A stretch of 64,000 bases of DNA from Octopus vulgaris. Lineage: Eukaryota. This document shows positions 1-64,000 of this stretch, one piece after another. The stretch is from the NCBI GenBank assembly GCA_951406725.2, contig OX597827.1:54560001-54624000 (forward strand), in the 5' to 3' direction. Made by a program: the position numbers and the translations under genes. The notes beneath the pieces are model-generated. The model searched no databases, had not been told where the DNA came from, and was given only the letters and a program-made list of their open reading frames with translations. The first letter of the stretch is position 1; every line of letters begins with the position of its first letter.

Positions 1-330
1 TATGTATGTATGTATGTATGTATGTATGCATGCATTTATGTATGTATGTATGCATGTATGTATGTATGTATGCATTTATGTATGTATGTATGTATGTATG
101 TATGTATGTATGTATGTATGTATATATGTATATATGTATGTATGTATGTATGTTTGCATTTATGTATGTATGTATGTATGTATGCATGCATTTATGTATG
201 TATGTATGCATGTATGTATGCATGCATGTATGTATGTATGTATGTATGCATGTATGTATGTATGTATGTGTGTATGTATGTATGTATGTATGTATGTATG
301 CATGCATGTATGTATGTATGTATGTGTATG
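1..330. repeat. (TATG)n/(CATG) tetranucleotide microsatellite
   Basis: Direct reading; source of the MYVC/HTYI pseudo-ORFs. Confidence 0.97.
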
Positions 331-544
331 TCCTTCAATAGTATTATCATGAGTCATTTAGTACCAAATGCTGAGGATGAGACAAAGATGGTCTTGAATT
401 GCTCATGGATTTTGAAACATTGTTCTTTGAAACTAAACACAAGGAACTAAAGGAAACAACAAAAAAAAAATCAATAGAATAATTAAACTTGAACCTAAAT
501 TTTTCTTCATTATGACATATTTCAAAGAAAACTTATTCCCTATA

Positions 545-577
<33 letters not shown>

Positions 578-756
578 CTGTGTGTGTGTATACATAGGTC
601 TATAATTTTGTACACAAATGTATACACTTTAGACCACCACATTTTGCATCTATGCAACAATAACAACAACAACTAAATACTGGATTGTAATAATGGAATA
701 AGTTGGTGTGCTTCAAGAAGAAACAGTTGAGATTTTACCCTACCTACCAACATAAT

Positions 757-967
757 ATGTATGTCTGTCTGCCTGTCTGTCTGTCTGTCTGTCTGTATGT
801 ATGTATGTATGTACGTACGTACGTACATATGTATGCATGCATATATGTAAGTATGTATGTACGTATGCAAGTACGTATATATGTATGTATGCATGCATGC
901 ATGTATGTATGTATGTATGTATGCATGTATATATGTATGTATGCATATATATATGTATGTATGTATG

Positions 968-999
<32 letters not shown>

Positions 1000-1155
1000 T
1001 GCATGCATTTATGTATGTGTGTATGCATGCATGTATGTATGCATGCATTTATGTTTGTATGCATGCATTTATGTATGCATGTATGCATGTATGTATGCAT
1101 CTATGTATGTATGTATGTATCTATGCATGCATGTATGTATGTATGTATGTGTATG
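757..1155. repeat. (TCTG)n-(TATG)n compound microsatellite
   Basis: Direct reading; followed by the same 38-bp unique flank as the first tract (331-368 vs 1156-1193). Confidence 0.95.
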
Positions 1156-2489
1156 TCCTTCAATAGTGTTATCATGAGTCATTTAGTACCAAAATGTTAT
1201 TCCACTCATGCAAGGACTTATTTCACTAAATTTCAATGTTTGAGGAAATGAGGCAATTTCCTTAACAACCAAATATTTGTAGACTACAGAAACAAGCTGT
1301 TTCAATTTTGTGTCTATCTTTTTTTCCCCTAGTCTTTCTTTTCCCTGACTTTCAGGTGCCACAAAGGGCTCTGTTTTCTTTGTGACTCTCTCTTAAAGAA
1401 CCAAAATGTGTAGATTCTTTCAGTAATATATGGCTGCTTAAGCTGGAGCAGATTATCTCTCTTATCTCTCTAAAACTTGAGAATAATTTGTTTCTTCCTC
1501 CATCAAATAAAGTTTGCTTTGTTCATTTAGTACTCTATTCAAGACTACCCTGTCTCTGTTATAATGCTGGCATAATTATTCTATATTAGGGACTGCTTTT
1601 TAAATAGTTCCTGATTAAGACATATCAGAGTGGAGATGAAGGAAATTTGGTAATTACATTGAGCATCTGTTCTATTTTTAATCTCTTATCTTTTAATTCA
1701 GTCATTAGACTTCAGCCATGCTATGAAACTGCCTTGAAGAATTTTTTGCCAAATAAATTGAACCAATTAACCCCAGTCTTTTTTTTTTTAAGCCTCGCAC
1801 TTATTCTATTGTTTAATTTTGCTGAATCGCTAAGTTATATAGGATGTAAATAAACCAACACCCATTGTTAAGTAGTGCTATTTATGCCAAACAACATTGA
1901 CATACTCATCGTGTACAAAGCGATTTGGTTTTAACTTCTATATCTATAAGTTATTCCACAGTCTTCTGCCTAGGATGTTGCATCAATTCTGTGATTTTGC
2001 CCTAGCCAGAATTAGAGCTTCATCATCTCTGCTCACCCTTGTACACATTATCTTATGATGGGTAGGTTACCACAGATGGTGGATAAGTCATCACTACTTT
2101 TTGACAGCAAAACTACCCAAGAACTGTCGAATGTAATACTGTAGGTGAATTTTAAGAGTAATTAGTGGCATATCTCAAACACAGTAATTTTCAGTGTAGT
2201 TTTTCAGAGTTATTTGCCGCATATCAATATTCTGTAAAGGTACCATTATTTTCAATAAAAACATTGAAAAGAAAAAGGAAAGCATTATATTACTTTCACA
2301 TGTATTAAATAATTTTCATATCCACAGATGGGCTGCTTCATTATTTTGTGTATCTTCAGTGCAAAATATGAGAGGATTATATTATATTTGTGCAATTCGA
2401 GAGAGGTAGAAATTTAGTTTATTGAGACAAAGTGATGAAGTGTTGAAGTCAGAAAGTTGCAAGTTGTTTTTGAGTCACAAGATACAGAG

Positions 2490-2700
2490 AAATAGAGAGA
2501 GACAGAGAGGAGGAGAGAAGGGGAGAGGGGAAGAGGGGAAGAGGAAGAGAGAGGAAGGGAGGAGGAGAGAGAGACAGAGAGGAGGAGAGGGGGAGAGGGA
2601 ATGAGGGAAGAGGAAGAGAGAGGGGGAGAGGAGGAGAGGGAAAGAGAGGAAGAGGAAAGGAGAGGAAGAGAGAAAGAGGGAGAGAGCAGGAGAGCAGCAG
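2490..2700. repeat. GA-rich low-complexity tract
   Basis: Polypurine tract with the internal repeat agagagacagagaggaggagag. Confidence 0.85.
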
Positions 2701-3198
2701 CAGTGGGATGCATATGGTTTAAAAATAAAAATGATAGTACTTAATATTTCTGTACCTTTTTCTGCCAAAAGGCTAAGAGCAGTTGAGTAGAAATAGAAAC
2801 ATTACAGAAAAGTTCCATTTTAGCCTTTTCCCAATAGCTTTTATCAATATCTGAACAGTTATTATGTGTGATGGTTGGAAGGTGCGCATAAGATCCATAT
2901 GGATCTTGCTTACCTTTAAGGCATGCACTCAGGATGCTACAAAGCAAAACAAAAAGGATGAAAGAGAAATTTTCTACACTATTTGAGTTAGTTATGTATA
3001 TATATATATATATATGAAAAAACAAGTCAAAAATAGATTTTTGACTTGTTTTTTCATATATATCAACTCGTGTGTTCCTTTCCACCCTTATACATATATA
3101 TATATATATATAACTTAGAATAACTTAGAAAGGTTTTTGGCCAGTATTGGCCCAGGCCATGTCTAACTTGATAGCACCACCTGGCGAAGTCTTTCAGT

Positions 3199-6100
3199 TC
3201 AGGATTTGGGCACCAAGGCCCATTCGAGCAGAGAGTTATTGTTTGCGGAGACATATCCGGGTGTGGATGGTTTGTCCGGTACTGTTTGAAGGAATTTGTC
3301 CAAAGACTTCTTGAATTTTGTGTGGTCAGTTTCTTTTTTGACGTGTCCTGGTGTAATGTTGAAGAGAGCGGGTCCAATTGAGGTGAAATAGTTGTGCCGT
3401 ATTGTCGTTATGTGATGCGATTTAGATTTTTGTTGTGGACGGATGGCACGTGGTCCAAGCCTTGGATGCATTTTGAAGGTGATGCCAACATCATTCGGAC
3501 AGTGCTGATGGAATATTTTCCACATCATACAGATAATGTAGCGTTCACGGCGTCGTTGGAGTGAATACAATTTCAGCTTCTCTAGTCTACCCCAGTAGTC
3601 AAGGTCTGACATGCCATCTATCTTTTTTGTGATTGACCTTTGGGGAGCTTCAATTCTCATAATATTTTGTTTTGTGTAGGGAGACCACAGTGGACAGCAG
3701 TATTCAAGGTGGGGTCGGGCAAAAGTGGAGAAGAGAAGGATAATAGCGTGGGAATCTCTCGACTGGAAGGTTCTGAGAATCCAGGAACACATTCTGCGGG
3801 CCATGTCAACTTTGCTGCTTATATGTGTAGCCCAGCTTATGTTGTTGTCCACTGTTACTCCCAGGTCTCTGATGTTGTTGGATGCCATGAGAATTTCTCC
3901 AGAAGGAAGAGAGTATGGGAGTTTCAGAGCGTCCTCCCTTCCAAAGTGGATCAGTTCGAATTTGTCTTCATTTAGCAACATGTTATTCTTTTCCGCCCAT
4001 TGGACAACAGCTAGTAGGTCTGACTGAAGGTTTATTCGGTCATCCACGCCATTGATGACCTTCTGGAGCTTGGAATCATCAGCGAAGGTTCTGATGTTGC
4101 TGTGTTTGATGGTGTCAGTAATATCATTTATGTAGATGATGAAGAGAAGTGGGCCCAACACAGTGCCTTGTGGGACACCACTGCTGACTTTGGCTGGGCT
4201 GGATTTGACTCCTTCGACTACAACATATTGGGTTCTGTTAGAGAGGAAGCACTTGATCCATTGCAGCAGCTTTCCAGTGACACCAATATTGGACAGCTTT
4301 CTCAGAAGGATCTTATGATCAACCCTGTCAAAGGCCTTGCTGAAATCAAGGTAGATGACATCAGTGTTGGAACCCTCTCCCAAGGCTCTCAAAATGTCAT
4401 CAAAATGATGCAGTAGCTGCGTCAGGCAATCTCTCCCATTACGGAATCCATGCTGGTTGGGGTTCAGCATATTATGACTCTCAAGGAAGTGAGTCATACG
4501 CGATCTCAGCACCCTCTCAAATACCTTGATGATATGAGAGGTGAGTGAGATTGGACGGTAATTCACGGCAAGCGATTTGTTTCCTTTTTTGAAAACTGGG
4601 ACAACAGACTGGGATAGAAGGTCTTCTGGTATATATCCAGCATCCAATGAGTTCCGCCACAGATTGGCTAGAGGGGGTGCAAGTTGGTTTTGACACATCT
4701 TCAAGACACAAGCAGGGAACCTATCGGGACCTACTGCTGAATTATGCTTCATTTCCTTTATTGCTGCTAAGACATCAGGAGCGCCAAATGTTATGTCCGA
4801 TAAAGTGTATTGGGGAGTAACATCACTGATACAGCCCAGATCAGTCATATCAGGATTGCTGAAAACAGAGCAATATTGTTTCTGCAATATTTCTCCCATG
4901 GTTTTGGCATTGTCTTGAAGAATACCATTTTCATCAATCAGAGGGCCAACAGTAGAACCAGTGACTCTGTATTTTTTTGCAAATGAAAAGAACACTTTGG
5001 GATTGAGTTTGATCTTCTCAATGGCCCAGGCCTCTTCAGCTCTTCGCTGACTATTGATGATAGACATCATGTTGTTTTGGAGTTTATGTTTTTTAATCTC
5101 TAGCGACGAGATGGCAGTCAGGTTGGTGTGTTGCTGTTGACAGTATTTCAGCATGTTGATCTTTTTGTTGATTCTTTTAATTTTCCTTATGAGAGATTTT
5201 CTATTTCTAGGGATTCGACACTTAGATTTGTTTGCAGATCTTAATGGGGTGTGTCTTGCACATATGTTCGTGATGGTGTCTACAAGTGACTGCCAGGACT
5301 TTTTGATGTTAGTGGGTGTGTATGTGTGCGTGAAGGACCAATCGACTTGTGCAAGATCATTATTGATCGCTTCCCAGTTTGCATTGTGGAAATCCATAGT
5401 GTCAAATGGATGAACAGGAGGGATGACATTTGTTTTGCATTTTGGCCAGTGAAATCTCAGATCACAGAGAACCATGTCATGGTCGGAGAGTAGGGTTTTC
5501 TCCACTGCAATATTGTGGATAGTATCAGTGTGATTGCTGAAAATTAAGTCTAAGACGTTTTTGTGACATCTCGTTGGTTCGAGTACCAGTTGGGACAAGA
5601 AGTCATCCATGAAGTCAAGAAGCGATTCCACTGCCTCCCTGTCAGGGGTTGAGAGAGAAGAACCTGGCGGCAGACTGTTTATAGACCAGTCAACCCCGGG
5701 AAGGTTGAAATCTCCCATCATTAAAATGTTGTCAGGTTGACACTGCTGAATGAAACACTTTATGCTGTTGAGGCATTCCTTGAAGCATGGTAAGGGCGTT
5801 TGGGGTGGTCTGTAGAGCCCAACTACTGTTAAGTTGTTGGTTTGACTGAATACAGCGACTGCTTCGCAGTATCCATTCGAAAATATGTTCATGGCTTCTG
5901 TTGAGAATGAATCATGGACATAAATGGCAGTCCCACCCTTTCTTCTGCCAACACGATCAGCACGAATGGTTTTGAAATTTTTAACTTTCACCTCGGCTTC
6001 CAAGTGGAGGTCACTAAGATGGGTTTCAGTGAGGACGAAGAAAGGGATGTGGTTTGGATGGGCCTCGACCCAGTCCTCCAGGAATATTATCTTCCATTTT

Positions 6101-6213
6101 TGTGTATTGGTGGAAGGGCTGATACCTTGGGCATTAAGCAGAAATGTTGAGGCGAGAGTGGATGGTTTTAATTGTTTTGGTGATTTGTTTATTTGATTGC
6201 TTTTTAATGGCAT
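3199..6213 (-). CDS. LINE ORF2: apurinic-type endonuclease + reverse transcriptase (1004 aa)
   Basis: APE motifs LLNAQG, LTETHL, GGTAIYV, LYRPP, MGDFN, LDLIF, SDH. RT motifs PVFKKG, NYRPISLTS, QHGFR, YLDFSKAFD, GVPQG, FADD. CR1-type C-terminus LEYCCPLWSP ... SLQRRRERY. No stops or frameshifts. Confidence 0.96.
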   Translation of the reverse strand: MPLKSNQINKSPKQLKPSTLASTFLLNAQGISPSTNTQKWKIIFLEDWVEAHPNHIPFFVLTETHLSDLHLEAEVKVKNFKTIRADRVGRRKGGTAIYVHDSFSTEAMNIFSNGYCEAVAVFSQTNNLTVVGLYRPPQTPLPCFKECLNSIKCFIQQCQPDNILMMGDFNLPGVDWSINSLPPGSSLSTPDREAVESLLDFMDDFLSQLVLEPTRCHKNVLDLIFSNHTDTIHNIAVEKTLLSDHDMVLCDLRFHWPKCKTNVIPPVHPFDTMDFHNANWEAINNDLAQVDWSFTHTYTPTNIKKSWQSLVDTITNICARHTPLRSANKSKCRIPRNRKSLIRKIKRINKKINMLKYCQQQHTNLTAISSLEIKKHKLQNNMMSIINSQRRAEEAWAIEKIKLNPKVFFSFAKKYRVTGSTVGPLIDENGILQDNAKTMGEILQKQYCSVFSNPDMTDLGCISDVTPQYTLSDITFGAPDVLAAIKEMKHNSAVGPDRFPACVLKMCQNQLAPPLANLWRNSLDAGYIPEDLLSQSVVPVFKKGNKSLAVNYRPISLTSHIIKVFERVLRSRMTHFLESHNMLNPNQHGFRNGRDCLTQLLHHFDDILRALGEGSNTDVIYLDFSKAFDRVDHKILLRKLSNIGVTGKLLQWIKCFLSNRTQYVVVEGVKSSPAKVSSGVPQGTVLGPLLFIIYINDITDTIKHSNIRTFADDSKLQKVINGVDDRINLQSDLLAVVQWAEKNNMLLNEDKFELIHFGREDALKLPYSLPSGEILMASNNIRDLGVTVDNNISWATHISSKVDMARRMCSWILRTFQSRDSHAIILLFSTFARPHLEYCCPLWSPYTKQNIMRIEAPQRSITKKIDGMSDLDYWGRLEKLKLYSLQRRRERYIICMMWKIFHQHCPNDVGITFKMHPRLGPRAIRPQQKSKSHHITTIRHNYFTSIGPALFNITPGHVKKETDHTKFKKSLDKFLQTVPDKPSTPGYVSANNNSLLEWALVPKS

Positions 6214-6293
6214 GTGTAGTGGGGTAATAGTGGTGGATGGCGGTGGGTGATAGCTCGGATGTTTTTTTTTCCAGTTCTTTTGCTACATTATAG

Positions 6294-6948
6294 CTAAAAA
6301 GAGGAAGAAGAGGTGGTTTCCTGTCTAGGGAACCGCAGGTGACTGTGGCCGCGGCTATTTTTATGTGAGTGGTTATCTTTAAATGTCCGACGAGTCCCCG
6401 GGAGATGGGTAAAGGGGCAATCCCTGTGCAAACACAATCTGTCTCGCTGGGAATAGCGGCAGATTTGGGGATTCCTTGTTTGAGATATTGGTGGTTGTGG
6501 TGATGTTGCATTATGGTGGTTGCTGTTGTAGTTTGTGGGGATAGAGCGTTTTGTTCCAGGTAAATGGGTGAATTTGCAGTCTCTATCAGTGCACAGTCTA
6601 TGGCGAAGAGAATATCGGCAAATGATGGGGTTTCGAGTGGGTGTGTAGGTGCGTGTATGTGTGTGAGCTGTGAAAGGTGTAGATGATAGTTTGAAGTTTT
6701 GGCGACCTTTGTGACCTGTAGGAGGTAAATTCCTTGAGATAGCATTAGTAGTAGTAGCTGTAGTAGTAGTAGTAGTAGTAGGTAGAAGAGATGTTGACGG
6801 TGGTAATGATTGAGGAGGTCGATTCCAAGACAAAGATGTTTGTCGATATATAGTGGGAGTAGTACTAGTAGTAGTAAGCAGAGGAGATGGTGTTGACAAT
6901 GATGATGATTGAGCTGCTGGGGCAGTGAAAGGAAGGGGTGGTGCTTCC
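6294..6948 (-). CDS. LINE ORF1 C-terminal part with two C-x8-C-x4-C-x3-H (CCCH) zinc fingers, 5'-truncated
   Basis: CRYSLRHRLCTDRDCKFTH and CRYSQRDRLCLHRDCPFTH after a T/P/S-rich linker. The frame stays open upstream of the TTG at 6899 (EAPPLPFTAPAAQSSSL) up to the (TA)n junction. Confidence 0.8.
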
Positions 6949-6995
6949 TATATATATATATATATATTATCTTTTACCTTTTACTTGTTCCAGTC

Positions 6996-7112
6996 AATCT
7001 GGGTTTGGTAATGGATAATTGGTAATGGATAATTTGGTAATGGATAATTGTGTTCAACTAAAGTCATTTAATCCAGTTGAAAAGTCCCACACACACCCTT
7101 AGTTTTTTTTAG

Positions 7113-7157
<45 letters not shown>

Positions 7158-8906
7158 ATCAGAGCTACCCAGTCTGAATAGTTGACTTCTTCAATTATAG
7201 CTAGACTTTCTAGTCCTTCTACTTTTTTATTGAACTGGTCCAATGCTGCAAATGGCATGTTCCATTTGGGCTTAAAAACAGTGTTGTCTTTTCTTTTTCT
7301 GTTATCCTTGCTTTTTGTCTTTGTGCAATAGCTTAATCCTTTTAAAAAATACATTTGGAAACAATATTTTAATTTTTTGTCTCAGTTGTTCAACTTCATT
7401 TGAACTTTTGACCATGCTGACTACATTTTCACAGAGAACACTACTGGAGGTATCCCATATTTCAAATAACTCCATGCACTCTGTGTCAAATAGGCTTAGT
7501 AATTTTTTCAACACATAAATGATTGTCCTTTTCGTTTCACCTTAAAAAGTTACATTGCCAATACATTCACTGATGAAATATAATTTCTTTCCTGTAATAC
7601 TATATGCTACTTTATTTGATTTAAATAATATCAGCTTAATGATTTGTTGCCATGTTTCTTCATTTATGATAGTGATGTTACTACCCATGTCTAATTGTAT
7701 TTTGACACAAGTGGTTTCAGTTCTCACTTTGATGAATTTTCTGTTCATTGTACAAACTTTTTGCTCTGATGAAACTATTTATTTTTTCTTGTTTGGTCCA
7801 ATTTTTCATCATCTTAGTTCTGCAGTGCAATTTAATATGTCCTGTGTTCCTACAATGAAAACACTTTGCTTTTTTAAACAGACATGCTTTTCTCAGGTGC
7901 TTACCACCACATGTCACCCATGGATTTATCTCCAGTTGTATATTGTGTTTTCTGGTGAAACATTTTATCTATCTTCTAACTCTTCTACACTGGCTTTTTC
8001 TGTAAACAATTTCTGTGTTGGATTTCTTCTGTGTTGTGCCTTACTTTTAATATCATATCACACTCTTCTGACACTTTCTGGAGAGTTGTATCCTTGTTCA
8101 TTTCCAGCATTGTGAAAATTTTCATACTGACTTCTGCGTCCTTTTCAGTAGTAAGTCCCTGAGCAAAAATCAGGCATTTGAATGAGTCTGGAGTTAGTTT
8201 ATCCAGTTTAAATCTCTCACTCTCTCTCTTCACTCTACCTGCATATGTGATAAAGTCTTCATCATTGCTTTTCTCAATGTTCAATCATTTCCAACATTTG
8301 TAGAACAGTGATGTTTTTGCAGTAAACATCCTACATAAAATGTCAACTGTGTCCATGAAATTTATGTCAGAAACTTTTTTAGGTAATACGAACTTACAGT
8401 ATTTCTTATGCTCTATCGTTGCCAGTTTCCTCAGAATTAGATGCAGTTTCATTTTGTCTGTCTAGTCTTAGCATTCTTTTTTGAAAATTTGTTCAAATCT
8501 TTGGTAATATGCCTCGAAGGTGACTCCTTCTTCCAGGTCATATTTAAATTCATCTATTGAATTTGCTACATGGTTTGATGAAAACATATTTTCTGGTTTT
8601 GTTACCAGCTTCATTAGTCGTAACATTTGTTGCTGTAACATTTGTTGTTGTTCTTGTTGTTCTTTGAGTTATTGTTGTTGCTGTTTTTGCAACACAACTA
8701 GATCCTCTAACAAGTTTTCCATAATTTTATGGATTCTTCATAAAATATGTACACAAAAAGTGTGTGTTACTCCCCTGTCAAGTTTTTAATTTCCCCACAT
8801 GAAAAATATTTCAACATCATCCATGTGAATTGTTTATTTTCTTGTGAAAAAATTTTTTTTCTTTTGAACATTGTGTGAATTGTTTATATCTTTGTCACCA
8901 GTGTTA
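6996..8906 (-). mobile_element. Decayed Ty3/Gypsy LTR retrotransposon (gag, CCHC knuckle, aspartic protease, start of RT)
   Basis: Gag-like FITYAGRV..FKCLIFAQGL; knuckle CFHCRNTGHIKLHC; protease QLDMGSNITII; RT start YSDWVALMVY..LRVCGDFSTGLN..YPLPNP. Many stops and frameshifts. Gag ATG at about 8722. Confidence 0.88.
8888..8906 (-). promoter_or_regulatory. Putative LTR end (..TAACA) and primer-binding site (TGGTGACAAAGAT)
   Basis: Minus strand reads AATATAACA C TGGTGACAAAGAT about 170 bp upstream of the gag ATG, the usual LTR-PBS arrangement. Confidence 0.55.
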
Positions 8907-9094
8907 TATTCTGGATCCTCATCCATACAAATAGTTTTTTTTTTTTAAAGGTATTCATATATTACAGTCATTTTACTCCTAAGTTATAACTGTATCTAAT
9001 TCTAACAAGAGAGAGAGAGAGAGGGGGGGTGGCACAGGAACTTTGAATCTATGACAATCTAGTTTGGAGACCAGCATGGAATCCATTGTCATTT

Positions 9095-9228
9095 GGAATT
9101 GTATTAAAAAATTGTTAAAATATTGTGTAAATTGTAGAAGTATGAGCAATTTATTGCACATAAATTTTAACAACAAAATCTTATATGGAACCCCAAGGAC
9201 TATATATGGACCCCAGTTGAGAACCCTG
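9095..9228 (+). mobile_element. hAT-like MITE, right half
   Basis: Matches the right part of the copy at 44301-44506 and ends in GTTGAGAACCCTG. Confidence 0.65.
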
Positions 9229-9481
9229 GATTATTTGTTCCATGAACACACTGTTGATGAGGTTAAAAAAAAATTCTACATATCTTTGGTTATGATATGA
9301 CATTCCTGGATATTTGAGCGTTTCTGAGTGACTTCAGTCAAATAAAAAGAATACATGTATATGTTTACCAAATTCAGTAAACAATAGCTTTTTCAACCTT
9401 CCCAAAGGTGTTCTGAAATTTTGTGCCAGGGAGGATATGGTGTACATATAATTACAAATTGCTTTATATATATTAATAAAA

Positions 9482-9697
9482 AGTACCATCCGATCGTGGT
9501 CATTTGCCAGCCTCGTCTGGCACGTAAAAAGCACCCACAACACTCACGGAGTAGTTGGCGTTAGGAAGGGCATCCAGCTGTAGAAACACTGCCAGATCAG
9601 ACTGGACCTGGTGCAGCCTTCTGGCTTCCCAGACCCCAGTTGAACAGTCCAACCCATGCTAGCATGGAAAGCGGACGTTAAACGATGATGATGATGA
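9482..9697 (+). mobile_element. RTE LINE 3' end, 5'-truncated, with (GAT)n tail
   Basis: ttggcgttaggaagggcatccagc ... ggacgttaaacgatgatgat. Longer copies (e.g. 48828-49270) extend into RTE C-terminal coding sequence. Confidence 0.8.
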
Positions 9698-10546
9698 TAT
9701 TATTTACATACTATTAACTATTTTTCAGTGTCATAACACAAGTAGGGTGTGACATCTTCATCAATGTACATGGCAACTCTATCACAGCTGTTTTCTTTCC
9801 TGTCAGATAGGAAAACATCATACTATGGATTTATGTAATTAGGAATCAGAGATGTTTGTTGATAGGTGAGTTTTCCTAATTGCCATGGATATTACTTGAT
9901 CATATGTGACAGGGTCTCTCATGCTGGGAACTCTACTCCTGTTACACAGCTGTAAAAAGGACATAACATTTCATAGTAGAAGTGTTCTTACATTAGTAGG
10001 TAGAAAGTATGGAGTCGTAGATTACTTGTGATAGCATTCTGTGGTGGTGAAAGTAATTATGTGTTTGTGCACTTTGTAACCAGGTCAGATGCAGCACCAT
10101 TCTTTGTGCCAGTTTTGTGAACCAATTTTAATTCCTGCTTATATAGTTAATTCTCTTAACATAGGCTGGCATTGTTCTTGCTGAAGATCTGACTGGTTCA
10201 GAGAAGTTATGCAAGTGGCTGTATTTATTACACTTAACTGAAATACATAGAATATTGACAAATTGATAGGCTGATCAAACGATTGATTAATTGATTCTTT
10301 GATTGAATGGATGGAAGGGTACGGACAACAAATTTTCATAAATACATGATTTTTGATAAGATTATGAAATTTTGGCATACACTATACTGGTAACTTGTGT
10401 GCGTGTGTGTGCATATGAGAGAGAGAGAGAGAGAGAGAAAGAAAGAAAGAAAGAGAGAGAGAGGAAGAGAATGAAAGAGAGAGAGTATGATGTTTGTATG
10501 TTTGTGTGTGTCTGCATGCATTTATGCATCTGTCCTTGTGTGTGTA

Positions 10547-10584
<38 letters not shown>

Positions 10585-11084
10585 TGAGAGAGAGGAGAGA
10601 GAGTGAGCGTTGTATTTATATATGTGAGTGTATGTGTGCATGCACATGTATGTGTGTTTCTCTGTGTGTGTGTGTGTGTGCATGTGTGTGCATGTGTGTG
10701 AGTGTGTGCGTGTGTGTGTGTGTGTGTGTGCATAGGATGTGTGTTTATAGTAATATAATGGATGAGTACACATAAGCGTGGCTGAATGGTTTATAATTTC
10801 TCTTCACAACCAAGATATTTTGAGTTTGATTTTTCTGTGAAGCACCAGGGTCAAGTGTATTTATTCTACCACAGTTTTGGGGGTTAACCCATTCCCAAGC
10901 CTTGGAAACAAAAACAATAAAAACTAGATTAAAACTCATCAGATTGACTGTCCCTACAATTCAAACAGCCAGACTTAGCTAATACAGTGCCATGCTGTTT
11001 TTATAAGAGTACTATGTTTAGGAAATAAATACTCATGGAATACTTACGCTATCATTTTATGAATGAATAGATAATCACATTGGT

Positions 11085-11340
11085 CATGCCAGTGCCACAT
11101 AAAATGCACTCATGTCGGTGCTGCATAAATGCACCCATGCCAGTGGAACGTAAAAAGCACCCAACAAACTTTGTAAAGTGGTTGGCACTAGGAAGAGCAC
11201 CCAGCCATTGAAACCATGCTGAAACAGATAACTGGAGCCTGAGCAGCTCCCCAGCTGGCCAACTCCTGTCAAACTGTCCAATTCATGCCGGCATTGAAAA
11301 CGGACGTTAAACGACAACAACAATTGACAATGATGATGAT
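11085..11340 (+). mobile_element. RTE LINE 3' end
   Basis: Same family as 9482-9697. Confidence 0.75.
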
Positions 11341-11414
11341 GATGGTGGTGGTGGTGGTGGTGGTGGTGATGATGGTGATGGTGGTGGTGGTAATGATGAT
11401 GGTGGTGGTGGTGG

Positions 11415-11448
<34 letters not shown>

Positions 11449-11538
11449 GGTGGTGGTGGTGGTGATGATGGTGGTGGTGGTGATGATGATGATGGTGGTG
11501 GTGGTGATGGTGGTGGTGGTGGTGGTGGTGGATGATGA

Positions 11539-11572
<34 letters not shown>

Positions 11573-11586
11573 GGTGGTGGTGGTGA

Positions 11587-11620
<34 letters not shown>

Positions 11621-11628
11621 GGTGGTGG

Positions 11629-11662
<34 letters not shown>

Positions 11663-11706
11663 GGTGGTGGTGGTGGTGGTGGTGGTAGTGGTGGTGGTGA
11701 TGATGA

Positions 11707-11740
<34 letters not shown>

Positions 11741-11790
11741 GGTGGTGGTGGTGGTGGTGGTAGTGGTGGTGGTGATGATGATGATGATGA
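11330..11790. repeat. Compound (GAT)n/(GGT)n trinucleotide repeat
   Basis: Direct reading; continues straight from the RTE tail. Confidence 0.97.
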
Positions 11791-12269
11791 TTGGTCAAGC
11801 AACAGAAATACACATTGTAAAAACCACCACATGATCTATTTACATCATGTGCATGAACCTTAATTGCAAGTGCAACATCAAATTTCCAGAACTTTTCATT
11901 AAAAAACCCTTCCGAATTATTGGTTTTTTCCAAGCCAAAGATGGTCACTAAATTAAACAGATATTAAATTTACTTCACTAACCAAATGAAATATATTAGT
12001 ATAAATGATATAAGTTTATAAATACTGTACTATGCAAGGTACCAGTACACTTTTCTGACAGCTGTGGGGATTTGAAGTTCCTGCTTGTAAATTATTGCAG
12101 ATTATTAGAGGTTCCAGACCATCAGGATTTGGAAAAGTTAGCATTGTACCTGTGTAGAATGCACACTTGCAAGGAAATATGTGAAATGTGTTATATGTGC
12201 ATTATTATTTAAATAGCTAACTCTACCATATTGGAATGGCCATACTGACATACAAAGAAAAAGCAGCAA

Positions 12270-13660
<1,391 letters not shown>

Positions 13661-13869
13661 CATGCCATCAGTTCTTCAGCTGGTAATTAGAAATTGAAAT
13701 TTCTCATGCAGATTAATTAGTTAACGTTTTGCTTCCTATTTTTCTTCATTGTTATGAATACATTTCTATGTAACCCTATTTCTGTGCAATTCAGAGTTTT
13801 GTTATGTCATATTGTAATGCTTCCACTTTTTTTCATGATGACTTAAGGGAAAATTAAAGAAATGATAAT

Positions 13870-13925
13870 TATGATGATGGTGGTAATAGTGCTGGTGGTG
13901 CTGGTGGCAATGGTGCTGGTGCTGG

Positions 13926-13999
<74 letters not shown>

Positions 14000-14080
14000 A
14001 TGATGATGATGATGATGTGAAGGAAGAGGAGGGGGAAGAGGAAGTTGGCGATGATGGTGATAGTAATAATAATAATAATA
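13870..14080. repeat. (GGT)/(GAT)/(AAT) trinucleotide repeats
   Basis: Direct reading. Confidence 0.92.
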
Positions 14081-14330
14081 CTAACAAGAGCACTCAGAGA
14101 GCGCAAACCTCCGCCACGGCAACACCAAAGTCCTCTCATACATATGTATGTACATATATATATGCGCACACACACACACACACGCACACACACACATGAA
14201 TACATACATGTGCATGTATATACATATACACACATACATACACACACATATATGAATACATATACATGTGTATGTACATACACACATGCACATACTCATA
14301 CACATACTCATACACACATGTTTACATATA

Positions 14331-14501
14331 GGCGAAGGAGTGGCTGTGTGGTAAGCAGCTTGCTTACGAACCACATGGTTCCAGGTTCAGTCCTACTGCG
14401 GGGCACCTTGGGCAAGTGTCTTCTACTATAGCCTCGGGCCGACCAAAGCCTTGTGAGTGAATTTGGTAGATGGAAACTGAAAGAAGCCCATTGTATATAT
14501 G

Positions 14502-14567
<66 letters not shown>

Positions 14568-14813
14568 TGTGTATGTGTGTGTGTATATGTTTGTGTGTTT
14601 GTGTGTCTGTGTTTGCCCCCAACATCGCTTGACAACCAATGCTGGTGTGTTTACATCCCTGTAACTTAGTGGTTCAGCAAAAGCAACCGATAGAATAAAT
14701 ACTAGGCTTACAAAGAATAAGTCCTGCGGTCGATTTGTTCGACTAAAGGTGGTGCTCCAGCATGGCCACAGTCAAATGACTGAATCAAGTAAAAGAGTAA
14801 AGAGAGTAAAGAG
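14331..14813 (+). mobile_element. tRNA-derived SINE family A, full length, with internal microsatellite
   Basis: A box TGGCTGTGTGG, B box GGTTCAGTCC, body gcaccttgggcaagtg, internal (TA)/(TG)n, tail ggtgctccagcatggcc...gactgaa. More than 15 related copies in the window. Confidence 0.88.
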
Positions 14814-14889
14814 TATATACATGTGTATGTTTACTTGCAGATATTAGTTCATCAGTTAGTTAGTTAGTTAGTTAGTTCATTACTTAGTT

Positions 14890-15490
14890 AGTTCTCTCGG
14901 TGTCATGAGGCATATAACCCTACAATATGTTCTCCTCAACCAGCTCTGTATTCTGCCACTTTCCTAGTCTCACTCAAGCTTCTCCATCCTTCTAGTCTCC
15001 TTTCCTTATCAATGGTCCTTTGCCATGTGGTTTTAGGGTGCTCTGCTGTTACGACTGTAGTGCCACCATACAATCACTTTCTCAATCTTGTCTGAGGACT
15101 TGTCCCATCCAGTTCTAGCTTCTGTCTTATTTTATCACTGATTCTGTTGATTGCCTGTTGTTACCTAAATTGTTAGTTTGTTAGTTATCTCCATGTCATG
15201 AGGTAAATAAGGCTGTAACATGGTCTCTCCAACCATCTCTGTTTTCTGCCACTGTTCTGGTCTCATTCCAGCTTCTCCACTCTTCACATCTCTTTTCCTT
15301 ATCAATGGTCCTTCACCATGTAGTTTTAGAGCACCCTGCTGCTCTTTTCTCCTCAAGCTACCACCTTAGTACCACCATACGGTTGCTTTCTCAGCCCTGT
15401 CTGAGAACATGTCTAATCCAGTTCCAGAGTCTACATTTCATTTCATCTTTGATCCTGTTGATGCCCATTGTCATCTCAATCATGTCATTT
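14890..15490 (-). mobile_element. Two tandem decayed 3' fragments of a second RTE-type LINE
   Basis: Minus translation CRLWNWIRHVLRQ (typical RWxWIGHVLR). Segment ttccttatcaatggtcc occurs at about 15002 and 15295. Confidence 0.6.
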
Positions 15491-15496
15491 TGGACT

Positions 15497-15778
15497 CTTT
15501 TATTTGTTTCAGTGATGTGACTGTGGACATGCTGGAGCACCACCTTTAGTCGAGCAAATCGACAAACACAGACACACAAACATATACACATACATATATA
15601 CATATATATACATATATACGATGGGCTTCTTTCAGTTTCCGGCTACCAAATCCACTCACAAGGCTTTGGTTGGCCCGAGGCTATAGTAGAAGACACTTGC
15701 CCAAGGTGCCACACAGTGGGACTGTACCCGGAACCATGTGGTTGGTAAGCAAGCTACTTACCACACAGCCACTCCTAC
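15497..15778 (-). mobile_element. SINE family A, internally deleted
   Basis: Reverse complement of the 14331 copy, with head and tail present. Confidence 0.85.
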
Positions 15779-15797
15779 ACCTAAATAAAAACGTAAC

Positions 15798-15879
15798 CAA
15801 TGAGGACGAAATTCGAACTCACACAGGGAGACCCCAATGGATTAGCAGTCCATTGCCTTAACTACTCAGCCACCTCGTT
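15798..15879 (-). tRNA. tRNA-Ser(GCT), probably a pseudogene
   Basis: Minus strand AACGAGGTGGCTGAGTAGTTAAGGCAATGGACTGCTAATCCATTGGGGTCTCCCTGTGTGAGTTCGAATTTCGTCCTCATTG (82 nt) aligns with animal tRNA-Ser(GCT): long variable arm, GCT anticodon, T5 terminator just downstream. Acceptor-stem mismatch, D-loop GG changed to AG, weak T stem. Confidence 0.85.
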
Positions 15880-16683
15880 TTCTTTGCAAACACACATATT
15901 TGTACAGAAATAATTTCAAAAGTATCATAAAATACACATTAATTAAAACAAGATATAGTTTAAAGAATACAAAACAGGAAAGATTACAAGTTAGGTTGAG
16001 CTGGGCACTCCACGACCCTGTTCACTTAACCACTTTTCAAACTGTATTCAAATTCAGGGAGTGCTCTATTACACATTTTTTTTTAGGTACTTCAGGTGTA
16101 CATACAAGTGTATTCCTAGATGTTTTGTGACTCTTCTTATGACTTATACATATGAGTCAAAGTGGTCAATAAAGAAAGGATTATTATTACAATTATTGTT
16201 GTTGTAACTGTTATTGTTATGTTTTGAGGTAGTCAAATGTGTTTTCATTTTGCTCTTCCACGTCACAAATTTTTACCCAGTAAAACTACATAAAAGAACA
16301 TTTGTCATGCAGGACTTTTAAATACAAAGGTAGGAATTTAATTCTTTTACATTTGTGTTTCCTTGTGAGAGAAAAAAACACTTTAATTTGTAAAGGAAAG
16401 CATTTTCTATTCTGTTAGTTGTACACAAACAAAATAGCTATAACATTTAAAAAAAAAACATCCTTTTTCCCTCAGAAACATTATAATGTAAACAAACATA
16501 CTTTTACAGATAGTGCAGATAAAAATAAAGGAAAAACAGAAAACAAATTCAATCCTTCAATTGAATACATTAATTTTGCAGCGAGAAGTAAATAATGTTT
16601 TTCTGACAGATGGTAAAAAAATCCCTATTTTGAACAATTTAAGTTAAATGCTTAATGATAAGAACAACAACAGCCACAACACA

Positions 16684-16724
<41 letters not shown>

Positions 16725-16954
16725 ATATGCCATATCAATTGAAGAAATGAATAGAGAGTTCAAACTGGGTAGAGAGAAAATGTTTCCAGCTTTCATTCTT
16801 TTGCAGACAGATCGTCAAACAGGTAGGTCCTGGATATAAAATACTTAGCTGGGGAAAAAAACCCTGCTTTGCAGAGCTGTGTAACTAAGGAACGAACATC
16901 TATATCTTAGGTTCTTATCAAACAGTAAGAAAAGTAGAAATCAAAAAATATATA

Positions 16955-17085
16955 TCAACAGTAACGGTAAAACTCATCTCTGTTGTGCAAGCTTTTCAAA
17001 TTCAGCCCAAAAGAATAACACCTAGCAGCCCTCGTATCACAGTTGCATAGAATAACATCTTTTCCATCAGTCAAGATAGATGCTC
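16955..17085 (-). CDS. Candidate terminal exon with secretory phospholipase A2 Asp-site motif
   Basis: ttcag acceptor with an upstream pyrimidine run, then GASILTDGKDVILCNCDTRAARCYSFGLNLKSLHNRDEFYRYC-stop. LCNCDTRAARC fits the PLA2 [LIVMA]-C-x-C-D-x5-C pattern. No His-site exon found. Confidence 0.3.
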
Positions 17086-17399
17086 CTGAACCATACGAAT
17101 AATATTCAAAAGCGAAAAAAAAAAGTAAAAAAAGATGGCTGAGCTGATTCATTACACACCTACTCAAAAACTTATGCTTTAATACTTAAGGCAGAGTAAC
17201 ACAAAGGTTACTGTAAAGGATTTTCAATCATTGATTCATTATTACTTTTGCAGTGTAGTTCAGGAAGTGGAAGGTGATGAAATAATCGAATGCTTGTTAA
17301 GTTGTGTTAACAACAAACAAGATGAGGACAAATATCCATCAAATGTAAATAATGTAAATAATGTACATAATTCCTCAACTCTCAAATATAGAACTGGAT

Positions 17400-17650
17400 G
17401 CACATATTGTCAGCTACTAAAGGACATGCTCAAGTGGTTAAGGTTAAGCAACAGACAGGTAAATTGAGCAGAATATTTGCTATAACGATACTTCTGCTTT
17501 AGCAACTCAGCACTGAATCTGTCTGAAATGTAATGAAAAATAGGTCAGTTTCAAAACATTGATGTCCAGGACACAAAAGCAAAGTTTGAAGGGAATCGTA
17601 GTCATTTCCTTTGATTTCTAGATAGAAGCAAATAGGAAATAACACTTACT
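17400..17650 (+). repeat. Unclassified interspersed repeat (second copy at about 31945-32200)
   Basis: About 250 bp shared, e.g. tagcaactcagcactgaatctgtctgaaatgtaatg ... gatttctagatagaagcaaata. Confidence 0.8.
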
Positions 17651-17757
17651 GACCAATGACAAAAAAAAAATTATAATTTTATTATACAGTATTACCTATA
17701 CAGTATACAAACCAGATTTTATTGGATATATTTTACTATGGCCAATACATGTGTACC

Positions 17758-17988
17758 TATTTCTTTACTGCCCACAAGGGGCTAAACACAGAGAAGACAA
17801 ACAAGGACAGACAAACGGATTAAATCGATTATATTGACCTCAGTGTGTAACTGGTACTTATTTAATCGACCCCGAAAGGATGAAAGGCAAAGTCGACCTC
17901 GGCGGAATTTGAACTCACAACGTAACAGCAAACGAAATACCACTAAGTATTTCGCCCAGCGTGCTAACGATTCTGCCAGCTCGCCACC
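17758..17988 (-). mobile_element. tRNA-derived SINE family B with TSD
   Basis: Head ggcgagctggcagaatcgttagc, B box gagttcaaattc, core gcctttcatcctttcggggtcga. Flanked by aatacatgt(g/a)tac. Confidence 0.88.
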
Positions 17989-19522
17989 TTAATACATGTA
18001 TACTTACCAATAAAATAACTGGTATTGCTATCATAGTAAAAGCAATCACATGACCTGAATATTCTCACCTAGAAACCTTTTAAGAATTTCTTTGAAATTC
18101 TCTCTACTCTTTTTGAACACCTGATAATGTGGATGAGTTCTACACCCATCAAACCAAGCATTGTGGAACTGAGCCAAACTGTTATTTAAAATGTGTGTGA
18201 TTGACTGACTGACAGATGTGTGTGTATGCATATACACATGGATATATGTGAGTGCTCAAAATAATCCAACTACCTTAAAATTATAGAGCTTCTTTAAAAT
18301 TAAATCAATGAAAGAAACTGGTATGTAATGAGATTATAGACCATTCTAGCAAAACAATATCATTCTAATGATAAATTAGATTTCTATTCAACTTTTTTTC
18401 TCTGGTTCTATCCCTTGGACAGCTTTACAAGTTTATAAGAAGGAAGTTATCTAAAAATTTCTTCGTATTTTCTTTCAACTGTCATAATCTACATTTTATA
18501 AACCTTATTAGTTTTCCTCTTAAAACTTTACAGTGTAAAGTTATTTTTATATGTTTTTTTTATTATTTAGAAAACAAGCTTGTAGAATTTAATTAATTCT
18601 TCTTTATTTAAATTAAAGTGATCATCATCATCATCATCATCATCACCATCATCATCATTTCGTTATAATGTCCACTTTTTCATGCTTGTACAGGTTGGAT
18701 AGAATTTTTTGAGGCAGATTTTCTATGGCTGGATACCCTTCCTGTCACCAACCCTTACCAGTTTCCTCATGACCAGATGCATCTTGGAAGATTGGACACT
18801 GCTTGCATACCAGTAACACTCACAACTGGCACGTCATGTCAAAGAAAGGGAACAATGACATGCACACAAACATGCACACACACATGCACACACACACACA
18901 CACACACGCACGCATGCACGCATGCTCCAAAGCCTTGTGAGTGGATTTGGTAGACAGAAAGTAAAAGAAACCCATTGTGTATGTGTGTGTGTGTGTGTGT
19001 GCATGTTTGTGTGTGTGTGTGTGTGTGTCTGTGCTTGTCCTCCACCACCATCACTTGACTATTGGTATTGGTGTGTTTATGTCACTGTCTCTTAGCGATT
19101 TGGCAAAAGAGACCAACAGAATAAGTACCAGGTTTTTAAGAAATAAATAAAAGTACTGGGGTTGACTTCTTCAATTAAAAATTCTTCAAGGTGGTGCCAC
19201 AGCATTGTCACAGTCTAATGGCTGAAACAAATAAAAGAATAAACACATACATACATGCATGCATAAATACATATACATAAACACACAACAGACTCTTTTC
19301 AGTTTCTGTCCACCAAATCCTCTCACAATGCTTTGGTCAGCCCAAGGCTAAAATAGAAGACAATTGCCCAAGGTGCCATGCAGTGGGACTAAACATGAAA
19401 CCATATGCTTGGGGAGCATACTTCTTACCACACAGCCACACCAGTGCATGAAACCACAACAGTGCCTAAGGACATATTTTTTTATAGTAATGTTTGTTTT
19501 TATGTATAATTATATATAAAAA

Positions 19523-19840
19523 TGTGGAGGTGCAATGGCCTGGTGGTTATGGCAGCGGACTCGCGGTTGGAGGAGCGCAGTTTCGATTCCCAGACCAAGC
19601 GTTGTGTGTGTTTATTGAGTGAAAACACATAATAGGTCCACGAGGCTCTGTCAGGAGGTGGTGGCGACCCCTGTTGTACTCTTTCACCCCAACTTTCTCT
19701 CACTCTTTCTTCCTGTTTCTTGGGTAATGCTGTGATGGACTGGCATCCCGTCCAGCTAGGGGGAAAACATACACCATAGAAACTGGGAAACCAGGCCCAT
19801 GAGCCTGGCTAGGCTTGAAATGGGCACATAAATAAATAAA
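19523..19840 (+). mobile_element. tRNA-derived SINE family C
   Basis: Head tggcctggtggtta...gtttcgattccc; gatggactggcatcccgtccag segment (V-SINE-like by recall); (TAAA)n tail. Confidence 0.75.
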
Positions 19841-20497
19841 TATATAAAAATAGTGAAACATTAAACTAAATGCTCACTCAATACTTTTCACTAGAGTAAC
19901 ATATTTTATTTTTACCAAGAAATATTTTGACAGTCGCCTCAAAGTTTTAGTTCATGTAACCTTCAACGGTCTGATGAAAACTACATAGCTGAAACTTTGA
20001 AGGAACTGTCAAAATTTTCCTGGTAATAATATCATAAATACGTTAGGGCAGATATTGTATTGTCCCCTCTGTATTTGGCCCTGCATGGCTAAGCAAGAAA
20101 GAAAGAAAGAAAGAAAGGAATCCATATGTCGCGGTGAGAGTCATTGACACTCCTGGAGATTGGAAGAATGGACTAGCTGAAACCTTATAAAGAGAAGAGG
20201 TCGGTAGTAGTCGAGGGAGAGCATTTTGGTAGTTTTTTTAAATATATTTTATAAACACATTGATTAAACCTCCTCTGCATAATTTATCTACACCAACCTG
20301 TCGCAGGATATAATAGTATCTATCTACCAATCTATCTAATAAATATATATACTCACCCACACACACACCCCACTTTACCTTGATCTCTTTGATAATAGGT
20401 TACTTGGATTATGTGCATTTGTTATGCATTAACATGATCCACTTGTTTAGGTATTCCAGAACAAGCTGTTATAGACTCTGCTTATCTACCATAACTA

Positions 20498-21480
20498 TTA
20501 GGTTGTCTCACATGAAACGTTGTATTTTAAATGGGTTTCTTATGAGTCATCTATAAATGGATTTTTAATGAGTTTCTACATATATGTTTAACTCTTAACT
20601 CTTAACTCTTTTTCTTTCTAGACAATACTATTATTCAAAATTGCTGCCCGCAGCTCTTAAGACAATGTTGACAACTGAACAATACTGAGTGATTTTCGTG
20701 TACGAAAACAAGTTAGGTCACTCTGCCACTGAAGCTCTATGGAGCATCAAGTGGACTTTTGGTAATGATTCTGTTGATATTAGAATTGTTCAGAGATGGT
20801 TCCAAAGGTCTTGTTCAGGAAATGAAAACCTAAAAATTGAACCAAGAAGGAGACCAAAATCAGTTATTTGGCAGGATGAATTGAATGCTTTGGTTAAACA
20901 AAATCCTAGAACAATGGTCTGATAAATCGGATCAGAGTTCCAGACATCACCCACAACTGCTTCTCGACACTTGAAGAAAATTGGAAAAGTCAAAAAGATG
21001 GATAGGTTTGTTCCCTATCAACTTAATGAGATTCAACGAAACAGACACCTTACAGTGTGTTCCATATTGATTTCTCAGTTGGAAAGAGAACTATTTTTGC
21101 ATCGACTCATTACATGTGATGAGAAATGGATACTCTTTGATAAGAGCAGGAGGACAAGACAGTGGTTAGATGCAGGAGAGTCACCAAAACACTACCCAAA
21201 ACCACCAATGCACACTAAAAAGTTGATGGTCACTGTATGGGGGTCAACAAAGGGGGTTATTCATTATTCATTTTTGCAACAAGGATAAACTGTAACAGCA
21301 ACATCCTCTTGTCAGGAAATTGATTGTATGCATGAAAAATTAAAAAAGAAGCAATCCAGAAAAGAGATGGCCCAATTTTACTTCATGATAATGTATGACC
21401 TCACACTTCTCAAGCTATGGTCCACAATTGCAAAGCCTGAATTATGAAATTTTAGCACATCATCCTTATTCTCCTTATTT
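20498..21480 (+). mobile_element. Mariner transposon with pseudogenised transposase, right end missing
   Basis: TA followed by TTAGGTTG terminus. ATG at 20665; VQRWF HTH region, FVPYQL (WVPHEL motif), ITCDEKW, LLHDN, HPYSP; in-frame stops. Confidence 0.92.
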
Positions 21481-21769
21481 TCATGTGACTAAAACTTTTG
21501 TCTTTGATAGGTTTACTTTAAGACCTTTTGATTTTAGGTTTTACTTCCCCATTTGAAACATCTCCGCTAATTCTTTGAGAGATTCAACTACAAGAACCTG
21601 AACATCAGCACACAGTTCTCATGGATAGCCTGCCTTAAACTCATCTGTTATAGCCTGAAGAACTATACTATGCTAAAGAGGGTTGAGAACTGAGCACTGA
21701 CAGACTTTAATCTGCACATTAAATTCATGGCTGAACATATTTCTAATTCTTACCTTGATGGTGGCATCC

Positions 21770-22125
21770 CTGGTTCCATCCTGATGGCTTGATTAACTCT
21801 CTCAAACTATTCCTCTACACTTAGTTTTCTTAGTAACCACCTGACTATGAAGAATGGCATGCTATCAAAGGCCTTCTGCAGATTAACAAATGCTAAATAT
21901 AGTGTCTTGCTCTTTGCTAACAATTTTTTTTGTAGTTGTCTCACTAGGAAGAGGACATTTGGGTACACCAGGCTGTCACAAACCTGAACTGTATCTCATC
22001 TAATTTTCTCCCTAATCATTTTTGCTATCCTCTTTTTGTTAATTTCATAACTTTGGCCATCAATTTGATGTCTCTGTAATTTTTCGTTCTTAGACCATCT
22101 CCTCTGCACTTGTAGGCAGTTCATA
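21770..22125 (-). pseudogene. RTE reverse-transcriptase fragment
   Basis: Minus translation IKLMAKVMK..IQFRFV..LYLAFVNLQKAFD..WLLRKL. Confidence 0.75.
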
Positions 22126-22175
22126 ATTAATAGCTAAGACCACTATTCAAACACATTAATAAACTATTGCAATAT

Positions 22176-22590
22176 AGGCACAGGAGTGGCTGTGGGGTAA
22201 GTAGCTTGTTTACCAACCTCATGGTTCCAGGTTCAGTCCCACTGCGTGGCACCTCGGGCAAGTGTCTTCTACTATAGCCTTGGGCTGACCACAGCCTTGT
22301 GAGTGGATTTGGTAGACGGAAACTGAAAGATGCCCGTCGTATGTATGTATATATATATATATATGTATGTGTGCGTGTATGTTTGTCTGTCTGTCTTTGT
22401 CCCCCTAGCATTGTTTGACAACTGATACTGGTGTGTTTATGTCCCCGTCACTTAGCGGTTTGGCAAAAGAGACCGATAGAATAAGTACTGGGCTTACAAA
22501 GAATAAGTCCCGGAGTCGAGTTGCTCGACTAAAGGTGGTGCTCCAGCACGGCCGCAGTCAAATGACTGAAACAAATAAAAGAGTAAAGAG
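22176..22590 (+). mobile_element. SINE family A, full length
   Basis: Same head, body and tail as the 14331 copy. Confidence 0.88.
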
Positions 22591-24843
22591 AGAGATAACC
22601 TTTTCCTGGTTCTCTTTTAATTACCTTTTTAGTAAATCTTGTTATTCTTATGAGAAATTAAACTTGCATTGCAATTTCCACTTGCCAAGGTGTAAGCACA
22701 GTTCCAGTATGATCATTATATTCTTACCAATATGGTCACTATATTCTTATATAGCAACATGAAATTTTCAGATTTTCAAAAATTATGATGTTTATAAGTT
22801 GTTTTTATTTCTCATTGAATTTTAGGATATATTTCATATGCACTATTGCCACACATCATATCTGTTTGCCTGTGTGAATACGTTTGCGTGTGTGTGTGTG
22901 TGTGTGTGCGCAAGGGAGAGAAAGAGAGAGGCAGAGTGTGAGTCTTATAAAATGCCCTCAATCAAATAAATGACAGTTTATTACTGTGTACTTTACAGAG
23001 ACGTTCCTTCTTGATAATGATTCATAGATTTCAAGACAGAATTACTGACTTCTGAATGAATTACAAATTTAAGAAACCTCGATAATGTTGTAATAACAGA
23101 ACTCATAGGGAATACCATAAAATTTCTCATGTTACTTATTAAACAGTAATGTTCCCATTCTCAGATTCATTAATAAAGTAAAGGAGTAACAAGAACTGAG
23201 TTATGAACTTAATTCATCAAATACTTACCACTATCTCCAATGGTGCCCAACACTTTGATGTATAAAACAAACAAATGCTTGAAATTAGCTTTTTCAAGGA
23301 ATACTTCCTCATTTCCTCCATTTTCCTTCAAAATTTTTGAATCTGATATTTCACACCAGTATCGTTCCCAATTAATCATTCTTTATGCAGAAAAAGAAAG
23401 ACCTTTAAAATTTGCATTCACATTAAATACATTAATGCAAAAATTCTGGTTTTAATTAAAAAAGAGAAGTATCAATTTTTTTCTCTGTTTATATGATATT
23501 CTCAATCTTTCTTCCTCTATTTTCACTGGAATTTCAAGTAGACTTTGTGTAAATTAGAATTAATTTGTTTTTCTAATTGCTTTGACCCTTTTCTGTTAAA
23601 ACTAAAAAGTTCAGCTCCTTTTTGCGTATCTTTTTTCTGTAATTTTTTTTATTGCATAATCCAGGAGTGATATATTTCCTTCCTGAGTCAAGAGTTAGAT
23701 TCCCATCATATATTTTATCACTTGAACTTTACTCAGAACATTCTCACTAAATAAATAGTTAAATTCTCATATCATATCGTTTCTGATATCAGGAATTTTA
23801 ATCATACAAAAATCCACTTATAACATTTACAAATTCCAAATTTAGAAAAACTTCTATTACTTTAGAAAAATTTCTTTGACATTGAGAAGAAAAAGAAGAA
23901 ATAAGAAAAAAAGAGGATATTTCTATCAGGTTTCTATTTTATTTTACATTATTAATACAGAACAAAATGAATGTTTTAATAAATTCCATCTTCAAAATTA
24001 TTTTAAGCTAAATCATATCAACAACCTCTTAAATATAGAATCACTGATTTTAGCACATTCAACAAAATTCTTACACTCTGGCAGATTACAGTTTGGATGA
24101 GATCTGCTGTGTTTATTTTCCCTTACAGACATTTTGTTCTGATAATTCTTTCACAAACATTGAAACTTAAGTACTGGCTAACCCATTGAAATGAAATACA
24201 CATACTTAACAAATGAGAGTGTCATCAAGTTCATTCTCAATACTTTTCCGTTACATATCTTCTTATATATTCAGTTATTTATTTTTGTTCCTAGTTTACT
24301 TCAATATTATTGAAGAACTTATTACCAGTATGTTTAAATTAGTGACACTACTATATAAAAGAAGGAACAAAATCTCTCCCTTCTTACAAAATTTATTGCT
24401 TAATTATCAGGTGTAGTATTGATTCCATCATAAATCATATTCAAAAAGTTTTGTCTTTCAGTACATTTCCATTAAAATGTCATCGCAGAACAAACTAAAT
24501 ATTGTCAATAAAAAATATTTCAAATCACACTTGATAATAAATGAGCCTATTTATTTTACTATTTTGAGAATTTTAGATGTTAAAAGATGAGTTACAAATA
24601 CAATTCTATGATAAATTAAAAGTTGATAGGATACATTTCAGTATCTAAAATTTTTCCATATGGAAGTCAGTTTTAATTAAAGGTTAGTAATGAATGTTAC
24701 CATCTACTTGATAATTCTGTCATTTGTTAAATCTGAAACTTTGTAGAAACCCATTGAGGAATGATTCCAAATGATTGTCCTTAAAGAAATTAGTCGACAC
24801 CATTCAAAATACCCTCCTATACATCAGAATTGTAGATATAATA

Positions 24844-25419
24844 TTAATCCTTTAGCTTTTAAACTGGCCATATCCAGCCCAAATATTCTACCTGTTTTAT
24901 GTACAAACTTTTCAGATCAGGTATCTCACACCTACCCAACAATGTCATTCTAAAAATATGCAATGACATTACTGAAATCTCAAAGCTACAAAATAATGTG
25001 AATAAAAACATTATTCTGACAGAGTAGTCTGAATGCTAAATAGATAAAACGTGGCTTTTCTTTCATTTCTTAGAGTGCAATGAAAGATATATAGTAAACC
25101 ATTTGCCATATTTGATGGCAGAAAAGATGATAGGGCATATTAGACACACTCTAATTTCAGCAGTACAGATTCAGGAAAATAGTTTTTAATGCATTAACTT
25201 CTTAGTATTCAGATTATTTTGTCAAATGTAATGCTTATTCATTCACATTTTCAATTAATCATGTATTATCTTGTAGCTTTGAGATTTCAGTGATGTGATT
25301 GTTTATGTCTTGTGTGACATTGTTGGGTAGATGTGAGAGGCCAGATCTGGTCAGTTTGGACATAAAACAGGTAGAAAATTTAGGGCCGGATCTGGTCGAT
25401 TTAAATGCTTATGAGTTAA
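24844..25419. mobile_element. Two oppositely oriented TTAA/CCCTTT-type (piggyBac-like) MITEs
   Basis: 24844-25046 and 25194-25419 are reverse-complement relatives. Other family copies at 37781, 40788, 55358 and 59732. Confidence 0.7.
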
Positions 25420-25944
25420 AGCATGTAATGAAGGCCCAACTTTGCAAAAAGGACCTAGCTTTTTTCTTAAGGTACAATCACATGAAGTATAATAAAAACA
25501 AACTGACCTTTAGGTATTAGAAGCTACAAGTATCTCACTCCTTTTAGGTGTAATAATGTGAATGAAAATGTTTTTTGAAAGCCTTTGCTTCATACAGTAT
25601 ATAGAGGTAAAAATCAGTTTGCCACAGTTTATTTTTCTCCTAGCGTTTGAGCTGCTACAATGAGTAAATGACATGAAATTAATTAAACAGGAATCAAACA
25701 TACCTTGAAGACTCCATTTACCCAATGCTGACTACCATTCAGTATGTTGCAATGTTTATGCATTACTAAATTTCAGAGAACATGCCAATGGATACTAAGT
25801 ACAATAACGAGCCAATGAAGGAATTTCTGCATGATAGCTCAATCAGTTAGAAATAACAGCCAAATTTCCTTTAAATCCCACCCAACTGTTACACTGGATA
25901 ATGAAGTCCTAGATGCAGTAAAGTCTAATAAAAGATAGTATAAA

Positions 25945-26505
25945 ACTGGTACTCTGTCAGTTACAATGATGAGGGTTCCAGTTGATCTGATCAACAGAAC
26001 AACCTGCTTGTAAAATTAATGTGCAAGTAGCTGAGCACACTACAGACACAAATACCCATTTCTTTACTACCCACAAGGGGCTAAACACAGAGAGGACAAA
26101 CAAGGACAGACAAATGGATTAAGTCGATTATATTGACCCCAGTGCGTAACTGGTACTTATTTAATCAACCTCCAAAGGATGAAAAGCAAAGTTGACCTCG
26201 GCAGAATTTGAACTCAGAACATAGCAGCAGATGAAATACCACAAAGCATTTCACCCGGCGTGCTAACGTTTCTGCTAGCTCACCTACAGACACAAATACC
26301 TTTAACGTAGTACTCAGGGAGATGCAGTGTGACACAGAATGTGATGAGGCTGGTCCTTTGAATTACAGGTACTACTCATTTTTGCCAGCTGAGTGGACTG
26401 GGGCAACATAAAATAAAGTGTCTTGCTCAAGGACACAATGCATCACTAGGAATTAAACTCATGATCACGAGCCAAATACCTTAACCACAGAGCCATGAGC
26501 CTTCA
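25945..26505 (-). mobile_element. SINE family D interrupted by a SINE B copy (26057-26283)
   Basis: Host shares sequence with 30290-30600. The insert is flanked by the exact 17-bp TSD ctacagacacaaatacc. Confidence 0.85.
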
Positions 26506-26894
26506 CAAAAGGTAGAATGGTTATGACTGGAATGCCTTTGATTGTAGAGTTTCTCAATGATGGCTGTCTTAGAGTTAAACAATAAGTGCAAATATGACTA
26601 TATATAGACAGCGCATAATAGTGATTTCAATTTTTCAGCTTTCAATTCCAGTATTTTATTGTAATTTCACTGGAAACCAGAACACATTTAAATGAGAATA
26701 ATGCTCTGTAAATATGTCACCAGTTGCTTAGTAGTTCAAATGTGGAGCTATTTGAATAATAACAGAAGCAAACCTGTGAACATTTAATTGAATATTTATT
26801 GCCAGACATTAAAGATACTGGTGTTGGTTATTTACAATGCAGAACATAAGTATTTGCTGACTGGGAGAGAGAGGAAAACTGCATCATGTTATTC

Positions 26895-27245
26895 TTTTAT
26901 TCTGTTATTCATTTGACTGTGGCCATGCTGGAGCACTGCTTTGAAGGGTTTTAGCAGAACATGTCAACCCCAGGAAATATTTTTTTAAGCCTGGTACTTA
27001 TTCTATCATTCTCTTTTGTCAAAGCACTAAGTTATGTGGATGTAAACACACCAACACTGGTTTCAAGTGGTGATGGGGTTCAAACATAGACACAAAGACA
27101 CACACACACATAGATACCAAATCCACTCACAAAGCTTTGGTTGGCCCAAGGCTATAGTAGAAGACATTTGCCGAAGGAGCCACTCATTGTTATTGAACCT
27201 GGAATCTTGTAGTTGGGAAGCAAGCTTCTTACCACACAGCCACGC
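26895..27245 (-). mobile_element. SINE family A
   Basis: Similarity to other copies. Confidence 0.8.
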
Positions 27246-27719
27246 CTATAGAAGTTACTTATGAGACATTGTGTGAATGTTCAGAATGGGTCTGTCCAAA
27301 AACCTGGAGTTGTCTGTTTAAATGTCTGGAACTATCAGTGATGGCAAAAGTGGAAGCGTATTTTGCTCAGCTGCCTTCAGCATTCATCAATTAATCAAGC
27401 AGTAAAACAGTCTTTTATAGGGTACAAGAAAGAACATTCTAGAAAACCACATCATGCCACAGCTTCTTGCTGACTGGTTGTTTAATAGACTAATCATGTG
27501 TCCATTCGTGGTGTCTGATCAGTTATCTAGTGGTTGAGATTTCAAACCATTGTTACAAGCAGTCTACTTCCAGCTCTTTACATGAATTTAAGAAGAATGA
27601 CACAAGAAAACAGTGAATTTATATAAAAATAGGCCAACAAAAGTGCAAAAAGAAAAACGAAAAACCATGTGTTGAATACAGAATAAATATCAAAAGATTT
27701 TATTTTGTTTCAGTCATTA

Positions 27720-27950
27720 GGGCAGCAAGCTGGCAGAAATGTTAGCACGCTGGGTAACATGCTTAGCAGTATTTCATCTGCCGTTACGGTCTGAGTTCAA
27801 ATTCTGCTGAGGTCGACTTCGCCTTTCATCCTTTTGGGGTCGATTAGATAAGTACAAGTTGTGCACTGGGGTCAATGTAATCGACTTAATCCCGTTGTCT
27901 GTTCTTGTTTGTCTCCTCTATGTTTAGACCCGCGTGGGCAATAAAGAAAT
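27720..27950 (+). mobile_element. SINE family B inserted in the tail of a SINE A copy (host extends to about 28290, minus)
   Basis: 16-bp TSD attttgtttcagtcat on both sides. Confidence 0.87.
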
Positions 27951-28162
27951 AAATTTTGTTTCAGTCATGAGACTGTGGCTATGCTGGGGCACAGCCTCAA
28001 GGAATTTTTAGTCAAACTAATTGACTCCAGTACTGCTTTTTATTTTTTTTAAAGCCTGGTACTTATTTTTATCGATCTCTTTTGCTGAACTGCTAAGTTA
28101 CAGAGACATAAACACAGCAACACCAATTGTTGAGTGGTGGTGGGGGACAAACACAAATACAA

Positions 28163-28195
<33 letters not shown>

Positions 28196-28449
28196 ATTGG
28201 ATTCTTTCAGTTTCCATCTACCAAATCTACTTACAAGGCTTTGGTCAGCCCAAGGCTACAGTAGAATACACTTGCTCAATGTGTCACACAGTGGGTGTAC
28301 AATGATAAATTCATAAAATATGCAAAGTTCTGCAATTCTTTTTCTCTTTTTCACTTTTTGGTGGGATTGTAAAAGGAAAACATTTTTTGTGTCTGTGTAG
28401 AAAAATGTGAGTCTGAATATATCAAGAATATAAAGCATTTATATAAAAA

Positions 28450-28790
28450 AGCGACAGTGTTTCTGCTGCAGAATTTTCCAATACCCTTGATGTGCTATAT
28501 ATCCCTAGTAAACTGTGAAATATAATCGAGGCGTTTGCTGTCTCTTGGGGTGTATTCATCCGTGTTGGATTATAGCGTGTAGGCTATTGGTTGAGAATTG
28601 GCTTACATGGGGAAGATTTTTCCTTCTCAGAAAAAGTATTAGGTGTTTTTTTTTGACAAAGAAGATGCTGCTTTCCTGCATTTGAGTAGCTAATTTGAAA
28701 AACCATAGCTGAATGCAATGACTGAATTATTTGTTGAAGCCTTTTGGCCATGAGAATTTGAACATACAAAATAATGAGGGAATTGCCATT
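28450..28790 (-). pseudogene. Ty3/Gypsy RNase H region remnant
   Basis: Minus translation TPRDSKRLDYISQFTRDI*HIKG resembles the gypsy SPRQxRHLDFISQFTTDIRHIKG segment. Confidence 0.6.
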
Positions 28791-28799
28791 CTGTGAGTC

Positions 28800-29155
28800 T
28801 ATGTATGTATGTATGTATGTATGTATGTATGTATGTATGTATGTATGTATTTATGTATGCATGTATATATGTATGTATGTATTTATGTATGTATGTATTT
28901 ATGTATGTATGTATGTCTGAATGTATGTATGTTTGTATGCATGTATGTATGTATGTATGTATGTATTTATGTATGTATCTATGTATGTATGTATGTATGT
29001 ATGTATGTATGTATGTATGTATGTATGTATGTATGTATGTATGCATGTATGTATCCATGTATGTATGTATGTATGTATGTATGCATGCATGCATGTATGT
29101 ATGTATGTATGTATCTATGTATCTATGTATGTATGTATGTGTGTATGTACATACA
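28800..29155. repeat. (TATG)n microsatellite
   Basis: Direct reading. Confidence 0.97.
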
Positions 29156-29211
29156 TATAGATATAAGCAATAATAAATCTCTGAGCAAGGTATAAACAGT
29201 AGCTGCACGAC

Positions 29212-29600
29212 ATTGTGAAGTATATGTGGATAACCCTTAAGGGTTAATGCTATTGTAGCATGTAGCCCCAGGAAAACATCTCCTCCAGCTGGCTATTGAC
29301 ACACTTTCTGTGCCCTATCAATATGTGCAAAGAGTAGTCATCCTTCCCATTTCCAACCTGACATGATACACACAGACCTGAGTTGCATCAGCTTGTGACA
29401 ACCATTGGCTGGCGATCTCGGATCCATGTGTATCACGTGAGGTTGAAGATGGGGAGGATGACATCCTTTTGCAAATATTGATAGGGCACAGAAAGTGTGT
29501 CAATAACCAGATGGAGGGGATGTCTTCCTGGGGCTACAAGCTACAGTAGCATCAACCCTTAAGGTTTAGCCACATTTAGGTGGCAAATATACTTCACCAT
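29212..29600. mobile_element. Fold-back palindromic element (about 165-bp imperfect arms)
   Basis: e.g. tattgacacactttctgtgccctatcaatat vs atattgatagggcacagaaagtgtgtcaata; loop about 45 nt. Confidence 0.85.
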
Positions 29601-29616
29601 ATAGATATAGATATAC

Positions 29617-29661
<45 letters not shown>

Positions 29662-29705
29662 TAATATAAAATAAATATAAGAGAGAATTCTCTCACCCTT
29701 ATTAA

Positions 29706-29736
<31 letters not shown>

Positions 29737-29849
29737 ATGTGATCACGTGACTGACCAGACCATCAGATGTTGCAACACATCGCTGGTCACAATGCGTTCG
29801 CATTGTTTTAGCCTTCGAATGACGCCACCCCGCTGGCTAAGCGAGCAGG

Positions 29850-29915
<66 letters not shown>

Positions 29916-30289
29916 TATACATATGCCCGCAGTCAAATGACTGAAACAAGTAAAAAAATAAAAGAATATATATGTATGTATACATATATGCATACATATA
30001 TGTGTGTGTGTGTGTGTGTGTGTATGTGTGTGTATAGCATATATATACACATAACTGTGTGGTTAAGAAGGCATTTATACTGTGACCATCTTGTTTCTTA
30101 TTGAGACAGTATATCTAGGATTTCATTATCCAATATGTCCTTCCTTTATTAAAATGGTAGGGAGATTTGGCTGCTATTTTTAAGAGATTATGAGACTATA
30201 TAGATAACCATCATTAGATCCATAAAACACATGTTTTATATGACAACATGTTGCCCTAAATTTTGGTATGGATATACATTGCACTCTGT

Positions 30290-30600
30290 TATGATAATGA
30301 GTGTTCCACTTGATCTGTTCAATGGAACAGTCTGTTCATAAAATCAATGTGCAAATAGCTGAGCACTCCACAACAAACAAGCATACCTTTAACATGGTTC
30401 TCAGAAAGATTCAGTGGGATATACAATGTGACAAGGCTGGCCCTTTGAATTACAGATGCAATTCATTTTTGCCAGCTGAGTGAACTGAAGCAATGTTAAA
30501 TAAAGTATCTTGCTCAAGGACACAACACACTACCAGGAATTGAACTCATGACCTTACAATCATGAGCCAAAACTCTAACCATTAAGCCATGCACCTTCAC
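30290..30600 (-). mobile_element. SINE family D
   Basis: Shares ttttgccagctgagtg..cttgctcaaggacacaa..ggaattgaactc with the 25945 copy. Confidence 0.75.
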
Positions 30601-31300
30601 ATATAAGCACCAATGAGTGGAGAATAAGCCAAGTCTGCAATACACGGATTTCAGATACTTTTGAAGATATTCAGTTGTAATACAACAGTTGAGTGAAGGT
30701 AACAGAAATATCAATGATGAGATATCTTGCTAGTGTTTAAGCAATATTAGCATTTGTCCTATAATGACTTCAATTATAATTCCATTCACATTCAGGATGT
30801 GTTACAGGGATACAGTTCAATACAATATTTGACTGGTACTTTATTTTATCGACAGCAGACAAATAGAAACAAAATTCAAGTCACTAACATTAGATGTTCT
30901 AACATTTCTACCAGCCTGAGTCTTAGCTTAATTTCTCCAAGATTTATGTAATAGTGCTAAAGGGTTATATAATTCTTTATTTTGGTACAAGGCTAACAAT
31001 TTTTTCAGGGGAGGATAGAAAGTTAATTACATTGACTCCAATATTTGACTAGTACTTTATCTTATTGACCCTGGAGGGATGAAATACAAAGCTGACTCCA
31101 GTGAGATCTGAAATCGGAATATAGAGATCCAAAAGAAATGTCACAATACTTTTTGTCCAACCCATTAATGCTTTTGCAAGCTTACCACCTTATAAAGTGT
31201 AATATAATGATTATGTAACAGAGGAAGTCTTCTTTATGAATTGGAAAATAGTTTATTTGTTACATTAATAAGAAAGTGCCACCTCTAGTCAAACAATTAT

Positions 31301-31345
31301 TCTGTGCTGATGAAGGGAAATAACCTGGAAATCGTGATACACAGA
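31301..31345 (+). ncRNA. Minimal type-I hammerhead ribozyme motif
   Basis: TCTGTG-CTGATGA-AGG(GAAATAA)CCT-G-GAAA-TCGTGA-TA-CACAGA: 6-bp stem I, core CUGAUGA/GAAA, AUC/GAU stem III, AUA triplet. One extra G before GAAA. Confidence 0.6.
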
Positions 31346-32379
31346 TATTGTTTTGAGCTGAGTTGGGGTGCTAGATTCCCTTGTTCGAAAATATAAGGAC
31401 ACAGATCATGTCATATAGCCAGCTGAAGACAATGTTTCCTGGTGCTAAATTACAGCAACATTCGTCCTAAACCAGGATTGCCATGTTATGTTGGCAAACA
31501 ATCTTTACTACAAAGTACTGTTGCTGAATATCTCACATTGCAAGATTTAAAAATAGTAATTTTCTTATAGGAAAGATGTTCATACAATACAATTAATGGA
31601 AACTTTCAGATGAAGAAGCTTGATATGACACATACAGAAAGTCTTTGTTAGAAACTCGACATTTGGGCTAATTTTTACAAATTAAATACATACATATTCA
31701 GGTATCATAATGTGTCTTCTTCTTCAGTCATTCCAGGTTGAATATGCAGCTGTGAAAACAGAATGTTAGGAGAGTGTATGCCAACTTGACCCAAGATACT
31801 CTGAATTTTTGGTGCTCAACTTGGCTGTATTAAATGGTTAATATTTCCTTCAAACTTTGCTTTTGCTATATTCATTCAAATTCCAAAGAATCCCTCTCAA
31901 CACATGGCTATGATGCTCTCCCACTACTTACAATCAGAAATGAACATATTGTCAGCCACTAAGAGACATGATCAAGTGGTAAAGGTCAAGCAACTGACAA
32001 GCAAATCTGTGGTATTGAGCAGAATATTTGCTATGATGATATCTCTGCTTTAGCAACTCAGCACTGAATCTGTCTGAAATGTAATGGGATATAGGTCAAT
32101 TTTAAAACATTGATGTCCACATCACAAATGCAAAGTTTGAAGGCAATAGTAGTCATTTCCTTTGATTTCTAGATAGAAGCAAATAAGAAATAATACTTAC
32201 AGATCATAAACAAAAGAAAAAAATTTATTACTACATAATTAGAATAAATTCCAAGAAGTCAACCAGTATGTTGACAACGTTTTTGCCATGTGACTTGTTT
32301 GACAGTTTCATTTATTCACTAGAAAAATATTATCCACCTCAACATTTTCCCACCCTCTCAACTATAATAATATGAAGGT

Positions 32380-32626
32380 TACAGGGATGTAAACACACCA
32401 GCATCGGTTGTCAAGCAATGCTAGGGGGACAAACACACACACAAACACACACATACATATATACGATAGGCTTCTTTCAGCTTCCGTCTACCAAATCCAC
32501 TCACAAGGCATTAGTCGGCCCGGGGCTATAGCAGAAGACATTTGCCCAAGATGCCACGCAGTGGGACTGAACCTGGAACCATGTGGTTGGTTAGCAAGCT
32601 ACTTACCACACAGCCACTCCTGCGCC
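32380..32626 (-). mobile_element. SINE family A, 5' portion
   Basis: Similarity to other copies. Confidence 0.83.
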
Positions 32627-32686
32627 TAATGTGTACACTTTTTTAAAAAGTTCTTTGAAAGAGATTTATTTTTATTTCTAACAAGG

Positions 32687-32738
<52 letters not shown>

Positions 32739-33552
32739 CAGCAGCAGCAGCAGCACTTTTTGGATTTTTTCTATGTTGTTAAATGTATTTTAACTGAGGA
32801 AAACACGCATACACACATGCACATTTTCACACACAAACTCACACACATAATACATTTTTCACACACACACACACACACATATACATTTCTCACACACACT
32901 CATACACATACACATTTTCACACGCATTCACAGATTCACCCATTTTGTTTTTAAAAAAGGAGAATGGCTTAATTTTATTTCCCTTTTAGCATGGTTAACG
33001 CCAGTTTTGGCTTCCATTTTCCAAAGCCTAAAGTAATGTTTGTAGTAGTAGTAGTAGTAATATTAAGTTAGAAGTTTCTTTTTCTTTTCTGTTTTTTTTT
33101 TAAAAAAAAGATGCTGTTAAATATATTTAAACTTAGCTTCAGGAAAAAAAAAAAATCTTGTACAGAAACCAAATCTGCAAGTAATATACAAAACAGTATA
33201 TATAAGCAGTAATGTACAAAAAATTTTGACTTAATTATTTTTCCATTTTAATAATCAAAATTAAAATTACAAAAATATTTAATTAATACAGTTATCTTTT
33301 GCTGATGTGAGGTAAATTTTTATAAGTTCAAATTAAAAAAAAAAATATGATTACCTACAAATGAGATGTGAATATGATAACCTACTTACCTAGCAACCTA
33401 CTTTACATATGTGCAAACTTACAAAGAGGCTTCTACCTGGCTGCTAAATCATTATGAAATAGCAGCCAAATCTCATCCCAAATCATACTCTAATGTCTGA
33501 AATAAAGAAGGACTAGATAATATGGTTTGTGAGCTAAATAAGTTTGTATGAG

Positions 33553-33890
33553 CAGGCATGGCTGCATGGTAAGAAGCTTGCTTCGCAACCATATGGTTCT
33601 GGGTTCAGTCCCACTGTGGGGCACCTTGGGCCTTGGGCAAGTGGATTTGGTAGATGGAAACTGAAAAGACACCCATCATATGTATATTTATAAGTGTGTG
33701 TGTGTGTGTGTTTGTCCCCACCACCACTTGACATTTAGTTTTGGTGTGTTTATGTCCCTATGACTTAGCAGTTTGGCCAAAGAAATTAATAAAATAAGTA
33801 CCAGGCCTAAAAATAGAAAAATACTGGGGTCATTTCACTCAACTAAAAATCCTTCAAGGTGGTGGCCCAGCATGGCTGCAAAAGATAAAC
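33553..33890 (+). mobile_element. SINE family A
   Basis: Similarity to other copies. Confidence 0.78.
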
Positions 33891-34040
33891 ACTAAAAGAT
33901 ACCTTGGGGAGAAGAAAAGGCTGAAGTTTCTGAAGAAGCTGGCCTTTCATATGATTCCTTCTATTTTCAACAGTATATGAACTTATCCAAACTTACAAGA
34001 CTCATGGTATAATCAAAGACTACAATGAACCGAATAATTG

Positions 34041-34253
34041 TTAACCTTTTGTTACCACATTTCTCTTGAAATACACTGCTTTCATTTCAGTTAATTTGAG
34101 AAATTATAAAGAATTTAGTAAAATACTGGTCATTATTAAGCTGGTGTTTGGGCTATGAATTAACAAGGCTTTAATTTTGGATTACTTTAAAGCAAGAAGA
34201 TTGTACCATAGAACAAGGGACAGTTTCAGGCAGGTTGGTATCAGAAGGGTTTA
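34041..34253. mobile_element. TTAA-type MITE, family of 45591-45809
   Basis: ttaacctttt...gaagggttta termini; internal aaagaatttagtaaaata shared with that copy. Confidence 0.65.
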
Positions 34254-34255
34254 TA

Positions 34256-34964
34256 CAGGGTGTCCCAAAGTCACTAATGAGTTTCAATTTTTAATAACAT
34301 CCTTAACTTTAGAAATAAATGCATGAAATTTTGATACACTATAAAGGACATAAGTAAAATTAATATGCATAAGTCAAATTTTGCAAAAACTACATCACAG
34401 AGGAAAAATGACGTTTGTTAAATGGCAGCCATTTTTGGCTTTGCACGCCTGTGCTCTTTCTAAAACTTGCACCATAAAACCCTCAAGAGTCTCAGACCCT
34501 ACTTCTCTGATTTTTATATTGATGTTATCCTTCAGTAGCACCAGGGTCTCCAGTTTGTTGACATAAACCCTCTCTTTCAGGTACCCCCACAAGAAAAACT
34601 CTGGGCTAGTCAAGTCTTGGGAACATGAAGGCCAGTTGACATTGCCATAACAGGAGATTATTCTCTCCAAAGCACTGCTATAGCAACTGTATTGTCTCTC
34701 TTGTTGTATGAGCAGTTGCCCCTTCTTGCTGGAATCATGTGTGAAGTTTACTTCTAATGGCCTTCATGTTCCCCAGACTTGACTAGTAATGTCATTTAAG
34801 CGATGTCATTTTTCATATGTGATGTAGTGGTGTTGCAAAATTTGACTTATGCATATGAATTTCCATTACATCCTTTATATTGTATCAAATTTTCATGCAT
34901 TTATTTGTAAAGTTAAGGAAGTTATTATAAATCAAAACCCATCATTGACTTTTGAGACACCCTG
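34256..34964 (-). mobile_element. Internally deleted Tc1/mariner-superfamily element with about 160-bp TIRs
   Basis: TA|CAGGGTGTC ... GACACCCTG|TA. Transposase C-terminus FQQEGATAH ... WPSCSQDLTSPEFFLWGYLKERVY. Confidence 0.9.
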
Positions 34965-34974
34965 TATAAGTGTA

Positions 34975-35375
34975 GGCATAGCTATATGGTGAGAAGTTTG
35001 CTTTCCAACTACATGGTTCCAGGTTCAGTCCCACTGCATGGCACATTTGACAAGTGTCTTCTACTATAACTTTGAGTTGACCAAAGCCTTGTGAGTGGAT
35101 GTGGTAGAGAGAAACTGAAAGAAGCCCATTATGTGTGTGTGTGTATGTGTGTGTTAGTGTGTGCATGTGTATATTTTTGTATCTGTGTTTGTCCCCTATC
35201 ACTGCATGACAACTGCTGTTGGTGTGTTTATGTTCCTGTAACTTAGCAATTCAACAAAAATAGAATAAGTAGAAGGCTTAAAAAAGAAAGTACTGCAGTC
35301 AATACATTCGACTAAAATTCTATAAGGTGTTGCCCCAGCATGGCCACAGTTTAATGACTGAAATAAGTCAAAGAG
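34975..35375 (+). mobile_element. SINE family A
   Basis: Similarity to other copies. Confidence 0.8.
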
Positions 35376-35547
35376 AAAAGACACAAACAACAGGATATTC
35401 ATGAGTAGAAGGGTATAAACAGCAGCAAATTTATTTTGAACCAACAAAAGAAGGCCTGCACAAGCACTTGACTGGCTAGATATAACAGCCAAATTTCCAT
35501 CAAATCACACCTTATTAAGAAAGGACATAAAAAAATGTAGACCTTTC

Positions 35548-35920
35548 TCTGTGTGTGTATTTCTGTGTGTATGTGTGTGTGTATGCGTGTGTGTGCACAT
35601 GTGTGCTTGTTCGTGTGTGTGTTTTTCTGTGTGAATGTGTGCTTGTTCATGTGTGTGTGTGTGTGTGGGTGCGCACGTGTGCTTTTGTGTGTGTGTGTAT
35701 GTGTGTTTGTTCATGTGTGTGTGTGTATGTGTGTGTGTGCTTGTTCATGTGTGTGTGTGTGTGTGTTTCTGTATATGTGAATCTGTGTGCATGTCTGTGT
35801 GTATGCATATGCACGTGTGAATATATAAGCATGCATGAATGCATATCTGCTAATATGTGAGCACGAATGTATGCAGGTATGTATGTATGTTTGTATGTAT
35901 GTATGTATGTATGTATGTAT
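35548..35920. repeat. (TG)n-based minisatellite with recurring gtgcttgttcat units, then (TATG)n
   Basis: Direct reading. Confidence 0.85.
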
Positions 35921-36091
35921 AAAAATCTACTATGAATGCGGCTGAAGGGGAACTTCTAAAATAATTGTGATTTCCAATCCTTGGCTTGCAGCCTTCTTTA
36001 AATAAGAACTATTATTAAGATCATTATTACAACAAGGAGGTGGTGACTAACAACAACAGCGGTGATTATAATAATCCTAATTTTAGCTCTG

Positions 36092-36425
36092 TGAAGGAGC
36101 ATGGCTCAGTGGTTAGAGTGTCGAGTTTACAATCATGAGGTTGTGAGTTCAAATCCCGGACTGGGCTGCGTGTTGTGTTCTTGAGCAAGACACTTTATTA
36201 CACGTTGCTCCAGTTCACTCAGCTGTAGAAATGAGTTGCGGTGTCACAGGTGCCAAGCTTATCTGCTGTTGCCTTTCCCTTGGATAACACTGGTGGCATG
36301 GAGAGGGGAGGCCGGTATGCATGGGCGACTGCTGGTCTTCCATAAACAACCTTGCCCGGACTTGTGCCTGGCGGGGTAACTTTCTAGGTGCAATCCCATG
36401 GTCAGTCATGACTGAAGGGGGTCTC
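36092..36425 (+). mobile_element. tRNA-derived SINE with a head related to family D
   Basis: A box TGGCTCAGTGG, B box GAGTTCAAATCC, tgtgttcttgagcaagacactt core. Confidence 0.8.
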
Positions 36426-36489
36426 AATTTTAGCTTTATAACAGATAATTTGAACAGATTTTCTAAGCTAATAACTTATTCTTTTATTC

Positions 36490-36706
36490 TTTTATTTATT
36501 TCAGTCATTTGATTGTAGCCATGCTGGAGCGTCACCTTTAGTCGAACAAATCAACCTCAGGACTTATTTTTAGTAAGCCTAGTACTCGTTTTATTGGTCT
36601 TTTTTGCTGAACCATTAAGTTACGGGTACGTGATACTCCAACATCAGTTATCAAGCGATGGTGGGGGGACAAACACAGACGCACAAACATATACACACAC
36701 ACATGC

Positions 36707-36756
<50 letters not shown>

Positions 36757-36920
36757 AGTATGTATACAATGGGCTTCTTTCAGTTTCCTTCTACAAAATC
36801 CACACATAAAGCTTTGGTCAGCCCAAGGCTATAGTAGAAGACACTCGCCCAAGGTGCCATACAGTGAGACTGAATCCAGAACTATGTGGCTGATAAGCAA
36901 GCAATTTTCCACACAACCAT
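36490..36920 (-). mobile_element. SINE family A
   Basis: Similarity to other copies. Confidence 0.82.
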
Positions 36921-37089
36921 TATTATTACTCATCATGTGATCCTGGACAAAATCTTTCCTGGGTCAACAAATCTAGGACACTGAAGTTTGTTTTACTAAT
37001 TATTTTATTTACAGCAGCAAATTTCCCTCAAAGCTCATAATACTATCTTAGGAAACAAATGGATACATTAGAGAATTTAGTCCTAGAGT

Positions 37090-37690
37090 TGCAAGTGTGG
37101 CTGTGTGGTAAGAATCTTGTGCCTCAACCACATGGTTCTGTGACATCTTGAGCAAGTGAGTAGACTTGGTGGACAGAAACTAATAGAAGCTTGTCATATA
37201 TATAGATATATGAATATGTAAGTGTGTGTGTGTGTATTTGTTATTTCTTTATTGCTCACAAGGGGCTAAACATAGAGGGGACAAACAAGGACAATCAAAG
37301 GGATTAAGTCGATTACATCAATCCCAGTGCATAACTGGTACTTAATTTATTGACCCCAAAAGAATGAAAGGCAAAGTCAACCTCGGTGGAATTTGAACTC
37401 AGAACGTAAAGACAGACGAAATATCCCTAAGCATTTCACCCGGCATGTTAATATTTCTGCCAGCTCGCCATGTGTGTGTGTTTGTGTCTGTGTTTGTTCC
37501 CCACCACTGCTTGACAACAGGTGTTGGTGTGTTTACGTCCCCATAACTTAGTGGTTTGGCAAAAAGAACCTATAAAATAAGTACCAGGCTTTAAAAAATA
37601 AGTACTGAAGTTGATTCATTTGACTAAAAAAACTTCTCCAAGGTAGTGCCTCAGAATGGCTGCAGTCTAATGACTGAAAAACAAGCAAAA
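37090..37690 (+). mobile_element. SINE A with a SINE B (37241-37469, minus) inserted in its internal (TG)n
   Basis: Insert flanked by tgtgtgtgt(a/g)tttg. Confidence 0.82.
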
Positions 37691-40600
37691 GATACTTAGA
37701 AAAACTGGGTTTGTAGCAATCAGAGCATTTTTGATCATAGGTTTTCTTGACCAATAGCGATCTAGAAGCAAACAACAAACTTAACCCTTTTACATTTAAA
37801 CTGGCTATATCCAGGCCAAATATTCCACTTGTTTTACATTCAGACTGGCAATATCCAGCCTCTCACACCTGCCCTACAATGTTATTCTGAAAATAAACAA
37901 TCTCATCATTGAAATCTCAAAGCCACAAGATAATGCAGGATTGACAATTGCTAAAGGGTTCAATGACATTCTATCAATCTTAACTTTCTCCTACATCAGC
38001 TTCATTGCGACTCATTCTATCACCAACTCAGTCTTTCATACTTTTTTCTATAACTCAGTTTACTGTTATATCTGCAAGTTAACTTTTTTTTTGTCCTTAG
38101 AAATTTCAAAGGCAAAAGACAAAAAGAGAAGAAAGCATTGATTTGTTGGTCATCGTGATTATCTCTGAACCAGGACTCAAAGAAAATAAGGATACTAAAA
38201 AAACACCATTATCATATGAAAAATTTTACTTTAAATCTTAAGAAAGCAATTTTCACTCTTAATCATCCTCTCAATCACCAAAATCAAACCAGTGTTTCTA
38301 ATCAAGCATGAAGCTTTTAGCAATTACAGTCAAGCCACTTTCTCCGTGTATTATGGTTCCATCGTTCATTTCTTGTGATTCCATTGAGAGAATTGGATGT
38401 AGGGGAGCTGATGAAATACAACAATCTCCACTGTTACTGAACAGTCATGTTCCTAAAAGCTTTGCTGTAATGAGGGAATTCCATAATGCAAAACCCTATT
38501 TTTCTAATAATTTCCATATTATAAAATGTGATGCATATTTCAATTGAGTTTTATCAAACAAAAAATGAAGAGAATATCTATAACTACAGCCACCACCCTT
38601 ACAAAAAATACAACTACAATGTGAAGAATCCTTGAATTTAATCAAAACTAATTGGAACTAATTTGATTATCTGGCCTTCTCAAAACCAAAGTGAGTGACC
38701 TCTTCCCTTTCACCAGAGATTATTATGACTACCACCTGCTTTATTGAAGATGTGGTGTGAACTATCTTTTATTTAATCTAGCTGCAATTTAATTAGGTAG
38801 GGTTGAGACAAGCCAAAAAGGGAACTTCAATGTGGTCTCTTGACCAGTTGAAAATAGTAGCAAAGTCTCCCTTGATTCATATCCTGCAATGCTAGGAAAG
38901 GGATACATGTATCAGGATAACAGTCTTTGATACACTGTGTCTTTAATAAATTTCAAAAAACACTCAAAAATTTTCCGACAACAATTTATAAAATCTCAAA
39001 AAAATAATTAAAAAAGCTCTAAGAATCTCAAAAAATATATTTTCTTTTTTTTTTTTTCTTTCCAAATGTCTCAGAATTATGAACTAGTATTTTCTTTTGC
39101 AATATAAAATGAACTCTTAAAAGGTTCCTTAAATCTGATATTAAGTTGCAGTTTCATGGCACAAAACAAATGAGAAATAAATCTCCTAGTATGCCAATCT
39201 ATTGTCATGATAATCTAATACCTAATCCTGACAGTTAAGTGAACTGAGTCAATGCTGAATAAATAGTTCTGCTCAGAAACCTTCAGCTGTTTTAACATTT
39301 TTCTCTCAGAGAATTTTGAATTAACAAAATATTTGTTACAGATTCCAGCAATCTCTGCATCTTCTGAACTTTCTTGTGATATCTACTTATGATTTAAAAT
39401 TAATTAATTCATAATTGAAGCTATTAAAAGCTAAATGCCAAGGATATAACACAGCCTCAATTACAAGATGTTAACTATCAATCTCACAGCTACTTGTTAG
39501 AGTCATTTTGCCCCAGATTCATTCAATGTTAATTGAGCAGACATATGGTTAAAGGTGTCCATGCATACTAAATAGCTCACTCACATATGCATAGATTCAT
39601 GTACACATAAACAGAGATAACCCAATGTTATAATAATGACCCAGAAATTGTAGTCAATTTCGAGGATGCTTTTGCTAAAACATAGGGTAATAGAAATATG
39701 AAATGAAAAACCTTGTTAGTTTGGAGAGACAGAAAACAGGTTTCATTCTTTCAAAAATGTTGCTTTCAACTGCAGATAATGTGGTACCTCAATTCTGCCT
39801 CTATGTTGATGTGAGGGTGCTTACTTCTCATGTGACCAATGGAAATCTCTGCTAAAATTTGAATTGAAGTAAGATCACATTACCACTAGAACAAGTCTCA
39901 CCACTACTACCATAACTGCTGCTGCCACCACCACCACCACCACCACTATCTCTCTCTTTGTTAGAGCGAAAGAGTAAGGAATGCATTAATCAACACACTG
40001 TGCTGTCTCTACTTCTTTTTCATCAACATTTATTGGATTTTTTGATAGTTTTTTTTTTTTCCTTTTTTACCATTTCTCTTACCAAATAATTTTAAATTGT
40101 GAAGTATTAAACTCACACCGAAATTCATTTGCTTTTTCAATGCTTTGAAGCATTTATTTTGAAACTTTTCTAATGTTTTGTTTCTGTATGCCAACTGAAG
40201 CATTTGTTTTACATTTCTGAAGCTTCTCTTTTCATTAAGTAAAACTTTTCTTCATAGCTTCAGAATTGTATAATAAAAAAAAAAGACAAAACGTTATTAA
40301 AACATATATAAAACCTACTGATGATGATGATGACGATGATGACAAGAACAACAATGACAACGATGGCGACAATGATGGCAACGATACTCTTTACTCTTTT
40401 TTACTGTCTCTTTTACTTGTTACAGTCATTTGACTGTGGCCATGCTAGAGCACCGCCTTTAGTCAAGCAAAGTGACCCCAGGACTTATTCTTTATATTCG
40501 GTCTCTTTTGCCGAATTGCAAAGTTACAGGGATGTAAACACACCAGCATCGGTTTTTAAATGTGGTGCCCCAGCATGGCCACAGTTACATGACTGAAACA

Positions 40601-41774
40601 AATAAAACAATAAAAAAACTATTCCATTTTAATCCTGAGCAATGCTGGATATCTCTGCTAGTATTTGATAAAATAGCAAACACTACATAAATTTGTGGCT
40701 ATGTCTTCATTGGTTGGGACATTAACATGAAATTATAAGTGAAGATCACTGAATAGGTAGGTCTGTTAATAGCTAGATTTGTCAAACTTTAATCTTTTAG
40801 CATTTAACAGGCCATGTCAGTCTGAAATATACTACCTGCTTTATATTCTAACTAACCAAATCCAGCCTCTCACACCTGCCTGACAATGTCATTCTGAAAA
40901 TTAAAAAAATCACATCATCAAAGTTTCAAATCTATGAGATGATACATGATTAATTCGAAACAATATGAATAAGCAAGCATTACATTTGACAGAGTTCTGA
41001 GAATGCCAAAGGGTTATTGACATCAGATGTGTTATGTCAGATCTAAGGTGTCTAATCAAAGTAAACCTTCAAAGGGTTAACTAGCTAATTAAAAGATATT
41101 AACTAGCTAGGAAAATTAGTGTCAGTGATCTTTCACCTGTCATCAGACATTAACAGTTGTCTTACTGTTCACACTGGAATAAATTGATGAATTAGGCCAA
41201 ATATGTGTCTACATAATGGTTCCAACACTTAATGACAAAACTATGGCTAATAATTAGGGGAAAAGCTGAATTATTGATTAATCATGTTTCTAATCTCAGC
41301 ACAATAAACATAAAATATTGCCATATTAATTATATAAAAATATTGCTTTTAACTTTTGGCAATAGGCCAATAATTTTGGGGAGGAGACTAGTCAATTACA
41401 TCGACCCCAGTGCTCCACTAGTACTTATTTTATCAACCCTGAAAGGATGAAAGGCAAAGCCAACCCTGGTGGAATTTGAACTCAGAATGTAATGAAATAA
41501 AGAAGCTTGCTTCCCAGCCACATTGTTGTGTGTGTGTGTGGGGGGATGCACGTGCGCTTCTTTGCTTATGTGATTGTCCCCCACCACTACTTGACATCTG
41601 GTGTTGAATTGCTTATATACTGTAACTTAGCAGTTCAGTATAAGAGACTGATATAAAAAGTACCGGGCTTTAAAGAAACAATAAGTATTGCGATCGATTC
41701 ATTCAACTAAAACCCCTTCAAGGTAGTACCCCAGCATGGCCAGAGTCCATTGACTGAAACAAGAGAAAGGTAAA

Positions 41775-41886
<112 letters not shown>

Positions 41887-42274
41887 GGGTTGAAAGACAG
41901 GCAGATGTGCAGATAGAGAAGCAGGTTGATGGGAAAACAGGCAGGTGTAAAAATGGATGGACAGGCAAATAGGCAAACAAATAAGCAGACTAATGAACAG
42001 GTAGAAAGTGAATGGAGAAATGACCCAAGAGACAACCAGGACTGTAGGCAGATAGGAAGATTTTCTTAAATCAAATCCTGTTTGGGTCAAACTGACTTGT
42101 TGTTTAACCCCAGGTCGGATTTGATGAAGCAGACACCTTGTCAAATTCTACCTGTGACTATTCATCATCAATCCTTTGACGTCCATTTTCCATGCTCACA
42201 TGGGCTGCACTGATTAACAGGAGCAGGTAAGTAAGAGAGCTGCAACAAGTTCTAGTTGGATTTTGCTTGGTTTC

Positions 42275-43140
42275 TTATTTCTTTATTGCCCACAAGGGGC
42301 TAAACATAAAGGGGACAAACAAGGACAGACAAAGGGATTAAGTCGATTACATCGACCCCAGTGTGTAACTGGTACTTAATTTATCAACCCTGAAAGGATG
42401 AAAGGCAAAGTCGACCTCAGCGGAATTTGAACTCAGAACATAACAGCAGACGAAATACCGCTAAGCATTTCGTTGGCATGCTAACATTTCTTATTTCTTT
42501 ATTGCCCACAAGAGGCTAAACATAGATGGAACAAACAAGGACAGACAAAGGGACTAAGATGATTACATCGACCCCAGTGCTTAATTTATCAACCCCAAAA
42601 GGATGAAAGGCAATGTCGACCTCAGCGGAATTTGAACTCAGAACATAACAGCAGACGAAATACTGCTGAGCATTTCGTTGGCGTGCTAACATTTCTTATT
42701 TCTTTATTGCCCACAAGAGGCTAAACATAGAGGGAACAAACAAGGACAGACAAACGGATTAAGTCGATTACATCGACCCCAGTATGTGACTGGTGCTTAA
42801 TTTATCGACCCCGAAAGGATGAAAGGCAAAGTCAACCTCGGCGGAATTTGAACTCAGAACATAACGGCAGACGAAATACCGCTAAGCATTTTTTCAGCGT
42901 GCTAACATTTCTTATTTCTTTATTGCCCACAAGGGGCTAAACATAGAGGGGACAAACAAGGACAGACAAAGGGTTTAAGATGATTACATCGACCCCAGTA
43001 TGTAACTGGTGCTTAATTTATCAACCCCAAAAGGATGAAAGGCAAAGTCAACCTCGGCAGAATTTGAACTCAGAAAGTAACAGCAGACGAAATACTGCTA
43101 AGCATTTTGCCAGCATGCTAACATTTCTGCCAGCTCGTCG
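42275..43140 (-). mobile_element. Head-to-tail array of four SINE B units inside an RTE 3' fragment (42163-43380)
   Basis: Units start at about 42275, 42491, 42696 and 42912; all three internal junctions read gctaacatttc|ttatttctttattgccc. Confidence 0.92.
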
Positions 43141-44300
43141 CATTGGTCTCTGCAGTGGGGATGCCCTTTCTTACACTAAACACTTTATAGAGTGCACTGG
43201 GTGCATTTGACATGGCATCACACAAGCACTTTTATGTGACACCAACACGAGTGCCTTTTTTGTGGCACCAGCACACGACTCTTGCGGGCCAATCCTCTTC
43301 ACCAGGGGGAGTGATCTTAACATTTCTGCTGTGAAGGACAGGTCTTCTTGAGTACAGCAAGGTGCCAAGTATCTCAGTCCTTTCTTTAATTTATTTATTT
43401 AGATATGGTGAATCTAATGCTCTGTGACATTTTCAAAACGTTTAAAGTATGGTTTAAAAGAGATTTAACTCCTATTTCTAGCAAGTCATGTAGCCACATA
43501 ATGGCTCTTTCATTGGTTCATCAATTTTGCTGGAGTCAATAAAATAAGTTCCAGTCATTTCTATTAGCTGTGTCCCTTTTCTACACATTTTTATTGTGCT
43601 TGTATCTTTTTCCTTTTACTTGTTTCAGTTAATGAACTGTCAAACATGAGGTCGGAAGCAAACTTCTATAGGAAGTCATTTTAAAAATTTAGTGATGCAG
43701 ACTAGAAGAATGAAGAACGGCAAAAAAGCTCTTAAACCAACAGTGACTGACCTAAAAATAAAATGCTAGTCCAAGGAAGCTAATGGTAGTCTGAGCCTGC
43801 AAAAGTCATTTAGTAAACTCCAAAAATTCATATAAGTTTAAATGTGAAAATATGTGTTGATAACCATATGTGCACACAGACATACTCTCTCACCCCTTAT
43901 GCATCAATCTTACTCCCTTATTTTCCCCTACTTCCTGCTAGCATGAAAGTGTGCATGTGTGGTTGAATAGGTATGTGAATGTATGTGCGCTTGTATTCGT
44001 GTTTCTATGCTTACCACACTCCTTAATCCAGTGGTTCTCCTTAATCCAGAGAGGCAATTGTTTAACCCATTATAGTTCTTCCTCAACCTTTCCTTCATTC
44101 ATCACTCTAGCCACTGACCCCATATTAACAACTTCTCAACATGGTTAGCCTTCTCCCCCTCTTACTCATCCCTCTTGCCTCACGCTTTCTTATTTAAACA
44201 AACCTACTTCTTCAGTGTTATCATAAACTTTTGGAATTTGTTTCTGCCTTTCTCTCTCTCTCTTCTCTCTCTCCCTCTCCCTACCCCTTCTCTCTACTAA

Positions 44301-44506
44301 CAGTGATTCTCAACCATTTTTTTTACCTATGGACCCCTTTGATTCTTATTTTACTTGAGTAATTACTATTAGGAATTGTATTAACAAAAATTGTTAAAAT
44401 ATTTTGTGTATTGTAAAAGTATAACCAATTTATTGCCGATAAATTTTAGCAACAAAATCTAACATGGACTCCCAAGAGTCACAGTGACCCCAGTTGAGAA
44501 CTACTG
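44301..44506. mobile_element. hAT-like MITE
   Basis: TIRs CAGTGATTCTCAAC / GTTGAGAACTACTG; TSD not preserved. Confidence 0.7.
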
Positions 44507-44905
44507 CTCAAGACCCACAGACTCCCCTCTTCCCATGTCATACAAACTTGTTGCTATTGCTGTATTTGCAAACTTTACTTAAAAGTACATCAAATTTCAA
44601 AACAATACTTGGTTCAATCTTTACTGCTGACGTTTTCATTTAATTAATTTGGTTGTGTGTCTTTTTTTTTTTACATCATTATTTTTAAATTCTTAATTGA
44701 AGAGGATTATCCAGAATACTGCATAACTCAATTACTTAAAAGCCTTTCTTTTAGTTTTTGTTTTAATATTCATGCAGACAGATGTGGATTAAACAATGAT
44801 AACAAACAAGTCTGTACCATAAATGTCGCAAATTATTGTCTCAGGAGATTACGAGCTTCATATTCTGTAATAGCTTTTGCTTTGTGTTCTTGGTCAAGAC
44901 ATTAC

Positions 44906-45005
44906 CTGTATTTCATTACATGTTTCAGGCTTTGCCTTCCCCATGTCCAGAATGGTGTTGCAAATCTGAGTATTTACTTTAGGATCAATATACATAATTG
45001 GGATC
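44906..45005 (-). CDS. Candidate internal coding exon, product unknown
   Basis: ccttgttttag acceptor and CAG|gtaatg donor. One open frame: IPIMYIDPKVNTQICNTILDMGKAKPETCNEIQ. Confidence 0.3.
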
Positions 45006-45039
45006 CTAAAACAAGGTGCCTCATAAAAAGCATTGGTTT

Positions 45040-45232
45040 GGATGATGATGCCACATATAAAGCACCCAATACATACTGTAAAGTGGTTAGTGTTAGGAAG
45101 GGCATCTAGCCGTAGAAACCATACCAAAACAGACAATGGAACCTAGTGCAGGCCCTGGCCCAGCCAGTTCTTGTCCAGCCATCCAACTTATACTAGCATG
45201 GAAAATAGACTTTAAATGTTGATGATGATGAT
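45040..45232 (+). mobile_element. RTE LINE 3' end
   Basis: Same family as 9482; (GAT)n tail. Confidence 0.75.
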
Positions 45233-45590
45233 AATAATATACAAAGATCTGTAAATACATCTTATACTAAAGTGCTGCTGATATAGCTGGGATAGTACAC
45301 ACACACCATATAAACCAGTTATGGGCAATCTTTCTCAAGAAGTGAGTCACATGAGCCATGATTCATCATTAGGTGGGCGGTACTACTAAAATAATTTAAG
45401 GTAATTTTTCATTCGAGGTGCCATTCAAGAAATTCTATAGGTTCTAGTTTGCTCATGACAGATTTAGACACTCATTTTCAATGCTATATCTAGGAAAAGA
45501 TTTCCACTTGATTGGCAAACCCTACACACATTAACATTTTCCAGTCATTTCCATTAAGTTGTATTAGCTTTCTTTCAACTTTAAGTTTAA

Positions 45591-45809
45591 CCCTTTCGTT
45601 ACTGTATTTATTTTGAGATGTTCTGTATTTCTTTTAATTACTTTAAATATAACAAAGAATTTAGTAAAATAACTAAGTTATGATTCAGCTAGTGTTAGGA
45701 ACATAAATTGTGTCTAAGGTTTGGTGGAAGATTTTAATTCAAAACTTTTTAAATAAGACATTCGTACTCAGAGCCAGAGTCAGTTTCAGCTGGGTCGGTA
45801 ACAAAAGGG
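45591..45809. mobile_element. piggyBac-like MITE with TTAA TSD
   Basis: TTAA|CCCTTTCGTTAC ... GTAACAAAAGGG|TTAA. Confidence 0.85.
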
Positions 45810-46014
45810 TTAAGGCACCGGGTCTCACCTCCTCTCAAATTTCTAACAACTTGCATTTCTTCTTATCATTTCAAAGAGTCTCATTACCTGTAGCCAGCAC
45901 CAGAGATTATCTACAATCTTTCCTTCTCTGAAGTGTAATCATATTTTGGAGTTTTCCCAGTTACTATACTAATTCTATACAGTCACCATACTAATAATCT
46001 ATATATTCACCATA

Positions 46015-46222
46015 CTGTGAGCTGGCAGAGTCGTTAGCATGTCAGGTGAAATGCTTAGCAGTATTTCATCCATCTTCATGTTCTGAGTTCAAATTCCACC
46101 TAGGTTGACTTTGCCTTTCATCCTTTCAGGGTCAATTAAATAGGAACCAGTTATACACTGGAGTTGATGTAATCGACTTATCCCTTCCCTCAAATTTCAG
46201 GCCATGTGACTAAAGTAGAAAG
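46015..46222 (+). mobile_element. SINE family B variant with a different 3' tail
   Basis: Same head and core as family B, then cccttccctcaaatttcaggcc. Confidence 0.78.
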
Positions 46223-46681
46223 GGTATATATTCCCCATACTAATTATATATACACAGTTACCCTAATCTTTCAGTTGAGTTCAAATAAGTAACTGAGAAA
46301 GTGGGGTTCAATATGGGAACTTGTACCAGTGACACTTAAGGTTTTCACTTTAGTATCCTATTTTGCTTACTTAGTACAACAATCTATTTTTTGCTTCCTT
46401 GTGGAGGTGAAAACGGTTATAGATTGCATCCATAAAATTGATATATTGCTAAGTTTCCTGTTATGTTGACAACGGAATGTTATGACATAAAGTTGACGCC
46501 ATGAAGTAGAGTTTATTCCTTCATTCAAGGTCAATAATGTACTCCATTGTTACTCCAGCTTTCTTGGTTTTGCCTGCTTGTCCAGGGAACACAATGATAC
46601 ATCTGTCATTTTGTCCTTCCTCATTCTTTCTTCCATTCTCCCTCTTCTCTGCTCTCCTCTCTCTCTCTCTCTTTCTCTCTA

Positions 46682-46810
<129 letters not shown>

Positions 46811-48560
46811 TCAGATGAATATGGTACTTAAGTTAAAGGCACCAGAATTTAGTATGGTATTATCCATATAATTCAAAACTGGGTGATTATAATCAAAATA
46901 AGCAACAAGGTTCTCCAGAGGTAATGCAGTACGATCGTTTCATGTGACTCCATTTAATTGAACAATGCAAGCATTACATCAATTTAAAATGTAGAGCAAT
47001 CTTCAGCTGCATGAAAATATAGAATTTAGTTAAATTCGAAGGACTCATTTGTATAATTTTCTTTTTATCCAAAATCACCAAGAGGATAAGTAGATAGACA
47101 AAGAACATGTTTTATCAACAACATCACAGTTGTAACTGAGATTTTTTTCAAAAAAGACACTGCTTATCACTGATTATTTCTGTTATTTAGATTTACTAGT
47201 GGGGTGGGGGTAGTTTTAATTTATAGACTAGTTTATCAAATCTAAGAGAAACTAGAGTGTAATCTTTATGGATAGGGCAAAATAGATAGACAATTTAAGT
47301 GGCAGAGTCATAAATCGAGATTTCTTTGAAATAAAACCATTTGGTTCAGTAAGAATATACTTTAGACAAGGTTATAGCAGCTAAATTTGCAGGCTAATGC
47401 TTATGGGACAGGAGAGTGAAATCATATAGTACAAATATTTATCTACTATAAAACAATGTAATTTGTATATACACAGATACATTTTAGAGTTATTCTAAAG
47501 AGCACTAAGAAGAATATTTGTGAATACTTTCAGTATTATCAAAAAATTTTACATAATAGAGGGACAGAAAATATAGAAATAATTCCATATTTATATATTT
47601 CTATACTAACTTAACATATATTTATAGTTATTTATTAAATGGTAATTATTGGTATTAATAAAGGAAAGTTAAGTTACAGGAATATGTTAAAATTTATATA
47701 TTAAATATTAACAATTTTAGTCTGAGCATATTTCTTATATTATAAACAGTGAATATACCAGCATAGTTTTATAAAAGCTGCATATGGAATTTATAGAGAT
47801 ATTTTGAATAAAGTAATATAGTAAATAAATAGATAAGAAATTGGTTTTAGAGTGAAATAAAGAAATAAGAATAAAAATAAAATAGAAAAATATAATTCTT
47901 TGTAGAATATTTTTGACAAGGGGTAAAAAGATTTATATTCCAAAAAACTATTGTAAGGTATATTTAGCTTATTTACATCAATAGGTAAGGTAATTTGTTA
48001 GAAAAAAATTTATAATTCCAAATCTTAGACTAAAAATTATATCTACTTGTCATGAGAATATCTATAAATGACTAATGTTTAATGTTGGGTAAAGAAATAA
48101 TTAAATTATTGGACAAAAATTTTATTATCAACAAATCTTTTTATAAAATTATAGGTTTAAGAAATTGTTATTATTAAGCCATACATGATAATTTATATTT
48201 TCCAATTGATACTTACAAGAAATGCTATTTATATAAAGCTCCCTTATACATACTAAGATCAGGAGGGTAATCAGTAGTGGCATCCTGTTTGCTAAAAATC
48301 TAATTCTAAAAAATCTTCTTAATTACTCTAATTAATATTTTATAACCTTATACAACTAAATAGTATTGTTTAAAAATTTCTTGAAGAAATTATTTGATTT
48401 CTCTTTCTCTCAGATAGCTCTACCCTCCTGATCTTAGTATGTATAAGGGAGAAAATATAAATTATCATGTAGGGCTTAATAATAACAATTTCTTAAACCT
48501 ATAATAAAACTCATAATTTCATAAAAAGATTTGTTGATAATAACATTTTTGTCCAATAAT
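46811..48560 (-). mobile_element. Degenerate Penelope-like retroelement with terminal hammerhead and 5' inverted duplication
   Basis: Very AT-rich. Weak minus-strand traces of PLE C-terminal motifs (LTYSC, LSK-YI across a frameshift, KTCSL..LDKK). Hammerhead near the 3' end, which abuts (TA)n(TAGA)n. 48105-48270 is duplicated in inverted form at 48420-48560. Confidence 0.55.
46924..47012 (-). ncRNA. Type-I hammerhead ribozyme motif with extended stem II
   Basis: ATGCAG-CTGAAGA-[58-nt hairpin]-GAAAC-GATC-GTA-CTGCAT: perfect 6-bp stem I, palindromic stem III ACGATCGT, GUA triplet. Confidence 0.75.
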
Positions 48561-48827
48561 ATTTTAGTTGAAATCCCCACTTCAGTTTATTATACCGTTC
48601 ATCATTTTGGATTGATAAAATAAAGCACCAGTCAAGTACAAGGGTTAATTTGATATTTCCTGTCAAGCTGGGAACATATTTCCTGTCAAATTGTGAATAT
48701 TTCCTGTCTAGGGGTGAATATAAGTATAATAGATGACATATCATTGAGTAATGTTGATAACATGTATGAGACAAAAATGTAGCTTTGATGTTGTTGCTTG
48801 ATCTTCTGGAAAGAGCAACCAAATAAT

Positions 48828-49270
48828 CATCATCACCATCATTTAGTGTCTGTTTTTCATGCTGGCATGGGTTAGATGGTTTGACAGGAGCTGACCAGGC
48901 TCCATTTGTCTGCTCTGGCATAATTTCTATCGCTAGATGCCCTTCCTAATGACAACCACTTTACAGACTGTTCTGGGTTCGTTTTATGTGACATTGGCAC
49001 AGGTGCTTCTACATGGCACTGGCACAAGTGTTTCTACATGGCACCAATACGAGTGCATTTTATGTGGCACCAGCACAGGCATAAAGAACCTGCCTGTATG
49101 CATGGATAGCCACAATTTTACTTAGCATGTTGTGTCTTCTCAAGCACAGCAGATCACCAGAAATCTTGGTCCCTTGTCAACTCCTCAGTGAAGCTCAACA
49201 TCTGGAGATCCATTCTCGCCACCATGCCCCACATCTTCCTGGGTTTACCTTTCCCATTGATTCTCCATGC
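48828..49270 (-). mobile_element. RTE LINE 3' end including the ORF C-terminus
   Basis: Minus translation GKGKPRKMW...LTRDQDFW*SAVLEKT, then the family 3'UTR and (GAT)n tail. Confidence 0.82.
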
Positions 49271-49468
49271 TTTCTTGTCTAAGTAGCGGAAGATATTGTA
49301 AAAAAGATGAACTAGTCACATCTGGAGCATTTTTTATCTTAAGTCTGTTCAAATGGGCTTGACCTGGAGAGACAAAGAACAATAAAGTTTTTTGAATTTT
49401 CATATTTAAGTTGGTATATTTGCATTTGGAAAGTTACTATTAGAGTTTCTCTGTAAGATATATTTGTG

Positions 49469-49473
<5 letters not shown>

Positions 49474-49537
<64 letters not shown>

Positions 49538-49542
49538 ACACA

Positions 49543-49622
<80 letters not shown>
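49474..49622. repeat. (CA)n microsatellite
   Basis: Direct reading. Confidence 0.98.
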
Positions 49623-49623
<1 letters not shown>

Positions 49624-49970
49624 CTAAGTTGAGTTATATAATTCAATATAGTGGCTATCTGAAAATTGAAAGGGCTAAGTTATTGTCTGATATGAACATT
49701 CAAACTTGCACCTGTCTTCCTAATTCATAATGCTAAACTTACCTGTTTTGAACATGTTAATTTGTTAACATTGAAACTTTTAAAGATGTTTTTCTAATTC
49801 ATAATTTTAAACTTTCACAATTGATAAACAAAAAATATTGTTGAAACTAGTTTGGTATATATGTAAATAAATGTATTTTAAAGATTTACAAGTTCTTGAG
49901 ATTTAGGTGCATTTTCAACAACACATTTCCCTATATTTTTTTTCTGCATAGAAACACCCCACCTCTTTTG

Positions 49971-50007
<37 letters not shown>

Positions 50008-50151
50008 CAATATATATTGGTAAAAACGGTAAAATAACAAAAGAAAGAAGGAGACCTCAATATTATGTAAATAGAGGAAATTTATCTGTAAATTAACATG
50101 TGACCATTATTCAATAGCTATTGAATAATGGTCACATATTAATTTACAAAT

Positions 50152-50235
<84 letters not shown>

Positions 50236-50466
50236 GATACACAAACACACACAGACACACAAGCACACACATGCACACACACATACACACTCACTCACAC
50301 ACATACACACACATACATACGCATACAAACTCACACACAGATGCAGTATTTAAAGAAGAGAAAATGAAAATGAAGTTTCAATAGTGAACAACGAATACAA
50401 CAGCAGTTCAAGAAAACACTTTTAATCTGCAGAATCTACTTAATAAAGCAACCTTCTTTCTCAACA

Positions 50467-50526
<60 letters not shown>

Positions 50527-50979
50527 TTGTATTCATTCAATATAGTAACATGTTCTTGGAATGTAGCGGCAAATAGGACAGGACACCAGGATACCCCAGT
50601 CTAGCCTCAATTGCTGACGTAAGTATATAGCATAAAATAGAAAAGCTGCATCTGAAGCATATAAATGAAACAAGACACCAAAGAACTGATACTAACACAA
50701 ATACACACACACACACACACACACACACGCATGTACACGCACGCACTCACACACACACACATACTCTCACACACACATATAGTGTGCTTCATTTTAAGAA
50801 CATTCTGACATGCATGTGTGCATAAGTGTGTGCGTGTATGTGTGTGTGTGAGTGTGAAAGAGAAGGGGATGGAGAGAGAGAGAATTTAATTTAATTATAC
50901 ATTTAATTGTGCAAACATATCTATGAATATTGCATTCATATGGATGTGTGAACTTCAGATTTTGACATTCTCTACAGAT

Positions 50980-51010
<31 letters not shown>

Positions 51011-51091
51011 TACATATATATACATATGTATATATATATATATATATATATACTTACACACACATATGTATACGTATATATGTGTACTTGT

Positions 51092-52114
51092 ATCATCATC
51101 ATTTAGCATCCATTCTCCATAATGTTGGCATGGGTTGAACAGTTTGACAGAAGTTGGCCAGCTCAAGAGCTGCCTGCAAAATTTTTTTCCCACGAGAGTT
51201 CCGGACCTCAGTTATGAACTCATTTGCATACAGCCAGTCAGAGCTCTACTATCAAACTATCTTATGAGTACATAATGGGTGATGAGAAATAAGATAAGGT
51301 CACTTGGGTAAGGAATGACCAGGCTTGTTTTCACTTTTAAGAATGCTTGTTGTTCTTGTTCTTGTTTCAATTATGGCTACCTCTGCATAGTTATTTGTGT
51401 CATTGTTTACTTTGTAAAACAGTAAGGGGAGAGGGTTGCTAGCACATCACCCTCTACCCACATTTTTCCTACCCACGTCTTTACCATAAAAGGCCCTAAC
51501 AAAATACCATAATAGGTATAGATGTAAATCTATCTAATTACTTGTCTCCTTCTAAAATCAGGCATAACTTGGCGATCGGTAGAGTGTGTTTGTTAACTTG
51601 GCAACAAGGTCGAGGTGAGCTCTGATTAGCTGTATGCAAATGAGTTCATTACTGGGATCTAGAACTCACGTGGGAAAAAATTTTTGTGAACTGTCTGTTT
51701 TGGCATGATTTTTATGGTTGGAAACCCTTCCTAATGCCATCCAATTTACAGGGAGCACTGGGTGCTTTTACATGGCACAGGTATGGGCACTTTTATGTGG
51801 AACCAGTACAGGTGCCTTTATGTGGCACCCATACAGGCATTTTTACATGGCACCAACACAGATACTTTTACATGGCTTCAGCACACTGCAAGACTAAGAT
51901 CTCTTGGCTAAGAGAGGATGTAGAGGACCATGCCTGTATGCATGGAGAGCCATGATTCTACTTAGCTTGACATGACTTCTCAAGCACAGCAAACCTCCAG
52001 AAGTTTCAGTCCCTTGTCTGATCTTTTCTCACCGCTTCATTCCACCTCTTCCTGTTTCTGCCCCTTCCACATGTTCCCTCTACAATTAGAGATCAGAAAT
52101 TTTTGATGCAGCTG

Positions 52115-52115
<1 letters not shown>
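51092..52115 (-). mobile_element. RTE LINE 3' end interrupted by a MITE
   Basis: Family sequence resumes at about 51690 after the insert. Confidence 0.75.
51177..51686. mobile_element. MITE with about 70-bp imperfect TIRs
   Basis: caaaatttttttcccacgagagttc...atttgcatacagccagtcagagctc is mirrored by gagctctgattagctgtatgcaaat...gtgggaaaaaatttttg. Confidence 0.85.
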
Positions 52116-52150
<35 letters not shown>

Positions 52151-52669
52151 ACATACCTTTTACTTGCCTCAGTTATAGGACTGCAGTCATGCTGAGGCAC
52201 TGACTCGAAGTGTTTAGTTGTTCACAGCTTGATGACCAGTCTTCATTGTTTACAGTCTATAACTTAGTAGTTTGACAAAAAGAGATCAATACAATGATTA
52301 CTAGACTTAAAAATGAATACTGGAGTTGATTTAATAAGCTAAACCCTTCAAAGCTGTGGCCAAGCATGGCTCCAATTCAATCCAACGTCTGAAACTACTA
52401 ATAGGGAATATATATATATATATAATAATTTGAGGGAATATTATTCCAAACTTACAGGGAAAAATTCAATTTAGAAATACTAAATCAAATTTCACAAAAT
52501 ATAATATATATATAAATTAGAAAAAAATATATATGTTTTATTTATTATTTTGCACATTACATAATCATCGGTATATTATTTTTTCTCTTATATTTAATAT
52601 TTCTATTATATGTAATTTTCTAGATGGTGCAATTTAATTTTTCATTTTGAATTGATAAAAGGTGGATTT

Positions 52670-52752
<83 letters not shown>

Positions 52753-52784
52753 GCATACATATATGTAATTGTATATATGTATTA

Positions 52785-53130
52785 TCATTATCATCATCAT
52801 TGTTTAACATCCATTTTCCATGCTGGCATGGGTTAGACAGTTCGACTGGAGCTGGTAAGCAGGAGAGCTTCACCAGGATCCAGTCTGTTTTGGTTTGGTT
52901 TGGTTTGGTTTCTAATGCCAACTACAGCGTGTACTTGGTGTTTTCATGTGTTACTGACACACATGCCTTTTACATGTCACCAGTACTGGCCACAACCAGA
53001 ATTTCACTTTGTTTGACAAATCTTCTCAAGCACAGCAAATCCCCAGAAGTCTCAGTCACTTGTCATCGTTTATGTGAGACTCAACAACTGAAGATCACAT
53101 TTCACCACCTCGTCCCCACTCTCCCTGCAT
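52785..53130 (-). mobile_element. RTE LINE 3' end
   Basis: Family similarity, including the ttctcaagcacagc coding end. Confidence 0.78.
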
Positions 53131-53346
53131 CTACCTGTATGTGTGTGCATGTGTGTGTGTGTGTAGATTAAACACTGGAACTGAGAGCTTGTCGTATGAC
53201 TTGAGTTTCATACTTCTGTGATCTTCAGGAGAAACTGTCAAGACTTAGTATTGGTGGTGTATATATAAATTGATGTTTGACGGTGGTTTGGTACTTGTAT
53301 TTATTCTTTGCCTTTTTCTGTGGTTGTGTGTGTTGTTTCTGCGGTG

Positions 53347-53645
53347 TCATCCTCATCATTATCATCATAGTTTAGTGTCTGCTTTCCATGCTGGCATGGG
53401 TTGGACAGTTCAACTGGGGTCTGGGAAGCCAGAAGGCTGCACCAGGCCCAGTCAGATATGGCAATGTTTCTATGGTTGGATGCCCTTCCTAACGCCAACC
53501 ACTCCATGAGTGTAGTGGGTGTATTTTACATGCCAGGCGAGGCTGGCAATGACCACGATCGGATGGTGCTTTTTACATGTCGCAGGCATGGAGGCCAGTC
53601 AGGGCGGCGCTGGTAACGGCCACGTTCGGATGGTTCTCTTATGTG
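53347..53645 (-). mobile_element. RTE LINE 3' end
   Basis: Close to the 9482 and 61945 copies. Confidence 0.8.
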
Positions 53646-54710
53646 CCTGGAATAGTATGTGGACGGGTGCTATTAATTTGTTTGGTAAATTTGGGTGAGT
53701 TGGTAGTAACCACTTTTGTTTATCTGATTATTTTTATTTTTGTTTGATTATCTTTTTGTTTTTGTTTACTTTATTATTTTTTCTGCTTTTGTTTATTTAT
53801 TTAATTTAGCTGGTGTGTAGAGTTTTTCAGGCGAATGTTTTGAATGAGTTTATTTGAAAAGAGTTTATATGGAAAGGTAAGTATGTGTTTTTTAAGTATT
53901 CTATGTATGTGTTTATGTATGCTGTGTGTGTGTGTGTGCACGTGCACATGTGTGTATGCATGTGTAGTAGATTTTTTTGCATTTATTGGAAACTCTGTCT
54001 ACAAGTATGGATCTTGAGTTCCCAAAATTAACATAGGAACTGAGAAGCTTCAGTTGCATTTGTGATGCTAAACAAATGTATCTATTCTGACCAGGACTTG
54101 AAACTCTCCACCAGACTCTCCACATGTAGGATGTTTGCATCATCATATCCTTGCTATATTCATCTTGTTCCATGAGTATAGCATGATCATCATGAACCCA
54201 TGATGGGACCCATATTTATTGCACATCAAAATACTTCAGAGATTTCCCTAGAAATGTGTATCTCCAAACAATAAGACTGTCCCTTTCCTTGATGACATGT
54301 CAGTTTTGGAGGATTTTTTAATGTTGAAATTATCTCCCCTTTTCAAGTTGAGTTTGTTAATAATAATTGCTATTTTGGTAATGATGATACATCCTCCAGA
54401 GGCAGAGATAATTTAAATAAATCAAGATTTTTGTTGTAATGTATTTATCTATATTAATACACATGTGTTGGATATCTTTTACAAATGACATGGAAATGCT
54501 AGAAAGGGTAGGCTGACTCAGTATGGAAAATTACCTCATTAACTATGACATGCAATGGCTTAGTCATGATATCTGTCTTCATGATATCAGATTTCCAAAG
54601 TGTGGTGGTGATCGTGATAACTTTCATCTGCTTCCAAGTAAGTAAATATTTCCCCATAATCAGACTTCTTCTCACAGAAATGAACAAAGGACACTACTTG
54701 CATGACAGTA

Positions 54711-55081
<371 letters not shown>

Positions 55082-55783
55082 CAACAAGCTTCTTTCAGTT
55101 TCTGTCTACCAAATCCACTTACATCACAAGGTTTTGATTGTCACAGGGCTCCAGCAATAGACACTTACCTAAGGTACTTCACAGTGGGACTGAACCCAGA
55201 ACCATGTGGCTAGGAAGTAAACTTCTTACCTCACACCATGCATGCACCTACACAGCCACACCTGTACCTATTTAGCTATGCTTTCATCTGATTACTGAAT
55301 AGAAAATTAATTCTGTCTGAGTGTCTCCAGTGCAAATAAAGAAGAGATGCCATGACTTCAGATTACTCTGTCAAATATAATGCTTATTTATTCACATTGT
55401 CTTGAATTAACCATGCTTAATTTTGCAGCTTTGAGATTTCAATGATATGATTCTTTAGTTTAAAAATGACCTTGTAGAGTAAACTAGAGAAGCTGGATTT
55501 AGGTGGTTTGAATATAAAACAGATAGAATATTTTGGCCGGATATGGCTGGTATGAATGTTAAAGGGTTAAGTTCTTGAACTGATCACTGAGAATATTTTG
55601 CATTGAACAGAAGGACTGCAGTTCAAATTGCTCATTAAACTGTGAAATGCCCCCAAACCAGAGGATATTGAAACACTGCATGATAGAAGGTAATCTCAAC
55701 TATATAGTCTGTAGTCACATTATGTTTACAAAAGTCAAACTTGTCATATATGAAAGGTTACACATCAGGAGATAACACAGGTG

Positions 55784-55825
<42 letters not shown>

Positions 55826-55903
55826 CAGACAGACAGGGTCAGTCGCCATGATAGATTGTTAGCCACGACACATTTTTTTTTCTCTCTTGTTTTTTCTGTG
55901 TCC

Positions 55904-55939
55904 CTTTCTGTAGAAGAGCGTAGGCTCGAAACGTAAAAG
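55904..55939 (+). ncRNA. Minimal hammerhead-like motif in a Penelope-type terminal repeat
   Basis: CTTT-CTGTAGA-A-GAGC(GTAG)GCTC-GAAAC-GTA-AAAG. Core position A6 is U. Confidence 0.6.
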
Positions 55940-56026
55940 ACTTTTTCTATTCCTGAGCATTATACTAATACATCTCTTTGTTTTGTACACCACCTGTCTT
56001 CGTCTTTTGTTTTTTTCGTAAACTCT

Positions 56027-56065
<39 letters not shown>

Positions 56066-56164
56066 TAATCCAAACATGAAAACACAAAGAGAAAACACAA
56101 CAACACGAGGATGTGGAACAAATATAGTATTATTGGTTGCTCAGGAAGGAATGGAAGAAGGAGG

Positions 56165-56199
56165 GTTTTACATTTCGAGCGGAGCTCTTCATCAGAAAC
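56165..56199 (-). ncRNA. Minimal type-I hammerhead motif in a Penelope-type terminal repeat
   Basis: GTTT-CTGATGA-A-GAGC(TCC)GCTC-GAAAT-GTA-AAAC. C to T at the CpG of the palindromic stem III. Confidence 0.68.
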
Positions 56200-56657
56200 A
56201 TAGGAAAAGGAAAGATCCAGAGAAGGGAAGACGGGGGAAAAAAAAACGCCAACAGTACACACGAGGTCACATTATATATATATATACACATACACAAACA
56301 CATCCAATGTCATCAGTGGAGTTAGTGTCAAAAGTTGTGCCATCTGCTGCTGGACAGAAATTCCATTTTGGAGAGATGTAGGAGGGTGTAGCTGGTGTTG
56401 GTGGGATTGTTGACCAAATTCTGAGCAACATTTATCACAAAAAATTTTAAAACAAAATCAAAATAGGCTAAGTAGTCACCCAAGACTCTGCGGTAGAAAA
56501 GCTCTCAAACTCCTTTGTTTACATAGAGTTTATAAAGACATGATGCACTACAAATATTTGTACAGCATCCTACCTGCAAGGTACCAGTGCATGATGAGTA
56601 GAAATCATCACCATGAATAAAGAGACTTGTAATTTCCATTTCCTTTCCTTTATGTCT

Positions 56658-57200
<543 letters not shown>

Positions 57201-57239
57201 GTAAGGAGAGACACAAATAAGAAAGAAGAAAACAAAAGA

Positions 57240-57279
57240 CCACTGATGTGGTCACAGGAGTGTGACGAAAGAACTCTGG
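57240..57279 (+). ncRNA. Hammerhead-like motif with a variant core
   Basis: CCA-CTGATGT-G-GTCACA(GGAG)TGTGAC-GAAA-GAAC-TC-TGG: perfect 6-bp stem II, 3-bp stem I, CUC triplet. A9 is U. Confidence 0.55.
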
Positions 57280-57594
57280 CCGAAATAAGATTAAGATTAA
57301 TGTAAAAAATAAATAATACTGAAGCAAAATAACACCAAATATATAGTGCATGTGTTTTTATTGGCTAAACTGGCAAAATGACCATTCCGAAATATAACAA
57401 TATCTGTTTCAACACACGACTTCACATAAAAAATCTTGCACAACAAATATTTAAATATATATATATATATATTTTTATATTACGTTATTAAAAAGCAGAA
57501 AAAATATGTGATTTACTTTTGCTACTTTACTCTACCTCTGGTATTCAAGTACTATTTTTAACACCTTGTTTCACATTTATGTGCTTACTCTGGT

Positions 57595-57621
57595 ATATAT
57601 ATATATATCTGCTTGTGCGTG

Positions 57622-57658
<37 letters not shown>

Positions 57659-58097
57659 GTATCTATGTATGTTTGTAAGTATGTAGCATGCATGTATGTA
57701 TGTTTGTAAGCATATAGCATGCATGTATGCATGTATGTATGTATGTATGTATGTATGTATGTATGTATGTATGTATGTATGTATGTATGTATGTATGTAT
57801 GTATGTATGCATGTGTGTATGTATCATGCATGTATGTATGTATATATGTATGTATATTTGTGTGGTGCAATATAAAGGGCATGACATATAACCAATCTTT
57901 AAAACTTCATGTGGTACTTTATGATTCAAAAGTTTTGTCTGTGAAGAAAAATTTAGATAATTTTGGGGATATTTTGTTGTTCTTCCTCATGGTTGTTTTT
58001 GATATCAATGAGTATGTAATGATCATGCCTCCACTGATGTTTTACAGTAATACAAACATGTGAGTGTGTGTATGTACATATGTATATGTTATATGTA

Positions 58098-58171
<74 letters not shown>

Positions 58172-58415
58172 CATATATATATATATATTTATATGTATAT
58201 ATATGTATATATATATTTGTATATGTAAGAGGGGTACATAAAATATATCTATGTATGTGTGCAAGTGTACAGAAATGTGTATGTGAATGTATGTATGTGT
58301 GTATGTATACATACATATATACACGCATATATACATACACACAAACACATTTTTTAAATATATAATTATATGTAATTTTATGTGCCTCTGTGTGTGTGTG
58401 TGTGTGTGTGTGTGT
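57595..58415. repeat. Cluster of (TA)n, (TATG)n and (TG)n microsatellites
   Basis: Direct reading. Confidence 0.9.
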
Positions 58416-58429
58416 ACAACTATGAATGA

Positions 58430-58850
58430 ATCACTTGGAGGTCTTGGAATGCTTGAGTTTTTGTTGCGTTGTGGAATGTGGAGTGACATTCCTAAAAGAG
58501 ATGTCTACAGTCACCTTCCTAGCTGTAAAACATATGTGCTTCCAGGGATAAGTAACATAAAACTGGTTAAGCTCCAACCAGATGGCTAACTTGTTTGGAA
58601 TGGGGTCTGGCAAGAAGGCGTTGTGTAGTTTGTGTGATTGTGTATTGGGTAGTTGTGATGAGACAGTGGTCAGATGATTTTGATAGATAAATAAACAGAT
58701 ATAGTTTGAGGATTAAGTATGGGAGTGAGAAAGAGATGAAGAGACTTTGAGGTATTTGTGTTTTGGTCTGGAATGCAAGTTGGGGATAAAACAAGTTGGT
58801 GTCATTGGCTTTATTACGCATATGAGAATTTAGCTTCTTCTTTACTGAAT
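58430..58850 (-). pseudogene. Old LINE endonuclease/linker remnant
   Basis: PTCIPD..SLHLFLT, SSDHCLI and WLELNQFYVTYPW, across frameshifts. Confidence 0.6.
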
Positions 58851-58989
58851 GCTTCCTTTATGATGATGCTGTTGATGACTCTGTCGACCAATTCTTGCAT
58901 AGAAGAGTCGATAGCATTGACTGCATGGTATTTTGATGAGGCTGATTTTGCTGAGCCTTCTTCTCCTTCCTTTTCTCTTCTGGTGGTTT

Positions 58990-59275
58990 TAAAGTTTTTG
59001 GTACAGTCTACACCGAGACTGTACCAAGTGGTGCAGTCTAAGGCTTGTATTTCAAATAATTTAGGCTTAATTCTCACGGCTTTCAGTGTTGTTTTGAGTT
59101 GGTCCTTATATCTTCGAAGAGAGTAATCCTGTGGTCTTTTCCCAGAAGTGAGTTCACTGAATAAGACTTGGCTGGATAACCTTGACTCTTCCATTCTTGT
59201 TACATGTCATGACCATCAAAGACAGTATTTCATGATCAGCAATTCGAAACTTTGACTGTTGGCTCTTTCCAATCT
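58990..59275 (-). pseudogene. RTE (BovB-like) ORF C-terminal remnant
   Basis: HVTRMEESRLSSQVLFSELTSGKRP...RRYKDQLKTTLK. Confidence 0.78.
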
Positions 59276-59735
59276 ATTCCAGAAAAAAAAAAGGATACAT
59301 AAAATATTAAGGAAAAAGATAGTAGAGGTAGTAGTGAAATATATGTTCATAGCTCTACGCTCCCTCACCAAGGTTATACTTTAAGAACCTATATCTAATG
59401 TGTGAATCTTCAGTTCACTTCACCCACCTGTATGGGAAGCACCTCAAATAAGGCTGTATAGAATTGTTTACTTTTAGATTGGAATGTGACTGCTGCAATG
59501 GATTTAATGTAAATCAACTAAATGCACAAAGCAACTACATCAAAGGACACTAAAACACTTATCCAGCAGAAACATGTATCAGAATGTAACATGGTGAAAA
59601 TGCTTTAATAAATAAATTTTGAAGAGGTACTATTCCACATTCTTCATTTTGATATTTTGATTATATACTCTGTATTCTACAAAAAATGCATTAAAACAAA
59701 TTCTGGATTTACTCATCAAAAGGATTACAGTTTAA

Positions 59736-60183
59736 CCCTTTTACATTTAACCCTTTTGATACCAACCCGGCCAAAACCAGCTCTGGCTCTGTAGTGCAAA
59801 TGTCTTGTTTTCATAAGTATTGAATTAAAATCTTCCACCAAACCTTAGTCATAATTTATGTTCCCAACACTAGCTTAATGATAACTAAGTTATTTTACTA
59901 AATTCTTTGTTATATTTAAAATTAATTGAATGAAACACAGAACATCTCAAAATAAATATGGTAACGAAAGGGATAAATTATTCTGTAAATGTGATGCTTA
60001 TTTATTTTCTTACTGTTTCAAATTAATCATGCATGACCTTGTAGCTTTGAGATTTCAATTAAGTGACTGTACATCTTTTAGACTAACATATTGGTGTAGG
60101 TGTGAGAAGCCAGATCTGGCCAGTTTGAACATAGGATATGAAGAATATTTGAGCTGGACATGACCAGTTGAAATGTTAAAGGG
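59736..60183. mobile_element. TTAA-type MITE with a second MITE (59751-59972) nested at a TTAA
   Basis: Outer TTAA|CCCTTT...AAAGGG|TTAA. The inner element is the reverse complement of 45591-45809. Confidence 0.85.
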
Positions 60184-60504
60184 TTAATTGATTATCTTAA
60201 ATGATTCTAAATATTTCCTATCTTTTGATGTGGTTTGCCAAGTCTAGATTTTATCTGAGTGCTAATCCCTATTCCTTTATGTTATCAATAAATATGTGTG
60301 GATCTCTCTCTCTCTCTCTCCCTCTGCACTCTTCACATCATCTGTGCTGCCATCTGTCACCTGACTGGCCTGATCCTTCTTCCTCCAGCTTCCCTGCCAA
60401 CTGATATTCACAACTGACCAGACTTTCACCCCTGTTCCTCACTCACTACATTCCCTCCACTTTCTATCCATCTGTCACTGTCATGAATTTACATACCCAC
60501 TCAG

Positions 60505-61250
60505 CATCATCATCATCATCCTCATTTAATGTCCCTTGTCCATGCTGGCATGAGTTGGATGGTTTGATCAGAGCTGGCAAGCTGGGGAACTACACCAGAC
60601 CCCAGCCTGATTTGGCATAGTTTTTATGGCTGGATGCCCTTTCTAACACCAACCACTTAACAGAGTGTGCTGGGTGCTTTTATGCGACATTGCACTGGCA
60701 CTTTTACACAGCATTGAACGGGTGCTTTTGCATGGTGCTGCATGGGCACTTTTATATGATGCCACATGGACGTTTTTATGTGGTACCACTACAAATGCTT
60801 TACACCACCAGAGGGACCAGTTTTAACACTTCTGCTGCAGAGAACAAGTCATCCTATACAATCCTTTGTATCATTTCTCATTACTTTCCTATAACTGACA
60901 AGTTTTCCAACAGGGGTAACCACGTTTCTCTCCAACATCAAAACATCTGTACATGTCTCTCTGTCATACTTAAACTTCCCATCACTTAGCATGAAGACAA
61001 CTCGCTCGCTGCTACAGTCCCTCAGCTGAGAGGTCATCTGTAATTTACTTGGTGATTTCACTGGTGCCAGTACCGTCTAAATAACATCCAGTACACCCTG
61101 TAAAGTGGTTGACATTAGGAAAGGTATCCAGCCATAGAAACTGTGCCAAAGCAGAGAATGGAGCTTGATGTAGTCTTCTGGCTCACTGGCTTCTCTAGAA
61201 ACTGTCCAAACCTTGCCTGCATGGAAAATGTACATTAAATGATGATGATA
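60505..61250. mobile_element. Two opposed RTE 3' ends (60505-60850 minus; 61060-61250 plus)
   Basis: Family similarity and (GAT)n tails. Confidence 0.72.
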
Positions 61251-61259
61251 TTTTCTTTC

Positions 61260-61439
61260 TTTCTTTTATTTGTTTCAGTCATTTGACTGTGGCCATGCTG
61301 GAGCACTGCCTTTAGTCGAGTAAATCGACCCAAGGCTTATTTTTCGTAAGCCTAGCACTTATTCTATCGGGGACGTAAACACACCAGCATCGGTTGTCAA
61401 GTGATGTTGGGGGAGACAAACACAGACACACAAACATAT

Positions 61440-61487
<48 letters not shown>

Positions 61488-61910
61488 GACGGGCTTCTTT
61501 CAGTTTCCATCTACAAATTCACTCACAAGGCTTTGGTTGGCCCGAGGCTATAGTAGAAAACACTTGCCCAAGGTGCCACGCAGTGGGACTGAACCCGGAA
61601 CCATGTGGTTGGTAAGCAAGCTACTTACCACACAGCCACTCCTGCGTATTTATATATCTTTTATCTTTTACTTGTTTCAGTCATTTCACTACAGCCATGC
61701 TGGAGCGCTGCTCCATAGAATTTTAGTCAAATGAATCAATCCCAGTACTTATCTTTTTGAAGCCTGGTACTTATTCTATCAGTCTCTTTTGCTGAACTGC
61801 TATGTTACAGGAACATAAATACACCAATATTGGTTAGCAAGTGATGGCGGGGTGGGGTTTGGGTGGGGGAGACAAACACAGACATGCACACATAAATGTG
61901 TGTGTGTGTA
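61260..61910 (-). mobile_element. SINE A copy (61260-61645) plus the 3' half of another
   Basis: Similarity to other copies. Confidence 0.83.
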
Positions 61911-61944
61911 ATGGTAAATTGGGTGGAGCCAGTGGTCACCAGTT

Positions 61945-62170
61945 CATCATCATCGTTTAACGTCCGTTTTCCATGCTAGCATGGGTTAGACGGTTCGACA
62001 GGGGTCTGGGAAGCCAGGAGGCTGCACCAGGCTCAAGTCTGATCTGGCAGTGTTTCTACAGCTGGATGCCCTTCTTAACGCCAACCACTCAGTGAGTGTA
62101 GTGGGTGCTCCCTACGTACCACCAGCACAGGTGCCAGGGGAGGCTGGCAACGGCCACAATCGATTGGTGA
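61945..62170 (-). mobile_element. RTE LINE 3' end
   Basis: Close reverse-complement match to 9482-9697. Confidence 0.82.
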
Positions 62171-64000
62171 CACGATCAGTTGTAACAGTAAATGTAATGA
62201 TATATGTTGGAGCCAGCAGTTACAAAATTGTAACAGGTATTGCGGTTACAGATGTACAAGATGAAAGAAGAAGAGTGATCGAAATTGTAAACAAACATTT
62301 ATTTACTGTTACTTTGTAAATAGCCAAAACCACGACAGGCTAGCATGATAAATTCATAAAGCATTCAAAGTAAAGATAGATATCATAGTTTTTCCATGCA
62401 TACTTTGTGTTTGTCATCATTGTAGAAGAGAAAGTGAGCTAGAGAAAGTTAGAGAGTCAGGGAAGTTGTGAGTCTCATAGTGGCTGATTGTTTTCTGTCT
62501 CCCTCTGGCCAATTGTCTCAAGTGGTTGTCTTCCTGTGGCCCTCTCTAGTTGCCTCCATTCACCAACTGATTTTGGCTTATGGATTTCTTGTATTTAAAA
62601 CTATACAAAACTAGTTAGAAAAATGGATATATCGCAGAGAACAATAGATTTTGTTGGCGGTGGACCTGTTATCTCAGTTCTAACTTCCATGGCTTTGAAG
62701 AGGTTAAGAGGGTCAAGTGGCAAAGACATAAATCAGCTTAGCAAAGCCACATGTTAAATGTAACTGCTGTCACTATTGTTTTTTTCTGTGAGAAAAATGC
62801 TGTTGAAATATTATGGGAAATTTACTGATCAAGGTTTGAATATACTCTATGCCTCAATGAAGTCACTACATCATTCCCCTACCCCAGAGGGTTTCTAAGA
62901 AAAAGAAGTGAACAATACAGGAACAGAAAGAAACACATGGCTGAGGAAAAATTTCGCATATCGGGAGAGAAGATCAATGAAGTGTATCCAAGACATTTTT
63001 CTATTCAGATAAGTCCGAATAACGATGTTACTTTGCATGCAAAAATGTGCAGTCAGTGACTGGGCTCTGGGAATGAGTTAGTGCATACTTGCATGTAAGG
63101 GTATATGCACAGGTGCAGGGGCACTTTTCAAAATTTACTGTAAAATAAACTCAGGTGAGCGAGTGAGTGTATTCTCAATTCATGATATCATAGATTCTCT
63201 AGCAGGATTGCATTGTGAAATTCCTTGACGAGTTTTTCAGAAGCGAAATGTGTCCAGCACTGTTGTCATGGGTAATTGCTGAGGTTTGCAAGAAAGACAG
63301 TGCAGTATGCTGGAGTGATACACGAGACAGGTAATTTTCCCCATTTATTATGTGACCAAACAGGGGTCTAAGAGAGGGAAGTTATGTCTAAACATGAGCA
63401 CAGAGTATGTGAACATCCGATGTGCATCTAGTCAGGAAAAGAGCTGAGCTGGCACAGACGTGTTGAGAACAAGGCAGTTGAGGCATAATAGAGGTGTGTG
63501 TGTGTGTGTGTGTATATGCAAATGCATGCGCAAGGCTAGGTACCAGGGAAAGGCACACATGTGTGCATAACTAGGTGCAAGGCTGAGGTAAAATGCTAGT
63601 GCAGTGATTACAAATACAGTGTTGAATATGCCAGTGATTGAAGTATTAAATGCCTTGAAATGAGCAGGAGGAAAAGTGAGGCATGGTAGCATGTTGTAAA
63701 GGACAAACAACCTTCTCTTTGTATATGTAACAGACGTGTAGTCTTACAGTGGCGAGTGGTGTCTACAAGGGCATAGAGAGGATGAGAAACAAGTGAGAAA
63801 GGCATGGTGTGGTGCATGAATGTGACAGTGTTAGCATGCAGGTACATGTATGAACAGTGTGTGGTGCAGCAAAAGTAACGAACAGTATAAAAGTGAGTAA
63901 ACAAATGTGATAAACTTAGTCGGAAATAGTGTCCTTTCTTAAAAGTCTATTGCTGAAAGTTAAAAAAAAAAAAAAGGTGTGCATGTAAAGAAAAAGAGGT

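What the first reader, a model, noticed from the sequence alone, without database searches (positions are those of the whole stretch)
55836..56270. Two diverged hammerhead-bearing elements facing each other across a (TA)n tract, with compensatory base changes
Seen: a plus-strand unit and a minus-strand unit both read towards the central (TA)n (about 56030-56060). Each has a minimal hammerhead: CTTT-CTGTAGAA-GAGC..GCTC-GAAACGTA-AAAG and GTTT-CTGATGAA-GAGC..GCTC-GAAATGTA-AAAC. Stem I covaries (CUUU/AAAG vs GUUU/AAAC) and the stem II loop differs while the GAGC/GCUC helix is kept. Established: Penelope-like elements and retrozymes carry minimal type-I hammerheads with palindromic stem III that act as dimers, and often leave inverted terminal repeats. 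Inference: these are short non-coding, TA-targeting, ribozyme-bearing retroelements or solo pseudo-LTRs of two sister families. The CUGUAGA core may be a family-wide variant or decay.
Basis: partly seen in the sequence, partly recalled or inferred. Interest (0 to 1): 0.8.

Follow-up and report, generated by a model that had tools for sequence, protein, structure and literature searches.

The report
Penelope retrotransposon ends with variant hammerhead
Two roughly 200-base end pieces of two related Penelope-type jumping genes, likely inserted independently into one TA repeat, are ordinary, but one lineage, which includes young intact elements, has fixed a change at a normally invariant letter of its self-cutting RNA motif, and whether that motif still cuts is untested.

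Summary
In detail: two minimal type I hammerheads face each other across (TA)16; 0 such motifs arose in 40 shuffled windows. [quoted passage not shown] They are not retrozymes and not one inverted-repeat element. The two lineages are about 62% alike in protein, both insert in (TA)n, and show no tail-to-tail preference. Covariation is one stem I pair. The minus-strand copy's odd letters are CpG decay. The plus-strand CUGUAGA core is not decay: U replaces A6 in 12,174 exact matches versus 267 with A6, through five successive subfamilies, including young intact elements with ORFs of about 1,060 codons. Across those subfamilies 0 of 29 core and stem columns change; within the motif only N7 and H17, the two free positions, do. 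Short copies end about 100 nt upstream of the cut site and, in three samples, never at it. Natural A6C is published; I found no A6U report, but the key paper on such variants was unavailable. Verdict: new variant of a known kind; cleavage untested.

The parts
55786..55819 (.). (TA)17 tract at the 5' side of unit A, likely part of the original target microsatellite
   Evidence: sequence
55838..56029 (+). Unit A: solo pseudo-LTR (3' end) of a Neptune-like Penelope element, CTGTAGA subfamily; begins at TCAGTCGCC, where family 5' ends cluster
   Evidence: 92-96% to the 39 other listed copies; 94% to the end of ORF-bearing copy L274; 5'-end cluster
55904..55939 (+). Minimal type I hammerhead with U at core position 6 (55911), N7 = 55912, H17 = 55935; predicted cut after 55935; palindromic ACGU stem III
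56030..56061 (.). (TA)16 tract shared by the 3' ends of both units
56062..56272 (-). Unit B: solo pseudo-LTR of a sister Penelope lineage with canonical A6 core; starts at the family's 5'-end cluster (ATGTGACC)
   Evidence: 93-94% to the 39 other listed copies; older copies lie downstream of RT-EN in L250/L457, L247, L249/L456
56165..56199 (-). Minimal type I hammerhead, CUGAUGA core, two CpG-decay changes (N7 and loop III); predicted cut after 56169
56273..56286 (.). short (TA)n at the 5' side of unit B
   Evidence: sequence

Best explanation
Units A and B are the 3' end pieces (solo pseudo-LTRs) of two sister Penelope-like retrotransposons, likely of the Neptune group, that likely inserted independently into one (TA)n tract; lineage A carries U instead of A at hammerhead core position 6, and the motif is likely still under selection though its cleavage is untested. 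Shown: linkage of both ends to RT plus GIY-YIG ORFs, TA targeting, a sharp cluster of 5' ends about 100 nt upstream of the cut site, fixation of U6, and invariance of the rest of the motif. Inferred mechanism: a promoter in the pseudo-LTR starts an RNA at that cluster; the element protein nicks (TA)n DNA and begins reverse transcription at the pseudo-LTR's 3' end; on short or uncleaved linear templates it stops at the RNA's 5' end and leaves a ~200-nt solo copy such as these two. Full-length copies come from a template copied for more than one unit length, either a hammerhead-made circle or a strand transfer between the two pseudo-LTRs. I judge it somewhat more likely than not (about 55%) that the U6 motif is kept as a fold or protein-binding site with little cleavage, and about 35-40% that it still cleaves usefully in vivo.
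For: Long copies of A are collinear with YFLPKIHK, RPIVS, RYIDD, CSRPRCRTC and CSLCxxLYIGQT. Intact pLTR-ORF-pLTR copies exist, unit 4.45-4.58 kb, 95-99.4% identical to L261; Pfam RVT_1 E=1.6e-7, GIY-YIG E=0.0076, the latter below its cut-off. The window's own subfamily ends ORF-bearing copies L274, L227, L234 at 78-88% protein identity to the intact ORF. B ends copies whose RT-EN is 62% identical (L250/L457). 5' ends: 27 of 74 rows at 202-219 nt from the 3' end in the young subfamily, 18 of 30 at -100 to -112 in B and 14 of 30 at -87 to -100 in A; none at the cut site. U6 12,174 vs A6 267; B has A6 in 95 of the first 100 of 5,198. 0 of 29 core/stem columns vary over five U6 subfamilies vs 18 of 64 strict flank columns, p=6e-4. 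Internal RT start at the pLTR-ORF junction and insertion without hammerhead cleavage are shown for an anole element (PMC11167929).
Against: No transcription start, cleavage or circle was observed; the start site is inferred from genomic 5' ends only. No intact full-length copy of the window's own subfamily or of lineage B was found among the loci examined. Neptune versus Nematis was not resolved by a tree. Loop II (GTAG) is as invariant as the core, so conservation could be of a DNA or protein-binding sequence rather than of a ribozyme. Subfamily samples for the older U6 groups are small (4 and 6 copies). The own-versus-other pLTR test was favourable over whole overlaps (10 of 11, 1 tie) but mostly tied over 380 nt in 18 copies (own closer in 4, farther in 3).
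Confidence: 0.8

Rival explanations
1. The U6 hammerhead is a working ribozyme, slow or dependent on the element protein or on a particular ion, that cuts the two pseudo-LTRs of a transcript to give a circular template; rolling round the circle makes the long partial tandems.
For: Only N7 (all four letters) and H17 (A to U, never G as a subfamily letter) change across subfamilies, the pattern expected of a hammerhead (same two positions vary in four public runs). 0 of 19 junction-crossing young copies have an upstream pLTR ending at the 200-220 nt cluster; 18 are 397-1,389 nt, one is 91 nt, so their template has no 5' end there. Natural A6C keeps activity in Mn2+ (PMC7151607); the anole hammerhead cleaves only with its protein (PMC11167929).
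Against: Changes at A6 lower activity (PMC3088659; PMC7151607 for Mg2+). No 5' ends at the cut site in 74, 30 and 30 rows. Upstream pLTR lengths are bounded (none above 1.4 kb, one below 390 nt), which a plain circle does not predict. Strand transfer between pLTRs explains the same lengths without cleavage.
Confidence: 0.37
2. The U6 motif is catalytically dead and is conserved only as DNA (an internal promoter element downstream of the start site) or as a rod-like hairpin bound by the element protein.
For: Loop II is invariant too. U6 can pair with A15.1 in a predicted extended hairpin that hides the ACGU palindrome. Hammerhead mutants do not affect insertion in vitro (PMC11167929), and hammerhead-less Naiads proliferate (PMC8557442).
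Against: Variation falls exactly on the two positions a ribozyme leaves free. Folding energies did not separate U6 from A6 copies.
Confidence: 0.4
3. The two units are arms of one element or one insertion event (an inverted terminal repeat or self-primed inversion).
For: Inverted arrangements are common in Penelope elements (PMC8557442; opposite-strand hammerheads 100-700 bp apart in PMC4209133); tail-to-tail pairs recur (L003, L027, L040, L069/L070).
Against: A and B belong to separate lineages (support 99) and align only around the hammerhead (75% over 53 nt). Of the 29 other top A loci, 2 hold a near-full B within 1.5 kb, of which one is tail-to-tail. Head-to-tail neighbours are at least as common (5 vs 3).
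Confidence: 0.04
4. The ~200-nt units are now independent SINE-like or retrozyme-like non-coding elements, amplified from solo copies by the Penelope protein in trans; this may hold for B in particular.
For: 0 of 30 B copies anchored at the 3' end extend beyond -112; the youngest B clade is mostly solo copies; the ORF-linked B copies found are old and broken.
Against: No tandem arrays of short units or canonical type I hammerheads as in retrozymes (PMC7229834; 10.64898/2026.07.22.740005). L040, 94% like unit B, does extend into the long 3' UTR. In lineage A, solo and ORF-bearing copies share the same subfamily letters.
Confidence: 0.25

Closest known systems
Minimal hammerheads of metazoan Penelope-like elements (Cervera and De la Pena 2014, PMC4209133)
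   Same: Type I, no real stem III, palindromic 15.1-16.1 segment, extra base between 9 and 10.1, G10.1-C11.1, 4-5 bp stem I, thousands of solo copies, some on opposite strands 100-700 bp apart.
   Different: Their reported core exception is U3-A8; the passages and supplement rows I saw all have A6. Lineage A here has U6 fixed. Stem II is 4 bp.
Neptune-group Penelope-like elements (as defined in Craig et al. 2021, PMC8557442)
   Same: RT followed by C-terminal GIY-YIG, CX2-5CxxC linker, CCHH motif, partial tandems forming pLTRs, microsatellite targeting, hammerhead in the pLTR.
   Different: Clade not fixed by a tree (Nematis shares the linker). Long C/T- and C/A-rich 3' UTR (about 0.7-0.9 kb in A, about 1.9 kb in B).
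Poseidon element of Anolis (Frangieh et al. 2024, PMC11167929)
   Same: AT-rich targets; RT start at the pLTR-ORF side of the junction; no reads or copies ending at the hammerhead cut.
   Different: There the ORF starts inside the hammerhead and RT starts in the ORF; here the cut site is about 104 nt upstream of the 3' end and the ORF starts about 620 nt past the junction.
Bcep176 A6C hammerhead (Perreault 2011, PMC3088659; PMC7151607)
   Same: Natural change at core position 6.
   Different: A single phage example with C, full stem III, tested in vitro; here U, minimal fold, more than 12,000 copies, untested.
Non-LTR retrozymes (Cervera and De la Pena 2020, PMC7229834; Li et al. 2026 preprint)
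   Same: Short, non-coding, hammerhead-bearing, related to PLE pLTRs.
   Different: Retrozymes are tandem repeats with canonical type I hammerheads; these are dispersed solo copies with minimal ones.

Membership tests
Penelope-like element (EN+) | One ORF with RT and C-terminal GIY-YIG nuclease upstream of the unit | tested here: met
   P0002 from L255; RVT_1 E=1.6e-7, GIY-YIG E=0.0076 below cut-off; 842 homologues, several with precomputed PF01541; B-linked RT-EN broken but present
Penelope-like element (EN+) | Partial tandem forming direct pseudo-LTRs, with 5'-truncated copies | tested here: met
   19 junction-crossing copies in lineage A; not seen for lineage B
Penelope-like element (EN+) | Hammerhead in the pseudo-LTR | tested here: met
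Neptune group | CX2-5CxxC linker and CCHH motif | tested here: met
   CSRPRCRTC; CSLC...EH...RH in P0002; motif definition from PMC8557442 passages
Neptune group | RT groups with named Neptune elements, apart from Nematis | not tested
   No named reference set was at hand; best named homologues are unannotated turtle, gastropod and shark proteins
Neptune group | Insertion in microsatellites | tested here: met
   29 of 30, 24 of 27, 66 of 74 vs 4-7% background
Minimal type I hammerhead | Core CUGANGA ... GAAA ... UH | tested here: not met
   Met by lineage B (95 of 100); lineage A has U6, all other core letters met
Minimal type I hammerhead | Stems I and II with covariation; palindromic stem III | tested here: inconclusive
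   95% of cells paired, one pair with two-sided change, hand-picked rows; ACGU palindrome in both families, broken in the window's B copy
Minimal type I hammerhead | Self-cleavage after H17, as a dimer | not testable with these tools
   Needs an assay; no genomic 5' ends at the site
Non-LTR retrozyme | Tandem short repeats, each with a canonical type I hammerhead | tested here: not met
   Copies are solo; about 6% have any neighbour within 200 nt

The most novel reading that the evidence does not exclude
A currently amplifying Neptune-like retrotransposon runs on a hammerhead with A6 replaced by U: the ribozyme is off in short transcripts, which are copied into ~200-nt solo ends, and is switched on by dimerisation plus the element's own protein or a particular ion to make the circular template from which every full-length copy is rolled. 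It would be the first natural U6 hammerhead I could find and, at more than 12,000 copies, a very abundant core variant.
Probability: 0.3. Interest if true: 0.72.

Novelty: new variant of a known kind. Interest (0 to 1): 0.45.

Why it matters
What hammerheads do in Penelope-like elements is an open question: they are nearly universal, yet slow in vitro and dispensable for insertion in the one reconstituted system. This genome offers a natural contrast: two sister lineages, one with the canonical core and one that changed a near-invariant core base and went on amplifying through five subfamilies, with intact young elements to hand. If U6 cleaves, the catalytic core is more tolerant than mutagenesis suggests and standard CUGANGA searches miss whole families. 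If it does not, the motif is conserved for something other than cutting, and long partial tandems arise without a circle. Either result is informative. The facing pair in the window is itself unremarkable.

Tried and rejected
Rfam scan: no hammerhead family reached E<=5; hits were microsatellite artefacts. Folding: no z-score support; double-hammerhead versus hairpin energies did not separate U6 from A6 copies and ignore core contacts. Expression: no RNA holder listed on record; 14 holders were only guessed to be RNA and all were contigs. Laying four of them showed contigs across the pLTR-5' UTR junction and no splice joints; this is no evidence on transcription, starts, ends or introns. L151, first suspected to be the partner of B, is a different Penelope element (29% identity). 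L240-L242, a tandem of related ORFs, has no A or B end. Inverted-repeat reading rejected. The own-versus-other pLTR identity test is weak. Literature: 'A6U' with hammerhead and catalytic core gave 0 papers; 'CUGUUGA' with hammerhead gave 2 unrelated papers; hammerhead, Penelope, octopus gave no description of this family (listing only for three of four); the 2026 octopus repeat paper has 0 uses of hammerhead, ribozyme or Neptune. Lunse et al. 2016 (PMC5785218), the paper most likely to list such variants, is not held. One of three supplement files of PMC4209133 could not be searched; supplements of PMC8557442 and PMC13282606 were not opened and may hold these families. Earlier scan notes: one unrelated note by sequence, none by words or place.

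Full report
Observation. A scan for core plus stem I plus stem II found exactly these two in the 64-kb window and none in 40 shuffled windows. The two units align only around the hammerhead, 75% over 53 nt. Rfam has no model that catches them. The window lies in a 2.8-Gb assembly with about 30 large contigs; from size and recalled repeats I take it to be an octopus, which is inference.

Both units are high-copy repeats. The best 40 places for each are 92-96% (A) and 93-94% (B) like the window copy. One exact pattern covering both lineages has 25,781 matches and 0 in the reversed control. Copies end at a fixed 3' point followed by (TA)n: 29 of 30 for B, 24 of 27 with a recognisable end for the window's A subfamily (30 examined), and 66 of 74 rows for the youngest A subfamily, against 4-7% of background positions.

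They are ends of Penelope-like elements. Longer A copies run upstream through a C/T- and C/A-rich 3' UTR into a GIY-YIG nuclease, a CX4CXXC linker and RT motifs in order. A protein search returned dozens of places with the same score and open frames up to 1,200 codons. Of 20 fetched for long frames, 13 are pLTR-ORF-pLTR or nearly so, 95-99.4% identical to L261, with a unit of 4.45-4.58 kb. The ORF has RVT_1 (E=1.6e-7) and a GIY-YIG hit below cut-off (E=0.0076), and 842 homologues at E<=1e-20. The window's own subfamily ends copies with partly broken ORFs 78-88% identical to it. B ends older, broken copies whose RT-EN is 62% identical, with a UTR near 1.9 kb. The linker and CCHH motifs fit Neptune or Nematis as defined in PMC8557442 (passages); I ran no RT tree.

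The facing arrangement is not special. A and B are separate clades (support 99). Among 134 distinct sampled copies, neighbours within 200 nt were 3 tail-to-tail pairs, 5 head-to-tail, 0 head-to-head, after merging one pair counted twice and dropping one split element. TA tracts lie on all sides of both units, as expected if two insertions split one microsatellite. PMC4209133 (main text parts 1-2 of 4) already notes opposite-strand minimal hammerheads 100-700 bp apart.

Covariation is thin. In 17 hand-picked rows, 95% of cells pair, one stem I pair shows two-sided change (C-G, G-C, G-U, A-U, U-A, U-G; 4 rows unpaired), and stem II never varies. The window's B copy has two CpG-decay changes; its family reads CUGACGA and ACGU and has A6 in 95 of the first 100 listed of 5,198 matches.

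The U6 core is the real result. With the lineage A stem II, U6 followed by A, C or G gives 12,174 matches and A6 gives 267; the U6-U7 form was not counted alone but is carried by 45 of 46 readable young copies anchored outside the motif. In the first 100 listed matches of the joint pattern, all from the start of one contig, 77 of 85 with a 4-nt loop have U6 and 0 of 15 with a 3-nt loop do. A tree of 93 of 183 units, with positions 6 and 7 left out and A6 copies deliberately over-sampled, shows a basal A6 grade, then U6 subfamilies in the order N7 = C, G, A, U, with A6 copies scattered singly inside them (quick method, many weak forks, 16 changes needed in all). All the intact young elements have U6. 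Across five U6 subfamilies (4, 6, 30, 20 and 32 copies) 0 of 29 core and stem columns change their commonest letter, against 70 of 156 flank columns, or 18 of 64 under a strict filter (p=6e-4). Inside the motif only N7 and H17 (A to U) change. Loop II is invariant too, which a purely catalytic constraint would not need. Contigs of four public runs under four organism codes show the same picture: N7 and H17 vary at 4-60% of depth, with no row at position 6 at a 3% threshold, though four rows were hidden and contigs drop rare variants.

5' ends. In samples anchored downstream of the predicted cut, 5' ends cluster about 100 nt upstream of it: 27 of 74 rows in the young subfamily (the 74 include 2 edge artefacts, 2 duplicates and 6 rows the alignment could not resolve; 16 extend further), 18 of 30 in B (none further), and 14 of 30 in the window's A subfamily (2 further; some shorter ends are alignment artefacts). 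None lies within 5 nt of the cut. Both window units start in these clusters, A at TCAGTC, which resembles an initiator motif (recalled). I infer a start site in the pLTR. By contrast, 0 of 19 copies that cross the pLTR-5' UTR junction have an upstream pLTR ending at that cluster: one is 91 nt and 18 are 397-1,389 nt (7 of the 20 loci cross). If they stopped there as often as short copies do (27 of 43), the chance is 2e-8. So long copies use a template with no end there, or jump. Whether each copy's two pLTRs were copied from one template is only suggested: own closer in 10 of 11 over whole overlaps, but 4 closer, 3 farther and 11 tied of 18 over 380 nt.

Mechanism. Established for an anole Poseidon element (PMC11167929, parts 1-2 of 4): the protein nicks AT-rich DNA, starts reverse transcription inside the RNA near the pLTR-ORF junction, does not need hammerhead cleavage to insert, and its hammerhead cuts only with protein present. 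Applied here by inference: RT starting at the pLTR 3' end on an uncleaved linear RNA runs about 200 nt to the RNA's 5' end and leaves a solo copy like A or B. Full-length partial tandems need more-than-unit copying, by a hammerhead-made circle (proposed in PMC4209133) or by strand transfer between pLTRs. The first needs U6 to cleave; the second does not. Changes at A6 lower activity, and the one natural case I found, A6C in phage Bcep176, is poor in Mg2+ but works in Mn2+ (PMC3088659 and PMC7151607, passages). I put useful cleavage at 35-40%.

Novelty. Penelope ends with minimal hammerheads in (TA)n are known. I found no report of a natural U6 core (supplement search of PMC4209133, showed A6 in the rows returned), but Lunse et al. 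2016 was not available and may list it. An octopus repeat survey counts recently active Penelope families without mention of ribozymes (PMC13282606, passages). Other papers seen: the 2026 retrozyme preprint (part 1 of 5), PMC6765202, PMC3846280, PMC7229834, PMC6155905 (passages). Verdict: new variant of a known kind, interest 0.45; 0.72 if U6 proves catalytic.

Noticed in passing
L108 (-) 2158; L146 (-) 853; L458 (+) 5546: A third minimal-hammerhead family with the U3-A8 core covariation (UUGAUAA) and a 6-nt palindromic stem III, like the Schistosoma variant in PMC4209133.
   Followed up: no
L101 (-) 493; L075 (-) 51; L255 (-) 1820: Further canonical-core hammerhead-like motifs with other stems, likely other Penelope families.
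   Followed up: no
L151 980-3068 (+): A distinct Penelope element, RT plus nuclease region with one frameshift, about 29% identical to the lineage A protein, with an insert after the LPKIHK motif.
   Followed up: partly
L255-L273, L435-L453: Upstream pLTR lengths of full-length young copies are bounded: none above 1,389 nt, several ending at 1,200-1,390 nt near the linker-coding region, only one below 390 nt. Unexplained.
   Followed up: partly
L152 5800-8700: A lineage B copy with its nuclease part inverted and the RT core apparently deleted, a typical 5' inversion.
   Followed up: partly
L240-L242: Three tandem, decayed RT-nuclease units about 6.0-6.4 kb apart, related to lineage B's nuclease but without an A or B end.
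   Followed up: partly
L106 (+) 1400-1630: A chimeric copy: lineage B 5' part joined at the hammerhead to a lineage A stem II and 3' part, suggesting template switching at the shared core.
   Followed up: no
window 42271-43128: Four tandem 216-bp copies of a dispersed repeat also at about 17753, 26052, 37237 and 41390.
   Followed up: no
window 15588, 19255, 27059, 28163, 32433, 36736, 61455 (+) and 14326, 22172, 34964: A SINE-like dispersed family of about 200-230 nt, several copies beside (CA)n/(TA)n.
   Followed up: no
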